From contig CBDCWI010000002.1 in assembly GCA_965223325.1 (NCBI GenBank), positions 2,048,001 to 2,112,000 on the forward strand: a stretch of DNA of 64,000 nucleotides, written 5' to 3'. Under the pieces are notes generated by a model. That model was not told where the DNA came from. It did not search any database and saw only the letters and a list, made by a program, of their open reading frames with translations. How positions within the stretch are numbered: the stretch's first letter is position 1; every line of letters begins with the position of its first letter. Below, piece after piece: positions 1-64,000 of this stretch. This stretch comes from Candidatus Multivoradales bacterium. GTDB taxonomy: Bacteria; Acidobacteriota; Thermoanaerobaculia; Multivoradales; Multivoraceae. A program made the position numbers and the translations under genes.

Positions 1-3000
1 GCTCGACCAGCACCTCCAGGCAGGGCCGACGAAGCTCCCCGGTCACCTCTACCGTCTCAGAGAGCACCAGCTCGCCGGTACTCGGGTGGACGAACTGCGG
101 ACTGGTTGCGATGACGCGCACCTTGTAGGTCGCGCAACTGACGGTCGGAACGTCGAAAATGAGATCGCTCTCGGTCTGGGCGACAACATCAAAAGCCGTC
201 TCGCTGACGTAGCGCGAGTCGTCATCGCTTTGAACGAGGAGGCGAACATCACTCATCACGCCTGGGAAGGTCTCCTCAGCGTGGAGCAGAGACTCCGAAG
301 CCGGGTCGAGGCCCACCTGTTCGATCGCCATGATCACCTCGGCCGAGGGCTCAGAAAGCTGGCCAACGAAACGCAAGCCCGCAAACGGCGGCGCGAACCA
401 GATGGGTAGGGTCTCGAAAGAGTTGCCCTGGGTGTCGATCACTTCGAGATGGACCTCCAGCGACCGAGATCGGTCGACTCCGGACCAGTCCCACTCCACC
501 TCGAAGGCTCCGTCCGGGGCCACGGCGCTCGGGATCAACGAGCCGGGCGCATAGATGTCGGCAAGCGACGTCTCGAGAACCGTAGCGTTCTCATCCAGGT
601 GCTGCGCTCGCAAGATCACCTGCGAGACCGGGGCAACGATCGCCTCGTCAACGCGCAACCGAATGGCCTCGCCCGGGGTCGTCAGCGGGCAAAGGCTCCG
701 AGTCTCGGCGCAGTAGTTGCCGAGGACCGCTCCCGCGTGGAGGAGTCTCACAGGCTGACTGCCACCCTCTGGTCCGGGTCCCGCTGGACCGACGGCGGTA
801 AGGAAGGCCCTCTCTTCCCACTGCTCCGTGACGACGGTCTCGTTGGCGACGATGTCGGTCAGCACGACGCGGCCCGAACCACCGACTGCTCGCGCTGGCT
901 CGATCTGCACCGCACCGGTGGCCACTGTCGGGTGCTTGAAACTCGTCTTCAAGGTACCCCGGCCCTCCCACGGCGGGCCGATCTGGAACTCGCCGCCGAG
1001 CTCGTCGAAGTGGTCGTCCTGGGCTTTGGCCGACATCGACATCGTGAGCGCCGAGCTGGAAGGCGACAGAACGAGCGGTGCCTGGGCGCGGCTCGGCGAA
1101 GCCAGGAGCACGAACTCCTCGACCGTCGGCGGCGTCGTGTCGACTTCGAAGAAGAACTCGAACGTGAGAAGCGACAGGACGTACCGACCATCTGGCACCG
1201 GTAGGCCGCGATCGTCGCGGCCGTCCCAGACCACCGCCTGATCGTTGGCCGCACCAGCAAACGTCCGCTGAAGCGCCCGCACCGGCGCACCGCCCTCGTG
1301 GGCGATGAGGATGTCGAGAACCACCGGCCGCACGACATCGAAACGAATCTCGAGATCGTCGAAGGCACCGTCGTTGTTGGGCGAGATGACGCGCTCAGAA
1401 AGCTCGGGGTTGGCGATCGTCGGCGTCGTCGGAATGCCAACCTGGCGGATGTCGCGCCGAGTGTTCCCGGCCCGGTCTTCGACCGTCAGGCGCACCAGGT
1501 ACGCACCGCCGTTCTCGGGGCTGAAGACCCCAAGCTGCCCATCAACAACCGCCTCCGAACCCGGAGCGTTGAACAAGCTCCACGAATCGGGACTAGAAAG
1601 CGGCGCAAACTCGAGGAGGTAGCGCTCGAAGTGAGCGTCGGCAGCGGTGCCCTCGAGAAGGACGGCGCCGGATGGGTCCGACCGCGCGCGCAGATCTGCC
1701 GTGAGGTTCAGCAGTGAGCGATACCGGTAGAGGTCATCGTCCCAGGGATCGCCGACGCAGTCGTTGGCACCGGGATTCTCGTCACGATCCTCGTTGGCCT
1801 GATCGGACCGGAAGAAGACGCCGGTACCAGTCGGCGACAGGGTCGGGTCGATCACGCGATCGAACTCGAGCAGGAAGCGAACGACCTCGTCCTCGTCCAG
1901 CTGCACGCCTTCGACGCCTATCGCGTTGCCGAACTGACCGAAGAAGACATCGCGGCGACCCGGCACCCAACGCAGGTCATCGAAGCGCTTGATGGAAAAG
2001 AGCTCGTGCTGTGCCTGCACGATGCTGAGAAGCCCGGCGCTCCCCGAGGAGCGCTCGATGGTTCCGTGCTCTGACCTTGGGGTGACCTCAGAGGCCACGA
2101 GAGTGAGGCTCACCTCCGGCAGGCGACCGGCTCTCGGCGAGTCGCCAAACACGTCGGCTGCGGCGAAATCCACTTTGAGGCTTCGACTGTGGGCATCGAA
2201 ACCGAGCTCGACTCCTACGGGCCGACCAGGCACCGTTTCCAGCGGCTGGCCGCCGAGCAGAATCTCTCGCGGCCAGACGCGGCTCCCGCCAACTTGGAGA
2301 TAGACCTCCTCGAGGCCTGCCGCAATGCCGCCGCGCTGCTCGATCTCGAAGCTAAGATCCTGCCCCTTCGAACGCATAGCGCGGGCGAACGCGTCAACGG
2401 GCAGAGACTGGGTGTGCAGCTCGGGTGAGAAGTGAAGTGCGCCGAGCTCGCCACCGCCAGCGGCCGGTGCGACGTGGAAAGACCCACAGGTGTCAAACGG
2501 TATGGTGCTCGCCACCGGCTCCCACGCCCCGGTCTGCCGGTCCAGGCTGGCGGTGTAGTCGACGCGCTCGCAGCTCTGGTTCTGGGGCTCGAAGAAGTCG
2601 AATGTCACGAGCACGTAGCGACCGTTCGAATGCACATCGACGAAACTGACGCCGGCAGGCAGGGCTGCAAGCGGGGGCTCGCCCTGTGGCACGCGGGTCG
2701 AGAACCCGAGCTCTGAAGCAAGCGGAGGCGGCGGAAAGTCGTAGCTCTCGACCTCGACACCACCGGCTGTGCGCAAGACGAGGCGCTCCTCGACCGACGA
2801 AGCAACCGCGACCACCGGTGTTTCAGGCAACCAGGCGGCAACAGGTGGTGACGGTCCTCTGAAGGGGGCGTCAGTCCAGCTCTCCAGGGTGACCGCGGCA
2901 CCGGCGGCCAGATCGACAACCAGGAGAGACCCAGAGTCGAAACCCTCGCCCTCCGCGCGCAAGATCACGTAACGCCCTCCGGGCGCAAAGCCTCTCTGCA

Positions 3001-6000
3001 CGGGATCCAGTCGCGCCGAACCGGACCAGATCTCAACCGGTGCCGAACCGTCGATCGGAAGGTGCACGACACCCTGGTCGCTGAGCGCGAAGGGCGTGTC
3101 GGTTCCCGGCGAGAAGCCGAGGAGCTCGAACCCACTTGAATCGGGTATCTCGAGCACGAAGCCGCCAAGTGGGTCGGCGAAACGGATGTTTGAGTTGAAC
3201 GGCCGGTAGGCGACCGCACCATCGTTACGCAGCTCGAGTTCACGTGGGCTGAAAATCCCGGTTTCGATCGGCTCTGGCGACGACCCGTCGGTGCGAACCC
3301 GCCACATTCCATGACCCGCGGCGCCGGTCCCTACGAAGAAGACGAAGCGCTCGTCTTCGGTGACCCGGAAGTCTCGCGCGCTCTCGAGCTCGCAGGTGAG
3401 GTTGAGCGACTGCGCAAACTCGGTGCCGGCCGCGGCAAAGAGCGGCGAGCGGTTGGTATCGACCGTGACCTCTGCGAGCCGCAAAACGGCGCCTGAGGAG
3501 TCGACCGCCTGGAACGAGTAGGTGCCGTCGGGAACCAGCGACCCAAAGCGGTCGCGGCCATCCCAGTCGAAGCGGCCGTCGCGCGACGACCGGGTGCCCT
3601 GCTCGACCCTTAGGACCTCGTCGCGCAGGTCGACGATCTCGACGTCGGTGTCGGCGGCTGTATCGAGGCGATAGATGAAGGCGGTCGTGTCTTTGACACC
3701 GTCACCGTTGGGCGAGAACCAGCGTTCGGTCACCAACGCGGAGCCCTCTCCGGTGGTCACGCGTAGATCCTGGCGGTTGTTGTCTTCGCTCGACTCCCGC
3801 AGAGTGTTGGCGCGATCCACCACCACAACGAGGTTGTCCGCTCCCGCTTGTGGCCAGACCCAGTCAAGCGAAACAACACCGGCCATCTGGCCAGGCGCCG
3901 ACACGGTTCCTGCGGCAAGAACAGCGCCACTGGGACTGCCCGAGAACACCTCGACCGAGACTTCACCGCTGGGCTGTTCCCCGAGATTCGACACTGTGAC
4001 CTCGAGCGTCACCGTGTTGCCTGGCGTCGGCAACGAGGGTGTCAGCCGGAGCGAGCCTGCGCTGAGGGCGAGGTCAGGGAGCGAAAGCACGGCCACCTGG
4101 CGCAGCGCGAGGTTGTCGTCTTCGTCGAACTCGGGTACGACTCCGTCCGGGTCGACGATGGCAAAGAGCACCCGATCGGCGGAACCCTCGAAGTCGAGGA
4201 TCTGCGCCGAGGCAACACGGCTCTCGCCCGGTCCGAGAGTGCCCGTTAGGACGGTGCGCGCCAGTTCTAGACCGCCCTCAGCCGGTAACCCATCGAACAA
4301 GCCGACCAGGACGTCGTTGGCCGCCGTGCCACCGTTGTTCTCGACCACAATCTCGAGAACTACAGAACCGCCTTCGAGAACCGGCTCGGGGCTAACGGTC
4401 AGACCCGCTGGGTCGACCTGCAGGTTGGTCTCGGTAATGGCGCCGGCGGTGAACTCGAAGCGCGCCGTGTTGTCGGATTCATCGGCCTCGGGTAGAAGAT
4501 CACCTGGGTCGAGCGCGATCACAAAGGCGAGGTCTCCTTCCCGATCGACCACCCAGTCGGAGCGCACCTCGAGGCTTCCGCCAGCCGGCAGTTGAATCGG
4601 TGTTGGCCCACCGAGCGCCAGGAACTGGCCCACGTCGAGCTGGTAGAGAACCTCGACATTGTCCGCGTCGACCGTGCCACGGTTATAGACCGTGGCGACA
4701 AACTCGACCCGCTCGCCAACCAGAGGCTGACCTTCGAGTCGCACATCGGCGACCGCAACCACCAGGTTGACCGCATCCACCGTCGAGACAAGGGTGCGGG
4801 CTATGTTGTTGTCCTCGCTGGCCTCAGACACCAGGTCCGCCGGGTCGATCTCGACCGTGAGCTCGGTGACTCCCGGAGTGTCGAGCGTGAACGCGAAGGC
4901 CACAGGCACGCTCGAACGCGCCGCAAGAACGCCAAGGGTTTCCTCAGCAAGGAGTTCGCCGGCTCCTGGATCGCCGCGCCAGAGGCGCAGCGCGACGTCC
5001 GGCGCATCGGTGCTGCCGATGTTGCGGGCGATGACATTGACCGTGATCTCCGCCGGCAATTCGCCCGGGCGCTCGGGCGACACCACCACCTCGTCGGAGC
5101 GCAACTCGAGGTCGGCTTCGGTTGCAGCTCCCTCGATCCGAATCTCGACGTCCGCCGTGTTGTCCGACTCGCTGAGTTCCTCGACGGCCCCATCGACATC
5201 GAGCTCGAGGGTCAGAACGTGGGTCCCCGAGCGCCCGGTGGTGTCCCACGCGACCTCCAACTTCGCGGTCTGGCGCGGGCGAAGCGTTGGCACATCGACC
5301 GACTCGAGGACCTCGCCTGCGAGTCGGAGAACCGCGCGACTGGCCATGGCGTCCACCGACCCGTTGTTGATGATGGTCGCCGTTACGACGACGCCCTCTC
5401 CGTCGCGCGCCGGGTTGGGAGCGACCTCGGCTGGGCCGGCAAAAGCAAGGTTCGAGAACTCGGCGCGGGCTAGAACGTCAGCGACTACTGCGGTGGTGTA
5501 GATGCTCGATCCCCAGTCTCCCGCCTGCGACTGGCGCGCGGCGAGCCAGCCGGTTGCCGCTGACAGGTCGACGGAACCGTCGCCGAGGAGTTGGAAGGTT
5601 GCGACGGCGTCGGCGGTTTCGTGGAGGCTCGCCAACGGTGCCCCGAAGCCGCCGCCTGGGTGTGCAGTCGACGCCAGCCAGCCAAGAGCGGCGCTGATCG
5701 AGTCGGCGCCATCGCCCGACGTGCGACCCATTGCATGAAGCGCCTCGACCACTGCCCGCGTGGCGCCAATGCGCGCGGCGCCGCCGACGGTATTCGACCA
5801 GCCCCCACCGGGGGTTTCAGACGCAAGGAGAAAGTCACCGGCGCTCTCGAGACCCGGCGCCTGCCCTCTCAGGGCGAGAACAGCAAGCGCCGTATCGAGC
5901 GGTTCGCTGCGATGGTCGTCGCCCAGCCCCCAGCCACCGTCGGCATTGCGGCGAGCGAGAAGCTCGCCCTGTAGCTCCGCGTTGCTGCCGAGCGCCTGCA

Positions 6001-7492
6001 GGCGGCGGGCAAGCGAGTCGGTACCGGCGGCGGAGACAGAGCGCAAGAACCCGGCGGCTGCCGCGGATCCGGAAAAGGCCGGGTCCTGTGCCACCAGCAC
6101 CGCCAACGCCTCGGCGGTGTCCCGAACGGCCGTCGAGGGATGATCTGCAAACGAGCCGTCGGCCGACTGCTGGCCGCGAAGCCAAGCATGGGCGGCCGGC
6201 AGCGAAGCTTCGGGCCGTAGGTCGCCGCCGCCCGGAACCGAGGGATCGCCGGGCTCGAGATCCGCCGTTGCCGGCGGAGCCACCCGCAGGATGCCGCGGC
6301 CGCCGGTCAGCACACTGAAGTGGCGCTCGAAGGCTTCGCGGACGCGCTCGACACCCTCGAGCTCGGCATCGGTGGGACGGCTCCCGGGTCGCGTGAGCAC
6401 GACGAAGGCGGCCCGGAACTCGCTCGGGGCGTCGCCGTACGACGGTACGCGGGCGCCTTCGGCGGCGACAATGTCGGCGATCGAAACGTCGACCCGTGAA
6501 CCGACGACGACTTTGCCGGCGCGGGGTGGCTCGGGTGCCGGAGCGTCACCGTTGTCGATATAGAAGACGTCTGGCACCTCGCTGGCAGGTACCAGGCCCG
6601 CGGCGTAGAGATCGAGCGGGTTGTAGGCGGAGCGTGGAAGGAGCGACGTGAACTGCCCACCGCCATCAGAGCGCCAGTCGTTGCCATACATCAACGTCCC
6701 GCCGCCAGCATCGGTCAGCGGACCCCAGTGAGAGCCCACCCCGAGAAGAGCGTCACTTGGCTGCCCGGCGTCGTCGAGAAAGCGGAGCCGTGCCGACCAG
6801 CGGTGCATTACCTCATGGGAGAGCACCGAAAGCGTGCGCGTGAAGCCCGACTGCAGCGGATCCATCACATGGGTGTCGAGCCCCGCCATGTCGACAAAGC
6901 CCTGAAGCCGGCCATCACTACCGAATTCGTCGCTGTTGTCGAAGATCGGTAGGCCAATTCCTTCGACGTCATTTGCGACGGTTGTGAATAGGCCACCAAT
7001 CGGCAAACCGCCAAACGCCCCCAGGGAAACGTCAAAGTCGGCGAATGTAACCAGAAAGTCGTAGCGATCTCCGATTTCGCTGAGCACCGCCCTCGAAACT
7101 GCACTGCGAGCGGCGAAGTTCGTACTTCCGTCGGGAAGTTCGCGGTCGTACGGACCTTCGATCTCGAGCAAGACGATGTCGTTGCGCAACTCGAGAAAGC
7201 GCACCGTGACCGGTGCTCCCGGTGCCCGCTCGACGAAGGTCGCAAGCTCGACGTGGGGAGAGTAGAGACCCGGGGAGGAGCGAGCGTCGCGAGCGCTAGG
7301 CGATGGCGTGGTGGCAGTTTCCGAAGCGGAAAGCGCTAGTGAAGCAACCAGGCCAAGTGCGACGAAGCGGCCCACATAGGTTGCCCGTTGACTGCGAGGG
7401 TGGCGCGTCGATTCCAGACGGGTACGCACCAGAGCCACCATGAGAGCGGGCCACCAGGACCGCAGCGCGGTCTTCTCCCGGCTGGTGTGCAT
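1..7492 (-). CDS. Giant secreted multidomain protein (>2490 aa, 3' end outside window): HEXXH metallopeptidase-like domain, prenyltransferase/squalene-cyclase-like repeats, CARDB/Ig-like and FlgD-Ig-like domains
   Basis: Not in the ORF track because it is unterminated; no listed minus-strand ORF below 7492 uses this frame, consistent with no stop. Hand-translated segments: hydrophobic N-terminal stretch GRFVALGLVASLALSA; HEVMHRW (6803-6817) ...SHW...LMYGNDW...YNPLDLYAAG; WLRGQQSADGSF, LLARRNADGGWG; PDLALSAGSL...LEVTVSNLG; WFSPNGDGVKDTT, WDGRDRFGSLVPDGTY. ATG 7492 has GGAG upstream; alternative ATG at 7441. Confidence 0.85.
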   Translation of the reverse strand, partial: MHTSREKTALRSWWPALMVALVRTRLESTRHPRSQRATYVGRFVALGLVASLALSASETATTPSPSARDARSSPGLYSPHVELATFVERAPGAPVTVRFLELRNDIVLLEIEGPYDRELPDGSTNFAARSAVSRAVLSEIGDRYDFLVTFADFDVSLGAFGGLPIGGLFTTVANDVEGIGLPIFDNSDEFGSDGRLQGFVDMAGLDTHVMDPLQSGFTRTLSVLSHEVMHRWSARLRFLDDAGQPSDALLGVGSHWGPLTDAGGGTLMYGNDWRSDGGGQFTSLLPRSAYNPLDLYAAGLVPASEVPDVFYIDNGDAPAPEPPRAGKVVVGSRVDVSIADIVAAEGARVPSYGDAPSEFRAAFVVLTRPGSRPTDAELEGVERVREAFERHFSVLTGGRGILRVAPPATADLEPGDPSVPGGGDLRPEASLPAAHAWLRGQQSADGSFADHPSTAVRDTAEALAVLVAQDPAFSGSAAAAGFLRSVSAAGTDSLARRLQALGSNAELQGELLARRNADGGWGLGDDHRSEPLDTALAVLALRGQAPGLESAGDFLLASETPGGGWSNTVGGAARIGATRAVVEALHAMGRTSGDGADSISAALGWLASTAHPGGGFGAPLASLHETADAVATFQLLGDGSVDLSAATGWLAARQSQAGDWGSSIYTTAVVADVLARAEFSNLAFAGPAEVAPNPARDGEGVVVTATIINNGSVDAMASRAVLRLAGEVLESVDVPTLRPRQTAKLEVAWDTTGRSGTHVLTLELDVDGAVEELSESDNTADVEIRIEGAATEADLELRSDEVVVSPERPGELPAEITVNVIARNIGSTDAPDVALRLWRGDPGAGELLAEETLGVLAARSSVPVAFAFTLDTPGVTELTVEIDPADLVSEASEDNNIARTLVSTVDAVNLVVAVADVRLEGQPLVGERVEFVATVYNRGTVDADNVEVLYQLDVGQFLALGGPTPIQLPAGGSLEVRSDWVVDREGDLAFVIALDPGDLLPEADESDNTARFEFTAGAITETNLQVDPAGLTVSPEPVLEGGSVVLEIVVENNGGTAANDVLVGLFDGLPAEGGLELARTVLTGTLGPGESRVASAQILDFEGSADRVLFAIVDPDGVVPEFDEDDNLALRQVAVLSLPDLALSAGSLRLTPSLPTPGNTVTLEVTVSNLGEQPSGEVSVEVFSGSPSGAVLAAGTVSAPGQMAGVVSLDWVWPQAGADNLVVVVDRANTLRESSEDNNRQDLRVTTGEGSALVTERWFSPNGDGVKDTTAFIYRLDTAADTDVEIVDLRDEVLRVEQGTRSSRDGRFDWDGRDRFGSLVPDGTYSFQAVDSSGAVLRLAEVTVDTNRSPLFAAAGTEFAQSLNLTCELESARDFRVTEDERFVFFVGTGAAGHGMWRVRTDGSSPEPIETGIFSPRELELRNDGAVAYRPFNSNIRFADPLGGFVLEIPDSSGFELLGFSPGTDTPFALSDQGVVHLPIDGSAPVEIWSGSARLDPVQRGFAPGGRYVILRAEGEGFDSGSLLVVDLAAGAAVTLESWTDAPFRGPSPPVAAWLPETPVVAVASSVEERLVLRTAGGVEVESYDFPPPPLASELGFSTRVPQGEPPLAALPAGVSFVDVHSNGRYVLVTFDFFEPQNQSCERVDYTASLDRQTGAWEPVASTIPFDTCGSFHVAPAAGGGELGALHFSPELHTQSLPVDAFARAMRSKGQDLSFEIEQRGGIAAGLEEVYLQVGGSRVWPREILLGGQPLETVPGRPVGVELGFDAHSRSLKVDFAAADVFGDSPRAGRLPEVSLTLVASEVTPRSEHGTIERSSGSAGLLSIVQAQHELFSIKRFDDLRWVPGRRDVFFGQFGNAIGVEGVQLDEDEVVRFLLEFDRVIDPTLSPTGTGVFFRSDQANEDRDENPGANDCVGDPWDDDLYRYRSLLNLTADLRARSDPSGAVLLEGTAADAHFERYLLEFAPLSSPDSWSLFNAPGSEAVVDGQLGVFSPENGGAYLVRLTVEDRAGNTRRDIRQVGIPTTPTIANPELSERVISPNNDGAFDDLEIRFDVVRPVVLDILIAHEGGAPVRALQRTFAGAANDQAVVWDGRDDRGLPVPDGRYVLSLLTFEFFFEVDTTPPTVEEFVLLASPSRAQAPLVLSPSSSALTMSMSAKAQDDHFDELGGEFQIGPPWEGRGTLKTSFKHPTVATGAVQIEPARAVGGSGRVVLTDIVANETVVTEQWEERAFLTAVGPAGPGPEGGSQPVRLLHAGAVLGNYCAETRSLCPLTTPGEAIRLRVDEAIVAPVSQVILRAQHLDENATVLETSLADIYAPGSLIPSAVAPDGAFEVEWDWSGVDRSRSLEVHLEVIDTQGNSFETLPIWFAPPFAGLRFVGQLSEPSAEVIMAIEQVGLDPASESLLHAEETFPGVMSDVRLLVQSDDDSRYVSETAFDVVAQTESDLIFDVPTVSCATYKVRVIATSPQFVHPSTGELVLSETVEVTGELRRPCLEVLVE

Positions 7493-7716
7493 TGGATCTC
7501 CGGACACGAGCAGAATCGTCTTCCTGAAACGACCACCTGGTCATTTCCAAGTGGGCGGAAAAGCGGGTTCTCAAAGGAAGGCCTCGCCAACGGGCGATTG
7601 ATAACAAGTTGCATAAGGTATCAAAGGTCAAAGACCATGTCATATAGAGTTTTACGCACATCCAGTTGTCCCCAACCGTGCCTTCCTGGGCCTTGGTTCA
7701 TGGCGATGCGTTGAAT

Positions 7717-10374
7717 TCATTCCTTGAATTCGGCCTGCAACGCCAGGAAACGCGGATGGGTCCGCAGCCCGTCGTACGACGGGTGCCCGAAATCTTCTGC
7801 GACCAGAGCGCTGGGGATCTCGGAAAGTATCTCGAGCGTGTTGAGGGCTCGGTCTGCCTCATCGACTTTGGCAAAAACCCGAGACACGGCGTCCAGCACG
7901 AGAGGCCCCTCAAAGGCGTCACGTTCCACGGGCTGGAGGTCCTGAGCGGTGTCGGCGTGCCGAAGTGCCAGAGCCTTGTCGCCGAGAAGGGCGTGAAGCC
8001 AGGCCAAAGAGAGATGAAGACGAAAATCTTGCGGCCGGTCATCGAGCTGCGCCTCGAGGTCGACACGCGCGGCGCGGAGTTCGGCGCCGGCCTCGGCTTC
8101 GCGACCGAGCTCGAGGAGCGCATGCCCGAGAAGAAGACTCCGTGGCACAACGGTGGTAAGTCCAACGCAGCCCCGTGGCTCGAGGGTGGAGGCAGTGACG
8201 AGCAACTCTTGCCAGCTCCTCTGGTGAGTCAGGTAGAACGTGCTCGTGCAATCAACGAACTGCTCCGCGAGGCCTGCAGGCTCCGCCTCGCGGAGGGCGT
8301 CGATCGCGGCCGCGGGTCCTCCGCGGCGGAAGGCGTAGAAGGCGTTCCACCATTGGGCTGTGCTGGAACCGGGGGCCAGAGCCAGAGAGCGCGCCAGAGC
8401 GTCCTCAGCCCCCTCGTGGTCGCCCATGAGAAAAAGAGTGATCGACAATGACGTGCTCTCGGACTCGCTCTGCGGAGCCAGCTCGACAGCGCGCCAGAAG
8501 TCGTCGGCGGCACCCTGCCAATGTCCAGCTCGGCGACGGATGGCGGCACGGTCGCCGAGCAGCTCGGCATCACCCGGCCGCAGCTCGAGTGCGCGGTCCA
8601 TCAGAGGGAGAGCGCGCTGGTAGTCGCGATCGATCCTGTAGGCCGCATTCGCAACCGCCTGGAGTGCGAAAGCGGATTCTGGATCGAGGCGCTCAGCCTG
8701 CTGGGCGGCACGCCAGGTTGCGTCGGCGCGTTCGGGACTTCTCTCCTGGAAGTGATACACCAGTCCGTGAGCGTCGGCCAGACCGGCCCAAGCCAGCGCA
8801 AAATCAGCGTCGAGGGCCACCGCACGCTCGAAGTGTGAGGCCGCCCGCCGTAGATCGGGGGGCGAGTTCCCTGGCCTGGCCAGGGCGGCGCGGCCAGCGA
8901 GGAAGGCAGTGTAGGCATCCTCGCGCTCAGTGGGGCGGGTCGCTTCTTCGGCAGGTGTCAGGGCGAGGCCCAGCTGCGCCACGACCACGTTCGCGATCTC
9001 GGACTGGACTTCGAAGACATCGACGATCGGGCGCTCGATCGAGGCGGTCCAGAGCGGGGTATCGTCGCTCAAGCGGATGAGTTCGGGACTCACACGGACG
9101 CGGTCGCCGCTTCCCTGGGCGGCCCAGCGCACGGTGCCGTCGAGGGCGTAGTCGACGTCGAGCTCGTCGCGCAGCTGTTCGGGCGACCAGTTACCGTTGG
9201 CGTAGCGGCGCGAGCTGTTACGAGAGATGACTGCAAGATCGGCGATGCCGGCCAGACTGGTGCGGATCTCATCGGTGAGGCCGGCCGCGAAGATCGCGTC
9301 GTCGTCGCTCCCAACGTTGGCGAGCGGCAGGACGACAAGTCGAATCGCCTCATCCGCGGGGAGGATCCCGATGGCATCGCGCTCGCCAGCCCTCGTGCGC
9401 GTAGAGTTGGATAGAGCCACGATTGCCACCAGGACGAGGCTCAGGCCCAGGATAGCGAGGGCCATTCCCCGCGCGCGCCCTCGCTGGACCGCTTTGCCAG
9501 GATCGAGCTCATGAGCCGAGTGAGCGCCTTGGCTCGAGTTGCGGAATTGCCGAAGTGCGGCGACGAACTCGGCCGCAGTCTGGAAACGGCGAACCGGCTC
9601 CTTCTCGAGCATCCGCCGCAGGACCGGTTCGAGTCCTGGCGGAAGATCGTCACGCAGCGTGTTGACGGGTAGGGGCTCGTCTCGCAAGACCGCAGACACG
9701 ACTTCGGCTGCGCTTTGACCCTGGAAGGGTCGCCTGCCCACGAGGGCCTCGTAGAGCAGCACACCGAGCGAAAAGAGGTCGCTCCGTTCGTCGACCACCT
9801 GGCCCTTGATCTGCTCGGGTGACATATACGGCGCAGTCCCGGGCACCGCGCCCTCGGCCGTCAGGGCGATCTGGGTCTCTTCGTCTTCGCCGCTGGCATA
9901 GCCGGTACCGAGGCGCGCGAGCCCGAAGTCGAGGATTCGGGGTCGCGAGTCGCTCGACATCATCACGTTGCTGGGCTTCAGGTCGCGGTGGACCACACCT
10001 TTCGCGTGCGCAGCCTCGAGCGCTTCGCCGAGCGCCAGGGCCAGTTCGAAGAATTCGGGCAGGGCGAGGCCCTCGGCAGGGAGCGCTTCTGCCAGCGAGC
10101 GCCCGTCGACGCGCTCCATGGTCAAGAAGAGCACATCCTCGTCTTCTTCCAGCGAGTAGAGAGTGACGATGTTCGGGTGGTCGAGGGCAGCGAGTGCACG
10201 GGCCTCCCGCTCGAGACGCGCTCGAAAGTCGGCGTTGCGCGCCGTCGACGACGGCAGCACCTTGACGGCGACCTGGCGCCCGAGCTTTTCGTCTTCGGCC
10301 AGCCAGACCTCTCCCATACCGCCGCTTCCGAGGCGCTCAACGATTCGGTAGTGGTTGAGGCGTCTGCCGATCAC
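7717..10374 (-). CDS. Ser/Thr protein kinase with TM segment, TolB-like N-terminal-type domain and TPR repeats
   Basis: GSGGMGEV, VAVK, HRDLKPSN, DFG, GTAPYMSPEQ motifs; TM helix LAILGLSLVLVAIVAL; RLVVLPLAN...AGLTDEI...VISRNS domain; TPR-like helices. Confidence 0.95.
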   Translation of the reverse strand: MIGRRLNHYRIVERLGSGGMGEVWLAEDEKLGRQVAVKVLPSSTARNADFRARLEREARALAALDHPNIVTLYSLEEDEDVLFLTMERVDGRSLAEALPAEGLALPEFFELALALGEALEAAHAKGVVHRDLKPSNVMMSSDSRPRILDFGLARLGTGYASGEDEETQIALTAEGAVPGTAPYMSPEQIKGQVVDERSDLFSLGVLLYEALVGRRPFQGQSAAEVVSAVLRDEPLPVNTLRDDLPPGLEPVLRRMLEKEPVRRFQTAAEFVAALRQFRNSSQGAHSAHELDPGKAVQRGRARGMALAILGLSLVLVAIVALSNSTRTRAGERDAIGILPADEAIRLVVLPLANVGSDDDAIFAAGLTDEIRTSLAGIADLAVISRNSSRRYANGNWSPEQLRDELDVDYALDGTVRWAAQGSGDRVRVSPELIRLSDDTPLWTASIERPIVDVFEVQSEIANVVVAQLGLALTPAEEATRPTEREDAYTAFLAGRAALARPGNSPPDLRRAASHFERAVALDADFALAWAGLADAHGLVYHFQERSPERADATWRAAQQAERLDPESAFALQAVANAAYRIDRDYQRALPLMDRALELRPGDAELLGDRAAIRRRAGHWQGAADDFWRAVELAPQSESESTSLSITLFLMGDHEGAEDALARSLALAPGSSTAQWWNAFYAFRRGGPAAAIDALREAEPAGLAEQFVDCTSTFYLTHQRSWQELLVTASTLEPRGCVGLTTVVPRSLLLGHALLELGREAEAGAELRAARVDLEAQLDDRPQDFRLHLSLAWLHALLGDKALALRHADTAQDLQPVERDAFEGPLVLDAVSRVFAKVDEADRALNTLEILSEIPSALVAEDFGHPSYDGLRTHPRFLALQAEFKE

Positions 10375-10547
10375 CGGTGTAGCCTACCGAAGCATCCCTC
10401 TCTCGCCACACGAGGTCCTCGTTGCTCCCCGGGACTAGGCAGCTGTACCCGCGATCTTCCAGCGCCGGAGATCGGAGCGAGCCCACAGCGTTCGTCTGCG
10501 AAAGCTCCTAGCCCAAAGCGGATGGGAATGGGTCCCACTGAGATGTG

Positions 10548-10646
10548 AAGCTTCAGGTCGTCCGCTCGGTAGACCTCGCCCACGCCAGCACGGCCAAGAG
10601 ACGAAACAGTGTGGTAACGGTAACGATGCGTTCCCCTGGCAGGTAG
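10548..10646 (-). pseudogene. Remnant of a Ser/Thr kinase N-terminus
   Basis: RYHTVSSLGRAGVGEVYRADDLKL resembles kinase subdomain I (RY.I...LGRGGMGEVYRADDLKL); no further kinase motifs follow. Confidence 0.6.
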
Positions 10647-10973
10647 CACACAGAGGCACCGGAACTGGACTCGACTTCGGCAGCACGCGTCGCTTCCTCG
10701 GACGCTCCTTGGTCCGCTGGGTCCTGGGTGATGGTCTCGACAGAATTCAGCCGGTCGATTCAAGGAGCCGAGACCGCTTTCCATGCGCCGGAATCTCGAC
10801 AAGAACCTGCGCGTTCTATCTGGTTCGAGCGTCCCACGCCGCAATGATCTTGATTCCTGGCTCCTCGAACACCTTACGAGCACGACGTGCCTGGGCTGGC
10901 ATCCGAGTCGCTAGAGGGGCGTTCTCCCCGGCGTAGTCGCAGCTCGCGAGTGGGCACGCACTATGGGAATCGG

Positions 10974-12350
10974 TCAGTTGTTGGGCGGATACAGCTTCCG
11001 CACCTCCAGCTCCGCCTCGTATTGGCGGGCGGACCAGGCTCTCTCGGCGCTCATGCGCTCTTGCTGCTCGCGCACGAACTCGCTGGCCCCCACTGCCTGC
11101 CGGCGGTCGAACGCTTCCTGGGCCGCCATCTCAGCCAGGTGCGCTCGCTGAATCCTCATGGCGATCGAGGGGTCCCGGTCTTCCAACCAATCCTCGAAGT
11201 CCAGGGACTGAGGAACGGGAACACTCTCGGTGAAGGCAGACCGAACGGCATTTCGAGAGCGCGCGTCGAGCAGCTCGGAAGGAAAGAAGACGTGCTCGGC
11301 GAAGGCGTTCTCTTCCTGCACCAAGAGGTTCAAACGGTCTTCGACAAGCTGCGCCATCGGGGCGGAGCGACTGAGGAGCGTCGACGCAAGAACGGCCTCC
11401 CGGGTCGTGCCGCGTTCGATCACGTCGACCAGGAGACTCGCGATCTCCTGGGTGAGATCAGGCTCGAGAACCTGACCGTCGGGGCGACTGAGGAGCTGGG
11501 CGAGAGCGCGACTGGCCTCGGCGCGCAGCTCCGGTGACCGTTCCGGGTCGGCCAGCACGCCGCGTAGGACCTGGGCGCTTTCCTGCTGCCCAAAGGCACC
11601 CCACTCGAGGCTCAGTTGGTGCACGGTCGACACGTCCAGTTCCCACTCCTGCCGAAGAACGCCGAAGCGGCGGGTGCGAGAGCCGTAGGCAGTCAGGAGG
11701 GCACGAAGGTAGGGCGAGACGTCTTTGACCTCTTGCTTGAGGATGCACGCCTTGATGACCCGCAAGATGTCTGGGTGGAGCGGCCGCGTACCGGCCAAGG
11801 CCTGCACCGCGTTGATGCGGACCTCAGAGAGATGGGTTGAAAGCGCCAGCTCGGCGAGCGGGCGCAGCGCGCGCTCGGGGACTACATCTGAAGAGGCCAG
11901 CGCCATGAGAAGGTGGTGATCCGCCAGCGTCACCGGGCTTTCGAGACTCAGCTGCCCAGCGATCTGCGGAGCGCTAGAACGTAGAGCCTCCAGGGTCGAA
12001 CGGGACCGGGACGAAGCCTCGTCGAAGGAAGGGTAGAAGGGAGAGACGCGGTTCGCCTCCACCGCCAGGAGCCAGGCAGCCTTGCGGCGCACGTCGTCGT
12101 CGAGATCGCCCACTTCCAGCCGACCGACCAGGGCAACAACAGCCGGGGCCGCCTCCAGATCTTCCCAGGCGCGTTTCGAACGAGCCGAAAACGCGCGCTC
12201 GATCAACCGATCGGTCGGCTCCTCGGCCAACTGGTCGTACAGCCGCTGAAGGTCGGCGCCAGCCGGTGCAGCCACCAGCGCGACCGAGAGGGTCAAGAGA
12301 GTAGGGAGAGTTCGACGAAAACGGTGCATCATGGAGCTCCAGAGGGTCAT
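10974..12350 (-). CDS. Hypothetical exported alpha-helical (HEAT-like) protein
   Basis: 458-aa ORF; signal-peptide-like RRTLPTLLTLSVALVAAPAGA; helical repeats such as VRINAVQALA and LRAEASRALAQL; start could be about 12329. Confidence 0.7.
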   Translation of the reverse strand: MTLWSSMMHRFRRTLPTLLTLSVALVAAPAGADLQRLYDQLAEEPTDRLIERAFSARSKRAWEDLEAAPAVVALVGRLEVGDLDDDVRRKAAWLLAVEANRVSPFYPSFDEASSRSRSTLEALRSSAPQIAGQLSLESPVTLADHHLLMALASSDVVPERALRPLAELALSTHLSEVRINAVQALAGTRPLHPDILRVIKACILKQEVKDVSPYLRALLTAYGSRTRRFGVLRQEWELDVSTVHQLSLEWGAFGQQESAQVLRGVLADPERSPELRAEASRALAQLLSRPDGQVLEPDLTQEIASLLVDVIERGTTREAVLASTLLSRSAPMAQLVEDRLNLLVQEENAFAEHVFFPSELLDARSRNAVRSAFTESVPVPQSLDFEDWLEDRDPSIAMRIQRAHLAEMAAQEAFDRRQAVGASEFVREQQERMSAERAWSARQYEAELEVRKLYPPNN

Positions 12351-12385
12351 TCAAGACACCTTTCCGGAGCCCGACACCTTCGTTA

Positions 12386-12470
12386 CACCCAAGCTTTCCC
12401 AGAATCACCCCAGTCGATTGCCCGGGAATTGCCCGGGGATTGCCCGGGGATCGCCCGGGAGTTGCCCGGG
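12386..12470. repeat. Intergenic element copy A: 34-bp head plus 5 x GCCCGGG at 11-bp period
   Basis: GCCCGGG at 12420, 12431, 12442, 12453, 12464; head 28/34 identical to 52205-52238. Confidence 0.85.
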
Positions 12471-12471
12471 C

Positions 12472-13395
12472 CTAGGTGGTTTCTGCGGCTGCTTTGGGTG
12501 CCTGGCCGAGTACTGCAGGAGAGCGCACGCCGACGACGGTTAGCGAGAAGACGACGACAGCCATGCCAACCATCTGGATGGGCAGGAAGGCCTCGCCCAG
12601 AAAGAGCGCCGCTAGCATGGTGGAGGCAACGGGTACGGCGAGGGCGGCGGTGCCACCGACCCATACCGGTATGTGGCGCAGCGACCAGTTCATCAACACG
12701 TGTCCCGACCAGCCGAGCACAGCCATGGCGCCTAGTGCCAGCCAGTGCAAGGGCTCGGGCCAACTGAGGTGGCCGTCGACGAGGACAAAGGGCGTCACCA
12801 GAATCGACGCGATGAGGGTCACCCCAGCAGTGAACTCGAGCGGGCTGATGTGACGACCGGCGCGCTTCGAGAAGATCAGGTAGAACGTCCAGGCGACCAG
12901 CGTGATGACGGCTACCAGGTCGCCACGAATGTCCCACGCGGCCGACGACCGTGAGCCGTAGGCGACGAGGCCGGCGCCACCTATCGCGATCAAAGCTGCA
13001 GCGGCATCGGCGAGACCGACCTTCTCTTTGAACAACCAGGGTGCCAGGAAGATGAGGAGCACCGGCGGCATCGCGCTGATGAGCGTGGCGTTGGCGACGG
13101 TGGTCATCTTGATGGCCAGGAAGAAGGTCATCAGATCGATGCCCAGTGCCAGCCCGCCGAGCAGCGCGTAGCGCAAGACCCTCATCGACATGCGCCCTCC
13201 CCCAATGTAGAGCGCGGCAAACGCCCAAGCCACCCCGATCCAGCCGCGAAAGAAGACGATCGGTAGCGCCTCCATCGGCAAAGCCTTGATCAGGATCGAC
13301 GGGCACGCCCAAACGAGGACCGCCAGGACCACAGCGACGAGGCCCGCGACCAGGCGCGGCTCTTCTGGCTGGGAATCGCTTACAGCGTCGGGCAT
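12472..13395 (-). CDS. DMT/EamA family transporter
   Basis: About 10 hydrophobic helices in two EamA-like halves (TTVANATLI, LFKEKVG, LFLGE); start set at MPDAVSD. Confidence 0.9.
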   Translation of the reverse strand: MPDAVSDSQPEEPRLVAGLVAVVLAVLVWACPSILIKALPMEALPIVFFRGWIGVAWAFAALYIGGGRMSMRVLRYALLGGLALGIDLMTFFLAIKMTTVANATLISAMPPVLLIFLAPWLFKEKVGLADAAAALIAIGGAGLVAYGSRSSAAWDIRGDLVAVITLVAWTFYLIFSKRAGRHISPLEFTAGVTLIASILVTPFVLVDGHLSWPEPLHWLALGAMAVLGWSGHVLMNWSLRHIPVWVGGTAALAVPVASTMLAALFLGEAFLPIQMVGMAVVVFSLTVVGVRSPAVLGQAPKAAAETT

Positions 13396-13473
13396 GCGGC
13401 GAGTGTAATTTGACCCTTTACCCTGGCCGGGGCCATTCCGCTGGCAGCCCCTACCCCGCTCGCCCGCCTGCAT

Positions 13474-14652
13474 TCACGATCGAATGGCGACGAAGAACGC
13501 GATCGCAATCAGAGCGGCCACCACGGCGAAGCCGATCTTCCACACGCTCCATGGCCGCTCGCCCAGCACCTGGCCGGTCTGCGCATTGACCGCCAGCTGG
13601 TAGGTGTTGTCGCCGTACTGGTAGCTCATCAGCCACAGCGGCAGCAAGAGATGTTTGTAGGTCACGGCGTCGTAGCGCACGTCGAGGTCGTCGACGCGCT
13701 GTGCATCACCGCCAATGTCCCGACGCGCCTCACGGTCGAGCCGCGCCTCCATCAGGTGGCGGGCATCGGCAAAGCCGGCGTGTAGCTCGGTGTCGTAGGT
13801 GCGCGCAAAGAACCCGGCCAGGTACTCACCGCGAAACGGCACGGTGCGATCGAGTGGCCAGGGTTCGAGCGAACGCACGAGGTCGCCGTCGAGGCGGCGC
13901 GCGGCAAGCACCAGGACGTCATCGAGGAAGAGCTGAAAGCTCCCCGACACCCGGCGCCACCGCGTTTCGGTGGTCGTCTTGCGGTTCTTTCCCGAACCGC
14001 TCGTGACCCTGTGATGGGTACCGCGCTGCCCGCGGTACCTCGTGAACGTGAGACTGTCGAAGGTCCAAAACGGTAAGAACACTCCTTCGAAGCGCTCCCG
14101 CAAGCCCCGCCGCTTGAAGGCGGTGGGCAAGAACCAGCGCTTCTTGAGCCAACGCCGGAGCGCCCTCGACGCCGTCTCGCGGTCGACCGCAAACGGCAGC
14201 ACCGCGTCGACGGGAATGCGCTCCTCGGTTTGGTGTACGCCGTCACGCTGGAGGGGCGTCCCACACCAGGCGCACTCTGTCGCCGTCAGAGTGCCGGTGA
14301 ACATGACCTCGGCCGAGCAGTTCTGGCACTCGACGGTCTGCTCGAGGCCGGCGTTTGCATCGCCACCCCCAGCCCGCCGCTCTTCTGCCTTGCGCAACTC
14401 GGCCAGGCGATGGAGCGTCTCCTCGTAGTCCTGCTCCTCGATCTTCTTCTCGGGATCGAGCTCGATGTCGCGGTCGTAGCCACAGTGGACACAGCGCAGC
14501 GCATCACGCCCGATCCAATACTCGAGGTCAGCTCCGCACTGCGGACACGGAAAGTGCCGGGCGTCGCGTAGCGGATCGAGGTCGGGCCGCTGCCCAGCCT
14601 CGTCCGTGCGACCCGGCCGCTGGGTGACGACAGAGTCGCCCGGCATGGTCAC
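13474..14652 (-). CDS. Zn-ribbon membrane-anchored protein (YdjG-like partner of SPFH protein)
   Basis: Four CxxC pairs (CPQC, CVHC, CQNC, CAWC), FLPFWTF, VNAQTGQVLGERP, C-terminal TM; overlaps stop of the SPFH gene. Confidence 0.85.
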   Translation of the reverse strand: MTMPGDSVVTQRPGRTDEAGQRPDLDPLRDARHFPCPQCGADLEYWIGRDALRCVHCGYDRDIELDPEKKIEEQDYEETLHRLAELRKAEERRAGGGDANAGLEQTVECQNCSAEVMFTGTLTATECAWCGTPLQRDGVHQTEERIPVDAVLPFAVDRETASRALRRWLKKRWFLPTAFKRRGLRERFEGVFLPFWTFDSLTFTRYRGQRGTHHRVTSGSGKNRKTTTETRWRRVSGSFQLFLDDVLVLAARRLDGDLVRSLEPWPLDRTVPFRGEYLAGFFARTYDTELHAGFADARHLMEARLDREARRDIGGDAQRVDDLDVRYDAVTYKHLLLPLWLMSYQYGDNTYQLAVNAQTGQVLGERPWSVWKIGFAVVAALIAIAFFVAIRS

Positions 14653-15791
14653 TCGGCGTCGGGCGGTGCCGGCGGACCGAAGAGGGCCGCGACTTCAGGC
14701 GTTTGTTCCGCGGTTTGCCACGCTGCGAGCCCGGCGCGCCACACGTGGGTGTGACGGGTGAGCTGGCCCTGGGCGATCAGCTCCCGCAGCCCTTCGACGT
14801 TGAAGGGGCCAAGCGTGCGCCCGTCGACCGCTAGATGCCAGGCAATGGTCTGCGACGGGGGCGGCGGCGGGGGTGGTATCGCACCGGGAGCCGGCATCAT
14901 GACCTGTCCTCCGGCCGCCTGCTGCATGGCTTGCTGCTGCGCCATCACCTGCTGCGCCATCGCCAGACCGACGCCCAGGCCCATGCCCTCGGCGGCGCCG
15001 CCGCCTGCCGGGTTGTTGGCGGCGTCGGCCACGGCTTTGCCCATCTGGTACTGCTGGTAGCGCGCCATGTCGCCAATCACGCCAATGCTCGAACGGGTGT
15101 CGAGCGCCTTCTCGACTTCCTCAGGCAGCGAGATGTTGACGATCAGGAGCTGGGTCATGTCGAGGCCATACTCTTGACCGATCTGCTCCCGCACGTGCAA
15201 TCGCACGTCTTCGGCGATTCGCCCGTAGTTGGCGGCCAGGTCGAGCGCCGCAATCTGAGCCGAACCGACGACGTCTGCGAAGCCGCTCGCCAGGAACGAC
15301 CGAATCAACTCGGCGACCTCGTCGGTCTCGAACTCATCGTCGGTGCCAACGAGCTGCTCGAGCAGTGCCTTCGGGTCGGTGCACTGGAGGTTGTAGGTGC
15401 CGTAGGCGCGCAGGCGAATCGGCCCGAAGTCGGCATCGCGCATCATGATCGGGTTGGGCGTACCCCACTTGAGCCCGGTGACCTGGGCGGTGCGCACGAA
15501 GTAGACCTCGGCCTTGAACGGGCTCTCGAAGCCGTGCTTCCAACTCTTGAGAGTCCGCAGAATCGGCAGGTTGGCGGTCGTCAGTTCGTGGGTGCCGGGA
15601 CCAAAAACATCGGCAAGCTGCCCCTCGTTGACGAAGATCGCCACCTGGCCGGGTCGCACAACCAGGCGCGCGCCGTTCTTGATTTCGTTGCGGTAGCGCG
15701 GAAAGCGCCACACCAGCGTCTGACCCGGGTCGTCGATCCACTGGATGATGTCGACGACTTCATGTCGGAGTTTCTCGAGCCAGTTCACCAT
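14649..15791 (-). CDS. SPFH/band-7 domain protein with C-terminal GYF_2-like domain (YdjI-like)
   Basis: LVVRPGQVAIFVNEG, SPFKAEVYF, KWGT, NISLPEEVEKALD, Pro-rich linker, WHLAVDGRTLGPF...VWRAGLAAW; start set at MVNWLEK. Confidence 0.9.
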   Translation of the reverse strand: MVNWLEKLRHEVVDIIQWIDDPGQTLVWRFPRYRNEIKNGARLVVRPGQVAIFVNEGQLADVFGPGTHELTTANLPILRTLKSWKHGFESPFKAEVYFVRTAQVTGLKWGTPNPIMMRDADFGPIRLRAYGTYNLQCTDPKALLEQLVGTDDEFETDEVAELIRSFLASGFADVVGSAQIAALDLAANYGRIAEDVRLHVREQIGQEYGLDMTQLLIVNISLPEEVEKALDTRSSIGVIGDMARYQQYQMGKAVADAANNPAGGGAAEGMGLGVGLAMAQQVMAQQQAMQQAAGGQVMMPAPGAIPPPPPPPSQTIAWHLAVDGRTLGPFNVEGLRELIAQGQLTRHTHVWRAGLAAWQTAEQTPEVAALFGPPAPPDAE

Positions 15792-15855
15792 GCGGTCATC
15801 CTCTTCGTTCTTTGATCGGTTGGGGAAAGCGTACCTGCGCAGGCAGGGGTACGGC

Positions 15856-16296
15856 CTACCACTCGCCTTCATTCTCCATCGACTGCCACGGTTCCCGGAG
15901 AGGTCGTGCCTCGCCGCGCTGGAGGAGCTCGATGGACACCTGATCAGGTGAACGAACAAACGCCATGCGCCCGTCGCGCGGCGGCCGGTTGATCACTACA
16001 CCGCCGTCTCGAAGGCGCTGGCAGGTGGCGTAGATGTCGTCGACCTGGTAGGCGAGATGGCCAAAGTTGCGACCGCCGCTGTACTCCTCGGGGTCCCAGT
16101 TCCAGGTCAGCTCGAGAAGCGGCGCCTGCTTCTCCGCCACCGCCTCACGATCACCTGGCGCGGCCAGAAAGATCAGCGTGAAGCGGCCGGCCTCACTCTC
16201 GTGGCGACGCACTTCCTCGAGGCCCAGCTTGTTGCAATAGAAGTCCAGCGACTCGTCCACGTTCGTGATGCGGACCATGGTGTGAAGAAACTGCAT
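15856..16296 (-). CDS. gloA: Lactoylglutathione lyase / VOC family protein
   Basis: MQFLHTMVRI..., LELTWNW, GRNFGHLA, FVRSPDQVSIELLQ. Confidence 0.9.
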   Translation of the reverse strand: MQFLHTMVRITNVDESLDFYCNKLGLEEVRRHESEAGRFTLIFLAAPGDREAVAEKQAPLLELTWNWDPEEYSGGRNFGHLAYQVDDIYATCQRLRDGGVVINRPPRDGRMAFVRSPDQVSIELLQRGEARPLREPWQSMENEGEW

Positions 16297-16583
16297 GTTT
16301 GGAGCCTCCGAGGGCATGGGGAGCCGAAGGGAGCGTGAGGACGGCGTAACCGGCGGATCGAACACGACAAAGGGGGCTCATGATATTCGCTGACGAACCC
16401 GCGGATCACCCCGTCGTCTGCGCACATCGACAACTCGAGGATGGTCTATGATCATCACTGACCTTCCTTCTCGTTCCCACCTCCTCTCCTGGGGCGTCTG
16501 CGTCGCCGTTCTCTCTTCCAGGGACGGCACCTGCACCGTGCTTGTTTCGGTGAGATCGTCGTTCGCGTCGATCCGCGTTTCCC

Positions 16584-19532
16584 ATGCCCCCCACCCGCTC
16601 CTCAACGCGCCCTCGGCGCGCCCTACCGCTGCTGCCCCTCTTGACGCTCGCGCTCCTGGCTGGCAACAGCCTCTTGGCGGGCCCGGCTGGGGCTCTCAAC
16701 AGCCTCCGCATCGTCGCGGCTTCGGCGGTCGAGGGATCGTCCGGCACGTCACAACAAGCGCGCTTCCAGGTTTTCGCCGAGCGATCGAACAACCAACCGA
16801 TCACCGTCGCCTTCCGGACCGAGCCGGTCACCGCCACGCCCGACGTCGACTACCGCTCGTTCTCCGGCCTCATCACGTTCCCGGGAGCGAGCAGCCTTCG
16901 CATCCTGAGCATCGAAGTCTTCGGCGACGACGTTGCCGAACCCGACGAGACGTTCCGGGTCAGGCTGTCGTCGCCCGAGAACGCGTCGTTCGTTCGGGCG
17001 AGCGACGCCGAGGCCGTTGCGACCATCGAGGACGACGACGGGGGCAACACGGTGGGACCGCCGCGAGTTGTCGTCGACGACACTTCGGTCGTCGAGGGCG
17101 ACAGCGGACGACGCGATGTCGAGGTCTTGCTTCGCCGCCTGGGCGACACCAGCGGGGTGACCGAACTGCACTACCGACTCGCCAACGGGAGCGCCCGCCA
17201 GGGGGAAGACTGGCGCACCGTGTCCGGGCGCACCATTCTCTACGAAGGCGCCCTGAGTAGTCGCCTTCGCCTCTCGGGCGTCGTCCTCGGCGATAACACT
17301 CCCGAACCTGACGAGTCCTTCTTCGTCGAACTCTGGAACATCACCGGCGGAGTCATCAGCGACCCCCGGGCCGAGATCACCATCATCAATGACGACGGCG
17401 ATCCCCCACCTCCAGAGATCGACCTTGCCCCCGAAGTCGAAGTGCGCGAGGGGAACGAAGGCAGAACCGAGGTGGTGCTCGAAGTCGAGCGGCACGGCGA
17501 TCTCCGCCAGGTCAGCAGCGTCAAGTGGCGCACTGTTGCTGGCCGTGCCGTTGCGGGCGAGGACTTCGAAGATGCCAGCGGGGAGCTCCAGTTTCCGCCT
17601 GACCGACGACGGGTCAGAATCCGCGTCGACGTTCTAGCCGACCAGACCCCTGAAGAAGACGAGAACTTCAGCGTCATGCTCTCGGCGCCCAGTGGCGCCA
17701 CCCTCGGGAATCGAACCGCGACCGTCTTGATCCTTGACGACGACCAGCCCGACACCGGTGACCCAAGTGCACCAGATACACCGTCGACTCCAGACGACAC
17801 AGGTGACACTGATGACACGGGCGACACGGGCGACACGGGCGAGAGCCCGCCAGATGCGCCGCCAGATGAGCAGCCGCCGAACTCTCCGCCTCCAGAGAGT
17901 GACCCGCAACCGCAAGCGCCGCTCGGGTTGCGGCAGTTGCGTTTCGAACTGGCTGAGGCGCGCGCTGGCACACTCCTTGTCGTCGATGCCGAACTCGAAC
18001 GCGACGGGCAGAAAGTACGCCACGCAGAAGCGACCTGGTCCTCCGATGGACCGACTCTGCTCGCCGGCGAAAGAACACGCACCGACGATCGCGGAGTCCT
18101 CAGCCAACGCCTGCGGCTCGACGTCATGCCAGGCCGCTATCTGGTGCGCGCAAAGCTCGAAGAGGCACGCTTCCAAGTCGAGTTCGCCATCACGGTTCGC
18201 GGCGGGTCGGCCGACCTGTTCGAGGCGATCGAGCGCCCGAACCAGGCTTCCGTCGCCGAGGCTTTCGACGCCGCTTGCCTGGGCGCCACCGGTCGTCTCG
18301 AAAGCGCCTGTCGCTACGTCTTCTCCCTCGAAGATCACCAACGCCGCGAGGTCATCGAGCAGATCACCCCCGGTGCGCTCGACGCCCTGGGCTCGGGCGC
18401 CACCCGCGCCCTCCGTGGTCAGGGAAGAAACGTCGCGTCCCGCACTCGCGCTCTGCGCTACGACCTCGCTTCTCCGCGCGCCCGCGCATCGATTGCTGGA
18501 TTGATCGTCTCGCTGCGCGGTGAAACGCTCGCACCCTCCGCCCTCACGACACGCCCGTCGAAGAACGACCCACGCCAGGCCGTCGACCGAGCTCTTGCCG
18601 GCCTCCGCGGCGAGCGCCTGGCCAAGGGCGATGAAACACCGCGCCTTGCTCCGGGCCAAACCGTTCCCGAGGCCAGCCGGCGCTGGGGCGTTTTCGTGAC
18701 CGGCACCGCCTCGTTCGGCGAGCGGCCGCGAACCGGCCTCGAGGAGGGCTACGACTTCACCACCAGCGGTCTCACCATTGGCAGCGACCTTCGGGTTGGC
18801 AAAGGCTGGTACGTCGGTGCAGCTCTCGGCTACACCGACACTCGGCAGGACCTGTTCGGCGCCGGCGGGGTCGTCGACATGACGGGCCCGACGGCGGTTC
18901 TCTACACAACCGCCGGCGGCTCACGGTTCTGGTTCGATCTCTCGCTCAGCGCGTCGCGATTCGACATCGAGAGCCAGCGTCGGATCCGCCTGCCGGCACC
19001 GTTTGACGGGTCGAGCGAGTTCCGCGCCCTCGGTCAATCGGACACCACGGCCTACTCGGTGGTCACCGGAGTCGGATGGGATCTGGTTCAGGGCCGTACC
19101 CGGTTCGAAGGGTTCGTGCGTGGCACCGCCACCCGCGTCGACGTCGACGCCTTCGCCGAGTCGGGCGGCGGTGGGTTCGAGATGCGCTTCGAAGAGCAGC
19201 AGATCGACTCGCGCCTCGTCGAGGCCGGGTTCGAGATCGCCCGACCGTTCAGCTCTCGCCGCGGGATCCTGGAGCCCGCGCTTCGACTGGCCTGGCTGCA
19301 CGAGACGGCTGATGACCGTCGCGCCCTCGGCGGCGTCCTCGCTCTCGATCCATCGGGCAACCGGTTCACACTGCTCACCGACCGGCCAGACCGCCACTGG
19401 CTGGATCTCGGGCTGGGTTTCGCCTGGACGCTACCCCGGCGCCATTCACTCTTTCTCTGGGGCAGCACCGAGCTCGGTCGCGACGATCTGGAGAGCATCA
19501 CCTGGACGGCCGGCTACCGCCGGCAGATGTAG
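16584..19532 (+). CDS. Autotransporter-like outer membrane protein with three Calx-beta domains
   Basis: Signal peptide; three repeats ending GDDVAEPDETF / GDNTPEPDESF / ADQTPEEDENF plus ATIEDDD-type motifs; Pro/Asp/Thr linker; C-terminal beta-barrel (WGVFVTG, GLTIGSD, GAALGY, WLHET). Confidence 0.88.
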   Translation: MPPTRSSTRPRRALPLLPLLTLALLAGNSLLAGPAGALNSLRIVAASAVEGSSGTSQQARFQVFAERSNNQPITVAFRTEPVTATPDVDYRSFSGLITFPGASSLRILSIEVFGDDVAEPDETFRVRLSSPENASFVRASDAEAVATIEDDDGGNTVGPPRVVVDDTSVVEGDSGRRDVEVLLRRLGDTSGVTELHYRLANGSARQGEDWRTVSGRTILYEGALSSRLRLSGVVLGDNTPEPDESFFVELWNITGGVISDPRAEITIINDDGDPPPPEIDLAPEVEVREGNEGRTEVVLEVERHGDLRQVSSVKWRTVAGRAVAGEDFEDASGELQFPPDRRRVRIRVDVLADQTPEEDENFSVMLSAPSGATLGNRTATVLILDDDQPDTGDPSAPDTPSTPDDTGDTDDTGDTGDTGESPPDAPPDEQPPNSPPPESDPQPQAPLGLRQLRFELAEARAGTLLVVDAELERDGQKVRHAEATWSSDGPTLLAGERTRTDDRGVLSQRLRLDVMPGRYLVRAKLEEARFQVEFAITVRGGSADLFEAIERPNQASVAEAFDAACLGATGRLESACRYVFSLEDHQRREVIEQITPGALDALGSGATRALRGQGRNVASRTRALRYDLASPRARASIAGLIVSLRGETLAPSALTTRPSKNDPRQAVDRALAGLRGERLAKGDETPRLAPGQTVPEASRRWGVFVTGTASFGERPRTGLEEGYDFTTSGLTIGSDLRVGKGWYVGAALGYTDTRQDLFGAGGVVDMTGPTAVLYTTAGGSRFWFDLSLSASRFDIESQRRIRLPAPFDGSSEFRALGQSDTTAYSVVTGVGWDLVQGRTRFEGFVRGTATRVDVDAFAESGGGGFEMRFEEQQIDSRLVEAGFEIARPFSSRRGILEPALRLAWLHETADDRRALGGVLALDPSGNRFTLLTDRPDRHWLDLGLGFAWTLPRRHSLFLWGSTELGRDDLESITWTAGYRRQM

Positions 19533-19733
19533 GAACGACGAGAGCGTTCCGTAGAAGAGACAATCCGCCCTCCGTCAGAGACACACCGAGGCCTCTTGGG
19601 GGAACTGGCGTCTCGCCGCTCGTCCCCAGCGAACAGCGTTCTGGGACGGTTCAATCGGCTGGCATCCGAGCTGCATCCAGCGCGCGTAGGATCTAGCAAC
19701 TCCCTGAACCGCCGCCGGGCGGAAAGCTCTCGA

Positions 19734-22340
19734 GTGAAACCTGTCTCCCATGTGCGACGACCCCAACGTGCGGCCGCCCTTCGTGTCTCCTTTGTACTCC
19801 TTCTGCTGACCGCACACCTCCTGGCCGCCGCACCACCGGCCTCAGCTGCGCGGGGTGAACCACGACTGCGCACCCTCTGGGAAGACTGGCTGGTTTCCGT
19901 TGAGCACATCCTGAAGAGCGACGAGCGCGCCGCGTTCGAGGCGCTCGTCGACACCCAGGATCGCGAGCGTTTCGTGCGTGCTCTGTGGCTGGACCGCGGC
20001 GAACGCATCCACCGGAGGTGGGCGGAGAACGAAGCGGCCGCTGTGGCTCTCCGCAGCCTGTCGCCCGAGCGTGCGCTCGCTGTACGTCTGGCCGGGAAGC
20101 CACGCGAAATCGAACGCGTCCCGGCGTGCGATCGAGAACTGCGGCCACTCGAGATCTGGCACTACTCCGGCTGGACAGTGGCGCATCAGACCGGGGTCAG
20201 AGGTGCCGACACCGCTCCGGAAGGCGAGACCCCGGGCTTCAATCTGGTCTTCGTTCAGTCGAGCACGCTCGACATGCGCTCCTTTAGGTGGTGGCACCCG
20301 GCCCTCCCGGTCCAGGACTTGAGCTTCGCCACCCTCGATCGCACCGAAGCCGACGACAACGCACTGACGCACCTCATTACGAGAGTCAACGCCCTGCGGT
20401 GCCTTGCGCCGGCCCGGGCGGAGCGCATCCTGGGACTGCTCGAAACGGCGCTGTCGCGCAACCAACTCGAGAGCCGCATGCCATGGCCACGAACGCGACA
20501 GGGAAGCGACGACCTGTCGCTGTCCACGCGGGTCAAAGAGCGCCATCCCGGAGTCGAGCTGCCCGGTGCTCTCCGGGTCGACTTCCCCGGCCGCTACGGT
20601 CAGGCAACGATGGTGCTCGCCGGCCAGGTTGAACTGCCGGCCGCCGTGTTCCAGCGCACCAGGAGCGGTCGACTCTTCGATCGCATCACACTCACCGGCG
20701 ACATCTACCGCGGGAGTCGTCTCGTCGACAGCTTCGAGATCGTGCACCTGGTCTCCGGAGGTCTGCCGCGCCAGAACGAGTTGGCCCTCGACTTTTATCG
20801 CACCCTCCGGCCAGGCAGCCACGAACTCGACTTGCGGGTCACGAACTCCGGCGATCTGCCTCTTCTGCGTGTCCGCCGCCCGCTCGAAGTGCCCACACTC
20901 GCCGACACCGCGCCGCAGCCGGCGGGGCGTCTCGCCGGTTTCGCACAGCTCGCGCGCAGCGAGGTTGTGCTCTTGACGACATTTCCGACGCTCGAGCTCC
21001 TGCCACCGGTGGGGCGCCTCGGGCAGCGAGCCACCCTCGAGGCGATGACCACCGGCGGCCCCATCAGAGCGGTGGTTTTCCGTCCCACTGACGGCGGCGC
21101 CGAGATCCGCGACTCCGAGCCACCCTGGACGACTGAGGTCACCCTGCCGGTGGGTTCCGAAGAAAGCCGCTGGACAGCGATCGCACTCGACGCCGAGGGT
21201 CGCGAGCTGGCGCGCGACGAAACCAGGGTACGCGCTGCCGGGCAGCCCTTCGCGGTCGACTTCAAGGTCGGCAATGACACCGGCCCGGAGGACACGGCGG
21301 AAAGCGGCGACCTGGTTGCCACGGTCAGCGTGCCTCTGGAACGGCGGGCGGAAGTCTCGCGTTGTTTTCACCGCGACGCCCTGGTCGAAGAGCGTAGCCT
21401 CCGAGCCCACGAAACCGAGGGCGGAGTGCTCGAGGTTGCCTGCCCGCGCCCGCCCGACTCCAGCGTCACACTCACCTGGGTCCGCCTCGAGGTCGAGCTC
21501 GATAGTGGCGAGCGCGCCGAAGACGTCGCCTTCTTTGGGCGTGATGCACCCGAGCGGCTCGAGATTTCGCTGGTCGAACTCTACGTCAGCGTGCTCGACC
21601 GGCACGGCGCGCCCGTCCCGGGTCTCACTGCGGCAGACTTTCAGGTGCTCGAGAACGGAACGCCGCGACCCATCGCCCGCTTTGGGAACCCGTCGGACCT
21701 ACCGCTCGCCGTGGCGCTCATGATGGACACCTCGAGCTCGATGGGCCGCCGCCTGCGGGTGTCGTCGGAGTCGGCGGAACGCTTCTTCGAGAGCGTCGTC
21801 ACCGAGCGCGACCAGGCCGCGCTCCTGCTTTTCAACCACGACATCCGGCTGCCAGTGCCGTTCACCTCAGACAAGAACCGGCTGCGCTACGGAACGCTCG
21901 GTCTACGAGCGTGGGGTGCGACGCGCCTGTGGGACGGCGTGGTGTGGAGTCTCGGTTCGTTCGACGGCACCCTCGGCCGTCGGGCACTCGTGGTGCTGAC
22001 CGACGGCAATGACGTCGGCAGCGACTACGACGCCGCCCTGGTCGCTGACGCCGCACGTCGTGCCAGCGTGGCGCTCTATCCCATCGCGCTCGGTGACACC
22101 GATGAAGCAACGCGCGCCGCCCTCGCCGACCTCGCCCGCCAGACCGGTGGCCGCAGCTTCAAGGCTTCGAGCATCGCCCAGCTCGACCGCATCTACGAAC
22201 GCATCGAGGAGATCCTGCGTTCGCAGTACCTCCTTGTGTTCGAAGCCGAGGCAGACGGCACATCGTGGCGCGCGCTCGAGGTTTCGGTTACCGGCGAAGG
22301 CCGCACGGCGAGCGCCGTTGACGGCTACTTCTCGCGCTGA
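19734..22340 (+). CDS. GWxTD-like plus VWA domain protein (acidobacterial type)
   Basis: WLVSVEHIL..ER.AF..L....RE.F...W N-terminus, EIWHY, Ig-like middle, VWA with MIDAS DTSSSM, T and LTDG; start uncertain (19596-19752). Confidence 0.8.
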   Translation: MKPVSHVRRPQRAAALRVSFVLLLLTAHLLAAAPPASAARGEPRLRTLWEDWLVSVEHILKSDERAAFEALVDTQDRERFVRALWLDRGERIHRRWAENEAAAVALRSLSPERALAVRLAGKPREIERVPACDRELRPLEIWHYSGWTVAHQTGVRGADTAPEGETPGFNLVFVQSSTLDMRSFRWWHPALPVQDLSFATLDRTEADDNALTHLITRVNALRCLAPARAERILGLLETALSRNQLESRMPWPRTRQGSDDLSLSTRVKERHPGVELPGALRVDFPGRYGQATMVLAGQVELPAAVFQRTRSGRLFDRITLTGDIYRGSRLVDSFEIVHLVSGGLPRQNELALDFYRTLRPGSHELDLRVTNSGDLPLLRVRRPLEVPTLADTAPQPAGRLAGFAQLARSEVVLLTTFPTLELLPPVGRLGQRATLEAMTTGGPIRAVVFRPTDGGAEIRDSEPPWTTEVTLPVGSEESRWTAIALDAEGRELARDETRVRAAGQPFAVDFKVGNDTGPEDTAESGDLVATVSVPLERRAEVSRCFHRDALVEERSLRAHETEGGVLEVACPRPPDSSVTLTWVRLEVELDSGERAEDVAFFGRDAPERLEISLVELYVSVLDRHGAPVPGLTAADFQVLENGTPRPIARFGNPSDLPLAVALMMDTSSSMGRRLRVSSESAERFFESVVTERDQAALLLFNHDIRLPVPFTSDKNRLRYGTLGLRAWGATRLWDGVVWSLGSFDGTLGRRALVVLTDGNDVGSDYDAALVADAARRASVALYPIALGDTDEATRAALADLARQTGGRSFKASSIAQLDRIYERIEEILRSQYLLVFEAEADGTSWRALEVSVTGEGRTASAVDGYFSR

Positions 22341-23197
22341 CTTGGGTGCGGAGGAAGAGGCGCCAGGGTCACCCGCCAGAAGCTGAGGCCAAGGACCGGC
22401 CGCTTGCGCTCCTGGCGCAGGATGCGAAGAAAGTTCGCAGGCGTCTGGTCGGCGACGCGACCGAGACTCGCCGAAGCGTGGCGCACGACGCGCGTGCCGT
22501 CTGCAAGCTCGAAGAGGAGCGCCTGGTGGCTGATGATGACCGGCGACCACGGAACCGGTTGGCGCACGACATTGAGCAACGTTCCAGAAGGCACCTCGAG
22601 AAGGCCATCGCTGAGCTCCTCGAGAGGAACGTAGGCCAGTGGGTGCTCGCCAAACGGCAGCGCCTCGACCGGTAACTCGAGAGAACGCGCGACGCGGCGC
22701 TCTCGCCAGCTGCGCTCGTCGAGGACGTAGGGTGCAACCTCGGTCTTCTCCCCGCCGACTTCGTGGGTGATCTCTGCTAGCTGGTTGAGGGCCTCGAGGC
22801 CCGGTAGCCACTGCGCCGTCATCAAGTGGCGACGACGTTCGAACGCCGGCGCGCCGTCGTAGCGCAGGCGGTCGAGGACACGGCGAAGCGCCTCTTCATC
22901 GCTGGCTTCTTCAGCATGGACTTCGACCAACGCACGCGCAATCGCGGTCTCAACGAACGTCGTGCAGTCGAAGGCATCGAGACGCAGCCGCGGATCAGCA
23001 TCAGGAGCGGTGCCCGGACCCTCGCCGAGCGGCGACAGAACGTAGGGGCGGCCGAGCAGCGAACGGGTCGCGGCTTCGAGCCGCTCTGCTGGCCGAGGCT
23101 CGACACCGGGTTCAACCTGCGCCCGTGCCGCACCGCCTCCGGTGAGCGTCGCCAGCGCGACGCCAAGAGCAAAAAGGACGACGGGTCGCGCGTTCAC
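22325..23197 (-). CDS. DUF1460 / NlpC-P60-like N-acetylmuramoyl-L-alanine amidase
   Basis: Signal peptide, LLGRPY, LDAFDCTTFVET, RRH, ISHQ, RHAS; GTG overlaps the upstream stop. Confidence 0.85.
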   Translation of the reverse strand: MNARPVVLFALGVALATLTGGGAARAQVEPGVEPRPAERLEAATRSLLGRPYVLSPLGEGPGTAPDADPRLRLDAFDCTTFVETAIARALVEVHAEEASDEEALRRVLDRLRYDGAPAFERRRHLMTAQWLPGLEALNQLAEITHEVGGEKTEVAPYVLDERSWRERRVARSLELPVEALPFGEHPLAYVPLEELSDGLLEVPSGTLLNVVRQPVPWSPVIISHQALLFELADGTRVVRHASASLGRVADQTPANFLRILRQERKRPVLGLSFWRVTLAPLPPHPSQREK

Positions 23198-24708
23198 GCG
23201 CGCGGTGGTGCGCTGGCGCGCGCACCCCAGCCTGGTTGGTACCCGAAGTGCTCGCGAGCGGGCACGGAACGCAGGAAGCCATCGAGCAGCGCCCAATGAT
23301 CGAGCGTTACATCGGCCGGGTGGGAGACGCCACAGGCGCGGCTCAGTTGGAGTAGCTCTTTGCGCAGGGTGACGATGTAGTTGGCGCATCGGGCTGCCTT
23401 GTCGGTGGGGTCGAGCCCTCGAATCAACCACTTCGACTGCGTCGCTACTCCGGTTGGGCAATGCCCACTGTGACAACGCTGCGCCTGAATGCAGCCGACG
23501 GCTAGCATCGCCTCGCGGGCGACGTTGATCGCGTCGCAACCGAGTGAGAAGGCGAGCATGGCGCGCTCTGGAAAGCCGAGCTTGCCGGCGCCCATCCAGA
23601 AAACGTCATCCTGGAGCCCGGCTTCGGCGAAGATCCGGTAGACCTCAGAGAAGCCGAGTAGGAATGGCATCGAAACATGGTCGGTGAACGCCAACGGGCC
23701 GGCGCCGGTTCCGCCTTCGCCGCCGTCGATATTGATGTAGTCAACGCCGCGCTCCCGCCGCGACATCTGTGCCGCTAACTCGCGCCAGAAATCGAGCTGC
23801 CCGACGGCTGACTTGATGCCCACCGGCAGCCCAGTGGCAAGGGCGAGGTCCTCGATGAAGTCGAGCATCTGGTCGACGTCCCCAAACGCTCGATGGCCCG
23901 CCGGGCTCAAACAGCTCTTGCCAGCCGGGATGCCGCGGATCAAAGCGATCGCCGGCGTCACCTTGGCGGCTGGCAGAATGCCGCCGAGGCCGGGCTTGGC
24001 CCCCTGGCTCAGCTTGACCTCGATCGCCCGCAGGGTGAGATTGGCATCGACGGTGGCGAGGAAACGTTCGCGTGAGAACCCACCGTCGTCTGCGCGGCAA
24101 CCGAAGTAACCGGTTCCGATCTGCCACACCAGTTCGCCACCGTGGCGATGGTGTGGGGAAATACCGCCTTCGCCGGTGTTGTGAAGACAGCCGGCGATCT
24201 GGGCACCACGGTTGAGCGCTTCGACCGCGGGGGCCGACAGCGAGCCGAAACTCATCGCCGAGATCCCCACCACCGAAGACGGGTAGAAGGCGTGCTTGCG
24301 ACCACGTGGCCCACCGAGTTTCTTTGCGGCTGGAAGCTTGTACAGCGGATCGTATTCGGAATCGCCCGGCCAGGGCGCCGGCAGCGGCACGGCAGCGTGG
24401 CGCAGGATCGGGTGGTTGGACGCCATCTCGAGATCATTGTCGGTGCCGAACCCGAAGTAGTTGTTCTGCTGCTTCGCCGAGGCGTACACCCAACGCCGTT
24501 CGTCGCGACTGAAAGGACGCTCCTCGTCGTTGCCGGTCACGATGTACTGACGCAACTCCGGACCGACAGCTTCGAGCGCATAACGAAAGTGACCGATGAT
24601 CGGGAAGTTGCGAAGAATCGCATGCCGCTTCTGCAACAGGTCATAGAAGATGACAACGACGACGAAGGCGGCCAGCGCCCCCGGCAACATCCACCACCAA
24701 CCCGACAT
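23194..24708 (-). CDS. FMN-binding glutamate synthase family protein
   Basis: ISAMSFGSLS, NTGEGG, EVKLSQGAKPG, DGGEGGTGA, GCIQAQRCHSGHCPTGVATQ; AAGGAG upstream. Confidence 0.93.
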   Translation of the reverse strand: MSGWWWMLPGALAAFVVVVIFYDLLQKRHAILRNFPIIGHFRYALEAVGPELRQYIVTGNDEERPFSRDERRWVYASAKQQNNYFGFGTDNDLEMASNHPILRHAAVPLPAPWPGDSEYDPLYKLPAAKKLGGPRGRKHAFYPSSVVGISAMSFGSLSAPAVEALNRGAQIAGCLHNTGEGGISPHHRHGGELVWQIGTGYFGCRADDGGFSRERFLATVDANLTLRAIEVKLSQGAKPGLGGILPAAKVTPAIALIRGIPAGKSCLSPAGHRAFGDVDQMLDFIEDLALATGLPVGIKSAVGQLDFWRELAAQMSRRERGVDYINIDGGEGGTGAGPLAFTDHVSMPFLLGFSEVYRIFAEAGLQDDVFWMGAGKLGFPERAMLAFSLGCDAINVAREAMLAVGCIQAQRCHSGHCPTGVATQSKWLIRGLDPTDKAARCANYIVTLRKELLQLSRACGVSHPADVTLDHWALLDGFLRSVPAREHFGYQPGWGARASAPPRA

Positions 24709-24790
24709 CACGCACTCCTTTCCCGGCCGCACACTCTCCAAATGCGGGTCCTTCCGCTCCAGGCCCTCCCGGCTCTAGGACTCGCGCGTG

Positions 24791-25873
24791 TCAGCCTACC
24801 GCCTCGAGCAGGCGCGGGCGCACCAGTTCGCCGAAGCGAGTCGCTTCCTCATCGTGGGGATAGCCGGACAGGCAGAAGGAGTGGCAACCGACATCAAAGA
24901 AATCCATCAAGGTCTCGGTGACCTGATCGGGATTGCCCACTACCGCAACACCCGCACCCGGGCGAACAGTCGTCAACCCGGTCCACAGATGGGGCGTGAG
25001 GCGATGGTCTTCGATCTCTGAGAGCTCTTTCATGCGCTTGTTGGCTTCCGAGACGCTCCAGATGCGCTGAATCATGTTCTTCCAGCCCTCGCTGGCGTCT
25101 TCGACCAGCGCGTGCGCCGCCCGCCAGGCCTCGTCTTCCGTTTCGCGACAAACGATCTGTAGACGCATACCGAAACCGATCTCATCGCGGCGGCCATGTT
25201 CGGCGGCGAGGTCACGGATGTCGGCAATCTGCTGGGCGATGCGTTCGGGGGTGTCGCCCCAGAAGAGGTGCACCGCCGAATGGCGCGCCGAGAGCTCCCA
25301 CGCCTGCTTGGATCCCCCACCGAGATAGAACGGCGGCCAGGGCTTCTGTTGCGGGCGCGGTTCACAGCGGGCGCCATCGCACTGGATGTGCTTGCCTTCG
25401 AAGCTCACCAGCTCGTCTTCCGTCCAGAGGCGCTTCATCAGGGTGACCGTCTCCTCCATCACCTCGTAGCGCTCTTCCTTCGAGAGCGTGATGCCGTCGG
25501 CGAGCGCCTCCTTGTCACTGGCGCCAGCGATCAAGTTGATGCACACGCGGCCGTCGGTCAACTGATCCAGGGTTGCGATCATCTTGGCCAGGAGTGGCGG
25601 CGCGATGTAGCCGGGACGTGCAGCGACCAACGGGCGCATCTTCTCGGTACGTGCCGCGAGCACCGCGCTCGTCATCCACGCTTCCCAACAAAGGGTCTGA
25701 ACGGGAATCAGGATGTACTCGAAGCCGGCATCTTCGGCCGCGCGAGTAATGCGCTCGAACATCACTGGCGAGGATGGAATGTCAAGATCCTTCCGCCCGA
25801 AGGCACGCGTGTCGCCAGCGGTAGGTAGGAACCAGCCGAGCTCCAGCGGGCGAGCCGCCCTTGTCTGTGTCAT
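24791..25873 (-). CDS. LLM-class flavin-dependent monooxygenase (SsuD-like)
   Basis: WFLPTAGD, AEDAGF, LVAARPG, ATLDQLTDGR, LWTG, LSGYPH. Confidence 0.9.
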   Translation of the reverse strand: MTQTRAARPLELGWFLPTAGDTRAFGRKDLDIPSSPVMFERITRAAEDAGFEYILIPVQTLCWEAWMTSAVLAARTEKMRPLVAARPGYIAPPLLAKMIATLDQLTDGRVCINLIAGASDKEALADGITLSKEERYEVMEETVTLMKRLWTEDELVSFEGKHIQCDGARCEPRPQQKPWPPFYLGGGSKQAWELSARHSAVHLFWGDTPERIAQQIADIRDLAAEHGRRDEIGFGMRLQIVCRETEDEAWRAAHALVEDASEGWKNMIQRIWSVSEANKRMKELSEIEDHRLTPHLWTGLTTVRPGAGVAVVGNPDQVTETLMDFFDVGCHSFCLSGYPHDEEATRFGELVRPRLLEAVG

Positions 25874-25952
25874 CGCCTCGTAGCCTCCGTCGGCTGGGTG
25901 ACCGACTCCTGGGAATCCATCTTTGCGGGAGTCCGCCAGTGTAGCGACTGCC

Positions 25953-26543
25953 TCAGTCGCCACGACGAAAGAGCTTGGCGACCCGCTGAAGCGCCTCGCT
26001 GCAGCTCTGGCAGAAGGTCGTGCCGCGGGCGTCGATCACCCCGCGCACGTAGCCACGCTCGCCATAGCCGTTGAAGTCACCTTTCGACATGGGGCAGTAG
26101 CCGCCGCCCAGGGCAGGCTCGAAGGAGTAGTGATGACCGAGCCCGAAGTTGTGGCCGAGCTCATGAAGGGCCACCTTGATCAGGCGCTCACGTGCGCGCT
26201 CGCGGGAGTGTCCGGCCAGCCGGCGCGTCGACACCACCGCGACGTCGTTGCGGGTGTCCTTGCCACCGAACATGAACGACGAGAAGTCGGCGCATTCGTC
26301 TTCAAAGAGGTCCGCATCGGTGATCGCCAGGATGTGCCCACCGACGTCCTGGGCCAGGGCACCAGTCAAAAGACTCGCTTCAATGCGCTCGAGTGGCGGA
26401 AAGTCGTACGGCACCACCTCGAGCTTGCGGAGTACGTTGCCGAGCCCTAGGGCGATCGCACGCTTGTACAACTCGATGCGACCGATCTGGGGCGGCTCCC
26501 CGACGGTCACGATCTTGAGTCGAGACAGGTTTGATCCGAGCAT
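25953..26543 (-). CDS. Archaemetzincin-like (M54) Zn metalloprotease
   Basis: ITDADLF, AVVSTRRL, HELGHNFGLGHH, CPM, FCQSC. Confidence 0.85.
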   Translation of the reverse strand: MLGSNLSRLKIVTVGEPPQIGRIELYKRAIALGLGNVLRKLEVVPYDFPPLERIEASLLTGALAQDVGGHILAITDADLFEDECADFSSFMFGGKDTRNDVAVVSTRRLAGHSRERARERLIKVALHELGHNFGLGHHYSFEPALGGGYCPMSKGDFNGYGERGYVRGVIDARGTTFCQSCSEALQRVAKLFRRGD

Positions 26544-26578
26544 GACGACGATCCTCCGAACGGTGACCCTCCAAGAGC

Positions 26579-26587
26579 ATTATATCA
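26579..26587 (-). promoter_or_regulatory. Extended -10 promoter element (TGATATAAT)
   Basis: TGnTATAAT match in an AT-rich patch 36 bp upstream of the M54 protease start. Confidence 0.6.
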
Positions 26588-26703
26588 ATAACTTGTATTT
26601 CACCATTTTCCCCTAATCCCGCCCCCTGGGACCCACTCCGCACAACTCGCCATCCCACCGTCGCATTCCGCCACATCGCAGCCCCCAAGAGACACCACCC
26701 GCA

Positions 26704-26747
26704 CCCGGGTCCCCACCCGGGTCCACGCCCGGGTCCACGCCCGGGTC
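26704..26747. repeat. 4 x CCCGGGTC at 12-bp period
   Basis: CCCGGGT at 26704, 26716, 26728, 26740, just beyond the kinase stop codon. Confidence 0.8.
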
Positions 26748-26761
26748 TTTGCGGTGTGGGG

Positions 26762-28105
26762 TCAGGTGGTTGGTAGGAGGAGTCGGACTCTGGTGCCGAC
26801 ACCTTCTTTGCTCTCGACCTCGATACAGCCCTGGTGGTGACGGACGATGCCGAACACGGCGGAGAGACCCAGGCCGCGCCCGAGAAAGCGGGTGCTGAAG
26901 AAGGGGTCGAAGAGCCGCTCGAGGGTCTCGGCATTCATGCCTTCGCCGTTGTCGTTGACTTCGACGAAGGCGAACTCGCCGGCTTCGGCAACGTCGCCGA
27001 GGAGGAGCTGCTCGAGGTCGGAACGGGTGAGGGCGACCTGCCCTGTGCGCACGGCGATTCTGCCCCTCGAATCGCCGAGGGCCTCGAGCGAGTTGGTGGT
27101 CAGGCTGAGCACGGTCTGGCGAATCCGGGCGGCATCGATCTCGACGGCGAGAGGCAACTCAGGTGCTTCCATCACCAGATCGACGCGTTCGGGCAGGCTT
27201 CGCCGAACCTGTGGCCCGAGGTCAAAAACCAGACGGCCGAGGTCTTGCGCCTCGGGCACGGTCTCGGCTTTGCCCGCATAGGCGAGCAGCTCGTCGCAGA
27301 GGGCGGCGGCCGCGCCCGCCGCATCAACGATCTCATCGAGGGGGGCGCCAACGTCGTCGGTGTCCGGGCCGATGTGACCCCGCGCGACATCCACGTTGGC
27401 GCTGATCCTCATCAACAGGTTGTTGAAGTCATGCGCGATTCCGCCTGCCAGGATCCCGAGGCTCTCGAGCCTCTCGACCTCCGCCAACCGCGCCACAACC
27501 CCTTCGTCACCCGCACGGAGCTGCTGCTCGCGATCGTTCCTACGCTTCGACTCTTCCTCGAGTTCGGCCACCTTACGACGTTCTTCCGCCAGCGCGAGTC
27601 GAAGGCGAGACGCCTCAATCTTCGCGCGGTGGCGCTCGAGCGGGAGCTCGTGCGGAGCCAAGTCTGCCGGCCGCAGTCCCATGCCGATCAGCTTCTCGAG
27701 GCTCTTCGACGTAGGACTCCCCAGAAACAGGAGGCGGGCCGAATCTTGAGAGACCACGACCTGGCCCTCGAGCTCGAGGTCGTAAGCACGCAGCGCAACG
27801 ACGAAGGGAGCCCTCGTCAGACAAGCGAACGTTGGGTAGTCGAACCCCCCCTCCACGTGCGGGCGGCGGACGATGAAGTGGTCATCGAAGGCGGACTCGA
27901 CGGCAAGGAGTGAACAGCTCCGGACGATGCCCGGACCGAGCTGCTCGATCGATCCATCGGAGCGTAGGACGACGTGGAACGGGAAGACCTGGTCGAGCTG
28001 TCGCGGCGACAGACCGCAGCGCACCGCGTCGGGCGACGGAACGGCCGTCAGTGGTGAAACCTCGCGACGGAAACGGTGTGGAAGCTGGAAGTTCATGTTG
28101 CTCAA
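26762..28105 (-). CDS. Histidine kinase with HNOBA (H-NOX-associated PAS-like) input domain, no receiver
   Basis: LDQVFPFHVVL...QLGPGI, LEGQ, LFLGSP, L..MGL..ADLAPHE; H-box AHDFNN, DNGEG, FDPFFST, GRGLGL. Confidence 0.85.
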   Translation of the reverse strand: MSNMNFQLPHRFRREVSPLTAVPSPDAVRCGLSPRQLDQVFPFHVVLRSDGSIEQLGPGIVRSCSLLAVESAFDDHFIVRRPHVEGGFDYPTFACLTRAPFVVALRAYDLELEGQVVVSQDSARLLFLGSPTSKSLEKLIGMGLRPADLAPHELPLERHRAKIEASRLRLALAEERRKVAELEEESKRRNDREQQLRAGDEGVVARLAEVERLESLGILAGGIAHDFNNLLMRISANVDVARGHIGPDTDDVGAPLDEIVDAAGAAAALCDELLAYAGKAETVPEAQDLGRLVFDLGPQVRRSLPERVDLVMEAPELPLAVEIDAARIRQTVLSLTTNSLEALGDSRGRIAVRTGQVALTRSDLEQLLLGDVAEAGEFAFVEVNDNGEGMNAETLERLFDPFFSTRFLGRGLGLSAVFGIVRHHQGCIEVESKEGVGTRVRLLLPTT

Positions 28106-28210
28106 TGGTTTAGGCCGAGCTCGATCGGCTTGGTGGAGTATAGGAGGTAATAACCATCAAAACTCGTAAAAACCGCATTTTTCCGACAAAAATCCTCAAG
28201 ATGGGCCAAA

Positions 28211-28239
28211 GACCCAATAAAACCGGGTTTTCTGGGGTC
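28211..28239. promoter_or_regulatory. Imperfect 29-bp inverted repeat in divergent intergenic region
   Basis: GACCC-AAT-AAAACC-G-GGTTTT-CTG-GGGTC. Confidence 0.45.
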
Positions 28240-28651
28240 GGTTTCACTGTTCCCTCCTGGTAGCTCGCCGGGGTGGCGCAGATGCGCTTCGAATCCGAGC
28301 GCACCAGCGTCGGACTGCACCTCGTACATCACCCATCTTGTTGACGGGCCTTTTTCTCAAGGTTTTCTACGGAACCTTGCTTGAAGTCTCGTTCTGTGTG
28401 AGTCTCCACAAGACTCTGAGCTTTTCGAAGCTCAGGAATTGTTCTTCTTCATCGTTGTTTCCTATGACGTCCAAGGATCCTCAGTGTCAGCCTCCAACCA
28501 CAATCCTCCACGCCGGCGTCGGCCACCCGCAAGCTCACCGCGAGCCGGCGACGCCTCGCGTCCCGGCAACCAGCGGCCGATCCCCGGGATCGACCGGGCG
28601 CGCGCAGCCGACGATGGACTGGGCAGCGCGACCGAGGAGATCGCGTGGAAG

Positions 28652-29518
28652 ATGAAGGCCAACTCTGCGGTTCCCTTCGCCTCCTCACACCGGGAGCGGC
28701 GCGAGGAACGTCTCAGGCGACACGTACGGCTCCTCGAGGCCCGGCTTCGTCATGAACGCACCCTCCGCGAACGGGAGCGGTTGGATGCACTCGCTGTCAT
28801 GGCCGCCGGACTCGCCCACGATCTGAACAACCGCCTGATGCGAATCCAGGGGCATGCCGAGATCGCAGCGATGGCCGGACGGGGTGGCAACTCGCCCGAA
28901 GAGTCACTGGCCGAGATCGTCGCCGCCGCCTCGGAGGCCGCCGAACTCTGCCGCCGACTGCTCTCCTTTTCGGGGCAGGTCCCGATGCGTGCCGAAGATC
29001 TCGACCTCGACGATCTGGTGCGGCAGGAACTCGATCGCCTGCAGACGATGCTGGAGCCTGGCGTTCGCCTCGAGCTTCGGCTCGAGCCTGCCAACATCCA
29101 GGCAGACGCCGAGATGATTCAACGCCTCATCGCCGACCTGGTCGCCAACGCCGCCGAAGCCACCGGCACCAGCGGTACTTCAGTCGAGATTCGCACAGGA
29201 ACCGCTCTGTGCAGTCCCGAGTTCCTGGCAGCAACCCGACACACCGGACGCCTCGAACCCGGTCGATACGCCTACGTCGAAGTGCGCGACGACGGGCCGG
29301 GCATTGAGACCAGCGTACTGGAACATCTCTTTGACCCCTTCGCCAGCACCAACTTCCTAGGTCGTGGCATGGGGCTGGCGGCGGTCTTTGGCGTCGTCCG
29401 ACAGCATCGTGGATGTTTGGTGGTAGACAGCGAACCAGGGCACGGCGCGAGAGTTCGTGCGATGTTGCCGATGCAGCAACCCACCGAGGCCCGTCAGCTC
29501 GACCTGTTCGGCGACTGA
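28652..29518 (+). CDS. Sensor-less, receiver-less histidine kinase
   Basis: Coiled-coil, AHDLNN, NAAEA, DDGPG, FDPF, GRGMGL; start uncertain (28484 or 28652); ends ...RQLDLFGD. Confidence 0.85.
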   Translation: MKANSAVPFASSHRERREERLRRHVRLLEARLRHERTLRERERLDALAVMAAGLAHDLNNRLMRIQGHAEIAAMAGRGGNSPEESLAEIVAAASEAAELCRRLLSFSGQVPMRAEDLDLDDLVRQELDRLQTMLEPGVRLELRLEPANIQADAEMIQRLIADLVANAAEATGTSGTSVEIRTGTALCSPEFLAATRHTGRLEPGRYAYVEVRDDGPGIETSVLEHLFDPFASTNFLGRGMGLAAVFGVVRQHRGCLVVDSEPGHGARVRAMLPMQQPTEARQLDLFGD

Positions 29519-29695
29519 GCCGCCCTCGTACAAACCCTACCGGCCGCAGGCGAATCGGCAAGGCAGTGTTCGGCTAACATCGCCTGCACAAGCACACCCT
29601 CGAGGAGGACTGCACGCGCCGCTCGGCGAACCCGCCGCGAGAAGGCTCTCGCGCCGGTGCAGTCCGCGCCCCCTCAAGTCGCAGGAGAGTCCCGC

Positions 29696-30673
29696 ATGTC
29701 CAAGCCTGTACGTGTCGCCGTGACCGGAGCCGCCGGTCAAATCGGCTACTCACTGATCTTCCGTATCGCCGCCGGCGAGATGCTCGGCCTCGATCAACCG
29801 ATCAGCCTTCACCTGCTCGAGATTCCTCCCGCCATGGACGCCCTCGAGGGTGTCGTCATGGAGCTTCGCGACAGCGCCTACCCGCTGCTGCATGAGATCG
29901 TCACCAGCTCCGACGCCGAGGAAGCGTTCGATGGCGTCGACATCGCACTGTTGGTCGGAGCGCGCCCGCGCAGCAAAGGAATGGAGCGCAAAGACCTGCT
30001 CCAGGCCAACGCCAAGATCTTCTCGGCCCAGGGCAAGGCGCTCAACGCCAGGGCGAACAAGGACGTCAAGGTCCTGGTGGTTGGCAATCCCGCCAACACC
30101 AACGCGCTGATCGCCTCGGCCAATGCGCCGAACATCGACCCGCGGCAGTTCACGGCCATGACACGGCTCGACCACAACCGGGCGCTGTCACAGCTGTCAG
30201 AGAAGACCGGCGAGCACACGACCGACATCAAGCGCATGATCATCTGGGGCAACCACTCGGCGACCCAGGTCCCTGACGTCAGCCATTGCCTCGTCAAGGG
30301 CCAGCCAGCACCCGAGCTGGTTAGCGAGGAGTGGCTCAAGGAGAGCTTCATTCCCACGGTGCAGAAGCGCGGCGCAGCGATCATTCAAGCGCGCGGCTCC
30401 TCTTCCGCTGCTTCAGCGGGCGCCGCGGCGATCGATCACATTCGTACCTGGGTCATGGGAACAGAGGACGGCGACTGGGTGAGCATGGCGGTCCAGGCTG
30501 ACGGTTCGTACGGCATCGAAGAGGGCATCATCTACTCCTATCCCGTGGTCTGTAGGAACGGCGACTTCGAGATCGTTCCGGACCTGGAGGTTGCGGGGTG
30601 GCTGAGAGAGCGTCTCGACGCCACCGAAACAGAGCTGCGCGAAGAGCGCGAGGGCGTCGCCGAGCTTCTGTAG
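29696..30673 (+). CDS. mdh: Malate dehydrogenase
   Basis: [44 protein letters not shown]; AGGAG upstream. Confidence 0.98.
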
Positions 30674-30737
30674 TTTCATTCAGCGGTGGTTGCTCGCTCT
30701 TGTCGCGCGGCGGTCGTCTAGCTCCCGCGCTTTCCAG

Positions 30738-32588
30738 CTAGTCGAGGTCGCAGCGGAAGGCGACGAGATCAACGACCGGCTCTGCGGCGACGCCGTCGGT
30801 GTTGCTCCAGGTGCGCGATGTTCCCTGGTGGGTATCGGTCACGGTGAGGTCAAAACCTACCGTCGTCGTGGCGGCGAAGAGGACCCAGTAGTGGCTGTTG
30901 ATCGCACAGCCGTTGAGAACCTTGACGAGGATCTCGGGGTTGCCGCGGCCGAAGAACCAGAACAGGCCACCACGGCCGACGCCCAGGCTTTCGAGTGAGA
31001 TTGCCTGCGCGGTGCCGGTCGGTGGCGTGGCCGTAGCGCTCGAGTACGACGAGTTGATGGCGAAGCGAGCGTCGCCGGCCTGGTCGTCGATGCATAGCTG
31101 CGTTTCGGAAGCGTCACACCCTTCGGTGAGACCTGGCGCGAGGAACGGAGCCAGCGCTTCGTAGCTGGCCGAAAACGCGCCGTCGACTTCGGTATTGCCG
31201 AAATTGCAGCCATCGATGGGATCGGGACCGCAGGCTCCGGTCAACTGCCCGATGACCAGACCGTTTCCCAGCATCAGCGGCGATCCGGAAGATCCCCCGA
31301 ACGAGGCACCCATGATGTTCTTGCTGTGGATGAAGTGACTGCGTGGCGACTCGGGGCAGGTTGCCACGCTGGTATCGACCCGATAGCTGGCGTAACTCTG
31401 CGGCAGGATGACGCCGGGCGCCGGGTGCGAAAGGCGATGCACGATCTCCCCGTCGACCGCGGGCGTCGCGTCCCAGCCGAGGAAGAAGCGGCCCGAGGGC
31501 ACAGACTGTAGGCGCACCAGGGTAACGTCGGAAGAGGCTTCACTTGCCAAGAGCGTCGCGCCGTTGCTGCGCGGGAGCTGGTCGAAGTCGAGGGCGTCAC
31601 CGGCGTTGCAACTCGAGTTGCGGTAGTCCCAGAAGACCTCGAGGGCCGAGGCGCTGCTCTGATCCGAGAAACAGTGGTTGGCGGTCAAGAGGAAGGGTGT
31701 CTCCGACGCGGTGGCGTCGTTGAGCAGGCTGCCGGTGCACACGAAACCATCGAACTGCAGCTGGGCGACGGCGGCCCGCACCTCTTCGACCGGTGCAAAG
31801 TTGTCACCTACTTCACACGCGCCGTCGATCAGACACTCGGTTCCGGCCTGAGTCGTCGAGTCGAGCCATTCGGCCGGTTCAAGCAGCTCGAGAACCTGGC
31901 GGATCGCAACCGAATGCCCCGGACCCACACTCGCTTCAGGAAACTGCACTTCAAGCTCGATGAACGGCCCGCCCACACTCGGCGTCCACAATGTGCCGTC
32001 TGGTCCGCTGAGCTCGAGACCGAAGGGACCGACAACAGTGTTCTCCCCTCGTACCCACATCTGCGTGCCTGCGGGCAGCGACACGTCTTCGAGCAACAGA
32101 CGGAGGCGATAGGCGTCAGAAACTTCGACGCGAGTCGCCAGCACCCTCGCACCTCCCAGGCTCCTGACCTCGAACGATGCGGCTGCATTCGCACGACCGG
32201 CGCTACCGTTGCGCCAGGCAACTTCGCGCGCGAGCACCCGCACGAGGCCGTTGCGAGTGGGCAGGCGACCGGAACGATTCCAGGTTCGCAGTTGGGAGAG
32301 CTCATCGACCGCGCCCGCGGCGGCGGAGGTCAAGCGGTCGGCGGCTTCGAGGCGCTCGGCGAGGAGCACCCTTGGCGGCACTTGAATCGCGGCAACCTGG
32401 CTGGTCGCGCCCATGGCATGGCCAGGGACACGACGCACGTGGCGGGTCTCACGGTTCTCTTGGTTCGACTGCGCCCGGAGCTCGTGGGAGGTAGCGAAGA
32501 AGAAGACGGCCAGAGCAGTCGCCGCCGCTGCGGGAAACGCGATCAAACGGCGGCCGCACAGCTCCAGTTCTTTGACTCTCTCTTTCAC
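30738..32588 (-). CDS. Secreted trypsin-like (lysyl endopeptidase-type) serine protease with C-terminal Cys-containing domain
   Basis: CTGSL, LTANHC, DVTL, GGSSGSPL triad motifs; signal peptide; C-terminal LFWFF...NPEILVKVLNGC...YWVL. Confidence 0.9.
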   Translation of the reverse strand: MKERVKELELCGRRLIAFPAAAATALAVFFFATSHELRAQSNQENRETRHVRRVPGHAMGATSQVAAIQVPPRVLLAERLEAADRLTSAAAGAVDELSQLRTWNRSGRLPTRNGLVRVLAREVAWRNGSAGRANAAASFEVRSLGGARVLATRVEVSDAYRLRLLLEDVSLPAGTQMWVRGENTVVGPFGLELSGPDGTLWTPSVGGPFIELEVQFPEASVGPGHSVAIRQVLELLEPAEWLDSTTQAGTECLIDGACEVGDNFAPVEEVRAAVAQLQFDGFVCTGSLLNDATASETPFLLTANHCFSDQSSASALEVFWDYRNSSCNAGDALDFDQLPRSNGATLLASEASSDVTLVRLQSVPSGRFFLGWDATPAVDGEIVHRLSHPAPGVILPQSYASYRVDTSVATCPESPRSHFIHSKNIMGASFGGSSGSPLMLGNGLVIGQLTGACGPDPIDGCNFGNTEVDGAFSASYEALAPFLAPGLTEGCDASETQLCIDDQAGDARFAINSSYSSATATPPTGTAQAISLESLGVGRGGLFWFFGRGNPEILVKVLNGCAINSHYWVLFAATTTVGFDLTVTDTHQGTSRTWSNTDGVAAEPVVDLVAFRCDLD

Positions 32589-32594
32589 TCAAGG

Positions 32595-32660
32595 CCTCCC
32601 ATTACAGGCTTCCATCACGGCGAGTTCCATCACAGGGCTTCCATCACTGGGCTTCCATCG
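32595..32660. repeat. Short direct repeats TTCCATCAC (about 14-bp period) upstream of the protease gene
   Basis: TTCCATC occurs four times plus one degenerate copy; reads GATGGAA on the protease coding strand. Confidence 0.75.
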
Positions 32661-32859
32661 ACCGAACGGCCGGGGGCGCGCGTTTGCTCCCGGCGGCCAA
32701 GCATAGTCGCCCCAAGGGTCGGTCACGTCACACGACCGACACAAACTGCCGTCGTTTGGCCCGCGCTTTTCCTCAGGAGCGCCCTTCTGGCTTGTTCTCA
32801 TGACCTTTCCAGCCGCCGAGCATCTCGGCCCGGTGCGCTTCACTCCAAAGGTCCCGAAC

Positions 32860-34293
32860 ATGCAAGACGCACAGCCGCCAGAGCCACCCCCTACTCGCGA
32901 GAGCCATCCCAGGATTCCGGAACGCGCCTGGAAGGCCAGTCACTCGAGCGCCCTCAAGGTGGTGGTGCTCGGCGCGACTGCCGTCGTGCTCGCCCTTCCC
33001 CTCGCCATGGTCTCCTCCCTGGTCGCCGAGCGCGAGGGTCGACGCTCGAGCGTCGAACATGAGATCTCGACCGGCTGGGGCTCCGCCCAGCGCCTGACCG
33101 GCCCTACCCTTCAGGCGGTCTACGTTTGCGCAGAAGAGAAGTGCAAAGTGGCGCGCCGGCAGGTGGAGCTGCTGCCCGAGCGCGCTGTGTGGCAGGGAGT
33201 GCTCGAGCCCGAGCTGCGCAGCCGCGGCCTGTTCGAGACGGTCGTCTGGCAGGCTGACCTCGGCCTCGAAGCCGAGCTCGCCCTCCCCGCCCCGTTCTTG
33301 GTCCGTGGATCGGACAACTATCGGCTGGCTCGAGTCGACGTACTCATCGGAGTCTCCGACCTGATCGGCGTTCAGGACGGAACCAACCTGGCGGCGAGCC
33401 GGGGCGACGACGCGCCCATCGAACTGGCACTCGAACCGTCGGGCGGGCGCCCCTTCGACGGTACGTCTCTACGCGCCAGGCTACCCGCGGCTCTGTGGGC
33501 CTCGAGACCAGAGAACGACGCGGTCGTTGCCGCCAGCGAAAACCCGCTTAGTCTCCATTTGCAGCTCGAGTTGCGCGGCACCCGCTCGTTGCGCCTCGCG
33601 CCGGTCGCGCTCGAGACCCGCATCGACCTCGCATCGAGCTGGCCCTCGCCATCGTTCCAGGGAGCGTAGTTGCCAACCGAGCGCGAAGTCACCACCGAGG
33701 GCTTCACCGCCCAATGGCGCCTGGCGGGCTTCGCTCAGAACCTGCCCCGTCGACTCGAGAACGACAATGTGAACCTGGGGCATCACTTGCCCGCCCTCGG
33801 AGTCGATCTCGTCGAACCGGTCGACGGTTACCGTCTAACCCGACGCGCGACCCACTACGGAATGCTCTTCGTCTTGCTGACCTTCGGTGTCTTCTTCTTG
33901 CTCGAGATCCTGAGCCCTGTCCGCCTACACCCGATTCAATACCTCTTGATCGGCTGCGCTCTGTCGCTCTTCTACCTCTTGCTGCTCGCACTCTCCGAGC
34001 ACCTGGGCTTCACGGCCGCCTACGCGGTTGCAACGTTCGCCATCGTTGGACTGATCTCGTTCTATTCGCGCGCGGTCCTGGCCAGTCGAGCGCTAGCGAC
34101 GGCAGTCTTCTTCTGGCTCAGCGTTCTGTTCGGCTACCTCTATGTGCTGCTCGAACTCGAAGATGCCGCTCTCTTGATGGGCTCTTTGGGACTGTTCGTC
34201 GTGCTCGCAGCGGTGATGTTGATCACGCGCAAACTCGACTGGTACAGCCTGACCTGGAGCGGCGGTCAAGGCGAGACACGCCCGAGTACCTGA
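32860..34293 (+). pseudogene. creD: Inner membrane protein CreD interrupted by an in-frame TAG at 33667-33669
   Basis: Two abutting same-frame ORFs: ...WPSPSFQGA*LPTEREVT..GFTAQW...GVDLVEPVDGYR..RATHYG...LHPIQYLLIG...LSEH...TRKLDWY. Confidence 0.88.
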
Positions 34294-34430
34294 CCGACCC
34301 ACAACGAAGTTCGCCTCACTCACGCAAGGTGCGGAGTGAGGCGAAAGTCGCGACCCGTTCCCTTGGGCATGGGCGGAGGTCTTTGGGCAAACAAACTGAG
34401 GAGACGGGCCGAGCCTCCCTGGCGGCCGCT

Positions 34431-35168
34431 CTACATGGCGCCGCTACTCATCGTAGGTTCCTCGGTCCGTCCCGAACGCCGGTAGGTGCCAGGGGTGACC
34501 CCCACCAGCGACTTGAAGGTCCGGTTGAACTGACTGTGACTCTTGAAACCAACCGAGCGCGCGATGGTGCCGATGGGTTGGGCGCTCTCTTCGAGCAGCC
34601 GCTTGGCACGATCGATGCGCGTTTCGAGAACGAAGCGGTAGGGCGACGTACCCGTTTCTTCCTTGAAGCGACGGCTGAAATGAAACTTGCTCATTCCCGC
34701 GCGATCGGCCATGTCGTCGAGCGTGACGTCGCTCGAGTAGTTGCGACGCACGTAGCGGCGAACCCGCTCGAGCACGTCGTCTGGATCTCCCGCGTCGTCA
34801 CCGTTGATCGGGCGCTGACTGGCGACACCCGAAAGGGCTGCATCGATCGCGGCCTCTATGTCGGCGGTTTCGTAGGTCGATGCGATGGCAATACCGCGCG
34901 GCGCTGGCTGACCTCTGAGAGGCTCGGCCAGAGATTCATGCGGAGCCTTACAGAGCACGGCGGGGACACCCCGCTCGCGCAAGAAGCGGTTTCCAAGTTC
35001 GAATCCAGCCCGGCCGGCAGAACCAACAACCACCAGGTCTGGAACCCAGTCACCGGTTCCTTCGCCCTCGACGGGCCGAGGAGAAAGTCTGATGTCGTGC
35101 CCCAGGCGTTCGAGAGTCGCAACGACCGGGGGTGCGGCCGAAGCGCTCGCTAGCAGCAATATCCTCAT
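34431..35168 (-). CDS. AraC family transcriptional regulator
   Basis: C-terminal double HTH (MSKFHFSRRFK, VGFKSHSQFNRTFK..VGVTP); short receiver-like N-terminus. Confidence 0.92.
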   Translation of the reverse strand: MRILLLASASAAPPVVATLERLGHDIRLSPRPVEGEGTGDWVPDLVVVGSAGRAGFELGNRFLRERGVPAVLCKAPHESLAEPLRGQPAPRGIAIASTYETADIEAAIDAALSGVASQRPINGDDAGDPDDVLERVRRYVRRNYSSDVTLDDMADRAGMSKFHFSRRFKEETGTSPYRFVLETRIDRAKRLLEESAQPIGTIARSVGFKSHSQFNRTFKSLVGVTPGTYRRSGRTEEPTMSSGAM

Positions 35169-35298
35169 GCAACCAGAGACCAGAGCGCTAGCCGAAAGTC
35201 ACATCCCGGCGCTCTCTGAGCGGCCGAAAAGTGGCGCTGGGCCCCTAAGTTCCGGCAATCAAACGGGTTCCGCCGGAAGGCAGCTCGCCGTTCCTTCT

Positions 35299-37572
35299 TC
35301 AGGCCAGGCCCTCTCGAGACAGGGGAAGATCGCGATAGCGCTTGCCGGTGGCGCGATAGAGCGCGTTGAGGAGCGCCGGCGCCACACAGGGCACACCCGG
35401 CTCGCCCACCCCTGACGGTGGGTGATCACTGTCGACAAGTTCGATGTTGACCTTCGGCATCTGGTCGATGCGCAGGACTGGGTAGTTGTGGAAGTTCGAC
35501 TGCACGACCGCCCCATCGCGAGCTGTGATCTCGCCGTAGAGCGCCATCGACAGACCGAAGGCGACGCTACCTTCGATTTGTGCCCGCACAGTGTCTGGGT
35601 TGACCACCGTGCCACAGTCGCAGACCACATCGACCTCGTGAACCTGCACCTTGCCGGCCTCGTCGAGCGACGCTTTCATCGCCATCGCGAAGTAGGCCAG
35701 GAAGCTGAAGTGTGATGCGAACCCCTGGCCGACTCCGTCGGGTAGGTCCTGCCCCCACTTCGACAAGTCACGGGAACGTTCGATGACCGTCGACAACCTC
35801 CCGGTCTGTAACCCGTAGGGCTTGTCGCGGCCACTGAAGTCGAGCTTGCGCGGCTCGCCGAGCGCCTCGAGGCGCCACTCGATCGGGTCTTTGCCGGCCG
35901 CCTCAGCGACCTCGTCGACGAAGCAATTCACGCCCACCGCGTGGTAGGTGTTGCACACCGAACGGAGCCAGCCGATCCGGAGATCAGACGCCAGGCCCGA
36001 GGACTGGAGCTTTACGTTGGGAATGCGATACGGCATGTTGGTCATTCCCATGCCAAGCTCGAAATCGGAGGGCTCAGACGCGCCCGCCATGAAGGTCGAG
36101 ATGATGGTTGGAAATGCACTGTGGTGATACCAGCCGGTCACCTTGCCCTCGGCGTCGAGGGTCGCTTCCAGGTGCTGCGCGCTCTGCGCCCGATAGAAAC
36201 CGTGGCGCACTTCGTCTTCGCGGGTCCAGGTGGACTTGATCGGCACACCCGGCATGGTACGAGCGAGCATTGCCGCCTCGAGGATGAAGTCGGGCATGGA
36301 CTTGCGGCCGAAGCCGCCGCCGAGCATGGTGACGTTGACGGTGACATTGGCCTCTTCGACCTCGGCCACCGCCGCCAGGCGCTGGCGCACGGTCTGCGGA
36401 TCCTGGCAAGGCGCCCAGACCTCGAGCCGGCCGTCCTCGTACAGAGCCGTGGCCGCCAGTGGCTCCATCGGAGCGTGGACGAGATAGGGGGCGCGATAGT
36501 GAGCCGCGAGCGTCTTGGCGGCCGAAGACTGCGCCGCTCCCCAGTCGCCTTCTTCGCGAAACGTCTTGCCGTCGCCCATCACCAGCGCGTCGAGCTTCTC
36601 CTGATAGGCGCCGCTCTCTTCCGTCGCGCCACCACGATCCCACTCGATCTCGAGCGCCTCACGCGCTTTCTTGGCGGTGAAGGTCGAATCGGCAATGACC
36701 GCGACCGCCGCGTTGGTGTTGAACGGCTGGGGGCGTGCGTCGAGTTTGACGATTTTCGAAACCCCCGGAATCGCCTCCGCGGCGGCCGAGTCGAGCGCAG
36801 CAATCTTGCCTTTGGTCGTCGGGCAGCGCTCGATCGAGGCGTGCAACATGCCGGGAAGGGCAGTGTCGATGCCGTACTTCGTTTGACCAGTGGTCATCTG
36901 GGCGACGTCGACGGCTACCGTGGGTTTGCCAATCAGTTTCCACTCGGAGGGTGACTTGAGCTTGGGGTTCTCGGGCACCGGGAGATCGGCCGCTGCCGCG
37001 GCCACCTCACCGTAGGACACCGAGCGACCCGAGCCCTTGTGATGAACGCGACCGGCCTCTGCATGGCACTCGGCGACCGGAACCGCGAGCTTGGCTGCGC
37101 CGGCGGCCACCAACATCTCGCGCGCTGCAGCGCCCGCCTTGCGCAGCGGCTCCCAGTTGTTGCGAACCGAGGTTGAGCCGTCGGTGTTCTGGTCGCCGTA
37201 CTTCTTGTCGCCGACAGCCTGTTCGAGCGACACCGCGTCGAGGTCGACCTCGAGCTCCTCGGCGAGCAGCATCGACATCGAGGTGCGCACACCTTGCCCC
37301 ATCTCCGAGCGATGGACAACCAGTCGAACGACCCCGTCTTCCCCCACCTGCACGTAGACGTTGGGAGCGAAAGCGGCGGGCACCGCGTCGCCAGTGGTCT
37401 TGGCAAGAGCGGTGCTCGGGCGCATGGCCAGGGCTTCGGGCCGCACACCGAGCGCCAGGCCGACCGCGCCGGCAGCACCGGCAGCACCGGCAGCACCGGC
37501 AGCCTTGATGACACTCCTGCGAGAAAGACTGAGGCGAGACTCACTGTTCTGGGCGGGATTGCTGGTGCTCAT
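35299..37572 (-). CDS. Tat-exported molybdopterin oxidoreductase large subunit (IorB-like)
   Basis: SRRSVIK Tat motif, [31 protein letters not shown]. Confidence 0.93.
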
Positions 37573-38039
37573 GCCTTATCTCCCTTGATCGCCGCGGCCG
37601 CCTCATGGACGGCAGAGCGAATCCGGCCGTAGGTTCCACAGCGGCAGATGTTGACGCGCATCGCTTGGTCGATGTCAGCGTCGCTGGGGCTCGAGTTCTT
37701 CGCCAGGAGCGCCGTGGCACTCATGATCTGACCTGACTGACAGTAGCCGCACTGCGGCACGTTGATCTCCTGCCAGGCGACCTGCACCGGGTGGCTCCCG
37801 TCGTCGGAAATGCCTTCGATCGTCGTGACCTTCTTGCCGTCGACGCGCGAGATCGGTGTCACGCACGATCGCTTGGCCTCGCCATCGATATGGACCGTGC
37901 ATGCGCCGCAGCGATTCATGCCGCAGCCGAACTTGGTCCCGGTCAGGCCCAGCGTGTCGCGAAGAGCCCACAGGAGTGGAGTGTCAGGGTCGATGTCGAG
38001 CGACTTCTCGACTCCGTTGACGGTCAGAGTAATAGCCAT
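37569..38039 (-). CDS. 2Fe-2S small subunit (IorA-like)
   Basis: GTKFGCG...[22 protein letters not shown]; AGGAG upstream. Confidence 0.95.
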
Positions 38040-38065
38040 GGCGCATCTCCTTGCAGCATCAACTT

Positions 38066-39391
38066 CTAGGGCCGGGGCGGAGTATCGGCACCATAGCACT
38101 CGGGTCGCTCTCCCCCCACCCGGCCGCGAGTGGCACAGAGCGGAACGACCAGCAGGAACAGGATGATGCGCTGGATCTCGGTGTCGCGCCAGTTGGCCTC
38201 GAAGACCCCGGCGACGTTGAGGGCAACGATTCCGAAAAGGGTGGCCATATAAAGGTCTCCGCGAGGGCCGTGGACTCCACCGTCACGCCGCAAGCCTCGC
38301 CACGCCAGGCGCAGCCCCGCCAGCATCAAGCAGAGATAGGCCGCCACCGACACCAGGCCGCGCTCGGCCGCCATGTGCACGATGGTGTTGTGCAAGTGAA
38401 CGACGTGCCAGCGCGGAGCGCCCGGCTCGCGATAGATCGGATAGCGCACCTTGACCACCCCGGGGCCAACGCCGAACAAGGGCCGCTCCGCCACCATCAA
38501 GGCCCCCGCCCGCGCCATACAGAGACGGTCGAAGTTGGAGGTGTTCTCGAGGTCGGTGATCGAGCGAAAGCGCTCCCAGTGTTGAGGTGCGAACTGGGCA
38601 ACCGCTCCGGCAATCAGAAGCGCCGACACCAGCCACACCGGCAGCCAGCGCGGCATCGCGACCATCACGCCGAGAGTGATCACCACCAGCGCGGCGATCC
38701 AGGCACTACGCGTCAAGGTCACCCCAAGAGCCATCAGCAGAAGACCCCCGACCAACCAGATCGCCCACCGAGGAACCGGCCCCACGCCAGCCCGACTGTC
38801 AGCCCGCCAGGATCGGTTGACAACCCTCGCCAGCCAGATGCACAGCCCCAGCAGCAAGACACCGCTGAAGGTCATGTAGTGCGAGAAGGGGCCCGGCGGG
38901 CGACGATGCAGGTCTTCGTAACCGAGCCAGTACGTCTGCGCCAGGCCATAGGCCGCGAGGGCGCCCACGAGCAGCAATAGGAGAGTCAGAACCAGACGAG
39001 TCTGCTCTTCACCGCGCACCAGGAAAAGCGCCAGGGGAATCGTCGCTAGCGCGAGAATGTCGCGCCCATGCACGAAGCTGAGCGCTGGCTCGTGAGAGAA
39101 CAGCGCCGCCACCAGGAACGCGATGGCGTAGACGGCCAGAGGCAAAAGGAGCCACGCCGTGCCGCCTGCGCCTCGCGTCACGATCGAGCGCGGCAGATTC
39201 CGCCGGCGTGCAACCACCCATATCGCCGCCAGGGCCATGAACGCGTTCGACAGCGCCAGCCCGAAAACCGTCAGCAGGTGGAGGGTGAACAACCACCACC
39301 CCGTCCCGCGCTCGGTTCGGGCACCTGCTTCGGCGTCGACCGACGACGTGCCCTCGAGCCCCTTGTCAGTTGATGGGTCGTATGGCGTCAT
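38066..39391 (-). CDS. O-antigen ligase (Wzy_C) family protein
   Basis: Multi-TM, TLTRSAW, PLFGVG, HLHN...AERGLV. Confidence 0.88.
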
Positions 39392-39503
39392 GCGTCATCG
39401 AGGTGCGGCGGAGTTGAGGGCAGCATCGGCTTTAGCGAGTATCCTGCGCGCTGGACGTCGGTGGATTTCGCAGCACCAGCGAGCGACGGCCTGAACCTAA
39501 CCC

Positions 39504-41354
39504 ATGTGCGGCATCGCAGGCATCGTCAAAGGCCCGTTCGACAGCAAGTCGCGACTCGAGGTGGTCCGGCACATGGCCGAAGAGCTGCGCCACCGTGGCC
39601 CCGACTCGAGCGGTGACTATGCCGACGAGGTCGCAGCCCTCGCCCATCGACGCCTCGAGGTGATCGACCTCACGGCGGCAGCGGCCCAGCCGTTTCGACT
39701 CGGCTCGCTGTGGCTGGTCTACAACGGCGAGATCTACAACCATCGAGCGCTGCGACAGGAACTCGAAGCCGCGGGCGAAGGCCCCTTCCACTCGACCAGT
39801 GACACCGAAGTCGTTCTGCGGTTGTTTCGTCGTCATGCAGCGGCGGCGGTCGAGAAACTCATCGGGATGTTCGCCTTCGCGATCTGGGACAGTGAGGCAA
39901 AGACTCTCTTCGCCGCCCGCGATCGCCTGGGAATCAAACCCTTCGCCTACCGGCTGCTCCCCGGCGGGGGTCTGGCCTTCGCCTCGGAGGTGAACCCCCT
40001 CGCACACCCTGAGCTGGATGCACACGGTGGCTCGCCAGATCTCGACCGGGCCGCACTGGTCGACTTCTTCCGCTGGAAGTACGTGCCGTCACCCCACTCC
40101 ATCTGGCAGGGAGTGACGAAGTTGCCGCCAGCACACACTTTGACGCTCGCACCCGGCGACAGCTCGCCGACGCTTCGCCGCTACTGGCAACCGGTCTCGA
40201 CCGAGACGACGACCGACGCCGCCGTGGCCGACGCGCGCTTCGATGAGCTCTTCTCCACCGTCGTCTCTGAGCACACCATGTCAGACGTGCCGCTGGGGGT
40301 CTTTCTGTCCGGCGGGCTCGACTCGAGTTCGATTGCCGCGAGCATGGCCGGTGAAAGCGGTGAGCGAGCGGCGATCGAAACCTTCACTCTCGGTTTCGAC
40401 GTAGGTTCGCACGACGAAGCCCAGACGGCACGCGAAACCGCTCGCTTTCTCGGCACCAAACACCACGAGGAACACGCCGACGGACCCGGCCTCGACGAAG
40501 CGCTGTCGCACTACACCGAGATCTTCGATGAACCATTCGGCGACCACGGCGCCTGGCCGATGGCACGCGTCGCGCGGCTCGCCCGGCGCAACGTCACGGT
40601 GGCGCTCTCCGGCGAAGGCGGTGACGAGCTCTTCGCCGGTTACCCCTGGTACACCAAGTTCCCGCGCTTCAAGAACAGCGCTGGAGCCTCGCTGCTCGCC
40701 CGCGGGCTGCCGGCGCAAAGCAAAGCGGCGCGCTCCGCCGCGCGACGATCTGCTCGCGAAGTCGAGCGCTACGCCTACTTCCTCGGGCCGTTTACACAAC
40801 GTCAGATCGATGGACTGCTGCATCCCGACCTGCTCGCACATGAGTGCCGCTTAGATCGCGACCCGTGGTGGCACGCGCGACGCTTCTGGCGCCACGACCT
40901 GAGCCCGATCAAGCGGCTGCAATGGGCCGACCTGCACACCTACCTTGTCGACGACATGCTCACCAAGGTGGATCGCGCCAGCATGTGGGTCTCACTCGAA
41001 GCGCGCCCACCGTTCGTCGATCACCGCCTCGTCGAGTTCGCTCTCGGCCTCCACCCAGAACTCATGCACGGAGGATCAGAGGGGAAACTCATCACCCGCC
41101 GCTGGCTGGCTGGCCGTGTACCCCAGGCGGTCCTCACGCAACGCAAGATCGGTTTCTCGATGCCCGTCATGCGCTGGGTGCGCCGGCGTCCCGAACTTCT
41201 GCGGCGGGCGCTGGATCGCCTGCACGACCGCGGCGTTCTGACCCAACCCGGCGGCTGGCTCCGCCACCAATTGCCGTTCACCAACGAACAGGCGTGGTGC
41301 CTTCTGGTTCTCGACCGCTTCTTCGCCGCACGGAACTCCCAAGCGTCACTCTGA
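39504..41354 (+). CDS. asnB: Asparagine synthase (glutamine-hydrolyzing) family amidotransferase
   Basis: MCGIAG, HRGPD, NGEIYN, LSGGLDSS, SGEGGDELF, KVDRASM..SLEAR. Confidence 0.95.
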   Translation: MCGIAGIVKGPFDSKSRLEVVRHMAEELRHRGPDSSGDYADEVAALAHRRLEVIDLTAAAAQPFRLGSLWLVYNGEIYNHRALRQELEAAGEGPFHSTSDTEVVLRLFRRHAAAAVEKLIGMFAFAIWDSEAKTLFAARDRLGIKPFAYRLLPGGGLAFASEVNPLAHPELDAHGGSPDLDRAALVDFFRWKYVPSPHSIWQGVTKLPPAHTLTLAPGDSSPTLRRYWQPVSTETTTDAAVADARFDELFSTVVSEHTMSDVPLGVFLSGGLDSSSIAASMAGESGERAAIETFTLGFDVGSHDEAQTARETARFLGTKHHEEHADGPGLDEALSHYTEIFDEPFGDHGAWPMARVARLARRNVTVALSGEGGDELFAGYPWYTKFPRFKNSAGASLLARGLPAQSKAARSAARRSAREVERYAYFLGPFTQRQIDGLLHPDLLAHECRLDRDPWWHARRFWRHDLSPIKRLQWADLHTYLVDDMLTKVDRASMWVSLEARPPFVDHRLVEFALGLHPELMHGGSEGKLITRRWLAGRVPQAVLTQRKIGFSMPVMRWVRRRPELLRRALDRLHDRGVLTQPGGWLRHQLPFTNEQAWCLLVLDRFFAARNSQASL

Positions 41355-41663
41355 AGGTTCCTCTCGCTCCACCGACTGGAGCGGTACGTCCTCGCCGGCG
41401 AACCAGGCCAAGCCGATGTGGTCGCCGACCTCGAGCACCGAGTCGAGTCCGCTGACCACCAACCAACACTCCTCCTCGGCCTCGACATCCAGAAGGCGAA
41501 GGCGGGCGCCCAACGAAGGCGCCACGTCGAGCACCCGGTAGTGGCGGAAGGTCGGGAGCGTCGTGCCCCCCTCCCCGGAAGATGCCCCGGAAAGGTGCTG
41601 GCCAGCTTGCGGCCCCTTTGCGTCGTCGTTCTCATCTCCCATCAACCTCGTTCTCATTCTCAT
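41346..41663 (-). CDS. Small hypothetical protein
   Basis: Strong GGAGGAG upstream of MRMRT; plausible beta-rich acidic C-terminal half. Confidence 0.55.
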   Translation of the reverse strand: MRMRTRLMGDENDDAKGPQAGQHLSGASSGEGGTTLPTFRHYRVLDVAPSLGARLRLLDVEAEEECWLVVSGLDSVLEVGDHIGLAWFAGEDVPLQSVEREEPSE

Positions 41664-41857
41664 CTTCGTCTCCTCCCTCAGGTAGTGCAGCTTGCGCCGC
41701 TGTCCTTCTCCGTTGCCACTCTTGTTCAGGGCCCCCTGGCCCGTCGGTGGGCTCTCGTCTACGAGGACGCAAAGCCGCGGCGAAAGCTGACAAGAAGCTC
41801 GACGATTCGACGCGGTAGGGTGCGCCACACATCTGAGTTCACGGAGGGAAGTAGGCA

Positions 41858-42562
41858 ATGATCGACCTCTACTACTGGCCGACGCCCAACGGCTGGAAAG
41901 CCTCGATCGCGCTCGAGGAGATGGAACTGCCCTATGAGGTGCAGTGGGTCAACATCGGCCGCGGTGCGCAGTTCGAACCCGCCTTTCTCGACATCTCGCC
42001 CAACAACCGCATGCCAGCGATCGTCGACCGTGACCCGGCGGGCGGCGGCGAACCCATCTCGGTGTTCGAGTCGGGGGCGATTCTCTGGTACCTGGCCGAG
42101 AAGACCGGGAAGTTCCTGCCTGAAGACCTGCGCGGGCGCACGGCGGTCTCGGAGTGGTTGTTCTGGCAGGTCGGCGGGCTCGGCCCGATGCTCGGCCAAC
42201 ATGGCCATTTCGCGCTCTACGCCGAAGACAAGATCGACTACGCCATCGACCGCTACCGCGCGGAAGCACTGCGGCTGTATGGGGTTCTCGACCGCCAGCT
42301 GGCAAAGAACGAGCACATCGCCGGCCACGCCTATTCGATCGCCGATATGGCGTCCTGGCCCTGGGTGTTGACCTACAAGAGCCAGGGCATCGACCTCGAC
42401 CCGTTCGAGAACGTGCGCCGCTGGTACGACGCCCTCAAGGCTCGTCCAGGGTTGCGGCGCGGCTACGCCCTTGGGAAAGACAACCGTCCAAAGCGCGGCA
42501 GCAAGGGGCCTGACGAAGAGGCGCGCAAGCACCTCTTCGGCACCGCAGGCGAAGACACTTGA
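41858..42562 (+). CDS. Glutathione S-transferase (YfcG-like)
   Basis: MIDLYYWPTPNG, ISPNNRMP, FESGAIL, YSIAD. Confidence 0.95.
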   Translation: MIDLYYWPTPNGWKASIALEEMELPYEVQWVNIGRGAQFEPAFLDISPNNRMPAIVDRDPAGGGEPISVFESGAILWYLAEKTGKFLPEDLRGRTAVSEWLFWQVGGLGPMLGQHGHFALYAEDKIDYAIDRYRAEALRLYGVLDRQLAKNEHIAGHAYSIADMASWPWVLTYKSQGIDLDPFENVRRWYDALKARPGLRRGYALGKDNRPKRGSKGPDEEARKHLFGTAGEDT

Positions 42563-43803
42563 CGGCGAGCGGCGAGCCCGCCGAGCAACGACGCCCTCGG
42601 CTCTACTACGGATGGCACGTCATCGCGACCCTGTTCGTGATGCTCGGCTTCTCCTCGGGGCTCGGTTTCTACATCCAATCTGTCCTGCTCGAGGCGTTGA
42701 CCAGCGAGCGCGGCTTCGCCGTCGCCAGCGCATCGTTCGCGACCACCATCTTCTTCCTCGCCAGCGGCATCGCCGGCCTCGGCGTCGCCGTGTTGATTGA
42801 ACGCTTCGACGCGCGCTTCTCGATTGCCGCCGGCGTTCTGGTCGCGGCGGCATCGCTGGCACTGGTCGGCCGCGTGCGCGAGATCTGGCAGCTATACCTG
42901 CTCTTCGCTCTCTTTGGCTGCGGTTTCGCCGGCGCCAACATGGTCACCGGAACGACCCTCGTCACGCGCTGGTTCGCGAGGCGCCGCCCCCTCGCTCTTG
43001 CCGTGGCGGCAACCGGCTTGTCGGTGGGAGGCATCGTTATCACGCCGATTGCAGCGGGCTTCATCGACCGGCTGGGGCTGGAGCGCAGCACCCCGTGGCT
43101 GGCCGTGGCGCTCATTCTCGGAGTCATCCCGCTCACTCTCTTCATGCTCCGCGACCGCCCCGAGGTGCTCGGCCTGCGGCCCGATGGCGCGCCGCCTGAA
43201 AGTCCCGACGCGCCCGCCGCAACCGTCAGCACACCCTTTCGAACGGCCGTCCGCTCACGTTTCTTCCTAGGCGTCACCGGTGCGTACGCCTTCGGGCTGA
43301 TGGCTCAGGTCGGCGGCATCGCTCATCAGTTCAAGTGGATCACCGATCAGGCCGACAACACCGTCGCCGCCGCCGGCGTGTCGACGCTCGCCGGCGCCAG
43401 CATCTTCGGTCGACTGATTGCCAGCGGCTTCCTGGGACGCTTTGCGGTGCGCGCGGTGGCCATCGTGCTCGCTCTTGCGCAGGCGATGGCACTCGGCCTG
43501 CTGGGCCAGGTGCACGGCGCCGTCGCTCTTCTTTTGGCTTCGGCGCTCTTCGGCTTGACGGTCGGAAGCTTCCTCTTGATGCGCCCGCTTCTGATTGCCG
43601 AAGCGTTCGGCGTTGGCAGCTACGCGCGCATCTACTCGTTCAGCAACGTCCTGGCGTCGTTGGGAGTCGCCGCCGGACCCGCCGTCCTCGGCCTCCTGCA
43701 CGACTACGCCGGCGGCTACCCCACCGCCTACCTGGCGGCAGCAGGCGGTTCGTTGATTGCGGGTGGGTGCCTGGTGCTGGCCGGCCCGATCGCCAGCGCC
43801 TGA
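42559..43803 (+). CDS. MFS transporter
   Basis: YYGW N-terminus, 12 TM-like segments, RWFARRR. Confidence 0.92.
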   Translation: MTASGEPAEQRRPRLYYGWHVIATLFVMLGFSSGLGFYIQSVLLEALTSERGFAVASASFATTIFFLASGIAGLGVAVLIERFDARFSIAAGVLVAAASLALVGRVREIWQLYLLFALFGCGFAGANMVTGTTLVTRWFARRRPLALAVAATGLSVGGIVITPIAAGFIDRLGLERSTPWLAVALILGVIPLTLFMLRDRPEVLGLRPDGAPPESPDAPAATVSTPFRTAVRSRFFLGVTGAYAFGLMAQVGGIAHQFKWITDQADNTVAAAGVSTLAGASIFGRLIASGFLGRFAVRAVAIVLALAQAMALGLLGQVHGAVALLLASALFGLTVGSFLLMRPLLIAEAFGVGSYARIYSFSNVLASLGVAAGPAVLGLLHDYAGGYPTAYLAAAGGSLIAGGCLVLAGPIASA

Positions 43804-43834
43804 ACACTGGCTGTTCCCGGCTTGTTCTTGCGCG

Positions 43835-44122
43835 CTACTTGTCGCGCACCTCGTAGACCCGAATGCACTTGATGTAGGGGTTCTCCGACGCCACCGCGCA
43901 GGCCTCGTCGAGGCTTTCGGCCTCGATGATCGTGCAGCCGGTCATGGAGTCGGCTCCCCAGGGCAGGTCTTCGGTGCCCGACGCCGAGATCTCGCGGCCG
44001 CCGGCGAACCCCAGGTTGTCGACCGTTCTCTCGGCGACCTTCTCGAACCAACCACGCCACGCTTCCATGATCTCCGGTGTCGGTTTCTCGAACCCACAGT
44101 GCAACAACACAAACTTCTTCAT
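43835..44122 (-). CDS. YCII-related small protein
   Basis: MKKFVLL...MEAWRGWF...TGCTIIEAESLDEA...IRVYEV. Confidence 0.8.
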   Translation of the reverse strand: MKKFVLLHCGFEKPTPEIMEAWRGWFEKVAERTVDNLGFAGGREISASGTEDLPWGADSMTGCTIIEAESLDEACAVASENPYIKCIRVYEVRDK

Positions 44123-44147
44123 CCCTTCTCCCCGATCGTTCGTTCGG

Positions 44148-45368
44148 CTAGCCGGTGATCATGAGCATGTGCGTTTCGTGACCCGCACCGGCACCGCCAA
44201 CGGCCGCAACTTTGTTGTCCCTTGTGGTGCCGAGAATCTGGCAGTGCTCGCTACCCGCGCCGAGGTAGAACCCGTAGCGCTGCTGGTTGCCACGGTTGCC
44301 TTCGTTCTTGTCGTAGGCAGCACAGCCAACCAGTTGAATCCTCTTACCCGCAGGAATGTGGAAGCCATCGTACAGCTGCGCCGGAGCGGCGCTGTTCCAG
44401 CTGTTTGAGTCGGCATGACAACCAACGAAGGAGTTCGGGCCGGAGTTGATGTGAAAGCCGTGCTGTTCGTTGTCTTGCGACTCACAGGCCGAGAACTGGT
44501 TGCGCCAGGTGCGCACGATGAAGCCCGACAGGTCGCTGTACCAGGCCTTGCAGTTGGTGAAGCGGTTGTTGGCACCTTCGATGTAGAAGCCAGCACCCGA
44601 AGCGCTGCCGCACTCGCACTGGGTGTAGAACCCGTCGGGGCAGTCGATGTGGAAACCGTGCGCTACGGGCTCGGCGCCTTCGGCCCCGGGGTTGTAGACC
44701 CGCACACCCGAAAGCTTCGTCGCTCGCATGCGGCCGCCGGCCAGGTGCACCGCGCTGTGCCGAGTGCGGAAGACGTAGAGGTCGGAGAACCAGTGCCCGG
44801 CGTCAGGTCCTTCGTCGAACCCCGCGTTAGAGGTGATGTTGTAGTAGATACCCTTGACCTCGGCACCCTGATAGCGGTTACCGTCGAGCGCCAACCAGGC
44901 GACGTGGTTCTTCTGGGTGTCCGCCGCCGCGGGCTCTATGAGACCGCCCACCGTCGTGCCGTCGAACGCTGGCCAGGTCCCGTGGGCACGCAGAATGGTC
45001 GAACGCCCCTGACCGACGAGCGCGATTCGCGTGGTGAGCCGAACCGCGCCGGTGCAATGGAACAGACCCTCGCTCAGGCGCACCGTTCCGCCATGACTGG
45101 CAAGAGCGGCAACCGCCGCGGCGATCGTCTGGTCGTCGTCGGTGCCGTCGCACTGGTAGTGCGCGACTTCTCGCACGCGCGGGTGCGCATCGGCCGAGGC
45201 CACCAACAACGTGTCGGGGCCGGTCTCGAAGTCTTCGAGACTGATGACCTCGGCGCCGGGCGCTCGCTCGGCCGCAGGATCAGACTCGGCTGCGCGGGCG
45301 ACCAGCGGCAGGCCAGGGATTGCCGCGGCAGGAACCGCAAGTCGGTGCAGAAAACGCCGGCGATTCAT
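44148..45368 (-). CDS. Tat-exported right-handed beta-helix (pectin lyase / tailspike-like) protein
   Basis: NRRRFL Tat motif; HYQCDGTDDDQTIAAA...GGTVRLSEG; repeated N.F..C...N...GF.I rungs. Confidence 0.85.
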   Translation of the reverse strand: MNRRRFLHRLAVPAAAIPGLPLVARAAESDPAAERAPGAEVISLEDFETGPDTLLVASADAHPRVREVAHYQCDGTDDDQTIAAAVAALASHGGTVRLSEGLFHCTGAVRLTTRIALVGQGRSTILRAHGTWPAFDGTTVGGLIEPAAADTQKNHVAWLALDGNRYQGAEVKGIYYNITSNAGFDEGPDAGHWFSDLYVFRTRHSAVHLAGGRMRATKLSGVRVYNPGAEGAEPVAHGFHIDCPDGFYTQCECGSASGAGFYIEGANNRFTNCKAWYSDLSGFIVRTWRNQFSACESQDNEQHGFHINSGPNSFVGCHADSNSWNSAAPAQLYDGFHIPAGKRIQLVGCAAYDKNEGNRGNQQRYGFYLGAGSEHCQILGTTRDNKVAAVGGAGAGHETHMLMITG

Positions 45369-45493
45369 CAGAGAACCCTCCAGAGAATGAATTCAAAAGA
45401 AGCTATAAGTCTACTCCTTTTCCGTCACGCTCTGCAGAACCTGCCGCCAGTCGATGAATCGTGCGCTTTGCCCCGGTCAGGCGATGGCTGCGT

Positions 45494-46927
45494 TCAAGGC
45501 AACTCTGTGTCCCAGGCGTTGGTGTTGCCGGTTTCGAGACCGTCGGCAAACAGTTGACCGGAGGCACCAAAGTCCTTCACGCACGAGGGATAGTGGGCAT
45601 CGAGCCGCGAGGTCAAATGGGAAACGACCGTCGGGTGCAAGTTCGCCGTCGAGCCACAACCGGTCAAGTGACAGTAGCTCATCAGGGTGCCGGCCCCGCC
45701 CGACGGGCAGCTCGTCGCGCCGCCATAGCAGCCACCTTCACCGGCGAAGCACTGATCGATCGGTGTTGGGTAGCAGTGAGTGTGCGGTGAGCCGAGGTTG
45801 TGGCCGAGCTCGTGCGCGGTGATCTTGAGGCTGCTGGCGATTGAGATCGCGGGATTCCAGAAAACCCGGTTGACACTGTAGCCACCGCCGTAGCTCTGCT
45901 TCTCACAGAAGGCGTCGAGCCAGGCGATGCCAGACGCGCCGTAGGCACTCTCCTGCTTGCCCGAGATCTGCATCACGAAGGTGCGCGAGACATCTCCATG
46001 GTTTGCCGCCCAGTAGTTGCCGAGCTCGAGCAGCTGAGCGTAGGTGCTGTCTGAGGACGTGGTGCTGTAGGAGTCCGTCAAGCGAAGGAAGGTCTCTCCC
46101 TGTGCCAAGTGGAGATCGAGGTCGCGTTCATAGAGCACGTTCATCTGCAGGAACATGTCCGCCAACCAGGCGGTGGCCGCAGCCTCGCTGTCCGAGAAAC
46201 GCTTCGACATCATCTCGTCGTCGACATCGACGGCGACTTCGACCTCGCGCATCCCAGGCGCTGCGCCCCGTTGGTTCGGAGCGGGCGGTGGATCGATAGA
46301 CCCCGCGAAGGGGTTGTCGAGGTCACGTGAATCGATGGGATCCGTGCCGCACTCGTACTCGAGCCCGTCGGAAACAACGACCGACTCACGGAGTGCATGC
46401 CGACTGGCATCGCCACCCGAGCGCTCGTTGAACTCGACGATGGAACCGCCGTCCATGACAAGGCCTCGCATGCGGTCAGTCGCCGGGTCAAAGGCAACGC
46501 CAAAGCGAATCGCCCCGTCGTTGGTGCGGCCACGGAAGTATCGTCGCGCGTCGCGCGGGACCTCGCGCTCCCCCGCCCTGTCGACGACGACGATGCGGGC
46601 GCGTTCGGAGTAGATCGCGACGCGCTCGAGCGTCACCGGCTGGCGCGAACCGATGGCAACCGGAAACTCTGAGAGCAACAGGCGGTCACCCATGGTCGCC
46701 GACTCGAGGGCGGCGGTCAGGTTCTCGGGAAGGCGAAAGGCTTCCTCGAGAGCATCGGGCGTGCGGCTGCGCACACCAGGCTCGAAGCTGACCTCGAGCG
46801 ACACGTCTTCTGCCGCCAGCGGCAGGCAGGTCACCAGAAAAAGAAGCGCAACAAAGAAAGGAGGAAGACGAGGACACTGCAGGGAACGGTTCATCGGAAC
46901 AGACTCCAGATCAGCAACTTTGGGCAC
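45494..46927 (-). CDS. Secreted M12/reprolysin-like Zn metalloprotease
   Basis: Signal peptide, prodomain with CG, GIAW, HELGHNLGSPH, Met-turn TLMSY, C-terminal LFADGLE. Confidence 0.9.
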   Translation of the reverse strand: MPKVADLESVPMNRSLQCPRLPPFFVALLFLVTCLPLAAEDVSLEVSFEPGVRSRTPDALEEAFRLPENLTAALESATMGDRLLLSEFPVAIGSRQPVTLERVAIYSERARIVVVDRAGEREVPRDARRYFRGRTNDGAIRFGVAFDPATDRMRGLVMDGGSIVEFNERSGGDASRHALRESVVVSDGLEYECGTDPIDSRDLDNPFAGSIDPPPAPNQRGAAPGMREVEVAVDVDDEMMSKRFSDSEAAATAWLADMFLQMNVLYERDLDLHLAQGETFLRLTDSYSTTSSDSTYAQLLELGNYWAANHGDVSRTFVMQISGKQESAYGASGIAWLDAFCEKQSYGGGYSVNRVFWNPAISIASSLKITAHELGHNLGSPHTHCYPTPIDQCFAGEGGCYGGATSCPSGGAGTLMSYCHLTGCGSTANLHPTVVSHLTSRLDAHYPSCVKDFGASGQLFADGLETGNTNAWDTELP

Positions 46928-46989
46928 CTTGTGCAGGAGCTTTACGGAAGGCGAGCGCCGGTGATCGAAGGATCACCAGGATCAAGAGA

Positions 46990-47016
46990 ATTATAGCATA
47001 AAGACTATAAGTCTTT
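46990..47016 (-). promoter_or_regulatory. Extended -10 (TGCTATAAT) plus adjacent palindromic operator-like site
   Basis: Minus-strand TGCTATAAT at 46990-46998; AAAGACT-ATA-AGTCTTT at 47000-47016. Confidence 0.65.
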
Positions 47017-47086
47017 CGCTCCAAACCCCTGCAAAAACAGTGTTTCGGCCTCTATTCGGGCCTCTAACTGGTCTATTCGGTGCGAC

Positions 47087-50000
47087 TTAGCGCCCTTCGA
47101 GCGCGCTGCCAACGGCGTCGTGAAAGGCCGGCCGCAGTTGACGGATTCGGGTGTTGTCGCGGGTCGGATGCACCCGGTTCGTCAACAGGACCACGAACAG
47201 CTCGCGCCCCGGATCGAGCCACAGTGACGTGCCGGTGAACCCCGTATGGCCGTAAGAGCCCGGGCCGAAGCAGCAGCCCGAACTGCTCGGTGCCGACGGC
47301 GTGTCCCAACCGAGCGCGCGACTGCTCTCTGGAACACCGGCGTCACCTCCGACGCGGGTGGTGAACCTGGTGACCGTCGCGCCGTTCAGAATCCGTCGCC
47401 CGTCGAGGACTCCCCCGGAAAGCATCGCCTGGGCGAAGCGTGCCAGGTCAGGACCGGTCGAGAACAGCCCGGCATGGGGTGCGACACCACCCAGGCCGGC
47501 AGCATTCTCGTCGTGCACTTCGCCGTGAACCTGGCGACCGCGAAACTTCTGGTCGATCTCGGTGGGCGGAATGCGCGCGAGCTCGGCCGCACCCGGAGTG
47601 AACATCGTGTTGTGCATGCCGAGCGGCGCAAAGATTCGTTCCCGAGCCAGCTGGTCGAGGGGTTTGCCAGAAAGGCGCACCAGCACCTCGCCTAGCAGCA
47701 TGATGCCGAGGTCGGAGTACTCGGTCCTGGTGCCCGGGTCGTAGGCGAGGGGCAACGCGAAGATTTCGTCGAGGTAGGCAGCACGCGCCTCTTCAGGTTC
47801 GAGCACACCATGGCGAGCCCAGAGATCGGTCCACCACAAGATGCCGCTCGAATGGGTCAACAGGTCACGCACTTTGACCAAGTGGCGACGGGGATCGTCG
47901 GCGGCTGCGTTCCATTCGGGCAAGTAGCGCTCGAGGGGTGCGTCGAGATCCAGGCGACCCCGTTCGACTTCATACATTGCCAGCGTCGTGGTGACGATGA
48001 CCTTGGTCAGCGAAGCGAGGTCCCAAAGCGACTCGATTTCAATTGCTGGAGAGTCCGCGTCGTAGGTCTGGCGACCGACTGCCGCGGCAAAAACGACCTC
48101 GCCACGATGACCAACGACCGCGACGGCCCCGGGCGTTACCTTGTCTAGAACGGCCTGCTCGAGGACGGCGCGCGCAGTGTCGAAGCCGGCGCCGGAAACG
48201 CCGGCGACCGTGAAAGCACCCGCGGTCGGCTGCCGCTCGAGGCCCGTTCCGATGGGCCAGGCTGCACCGTCACCTGAACCTCCTAGGGCGACTGGTGTGC
48301 GACCGGTGATCGCCGCTTCGCCGAACAGAGCGCCGACCAGCGCTCGCTGGCTGGCTGGCGAGGTGTCCCAGGCCAGGAGCCGCACAGTCGACCGTTCGGG
48401 AGCTGCCTCGAAAGCAGCTTGTGCTGGCACCAGGGCGGCGCGCGGATCATAGAAACTCGCCACGACCAGCGGGTTTCCGCGCTCAGCCAGTTCGGTGAGC
48501 GCCGCTCGTGGCGCATCAGGTTTTTCGACGAACCACGCCAGGAGCACAACGGTTTCCGCGGCGAGACGCTCGCCCGGTTCCGCCAGCAGTTGACGGACGG
48601 CACTGTCGAGCCCGCCCGGCGTAGTCCGCACCACATCGACCCGCGCGGCGCGCGCGCGCAACGCCCGCTCGAGCGGCGCTGCACTGACCCCGGCCGCGCG
48701 CGGCGGCAGGACTTCGATCGAAGTGACCGCCGGTGGTGTGCGACTGGCAAGAGGGAAACCTCCGCTATCTTCGAGGAGGGTGATCGACTGCTCAGCAACT
48801 CGCGCCCCGACGCCCGACCAGGACGACAACCCCACCGAGCTTTCGAGCTCTGCGGGATCCTCGGTCGACGTCCTCACCGGAGGTTCACTGCCGACCCTCC
48901 TGACGAAGGCCTTTGCCAGCAGCACCCGCCGCACCGCGTCGTCGAGCCGCTCCATCGGCAGGCGGCCGCTCTTGGCGGCTTTGACCAGCGCGGCGTGGGC
49001 GGCGCGCGGCTCGGCCGGCAAGAGGAGAACGTCGATGCCGGCCAAGAGTGCTTCGATCTCGAGCTCTCCGACCGGAACGCGACCTTCACCCGAGGCTCCG
49101 ACCATTTCGAGCGCGTCGCTGACGACCAGGCCGCTGAAACCGAGTTCACCGCGAAGCAGGCCTCCGAGAACCTCCGGCGAACGCGAGATCGGTCGCTCGG
49201 CCGCACCGTCGAGGGCCGGGATCGCCAGGTGTGCGGGCATCAAACCGGCGACCCCCGCGTCGATCGCGCGCCGGAATGGCTCGAGCTCGCTCTCGAGCTG
49301 CGCGTGCGACAGGTCGACGCGCGGCAGGGCGACGTGGGAGTCGACCGTTGTCGGGCCGTGGCCGGGAAAGTGCTTCGCCACCGTGAGCACCCCCTCAGCC
49401 TGGGCCGCTTCGATGAAGGCAGCACCGAGAAGCGCAACGCGCTCGGGATCGGCGCCGAACGAACGCGTGGCAATGGCTCGATTGGCCAGGTCGGTGACGC
49501 GATCGAGCACCGGCGCCAACAGAATCGAGACCCCCATCGCTCGCGCTTCGCGAGCCGTGATTGTGCCCTGGGTGCGAATTGCAGACTCCGCGTCGCTCGA
49601 GTTGGCAATCGCGCCATAGGCCATCGCGCGCGGGAAGCGAGTCGCGCCGTCGACACGCATCGCCGTTCCCCACTCGTAGTCGGAGGCGATGAGTGGTGCC
49701 ACCTTCGAGGCATCCCGCAGTCGCTCGACCACCCGCCGGGTGCCGTAGGGCTCGCCGGCGAACAGGACCGCCCCACCGACCTTGCCTTCGCGTGCGAGCT
49801 CTAAGACCTCTTGCAGGTCGGCGTTGCCTTCGGCATAGAACCGACCAAAGACGCGTGGCAACAGCAACTGCCCGACCTTCTCTTCGAGCGACAGGGTGGC
49901 GAGCGTTTGCTCGGCCCACTGTTGGTCGACTCCGTCCTCCAGACGGTCGCCAAACCAGGGGACCGCCTTCTCAACCTGCGAAGGCGTGCTCTCCTGACCG

Positions 50001-50128
50001 AGGGCCGGCTGCGCGGCGGCGTCTACCACACCATAAAGAGCGACGCCCAGGGCAATGGCGGTAGCGATCGCCATGACCGCTGTTCGAGCGGAGTGTCGAA
50101 GCGTTGTCGAGCTGCGCGGTCGGATCAT
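47087..50128 (-). CDS. GH3 beta-N-acetylglucosaminidase fused to serine hydrolase/beta-lactamase-like domain (NagZ-AmiE-like)
   Basis: KHFPGHG...DSH, SDAL; C-terminal SLTK (SxxK), LLTHSSG, YSD, GHTGFTG. Confidence 0.92.
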   Translation of the reverse strand: MIRPRSSTTLRHSARTAVMAIATAIALGVALYGVVDAAAQPALGQESTPSQVEKAVPWFGDRLEDGVDQQWAEQTLATLSLEEKVGQLLLPRVFGRFYAEGNADLQEVLELAREGKVGGAVLFAGEPYGTRRVVERLRDASKVAPLIASDYEWGTAMRVDGATRFPRAMAYGAIANSSDAESAIRTQGTITAREARAMGVSILLAPVLDRVTDLANRAIATRSFGADPERVALLGAAFIEAAQAEGVLTVAKHFPGHGPTTVDSHVALPRVDLSHAQLESELEPFRRAIDAGVAGLMPAHLAIPALDGAAERPISRSPEVLGGLLRGELGFSGLVVSDALEMVGASGEGRVPVGELEIEALLAGIDVLLLPAEPRAAHAALVKAAKSGRLPMERLDDAVRRVLLAKAFVRRVGSEPPVRTSTEDPAELESSVGLSSWSGVGARVAEQSITLLEDSGGFPLASRTPPAVTSIEVLPPRAAGVSAAPLERALRARAARVDVVRTTPGGLDSAVRQLLAEPGERLAAETVVLLAWFVEKPDAPRAALTELAERGNPLVVASFYDPRAALVPAQAAFEAAPERSTVRLLAWDTSPASQRALVGALFGEAAITGRTPVALGGSGDGAAWPIGTGLERQPTAGAFTVAGVSGAGFDTARAVLEQAVLDKVTPGAVAVVGHRGEVVFAAAVGRQTYDADSPAIEIESLWDLASLTKVIVTTTLAMYEVERGRLDLDAPLERYLPEWNAAADDPRRHLVKVRDLLTHSSGILWWTDLWARHGVLEPEEARAAYLDEIFALPLAYDPGTRTEYSDLGIMLLGEVLVRLSGKPLDQLARERIFAPLGMHNTMFTPGAAELARIPPTEIDQKFRGRQVHGEVHDENAAGLGGVAPHAGLFSTGPDLARFAQAMLSGGVLDGRRILNGATVTRFTTRVGGDAGVPESSRALGWDTPSAPSSSGCCFGPGSYGHTGFTGTSLWLDPGRELFVVLLTNRVHPTRDNTRIRQLRPAFHDAVGSALEGR

Positions 50129-50532
50129 GCCTTCGCCTGCAGCACCATCTGGGTCTGCACAACGAGAGCGACAGGCTTGCCGTCGGTCCTCGTCAGGCGC
50201 GTTTGCCAGACCATGGTGCGGCGGCCGCGGTGAATCGGCGTGCTCTCGCCGGTCACCACCTCACCGAGCGGCGCGGCGCGCAGGAAGTTGGTTTTCGACT
50301 CGAGGGTCGTGGTGGTCGCGCCGGCCGGCAGGTTGAGCACGGTCGCGGTGGCGCCCAGGGTGTCAGCGAAGGCCATGATGGCGCCGCCATGGAGAATCTC
50401 ACCCACCGTGCAGATCTCCTGGCGCACGAGGAGCGTCGCAACCACTCGGTCGACCGTCACCTCCGTGAACTCGAGTCCCAAGGTGCCCGGCATGCGGTCT
50501 GCCATCATCTGAGTCAATTGGCCTGGATCCAT
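50125..50532 (-). CDS. PaaI family thioesterase
   Basis: LHGGAIMAFADT, ESKTNF, HRGRRT; start set at MDPGQL. Confidence 0.9.
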   Translation of the reverse strand: MDPGQLTQMMADRMPGTLGLEFTEVTVDRVVATLLVRQEICTVGEILHGGAIMAFADTLGATATVLNLPAGATTTTLESKTNFLRAAPLGEVVTGESTPIHRGRRTMVWQTRLTRTDGKPVALVVQTQMVLQAKA

Positions 50533-50666
50533 CGAACGTTCCTCTCGCACTCTTGCTGTGCTTCGGGTGGGCGATTGGGCTTCGACCGATCCTCGCACAG
50601 ACTCACGGCCTCGAGAGTTGCCCCTAAGGTCCAACGAGGCACGACAACCTTGCAGCCCCTTCTACC

Positions 50667-52196
50667 TTGCTGACCCTTCTCGACCACGCCGTCCTGCTGG
50701 CCTACCTCGCCGTCGTCGCCGCGGTGGGGCTCTTCGCTTCGCGTGGCCAGCGCGACGGCGAGGACTATCTGCTGGCGTCGCGACGCATTCCCTGGTGGGC
50801 GGTGGGCATCTCGATCGTGGCAACCGAAACCAGCGCCCTGACGTTCCTCGGTGCACCGATCCAGTCGCTGCGCGGTGACTGGACCTACCTGCAGCTCACC
50901 GTCGGCTCGGCGATCGGGCGCCTGGGCGTCGCCTTCTTGTTGCTCGGCCTCTACTATCGCGCCGAGGTGGTGACGGTCTACGACTGGCTGGGGCTGCGTT
51001 TCGGCCCCCTCACCCGCAACTTGTCGACCGGCCTGTTCTTCGTCGGCCGCTTGCTGGGCAGTGGCGTTCGACTCTACGGCGGCGCCATCGCCCTGGTCGT
51101 GGTCGCCGGAATGCCCTTCCCCATCGCCATCTTCGCCATCGCCGGGGTCGCGGTGCTCTACACCCTGATGGGTGGCCTGCGCTCTGTCATCTGGACCGAC
51201 GCGGTACAGGGGGTCCTGCTGCTGCTCGGCGTCGTCCTGGCGATCGTCTGGCTTTCACGCGGCGAGGGTCTCTTCGCGCTGCTCGACGCCGCCGCGGATG
51301 TGACCGTTTCAGCCGACGGTGCCACCAAGACCAGGCTCATCAACCCGACCCTCAATCCGGCCGTCGCCTACACCCTCTTCGCCGGCGTCATCGGAAGCGC
51401 CGTCTTGACCCTTTCGACCCACGGCACCGACCAGGACCTCGTGCAACGAACGCTGGCGTGCACAGACGTCAAGGAAGCGCGACGCGGCATGGTGCTTTCG
51501 GCAGTCATCATCGTGCCCCTGACGCTCCTCTTTCTGATCGCTGGCACCCTGCTGTGGACCCACTACGGGGGTGACGAGGGCGCGGCGCGCGCGGCGGCGC
51601 TGATCGCCACAGAACATGGCCTGGCCAACGGTGCACAAGGGTATGACTTCCTGTTCGCCCGCACCCTGGTCGACCTGTTGCCCGCCGGACTGCGCGGCCT
51701 GGTGCTGGCCGCCGTCCTGGCCACTGCCATGTCGAGCCTCGACTCGGCGATGGCGGCCCTCTCGAGCACCGCGGTCACCGCCCGACGGCCCGCCGGCGCC
51801 AAGATCGATGACGCGCTTGCACTGGCCACCGGCCGGCGTTACGCGTTGTTCTTCGGCGCGATCCTGGTGGCCGTCGCCCTGGTGGTCTGGCAACGAGAGG
51901 CCGGGGGCTCATCGGCCGAGGGCTTCGGCATCCTCCGCCTCGGTTTGCAGGTACTGAGCTGGATCTTCCCGCCACTCCTCGGAGTCGTCCTGGTGGGTGC
52001 ATTGACCAACCATCGCGGCTCCGACCGCGGCAACCTGCTGGCCCTCTCGGTTTCCATCGGCACCCTCCTTCTGATCGAGATGCTGCCCGGCTGGACCGGC
52101 CAACCCACCCCCTTCGCCTGGACCTGGAACCCGATCATCGGCTGCTCAATGTCCGCTGCCATCGCCTCGTGCTTCAGCGGAAAAGAGCGAACTTGA
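50667..52196 (+). CDS. Sodium:solute symporter family transporter
   Basis: SIVATETSALTF, GGLRSVIWTD, GTDQDLVQR, AMSSLDS. Confidence 0.93.
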   Translation: MLTLLDHAVLLAYLAVVAAVGLFASRGQRDGEDYLLASRRIPWWAVGISIVATETSALTFLGAPIQSLRGDWTYLQLTVGSAIGRLGVAFLLLGLYYRAEVVTVYDWLGLRFGPLTRNLSTGLFFVGRLLGSGVRLYGGAIALVVVAGMPFPIAIFAIAGVAVLYTLMGGLRSVIWTDAVQGVLLLLGVVLAIVWLSRGEGLFALLDAAADVTVSADGATKTRLINPTLNPAVAYTLFAGVIGSAVLTLSTHGTDQDLVQRTLACTDVKEARRGMVLSAVIIVPLTLLFLIAGTLLWTHYGGDEGAARAAALIATEHGLANGAQGYDFLFARTLVDLLPAGLRGLVLAAVLATAMSSLDSAMAALSSTAVTARRPAGAKIDDALALATGRRYALFFGAILVAVALVVWQREAGGSSAEGFGILRLGLQVLSWIFPPLLGVVLVGALTNHRGSDRGNLLALSVSIGTLLLIEMLPGWTGQPTPFAWTWNPIIGCSMSAAIASCFSGKERT

Positions 52197-52204
52197 CGGC
52201 GTAG

Positions 52205-52311
52205 CACCCAAGGAATCCCAGAACCACCCCAGTCAATCGCCCGGGAAACGCCCGGGAAACGCCCGGCGTGGGCCCGGGAAACGCCCGGGGAACGCCCGGC
52301 GTGGGCCCGGG
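52205..52311. repeat. Intergenic element copy B: 34-bp head plus 7 x GCCCGG(G/C) at 11-bp period
   Basis: Repeats at 52239, 52250, 52261, 52272, 52283, 52294, 52305; head matches 12386-12419; preceded by GTAG. Confidence 0.85.
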
Positions 52312-52390
52312 CCGGGGGCAGGATTGCGCGAGCTGAGATACGCTTCGTGGCATCAGTCAATACGAGTTGATGACAGTCAGGGGGGGAATC

Positions 52391-52558
52391 ATGCTTCGTT
52401 GGGCACTCATCTTTCTGGTCCTCGCACTGGTCGCCGGACTGTTCGGCTTTGGCGGTATCGCGGCTGGAGCGGCGGGCATCGCGAGGATTCTCTTTGTCGT
52501 GTTCCTTGTGGTCTCGCTGGTTTCGCTGATCATGAACTTCGCCCGCAGCGCGACCTGA
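52391..52558 (+). CDS. DUF1328 (YtjA-like) small membrane protein
   Basis: [35 protein letters not shown]. Confidence 0.93.
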
Positions 52559-52641
52559 GCCCACCGCCGAACCTGTTGGCACCCTCGCCTGGCTTCGCCG
52601 CGCGCTAACCTCCGAGCCTCACCACCTGAGGGACTCGAGGG

Positions 52642-53709
52642 ATGCCGAAGAAGAAGGTCGCCGCCACGGTGCCGCGGCTTGCGCGCACCGCCAACCAGGA
52701 AACAAGGAGCATCGAGGAGCGTTTCGCACTCGAGCTCGAAGCTCTGGCGCCACTCGCTCGAATCGTCGAGGCCGACGTCACCAGCGTTGACGCATTCCTC
52801 GAAACCGCCCACGACGCCGACGCGGTCCTCACGTCGTGGGGCTTCAAGCTCAGCCGCGACGTCCTCGAGCGGCTCGAGAAGTGCTCGGTGATTGGGGTGG
52901 GCAGTGTTGGCGTCGACATGGTGGACGTCGACGCGGCCACCGACCTGGGGATCGTGGTGACCAACGTCCCTGATGTCTTTATCGAGGAAGTCGCCGACCA
53001 CACGATGGCACTGCTGCTTGCCCTGGCCCGTCGGGTCAAGCTGATGGACAAACTGGCGCAGGAGGGCGAGTGGTACCAGGGGCGACCGACGCTCGACCAG
53101 GTGCCGCGACTCTTCGGCCAAACGCTCGGTTTGATTGCCTACGGCAACGTCGCGCGCGCCGTTGCTCGTCGTGCTCGTGGTTTCGGGCTGCGGATCGTGG
53201 CGCACGACCCCTACCTCTCCGAACTCACCATGACGACCGACGGCGTCGAGCCTGTGTCTTTGCCCGAGTTGCTCGAGCGCGCGGACTACATTTCGATGCA
53301 CGCGCTGCTCAACAACGAAACTCGCCACCTGCTCGGGGAGAAGGAGTTCGAATTGATGAAAGAAGGCGCGGCGCTCATCAACTGCGGTCGCGGCCCGACC
53401 ATCGATGAGCAGGCGATGATCGCGGCACTCGACAGCGGTCGCCTGGCGGGAGCGGCGCTCGACGTGCTCGAGCAAGAACCGCCCGACCCGCAGAACCCGT
53501 TGCTCGGCCGCAACAACGTCGTGCTCACACCACACGTCGCCTCGGCGACTACCCGCATGCGTCCCGAGGTCAGGCGGCGCGTCGGTCGCGAGGTTGCCCT
53601 CGTACTGAAAGGTCGCTGGCCGCGCAGTCCGGTCAACCCCACCGTCCTGCCGCGCACTCCGTTGGTCCGCTGGCAGCCGCACTCGATGGAGCGCGGCCCC
53701 AATCGCTAG
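52642..53709 (+). CDS. D-isomer-specific 2-hydroxyacid dehydrogenase (CtBP-like)
   Basis: VTNVPD...EEVADH, LGLIAYGNVA, INCGRG, LDVLEQEP, TPHVA. Confidence 0.93.
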   Translation: MPKKKVAATVPRLARTANQETRSIEERFALELEALAPLARIVEADVTSVDAFLETAHDADAVLTSWGFKLSRDVLERLEKCSVIGVGSVGVDMVDVDAATDLGIVVTNVPDVFIEEVADHTMALLLALARRVKLMDKLAQEGEWYQGRPTLDQVPRLFGQTLGLIAYGNVARAVARRARGFGLRIVAHDPYLSELTMTTDGVEPVSLPELLERADYISMHALLNNETRHLLGEKEFELMKEGAALINCGRGPTIDEQAMIAALDSGRLAGAALDVLEQEPPDPQNPLLGRNNVVLTPHVASATTRMRPEVRRRVGREVALVLKGRWPRSPVNPTVLPRTPLVRWQPHSMERGPNR

Positions 53710-53766
53710 CGGGGCTCGTGATTTGCGCTGCTCGGTTGGAGGTCGTGGTTTGGTAGGCGGTGCTGG

Positions 53767-55200
53767 TTGATGTGCTGTGTCGAGGATGCGATAGGTCGTT
53801 TATCACGAGCCCCGCTAGCATCACCTTTGCCGCGCAAGCGTTTCGTAACGCGACCGATTTCTAGCGATCTCGCTTGGCAGGAACGACCCCGAACTGCAGT
53901 GACCCGTCGCGCGCGGCGGATTCGTGCCTTCGATGGAAAGGAGTTACCGAGGAGCCTGCAGGATGGGAGCTGCGCTACGAGCTGCGGCCTCGAAAGCCGC
54001 TTCCCACGAACTCCGCTCGCATCACACTTGCCGCGCAAGCCTTTCGTAACGCGGCCGATTTCTAGCGATCTCGCTTGGCAGGAACGACCCCGAACTGCAG
54101 TGACCCGTCGCGCGCGGCGGATTCGTGCCTTCGATGGAAAGGGGTTACCGAGGAGCCTGCAGGATGGGAGCTGCGCTACGAGCTGCGGCCTCGAAAGCCG
54201 TAACCCACGAACTCCGCTCGCATCACACTTGCCGCGCAAGCCTTTCGTGACGCGGCCGATTTCTAGCGATCTCGCTTGGCAGGAACGACCCCGAACTGCA
54301 GTGACCCGTCGCGCGCGGCGGATTCGTGCCTTCGATGGAAAGGGGCTCCCGAGGAGCCTGCAGGATGGGAGCTGCGCTACGAGCTGCGGCCTCGAAAGCC
54401 GTAACCCACGAACTCCGCTCGCATCACACTTACCCCGCAAGCCTTTCGTAACGCGGCCGATTTCTAGCGATCTCGCTTGGCAGGAACGACCCCGAACTGC
54501 AGTGACCCGTCGCGCGCGGCGGATTCGTGCCTTCGATGGAAAGGGGCTCCCGAGGAGCCTGCAGGATGGAAGCTGCGCTACGAGCTGCGGTCTCGAAAGC
54601 CGTAACCCACGAACTCCGCTCGCATCACACTTACCGCGCAAGCCTTTCGTAACGCGGCCGATTTCTAGCGATCTCGCTTGGCAGGAACGACCCCAAACTG
54701 CAGTGACCCGTCGCGCGCGGCGGATTCGTGCCTTCGATGGAAAGGGGCTCCCGAGGAGCCTGCAGGATGGAAGCTGCGCTATGGACTGCGGCCTCGAAAG
54801 CCGCTTCCCACGAACTCCGCTCGCATCACACTTGCCGCGCTATCGCCACGTGACGCGGCCGATTGCCAGCGATCTCGCCTGGCAGGAGCGATCCCGAACT
54901 GCAGTGACCCGTCGCGCGCGGCGGATTCGTGCCTTCGATGGAAAGGGGCTCCCGAGGAGCCTGCAGGATGGAGGCTGCGCTATGGACTGCGGCCTCGAAA
55001 GCCGCTTCCCACGAACTCCGCTCGCATCACACTTGCCGCGCTATCGCCACGTGACGCGGCCGTTTTCTAGCGATCTCGCTTGGCAGGAACGACCCCGAAC
55101 TGCAGTGACCCGTCGCGCGCGGCGGATTCGTGATTCCGATGGAAGGGGGCTCCCGAGGAGCCTGCAGGATGGGAGCTGGGCGGTAGGGGTGTTTCGTTGA
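53767..55200 (+). other. Open frame through the array (7 x 67-aa repeat); coding status doubtful
   Basis: Uninterrupted 477-codon frame; TGA overlaps the TTG of the next gene; Arg-rich with atypical codons and no recognisable domain. Confidence 0.3.
53804..55178. repeat. Tandem array of about 6.8 x 201-bp units
   Basis: Equivalent GA(A/G)CGA site at 53881, 54082, 54283, 54484, 54685, 54886, 55087: exact 201-bp period with no indels; no unique spacers. Confidence 0.97.
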
Positions 55201-55838
55201 GCGCAGCTGCCTTTCTAGGCTTCCTGGGTGCGAGTCTCGCCATCGCCCTTTCGCCAGGGCCGAGCTGGTTCTACGTCATGGCGGCGACGCTTGCCAACGG
55301 GCGGCGCGGCGGACGCCTGGCGACGTTCGGCAACGCAGTCGGCATTCTCGTTCATGTCGTCGCCGTCGCAACCGGCATCGCCGCCCTCTTGCAGGTCTAC
55401 CCGGCGGCGTTTCAGGCCCTTAAGTGGGCCGGCGTTGCCTTTCTGGGTTGGCTCGGCCTCCGCACCTTCATGCAACCGCCGGTCGAGGTCGACCTCGACG
55501 AAGCCGACGTCGGACGCGTCGGTGAGAAAAGCGGCGCAGGCATCTTTCGCGACGGGGTGCTGATGGCGGTTCTCAACCCCAAAATCGCTGTCTTGATGCT
55601 CGCCCTCCTGCCACAGTTCGTCGACTTCGACTCCTGGGCGCTTCCCCAGATTGCAACGCTCGGCACGATTCACGTTCTAGTCGCGAGTATCACCCTGACG
55701 ATCGTCGCGACCTTCACCGTCGCCATCGAACAGCGCCTGCGCGACTCACCGGCCTGGGCCCGCGCCCTCCAGTGGACGACAGGAGCGGCGCTCCTCGGTT
55801 TCGCCATTGCACTCGCGCTCCTCGGCACCTCGCTCTGA
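55197..55838 (+). CDS. LysE/RhtB family translocator
   Basis: LSPGP, GRRGG, LKWAG..FL.WLG, FRDG...LNPK, LPQFV. Confidence 0.93.
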   Translation: MSAAAFLGFLGASLAIALSPGPSWFYVMAATLANGRRGGRLATFGNAVGILVHVVAVATGIAALLQVYPAAFQALKWAGVAFLGWLGLRTFMQPPVEVDLDEADVGRVGEKSGAGIFRDGVLMAVLNPKIAVLMLALLPQFVDFDSWALPQIATLGTIHVLVASITLTIVATFTVAIEQRLRDSPAWARALQWTTGAALLGFAIALALLGTSL

Positions 55839-55927
55839 CGAGTCCCGACGAACTCTGGAGGGCCCCGAGAGAGAGCTGTATGCTCGCCTCCGTTTCCCCC
55901 CCTTTTTCGTGACCGCAAGGCGACCGA

Positions 55928-56527
55928 ATGGCGACTCTCGAGTTCTTCTATGACTGCAGCAGTCCGTGGACCTATCTGGCGTTCGACCGCATCGAAGCGG
56001 TGGCCACGGAGGCCGGTGCCGAACTGGTGTGGAAGCCGATCCTCGTTGGCGGCGTCTTCAACACCGTCAACCCGAGCGTGTACGCAGCGCGCGAGAAACC
56101 GGTTCCCGCTAAAGCCGCCTATTCCCGGAAGGACCTTGCCGACTGGGCGCGCTATCAGGGCCTTCAAATCTCGTGGCCGGAAGTCTTCCCGGTGAACTCG
56201 GTCAAGGCGATGCGCGCCGCGATCGTGGCCGAACCACTGGGACTGATCAGCCGCTGGTCGCGGGCGGTGTTCGAGGCCTACTGGGGAGAGGGTCGTGACA
56301 TTTCCCAGGTCGCGGTGCTACAGGCCCTCGCCGCCATCGTAGGGCTACCCGCCGAGAAACTCGAAGAGATCGAGCGGCAGGAGATCAAACAGGCCCTCCG
56401 TGACAACACCGAAGAGCTGATCGCGCGCGGCGGCTTCGGCTCGCCGACCATCTTCGTTGACCGCACAGACATGTACTTCGGCAACGACCGCATCCCGCTA
56501 GTACGCGCGGCAATCGGGCTGCGCTGA
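55928..56527 (+). CDS. 2-hydroxychromene-2-carboxylate isomerase / DsbA-like protein
   Basis: FFYDCSSPWTYL, FPVNS, FGSPT, YFGNDR. Confidence 0.93.
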   Translation: MATLEFFYDCSSPWTYLAFDRIEAVATEAGAELVWKPILVGGVFNTVNPSVYAAREKPVPAKAAYSRKDLADWARYQGLQISWPEVFPVNSVKAMRAAIVAEPLGLISRWSRAVFEAYWGEGRDISQVAVLQALAAIVGLPAEKLEEIERQEIKQALRDNTEELIARGGFGSPTIFVDRTDMYFGNDRIPLVRAAIGLR

Positions 56528-56556
56528 GGTACGCCCGCTAGAGAAGGAAACGAACG

Positions 56557-57249
56557 ATGGACCACGAGCACTACACCGATCTCACCCAGGTTGCACCGAA
56601 CATATGGTGTGCAGAGGGGCCAGTCTCCCCCGCACCGGGCTTCAGCATGGCAACCCGCATGACGGTCATTCGTCTTGCCGACGACACGCTCTGGGTTCAT
56701 TCCCCACTTCTCATGCCCGACCCGCTGGTGCGGGCGGTCGAAGCCCTGGGCGAGGTTTCGCACGTCGTGGCGCCCAACCTCTTCCACCACCTCTATCTCA
56801 AGTACGCCCAACAACACTGGCCCGACGCACAGTTCTGGGGACCTGCCGGTCTCGACGACAAACGAGACGACGTGCGCTTCGATCACGAACTCACGGAGGG
56901 CGACCACTGGGACGGCCAGTTCCTCGTTCTGCCAATCGCCGGCATGCCGAAGTTCCGCGAGTGGGTCTTCTTTCATCAACCCTCGGGCACCCTCGTCGTC
57001 ACCGACCTGGTCTTCAACGAGCCGCAGGCTCACAACGGCATGACCGGCTTCTTCTTCCGACTCGCCGGCACGCGCGGCAAACTCGCCTTGAGCAGGCTCT
57101 TCAACAGCCAGGTCAAAGACAAGCAGGCGTTTCTCGCCAGCTGCGGCCGTCTGCACGAGCTCGAGATCGAGCGCGTCGTCATGGCGCACGGGAAGATCCT
57201 CGAAGACGACGCCCGCGCTCGCTTCTGCAGCGTTTGCCCACAGGGCTAG
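56557..57249 (+). CDS. DUF4336 family (MBL-like) protein
   Basis: RMTVIRL, LWVHSP, VAPNLFHH, EWVFFHQPSGTLVVTDL, MAHG. Confidence 0.88.
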   Translation: MDHEHYTDLTQVAPNIWCAEGPVSPAPGFSMATRMTVIRLADDTLWVHSPLLMPDPLVRAVEALGEVSHVVAPNLFHHLYLKYAQQHWPDAQFWGPAGLDDKRDDVRFDHELTEGDHWDGQFLVLPIAGMPKFREWVFFHQPSGTLVVTDLVFNEPQAHNGMTGFFFRLAGTRGKLALSRLFNSQVKDKQAFLASCGRLHELEIERVVMAHGKILEDDARARFCSVCPQG

Positions 57250-57402
57250 CCGGAGGCCAGGCTCCTCCCCCGCCCGCAGATAGACTTCGGGTTCTTGCAC
57301 TCAACCTGACGCCAGGAAGGCCGCCGGCTGCCCAGCTCGATCCATTGCCCGGGACAACACTCGAGACCGAGCGCGCCGACAAGAACAGGAGGACCTCCGC
57401 TC

Positions 57403-59130
57403 ATGAAACTCGCACACCGTTCGCTCCCTCTGCTCATGGCTTCTGCCCTCATCGTCAGCGGCCTCGCGGTCACGGGCTGTGACAGCGGCGACACCGCCGA
57501 CGCCACAGCGTCGTCTGACGACTACACCGAAACAACGACCGGAGCCGAAGTCGCACGCCGCGGCCTGGCCAAGTATCAGTCCGTCAAGCTCACCAGCGAT
57601 CTGCCCCTCACGGACACTGAGCGTGAGCTCGTCGGTCACCTGATCCAGGCGGCCGACGCCATGACGCCGGTCTTCTGGGTCCAGGCCTACGGCGACCCGC
57701 AGGAGCTCTCGGGTGACATCACCGACCCGTCGGTGCTCGAATTCACCAAGATCAACTTCGGGCCGTGGGACCGTCTCGACGGCAACGCACCGTTTCTAGA
57801 CGGCTACGGGCCGAAACCTAAAGGCGCCAACCTCTACCCCAGCGACATCACCGCCGAAGAGCTGAACAAGGCCATCGAGGCAGCCCAGGCTGTCGACGAC
57901 ATCGAGCGGGCCGAAGCGCTCTCCGGGCTCTACACCCTGGTGCGCCGCGACGACCACGGCAAGCTGATCACCATTCCCTACAGCGAAGCGTTCGCTGAAG
58001 AGTTCGGCGAAGCGGCCGGCCATCTGCGCGCCGCCGCCGAGCTCGCTGAAGACCCCGGCCTGCGTCGGCACCTGGAGCTGCGCGCCGAGGCGCTTCTCAG
58101 CGACCAGTACTACGAATCTGATCTGGCCTGGATGGAAATGAAGGACAACCCGATCGACATCGTCATCGGCCCGATCGAAACCTACGAAGACCAACTCGCC
58201 GGCTACAAAGCGGCCGCCGAGGCATACGTTCTGATCAAGGACCGCGCTTGGAGCGAGCGACTGGCGCGCTACGCAGCGTTCCTACCCGAACTCCAACGCG
58301 GCATCCCGGTAGACGCCGCCTACAAGGCTGAAATGCCCGGAAGCGAAGCCGACCTCAACGCCTACGACGTCGTGTATGTCGCGGGCGACTCGAACGCCGG
58401 CTCGAAGACCATCGCTATCAATCTCCCCAACGACGAACGAGTACAGCTTGCCAAGGGAACCCGACGCCTGCAGCTGAAGAACGCGATGCGCGCCAAGTTC
58501 GATCACATCCTGGTACCTCTCGCGGACGTTCTGATCGCTGAGGATCAACGGCAGTACGTCAGCTTCGACGCCTTCTTCGGCAACACCATGTTCCATGAAG
58601 TCGCCCATGGCCTCGGCATCAAGAACACCATCGACGGAAGCGACACGGTGCGCAAGGCGCTCAAAGAGCAAGCCTCGGCAATGGAAGAAGGAAAAGCCGA
58701 CGTGCTCGGCCTCTACATGGTCAGTCAGCTGCACGACAAGGGTGAAATCACAGATACCACGATCGAAGACAACATGGTGACCTTCGTCGCCTCGATCTTC
58801 CGTTCGATTCGCTTCGGCGCGGCAAGCGCCCACGGCCGCGCCAACGTCGCGCGCTTCGGGTTCTTCAAGGAACAGGGCGCCTTCGTCCGCGACGCCGAAA
58901 CCGGCACCTGGCGCGTCGACTTCGAGAAGATGCGCTCGGCCATGGACGCTTTGTCCGCGAAGATCCTCACACTGCAAGGCGACGGCGACTACGACGGTGC
59001 CAAGGAGTTCTTCGAGACCTACGGCGAGATCGACGATGAACTACAAGCCGACCTCGACCGTCTGAGAGACGCAGGCATTCCCGTCGACATCGTTTACGAA
59101 CAGGGCCCGCAGGTGCTGTGGGGCGAGTAG
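57403..59130 (+). CDS. Lipoprotein Zn-dependent hydrolase, peptidase M49 (DPP III)-like
   Basis: Lipobox VTGC, NFGPWDRL, GPIETYED, INLPND, HEVAHG, EEGKAD. Confidence 0.9.
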   Translation: MKLAHRSLPLLMASALIVSGLAVTGCDSGDTADATASSDDYTETTTGAEVARRGLAKYQSVKLTSDLPLTDTERELVGHLIQAADAMTPVFWVQAYGDPQELSGDITDPSVLEFTKINFGPWDRLDGNAPFLDGYGPKPKGANLYPSDITAEELNKAIEAAQAVDDIERAEALSGLYTLVRRDDHGKLITIPYSEAFAEEFGEAAGHLRAAAELAEDPGLRRHLELRAEALLSDQYYESDLAWMEMKDNPIDIVIGPIETYEDQLAGYKAAAEAYVLIKDRAWSERLARYAAFLPELQRGIPVDAAYKAEMPGSEADLNAYDVVYVAGDSNAGSKTIAINLPNDERVQLAKGTRRLQLKNAMRAKFDHILVPLADVLIAEDQRQYVSFDAFFGNTMFHEVAHGLGIKNTIDGSDTVRKALKEQASAMEEGKADVLGLYMVSQLHDKGEITDTTIEDNMVTFVASIFRSIRFGAASAHGRANVARFGFFKEQGAFVRDAETGTWRVDFEKMRSAMDALSAKILTLQGDGDYDGAKEFFETYGEIDDELQADLDRLRDAGIPVDIVYEQGPQVLWGE

Positions 59131-59155
59131 CCCTCCAGGAGTTGGCCCTAGTGGG

Positions 59156-59959
59156 CTAGCCGCCCGGCTGCTCGTCGAGCCAGGTCCTGATCGCCTGACG
59201 AAACTGCGGCTTCATCAGCGCCGACGCGTGGGTCGCGTCGTCGATCAACACCAACGGAACATCGGGACGAACCTCACGCAGGGGTTTCACAGACCGTTCG
59301 TAGAGCCCGTCCTTCTCACCAACGATGGCGATCATCGGCACATCGATCGCCTCCAGATCAGCCTTGCTGACACCGAGGGCGCCCCAGCTGTTGTAGACCG
59401 CCTGAAAAACTTCGCCATTCTTCTGACCGTCGTCCCGCCGCGCCGAGCGGAAACGCTCCTTGGTCTCCGGGTCGTCACGCGTCCACCCCATGCCGCAGAT
59501 CCCAGCCGACAGAACCCGCTCAGGATGGTCAACCACCAGCCGCAACGTGATCATGCCGCCCATCGAGTAGCCCACAACGTGCGCTTTCTCGATGCCGAGA
59601 TGATCGAGCAATCGCACCTGGTCTTCAACCATCTCTGCACCATAGGCTGACGGCGCGGTGGGCTTGTCGCTCTTGCCGTGCCCGCGGTTGTCGATCGTGA
59701 TCACGCGATAGCTGTCGACGAGCGCGTTGTTGACGCCACCGAAGCGCCAATTGAGGTTGCCGTCGGCGCGATAGCCGTGAATCAGAAGCACCGGCGGACC
59801 CTCGCCCTCGACGGTGTAGTAGATCGTCGTGCCGTTCGACTCGAACGACCCCTCATCGGGAGAGTCGGCAAGGGCAAACGGTGCGAGGGAAAACGCGACC
59901 AGAAACCAGGCAAACGAGGTGGCGAAGGTCATGTGAAAGTGATTCGACGAGCGAGTCAT
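59156..59959 (-). CDS. Exported alpha/beta hydrolase
   Basis: LIHG, DNRGHG, GYSMG, D and H near the C-terminus. Confidence 0.92.
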   Translation of the reverse strand: MTRSSNHFHMTFATSFAWFLVAFSLAPFALADSPDEGSFESNGTTIYYTVEGEGPPVLLIHGYRADGNLNWRFGGVNNALVDSYRVITIDNRGHGKSDKPTAPSAYGAEMVEDQVRLLDHLGIEKAHVVGYSMGGMITLRLVVDHPERVLSAGICGMGWTRDDPETKERFRSARRDDGQKNGEVFQAVYNSWGALGVSKADLEAIDVPMIAIVGEKDGLYERSVKPLREVRPDVPLVLIDDATHASALMKPQFRQAIRTWLDEQPGG

Positions 59960-59980
59960 GGCGACTTTCCTTCCGCGGTT

Positions 59981-60304
59981 CTAAAGGGTTCGAAGGAGGC
60001 TACACCGTCCGTCCAAACACCGAGGTCGACGGCGCACTGGCATTGACCGTGGTTGGCGACGACAACCATCTGAGCCTTGGAGAGAAGAGGGCGAACGCTC
60101 GAGAATCTCGGGAGCGTCGAGCACGCCGTGGCGACCAGGCGGACAGGTGCCGAGCAGAGAGGCGGTTCCGACCCGGTGCGGATAGCGCCGCACCAGCTCG
60201 AGCGCAGTCCTCGTGCCATAGGAGACACCGAAGATGTTGACCTCCTCATGACCGAGCTGATCCAGCGACGCCGCAAGATCGTACCGGGAAGATCCTCGAA
60301 GCAA
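59981..60304 (-). pseudogene. Fragment of an alpha/beta hydrolase (TAP-like)
   Basis: DQLGHEEVNIFGVSYGTRTALELVRRYPHRV nucleophile elbow only; no N- or C-terminal domain. Confidence 0.65.
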
Positions 60305-60400
60305 TGGGAAGCCTGTGGAAGTTCGAACGACGCAGCGTGCCTACAGCCTGAGCACGTAGCCGCCCTCATTCCCTCAGCACCATCGACTACGGGGCCTGAA

Positions 60401-62569
60401 TCAGGTGATTCCGCGCTCCGCCTTGAGCTCCAAGCGACGCGAGTGCAGGATCGGCTCGGTGTACCCCGATGGCTGCTCTGCTCCCTTGAGCACCAGGTCA
60501 CAGGCGGCCTTGAACGCCACACCGTCGTAGCTCGGCGCCATCGGCGTATAGGCGGGATCGCCCTCGTTCTGCTTGTCGACCACCGCCGCCATGCGCTCGA
60601 AGGTTTCGCGCACTTCGTCTTCGGTGACGACACCCCAGAGCAGCCAGTTGGCCATGTGTTGACTGGAGATGCGGCAGGTGGCTCGATCCTCCATCAACCC
60701 GACATCGTTGATGTCGGGCACCTTGGAGCAACCAACGCCCTGATCGACCCAACGCACGACGTAACCCAGAATCCCCTGAGCGTTGTTGTCGAGCTCGGCC
60801 TTCTTCTCGTCCGCCGTCCAGGGCGGCGAGGCCACCACCGGGATCTGCAGTAGCTGATCGATCGTGGCGCGCGGGCCGGCGGCGGCGAGTTCCTCTTGAC
60901 GCGCCAGCACATCGATGCGGTGGTAGTGCGTGGCATGCAGAGTTGCAGCTGTGGGTGAGGGCACCCAAGCACAGTTGGCCCCGGCCTGAGGGTGACCGAC
61001 CTTTTCTTCGAGCATGTTGCCCATCAGATCGGGCGCCGCCCACATTCCTTTGCCGATCTGCGCCTTACCGCGCAGCCCGGTCGCCAAGCCCACGTCGACG
61101 TTCCAGTCTTCGTAAGCACTGATCCAGGTCTGCGCCTTCATCTGCGTTTTACGCACGAAGGGTCCGGCATGCATCGAAGTGTGAATCTCGTCGCCCGTAC
61201 GATCGAGGAATCCGGTGTTGATGAACACAACGCGCGACTTCACCGCGCGAATGCACTCCTTGAGATTGAGCGTGGTGCGCCGCTCCTCGTCCATCACGCC
61301 GATCTTGACGGTGTTGCGCGGTAAACCGAGTACGTCTTCGACCCGACCGAAGATCTCGTTGGTGAACGCCACCTCCTCGGGGCCGTGCATTTTCGGTTTG
61401 ACGACGTAGACCGAGCCGCTGCGCGAGTTGCGCTTCCCTTCGGTCTTTTGGAGATCGTGCTTGGCACACAGTACCGTGATCATCGCGTCGAGCAACCCCT
61501 CCGGTGCTTCGTTGCCATCACGATCGAGCACCGCCGGATTGGTCATCAGGTGGCCGACGTTGCGCACCAACATCAGCGCGCGGCCCGCCTTGACCATCGA
61601 CCCGCCACCGGGAGTCGAGAACTCACGGTCCTCGACCAGAGAACGAGTGAAGGTGACGCCTGCCTTGGTCACCTCCTCGGTAAGCTCGCTGTTCATCAAC
61701 CCGAGCCAGTTGCGGTAGGTGACCACCTTGTCGGGAGCATCGACCGCGGCAACAGAATCCTCGCAGTCCATGATCGCGGTGACCGCAGCCTCGAGCAGAA
61801 TGTCGGCAACACCGGCACCATCGTCCTTGCCGACGTTGTGCTCGCGGTCGACCAGGATGATCACGCCCAGGCCGTTGTTCTCCAGCAAGAGCGACGACGG
61901 AGTCGCAGCGTCACCGGTGTAGCCGGCGAAGGCCGATGGATTACGCAACCCAACCGTCGAGCCGTCCTCGAGAGTCACCGCCAGAGCGCCGCCCGTCACG
62001 GCATAGAGAGTCGCACCGGCATGAGAACCGCTCGCGAGCGGAAAGATCTCGTCGAGAAAGCCGCGTCCCCACGCAATGACGCGATCACCGCGCGCGGTGT
62101 CGTAGGGCCCCGGAGGAGCAGAATCTCCCATCGCATCGGTGCCGTAGAGCGCATCGTAGAGCGAACCCCAACGCGCGTTGGCAGCGTTGAGCGCGTAGCG
62201 CGCATTCATCACAGGTACCACCAACTGGGGGCCTGGAATCAAAGCCAGCTCGGGATCGGCATTCTCGGTATCGATCGCAAAGTCGGGACCTTCAGGCACG
62301 AGGTAGCCGATCTCCTCGAGAAAGGCGCGGTACGCCGCGGCATCGTGAGACTGACCGGCCCGTTCTTTGTGCCACTGGTCGATCGCTTCTTGCATGTGCT
62401 CACGGACAGCCAACAGTTCACGATTGCGCGGACCGAGTTCGTGAATCAATGCCGAAAGCCCGGTGAAGAAGTCGGTCGGATCGACGCCGGATCCGGGCAA
62501 CGCCTCGTTGGTCAGGAAATCATGCAGTTCGGGAGCGATCTGAAGGCCGTCGATGGTCACACGGGTCAT
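60401..62569 (-). CDS. glcB: Malate synthase G
   Basis: [56 protein letters not shown]. Confidence 0.98.
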
Positions 62570-62704
62570 GGAAGGAGAGATTCCTATGAGGTCAGCTACA
62601 GGTCAATAGGCGTTCAGCCTACGGCGTGAAGACACCGGCTGAGCAGGTCTTTAGCGAGAACGATCATTGTCTCGCAAGAACCAGCTCTACGCCAGTGGCG
62701 CGGG

Positions 62705-62783
62705 GTAGGCCGTGAGGCCGTAGGCCGTGGGGGGGTGCTGACGCCTTGTACCGGGTGACGCCTTGTGACGCCTTGTACCGGGT
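62705..62783. repeat. Direct repeats upstream of the transposase
   Basis: GTAGGCCGTG x2 (62705, 62720); TGACGCCTTGTACCGGGT x2 (62739, 62766) with a partial TGACGCCTTG at 62756. Confidence 0.8.
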
Positions 62784-62841
62784 AGTTCGGGCAGCGCGAA
62801 ACGGCCTTGACGGTTTGTAAGGAACCCGCGATGTTCTACGT

Positions 62842-62920
62842 CCTATGAGACGGTGGTTCCTACCTCGGTGACGACGGCTGGTGCGCAGTCAGGGTTCGCG
62901 GCCGGTTTGCGTCTCATAGG
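62842..62920 (+). promoter_or_regulatory. 11-bp inverted repeat ending 2 nt before the transposase ATG
   Basis: CCTATGAGACG (62842-62852) / CGTCTCATAGG (62910-62920); ATG at 62923. Confidence 0.65.
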
Positions 62921-62922
62921 GT

Positions 62923-63912
62923 ATGAGAAACCCCCGGTGGCTTCCGCCCGACAACTTGTACGAAGTGACGCTCAAGACCTTCCAGAGCAGGTTCTTCTTT
63001 ATCCCCTCGAAGAGGCTCAACGAACTCCTCATCGGAGTCCTCGCCTACGCCCAGGCGAAGTTCGGCCTCGGCCTGTGCTTCGTCGTGTTCATGACGAATC
63101 ACGCCCATCTCTTGATCCGTGCTGAGTCGGCCGAGCAGATCCGTGACTTCCTCTGCCTGGCCGACTCCCAGATCGCCAAAGAGGTGCAACGCTTCTTTCG
63201 ACCCATCCGCAAGTGGACTGGAGGCATCTTCGCTGGTCGTCCCGAGATCACGATCGTGACCCATGAACCAGAGGCCCAGATCGCCCGCTTGCGCTACCTC
63301 ATGTCGCAGGGCTTGAAGGAGGGTCTGGTTCCTCACCCCTCGAAGTGGCCCGGCGTTCACTCTGCCAAAGCGCTTCTCTCCGGCAGCATGAAGCACACCG
63401 GGGTGTGGGTGAGGCGCAGTGAGATGTACGACGTGACCCGAACCAGACAAAGGCTCGAGAAGCGCCAGCGGGTTCGTCGGAAGAAGCGCTTCGACCCCAA
63501 GCAGTTCGAAGACCGGCTCACCCTCGAGCTTTCACCGCTGCCCTGCTGGGACGGCCTTGATCCTGCCGAGATCACACGGCGCTCCCGGGAACTGTGCAAC
63601 GAGCTCCTCGTGGAACACGCCGAGGCGCGTGCCCGCGTCCCGCGCGACTACAAGAAGCGCCTGACCGACACGAGCCAATTCGCCTACCAGCCGGAGCACT
63701 CGAAGAAGAGTGAGCGCCCGAAGGTCCACGCTGCGACGTTTGAGATGTGGCAGCACTACGTGGACATGCGCGACCTGTGGATCGACCGTTACCGCCTTGC
63801 GTCGGCTCGACTGCGAAAGGGCATCAGGGGAGCCCTTGATGAGTTTCCCGAGCATGCGTTCATCCCGACAGGTCTCTACATGCCCGCTCCCGAGGGGTTG
63901 CCGCCACCGTAG
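62923..63912 (+). mobile_element. RAYT / IS200-like HUH (Y1) tyrosine transposase with C-terminal extension
   Basis: MRNPR...YEVT...RFFF, FMTNHAHLLI (HUH), LRY...KEGLV..P..WPGVHS; no tnpB seen, but the window ends 88 bp later. Confidence 0.85.
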
Positions 63913-64000
63913 CGTTCTCGCGCGTGGTCGGGTCTGGCCGGCCGCTCATCACCGTCAGATGGGGCATTTCAAGAAGAGGGTGGGGCTCTTCCGGGGTGGG

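Follow-up and report, generated by a model that had tools for sequence, protein, structure and literature searches.

The array and its neighbours

What is the tandem array of 201-nt units that separates two housekeeping genes in this acidobacterial genome, and how did it come to lie there? Within the window (the whole 64-kb stretch of DNA that was analysed), the array occupies positions 53804..55178 of the + strand, behind a D-isomer 2-hydroxyacid dehydrogenase gene (52642..53709, +, from the ORF list; PF02826 199.8 bits, PF00389 83.2 bits) and ahead of a LysE-type translocator gene that lies downstream and outside the element (55197..55838, +; PF01810 96.9 bits). Tandem Repeats Finder describes it by a period of 201, 6.8 copies, 95% matches, 0% indels and a score of 2323, and the seven copies stand at exact 201-nt spacing, with identities to copy 1 of 96, 95, 94, 91, 89 and 61%. 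These values bear out the exact periodicity without indels that a first-pass annotation of this DNA had described, and the block variants that it had seen in the later copies are readable in the letters (TATCGCCAC in copies 6-7, ATGGAC in copies 5-6). Contigs from public DNA data (4 runs, 3 samples, 1 study) agree, without any difference, with the two flanks and with several variant-specific pieces of the interior; they end at 53883 and 55149, the number of seven copies being that of the assembly alone.

At the head of the array there is, once, an 18-nt perfect inverted repeat that forms the outer stem, P0. Its 5' arm (53705..53722, +) consists of GCTAG, a variable stretch of 9 nt and GTGAT, and the TAG stop codon of the dehydrogenase (53707-53709, +) lies inside it. 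The 3' arm (53802..53819, +) belongs to copy 1 and is perfectly complementary to the 5' arm, while in copies 2-7 this arm has diverged and has no match to the 5' arm. Copy 1, which had been considered eroded at its 5' edge, does differ there from the others, although not by erosion, being the sole copy with this complementarity. P0 encloses a leader (53723..53801, +) that is G/T-rich, semi-conserved between loci (alignments of 37 and 32 loci) and not repeated inside this array.

A covariance model built from 37 first copies (R1) finds seven core modules in the 64-kb window, all between 53795 and 55151 and none elsewhere. They are located on the + strand at 53795..53945 (copy 1; 127.7 bits, E 5.3e-29), 53996..54146 (copy 2; 108.9 bits), 54197..54347 (copy 3; 102.9 bits), 54398..54548 (copy 4; 87.3 bits), 54599..54749 (copy 5; 94.8 bits), 54800..54950 (copy 6; 104.2 bits, with a block variant in place of CAAGC and the next bases) and 55001..55151 (copy 7, the last; 97.1 bits), the array ending 27 nt further. 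By motif position, the core of copy 1 has a TCAC motif at 53821-53824 (+) and a helix, P1, formed by 53829-53834 with 53912-53917 (+), for which there is covariation in the family. The unit that is repeated comprises the 3' arm, the core, a tail and a locus-specific linker of ~60-80 nt, without the leader.

A dispersed family

The first-pass annotation had seen in this array a candidate for an undescribed system; the 201-nt unit is instead a truncated copy of an element dispersed over 67 intergenic loci. A search of its own genome with one unit gives weaker matches in many other tandem arrays. Over the whole genome (6.69 Mb, two contigs), Tandem Repeats Finder reports 68 non-overlapping arrays with a period of at least 100, and 40 of the 68 belong to one BLAST cluster with periods of 128-386 that are not multiples of 3. 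Iterated nhmmer searches recover 171 copies of a ~120-nt core at the 67 loci, of which ~40 are arrays and the remainder single copies. Uniqueness to this locus had been named beforehand as a sign of neutral duplication; the core is multi-copy. There is no overlap with a called gene at 63 of the 67 loci, genes having been called with a crude home-made caller (codon log-odds on ORFs of 90 aa or more). The orientation of the element is that of the upstream gene at all loci, except beside intron ORFs, and at ~30 loci the first core begins 109-118 nt past the upstream stop codon.

Units are 95-100% identical inside an array versus ~70-75% between arrays. In most of the other arrays the unit includes a near-identical copy of the leader, unlike the array in the window. 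The duplicated segment has its left edge anywhere between 17 nt upstream and 17 nt downstream of GTGGT (within 3 nt in 10 of 22 cases), and since the breakpoints differ in this way the arrays must be independent local duplications. CTAG is found at the unit junctions in only 2 of ~30 arrays (C1:774475 and C2:1081692), so that most arrays have not grown by repeated self-insertion.

Two further places in the second contig can be mentioned here. There is a family locus at C2:3545399-3545700, and at C2:3512413 a GTGGT...ACCAC hairpin stands ahead of the C-run/G-run motif that belongs to a second subfamily.

Anatomy and pairing of the element

The anatomy was read from 37-39 loci. The full element in this genome is ~250-300 nt long and starts with (C)TAG. 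A complete first copy begins with the gene end and (C)TAG, followed by 7-9 variable bases, CGTGGT, the G/T-rich leader of ~75 nt and TACCACG; after this come the reverse complement of the variable bases, CTA(G), 2-3 bases, TCAC and P1. The P1 helix (consensus UGCGGCGC with GCGCCGCG) closes ~85 nt of conserved core, and the tail behind it reads GGATTCGTGCCTTCGATGGAAC... and continues for ~30 nt more. Some intact copies end in CTAG.

P0 is a perfect stem of ~17-18 bp in which CTAG (outer) and GTGGT/ACCAC (inner) are conserved. In the alignment of 32 loci its 17 pairs are formed in 96.3% of 541 cells; both partners have changed in 13 of the pairs, and 104 cells are compensated. Its covariation of 0.521 was reached by none of 500 shuffled alignments (0.132), and sliding the partner columns leaves no more than 0.095. 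For P1 together with the beginning of P2 the paired share is 99.1%, 4 of 9 pairs show changes in both partners and the covariation is 0.154 versus 0.031. G-U (G-T) intermediates are nearly absent from these stems, and this scarcity of wobble pairs suggests that it is as DNA that the hairpins function or are preserved, for example by template switching between the arms, a known mutational route between the arms of quasi-palindromes (PMC7202029). One P0 arm, TAGCGAGGGGCG(T/C)GGT, is common to 4 loci behind different genes; the 5' arm must therefore belong to the element and travel with it, and the same observation ruled out that the arms derive from the target.

As the first-pass annotation had supposed, this is an amplified and homogenised element with a base-paired structure, and it is non-coding. 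The leader keeps no conserved frame (distances modulo 3 of 14/7/6, with frequent stops), by which a small-peptide reading of it was ruled out. The repeat protein, also suggested at first, was rejected as well: no frame is kept across units and family, and the periods are not multiples of 3. Rfam gave 0 matches at E up to 1 for window positions 53400-55600 and three other, better-conserved arrays, in agreement with the suspicion that the element was undescribed. In full-text searches of the literature on arrays in Acidobacteria, on CTAG-targeting MITEs at stop codons and on introns in repeats, we have found no description of the family.

A minimal form in a related genome

The search for the unit in relatives, foreseen in the first-pass annotation, had a divided outcome: BLAST of one unit finds it in 0 of 40 relatives, and a minimal form was later found in the related MAG G061. 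R1 gave no match in 58 of 60 relatives and two weak matches (E 0.004 and 0.009), which are this minimal form; in it P0, TCAC and P1 are kept, and the P1 loop has ~10 nt versus ~70. A strict motif had 0 matches in 185,579 species genomes and 1 in metagenome contigs, apparently within coding sequence, that we treated as chance. With a relaxed motif, 54 stretches were found in the 185,579 species genomes, 44 of them in G061; the other 10 look like chance. Across 150 genomes of the order the relaxed motif appears at most once per genome, equal to the control with the reversed pattern.

There are 55 BLAST matches to the minimal element in G061. The copies are near-identical, of ~215 nt, or ~270 nt when an optional insert is present. 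Behind a flanking CTAG they read CGGGCTCGTGGT, leader, TACCACGAGCCCG CTAG CCGATCAC and the P1 hairpin, and then comes a third domain closed by GGTCGACCAGGCC / GGCCTAGTCGACC, followed by CTAG and the flank. The left end is CTAGCGGGCTCG... and the right end ...GTCGACCTAG, the copies reading ...CCTAGTCGACCTAG at the right; these ends are asymmetric and unrelated to each other, and there are no terminal inverted repeats for the element as a whole. Of 40 sites, 34 are CTAG and 9 look like in-frame stops. Several copies are placed head-to-tail and share one CTAG, and at the junction, ..GGCCTAG TCGAC CTAGCGGG.., a short spacer is surrounded by an imperfect palindrome. Judged from their sequences, the copies in G061 have the marks of a non-autonomous mobile element that targets CTAG and was active in recent times.

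CTAG targets, stop codons and the origin of the array

A complete first copy is present at 39 loci. At 31 of them P0 is perfect over 10 nt or more, and in 23 of these 31 the TAG (22 loci) or TAA (1 locus) of the arm is the called stop of the upstream gene. The first-pass annotation had proposed to look for an empty junction in relatives: the orthologous dehydrogenases of G007 (63% identity) and G001 (57%) end in ...MERGPNR/K followed by TAG, with no element behind. The presence of the same TAG without the element indicates that the element arrived at a pre-existing TAG. G061 has only a 40%-identical paralogue of this dehydrogenase.

CTAG is scarce in the genome of the window, with 4857 sites observed versus 22059 expected (4.5-fold under-represented), and among the CTAG sites where an insertion breaks no gene 725 of 2300 (31.5%) are stop codons. 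The share of stop codons among the element loci is at least 59-74%, about twice what this census leads one to expect. Target choice together with purifying selection explains much of the stop-codon habit, but not the roughly twofold excess, and the excess means that something beyond target choice, selection or function, acts in this genome.

We consider that the array in the window probably arose when one truncated copy of a mobile repeat, which is non-coding, non-autonomous and specific to its lineage, was amplified locally in tandem. The element would insert at CTAG by means of a trans-acting enzyme, a target that is shown for the minimal form of G061 and is presumably the same in this genome. 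Insertions inside genes would be lost and, CTAG being scarce, NNC-TAG stops would make up a large share of the tolerated sites, where older copies would survive preferentially. The element's own terminal CTAG could seed head-to-tail pairs, and unequal recombination between side-by-side copies, or replication slippage at their hairpins, could then expand and homogenise arrays; we infer these two processes from the contrast of identities within and between arrays and from the locus-specific boundaries of the units. As for the perfect, wobble-free stems, they would be maintained at the DNA level, template switching between arms being one candidate process.

The excess at stop codons would fit a cis-acting RNA device kept by the host at the 3' end of its genes, an explanation that we regard as rather unlikely. 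Here the transcript would enter the element and P0 would lock the UAG stop in an 18-bp stem, acting as an RNase III site, as an exonuclease barrier or as a coupling of translation termination to the fate of the RNA; additional cores would reinforce this action, and the copies of today, mobile in their ancestry, would have been domesticated. The co-orientation with the upstream gene (intron ORFs apart), the fixed distance of the first module from the stop at ~30 loci and the stop inside the stem at 23/31 loci versus the 31.5% expected from tolerated CTAG sites all speak for it, and so do the pairing of P0 and P1, kept while the sequence is replaced, and a core that is ~70-75% conserved between loci where the arm sequences are saturated. 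The folding of the core can be argued both ways: it is more stable on the sense strand in 26 of 37 cases (mean -45.2 vs -41.1 kcal/mol), and a MAG copy has one G-T wobble in P0 that is compatible with the sense strand, but it barely beats shuffles (mean z -0.89 sense, -0.59 antisense), and the 201-nt unit folded as single-stranded DNA does no better than shuffles (z 0.05 and 0.25). Inside the core, RNAalifold and averaged pair probabilities over 37 modules support no helices beyond P1 and the start of P2 (hand-drawn P3 and P4 helices were dropped because the alignment did not support them). The near absence of G-U intermediates is unusual for RNA helices, there are no Rfam matches, and only 9 of 40 copies in G061 are on plausible stops.

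A group II intron that homes into the core

The absence of an adjacent reverse transcriptase, remarked upon in the first-pass annotation, is correct for the window, where the flanks are the dehydrogenase and LysE genes; at other loci, though, the core itself is the homing target of a group II intron that encodes a reverse transcriptase. Of this 1.9-kb intron (RF02005 180.6 bits; RVT_1 133.9 bits) the genome has 14 full-length copies with 99.9-100% identity. Thirteen of the 14 interrupt the core at one identical bond, which lies in the 5' strand of P1, and they run antisense to the element. The intron is absent from the array in the window, where the equivalent bond of copy 1 lies between 53834 and 53835. 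Its protein has only the RT domain, with no endonuclease domain detected. With ribozyme domains, an RT ORF and identical copies at one target position it is a mobile group II intron, and it is an active parasite of the element, homing into the core.

As with group IIC introns, a structured intergenic repeat is here the homing site of an RT-only intron with no endonuclease domain detected. The present intron differs in lying inside one strand of P1, not after a hairpin, and in being antisense to the neighbouring gene; its placement is only in Rfam RF02005 (group-II-D1D4-6), group IIC serving as a comparison. Terminator hairpins and attC sites are targets of bacterial group IIC introns. PMC1702495 and PMC3001079 deal with such introns, and the lineage of the latter paper inserts into a site.

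The search for a mobilising enzyme

Several results count against the mobile reading. Searches for Y1, Y2 and IntI tied no transposase or recombinase to the element. Among the copies found there is none with a cargo gene between the element ends, no filled-versus-empty polymorphism was seen within a species, and there is no replication-strand bias, 35 of 67 loci being co-oriented with replication as deduced from GC skew. The Y1 HUH family (PF01797) has 28 matches in the genome of the window and 0 in G061, despite the 55 element matches of the latter, and it is present in element-free relatives (6 in G001, 13 in G007); P0-type hairpins are found only at element or intron loci, and no Y1 gene is flanked by the element. 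For Y2/IS91 there is only a fragment of 36 positions in the genome of the window, while Y2 genes abound in element-free relatives.

An integron integrase is encoded at G000:C2:3807261-3808190 (TIGR02249 422.7 bits vs a cut-off of 265), ~1.7 Mb from the window, and also in G061. This is a true integron integrase, and it speaks for the possibility that the elements are folded single-strand sites, attC- or Xer-like, for a tyrosine recombinase; each unit would then be a very small cassette without content that leaves and re-enters the DNA in circular form, the crossover taking place at CTAG. Stems defined by structure and not by sequence fit such sites, as does the imperfect palindrome of the head-to-tail junction. 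The group II intron is antisense to the element, and IIC-attC introns likewise sit antisense in attC sites. In an attC site the hairpin is imperfect, some of its bases bulge out, and AAC...GTT boxes stand at the foot of the stem. P0, by contrast, is perfect and has no bulged bases, and the AAC...GTT order fits neither orientation. Integron cassettes and CALINs contain ORFs and are grouped beside an intI platform or stem from one. Compared with them, the 67 loci are dispersed and make up no single cassette array, the units have no ORFs and intI is far from the window; the element-free G001 and G003 possess the integrase as well. We therefore hold this explanation to be improbable.

Finally, a neutral one-off duplication, an assembly artefact or a repeat protein (201 = 3 x 67) are effectively excluded, even though short-read contigs cannot span the array and ORFs of 477 aa (+) and 311 aa (-) cross it: the core occurs 171 times at 67 loci, variant-specific internal contigs agree without differences in 4 runs, the periods of 128-386 are not multiples of 3, the leader is frameless and the translations of both ORFs are Arg/Gly/Cys-rich strings, typical of GC-rich non-coding DNA.

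Comparison with known repeat families

Taking up again the reading of the array as an amplified copy of a mobile repeat, the closest known systems are to be compared feature by feature. MITEs and PATEs are non-autonomous derivatives of insertion sequences. Our element is similar to them in being short, non-coding, multi-copy, intergenic and often just behind genes, with long hairpins, a fixed CTAG target on both flanks and a near-identical recent burst in one genome. It differs in having asymmetric ends, without terminal inverted repeats, three stem-closed domains and no parent IS found, in an outer stem that varies by locus yet stays complementary, and in forming tandem arrays at ~40 of 67 loci. 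A DDE-type MITE has terminal inverted repeats and a target-site duplication; here the CTAG on both flanks looks like a duplication, the ends of the whole element are unrelated and only the P0 sub-domain has inverted arms. The lack of terminal inverted repeats and the fixed tetranucleotide (34/40 sites in G061) recall a PATE of IS200/IS605 type, which would be biased in orientation towards the lagging-strand template and have a TnpA partner; the element shows no such replication bias (35/67), and no Y1 partner was found for it. Bacterial examples of MITEs and PATEs are given in PMC3189936, PMC5896051 and PMC6382973.

The element shares with REPs and REPINs its extragenic location, its hairpins, the (G/C)TAG head of the arm and inverted arms ~75 nt apart; it is also struck by other mobile elements and may be amplified in tandem. 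REP and REPIN elements go with RAYT (Y1 HUH) transposases, and E. coli has BIME-2 arrays. The present element exceeds them 5-10 times in length, its core is conserved and not palindromic, and its arms are not conserved in sequence. In contrast to the REPIN-RAYT pairs no Y1 gene is flanked by it, and none was found in G061, the MAG with the freshest copies. REPs are targets of IS elements and, in P. putida, of a group II intron (2/9; PMC1525189).

The asymmetric CTAG ends without terminal inverted repeats, the hairpin near the 3' end and the head-to-tail arrays may also be likened, by analogy, to rolling-circle elements. IS91/ISCR and Helitron-like elements have no terminal inverted repeats, tetranucleotide ends, a 3' hairpin and head-to-tail arrays with flanking DNA. 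The differences lie in the mere Y2 fragment (36 positions) in the genome, the Y2 genes of element-free relatives and the lack of strand bias. Tandem arrays of Helentrons appear in PMC4067079.

Two tandem systems remain. CRISPR arrays have repeats of ~23-50 bp, unique spacers and cas genes nearby; here it is the whole 201-nt unit that repeats, there are no unique spacers and the flanks are the dehydrogenase and LysE genes, as the first-pass annotation had already argued in setting CRISPR aside. Mycobacterial MIRUs, of 40-100 bp, probably contain small ORFs that overlap with the genes next to them. They are similar to the present arrays as tandem units between same-strand genes that abut the upstream stop and vary in copy number, but the units described here have 128-386 bp, no conserved frame and covarying stems.

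What the family means

We conclude that this is a new MITE/REP-like family, probably of selfish DNA, with several unusual traits, and not a new defence or RNA system. A bolder classification, which we put forward only tentatively and would not expect to hold, is that of a class of structure-guided mobile DNA without inverted termini or cargo, in which three stem-closed domains would be recognised by shape, the stems would drift yet stay complementary, the CTAG end would recreate the target and so seed head-to-tail arrays, copies would be kept at TAG stops with the stop enclosed in an 18-bp stem, and the partner enzyme would be new to such elements.

The ~40 puzzling long-period arrays of one acidobacterial genome are thus explained as a single family, and a route is shown by which a CTAG-seeking element comes to occupy stop codons. 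The family provides a natural case of stems that change in sequence without losing complementarity, useful for studies of template-switch repair of inverted repeats and of array growth driven by repeats, and with it the natural target into which an active group II intron homes is identified. It is also a warning for annotation, the long ORFs that run across such arrays not being genes. Should the enzyme be a new one, bacterial mobile DNA would gain a further class with this element.

A second subfamily of the element

Besides the copies with the complete architecture, the genome of the Multivoradales bacterium (G000, in two contigs, C1 and C2) harbors a second subfamily of the non-coding element. 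Its members retain the outer stem P0 and the conserved core, while the TCAC motif and the 5' side of helix P1 are replaced by a hairpin made of a C-run and a G-run (..CTTCTCCCCCC...GGGGGAC..), as found at C2:1790656, 2887041, 4105035 and 4369711. The loci that matched only positions 12-98 of the model in the nhmmer search are also included in this subfamily.

Other repeats and mobile elements

A short tandem repeat with a unit of 11 nt (CGCCCGGGAAA, 5.6 copies, alternatively read with a period of 33) is located at 52238-52311 of the window, between a transporter gene and the D-2-hydroxyacid dehydrogenase gene, and is unrelated to the 201-nt array. Since a run of the same CCCGGGAAACGCCCGGGAAA type has also been inserted into one core copy of the element, which it interrupts (C1:422012-422189), the 11-nt repeat may be another small mobile repeat.

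Throughout the genome, 28 further long-period tandem arrays fell outside the BLAST cluster of the element family, for example those at C1:444079-446238 (period 468), C2:2321555-2322733 (period 183) and C2:486494-487467 (period 168). Some of them may be protein repeats or additional repeat families. At C2:3806467-3808190 (3468-5191 of the excerpt L027), a tRNA-Sec gene and a tandem array with a period of 134 bp adjoin a gene for an integrase of the integron type (TIGR02249, 422.7 bits). Every unit of this array contains a copy of the tRNA-Sec gene's 3' end, and the array looks like a stack of attachment sites belonging to an integrative element.

A single group II intron is present in 14 full-length copies (99.9-100% identity) at as many loci, such as C2:592872-594784 (873-2782 of the excerpt L026); one of them, at C2:2349729-2351639, lies outside any core module. 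The 5' end of the intron is GATACG, unlike the usual GUGYG of group II introns.

Genome-wide features

TAG was the stop codon of 1582 of the 4304 genes (37%) predicted by a crude ad hoc gene caller, a share that is high for a genome of 64% GC. The Y1 HUH transposase domain had 28 matches. The ORFs that contain them are about 170-410 aa long, and many are grouped within about 30 kb of the contig ends (C2:4455510-4486968 and C1:2126128-2143849). This clustering, together with the cumulative GC skew of contig C1, monotonic from end to end, hints that a replicon of this bacterium is linear or has an end of an unusual kind.
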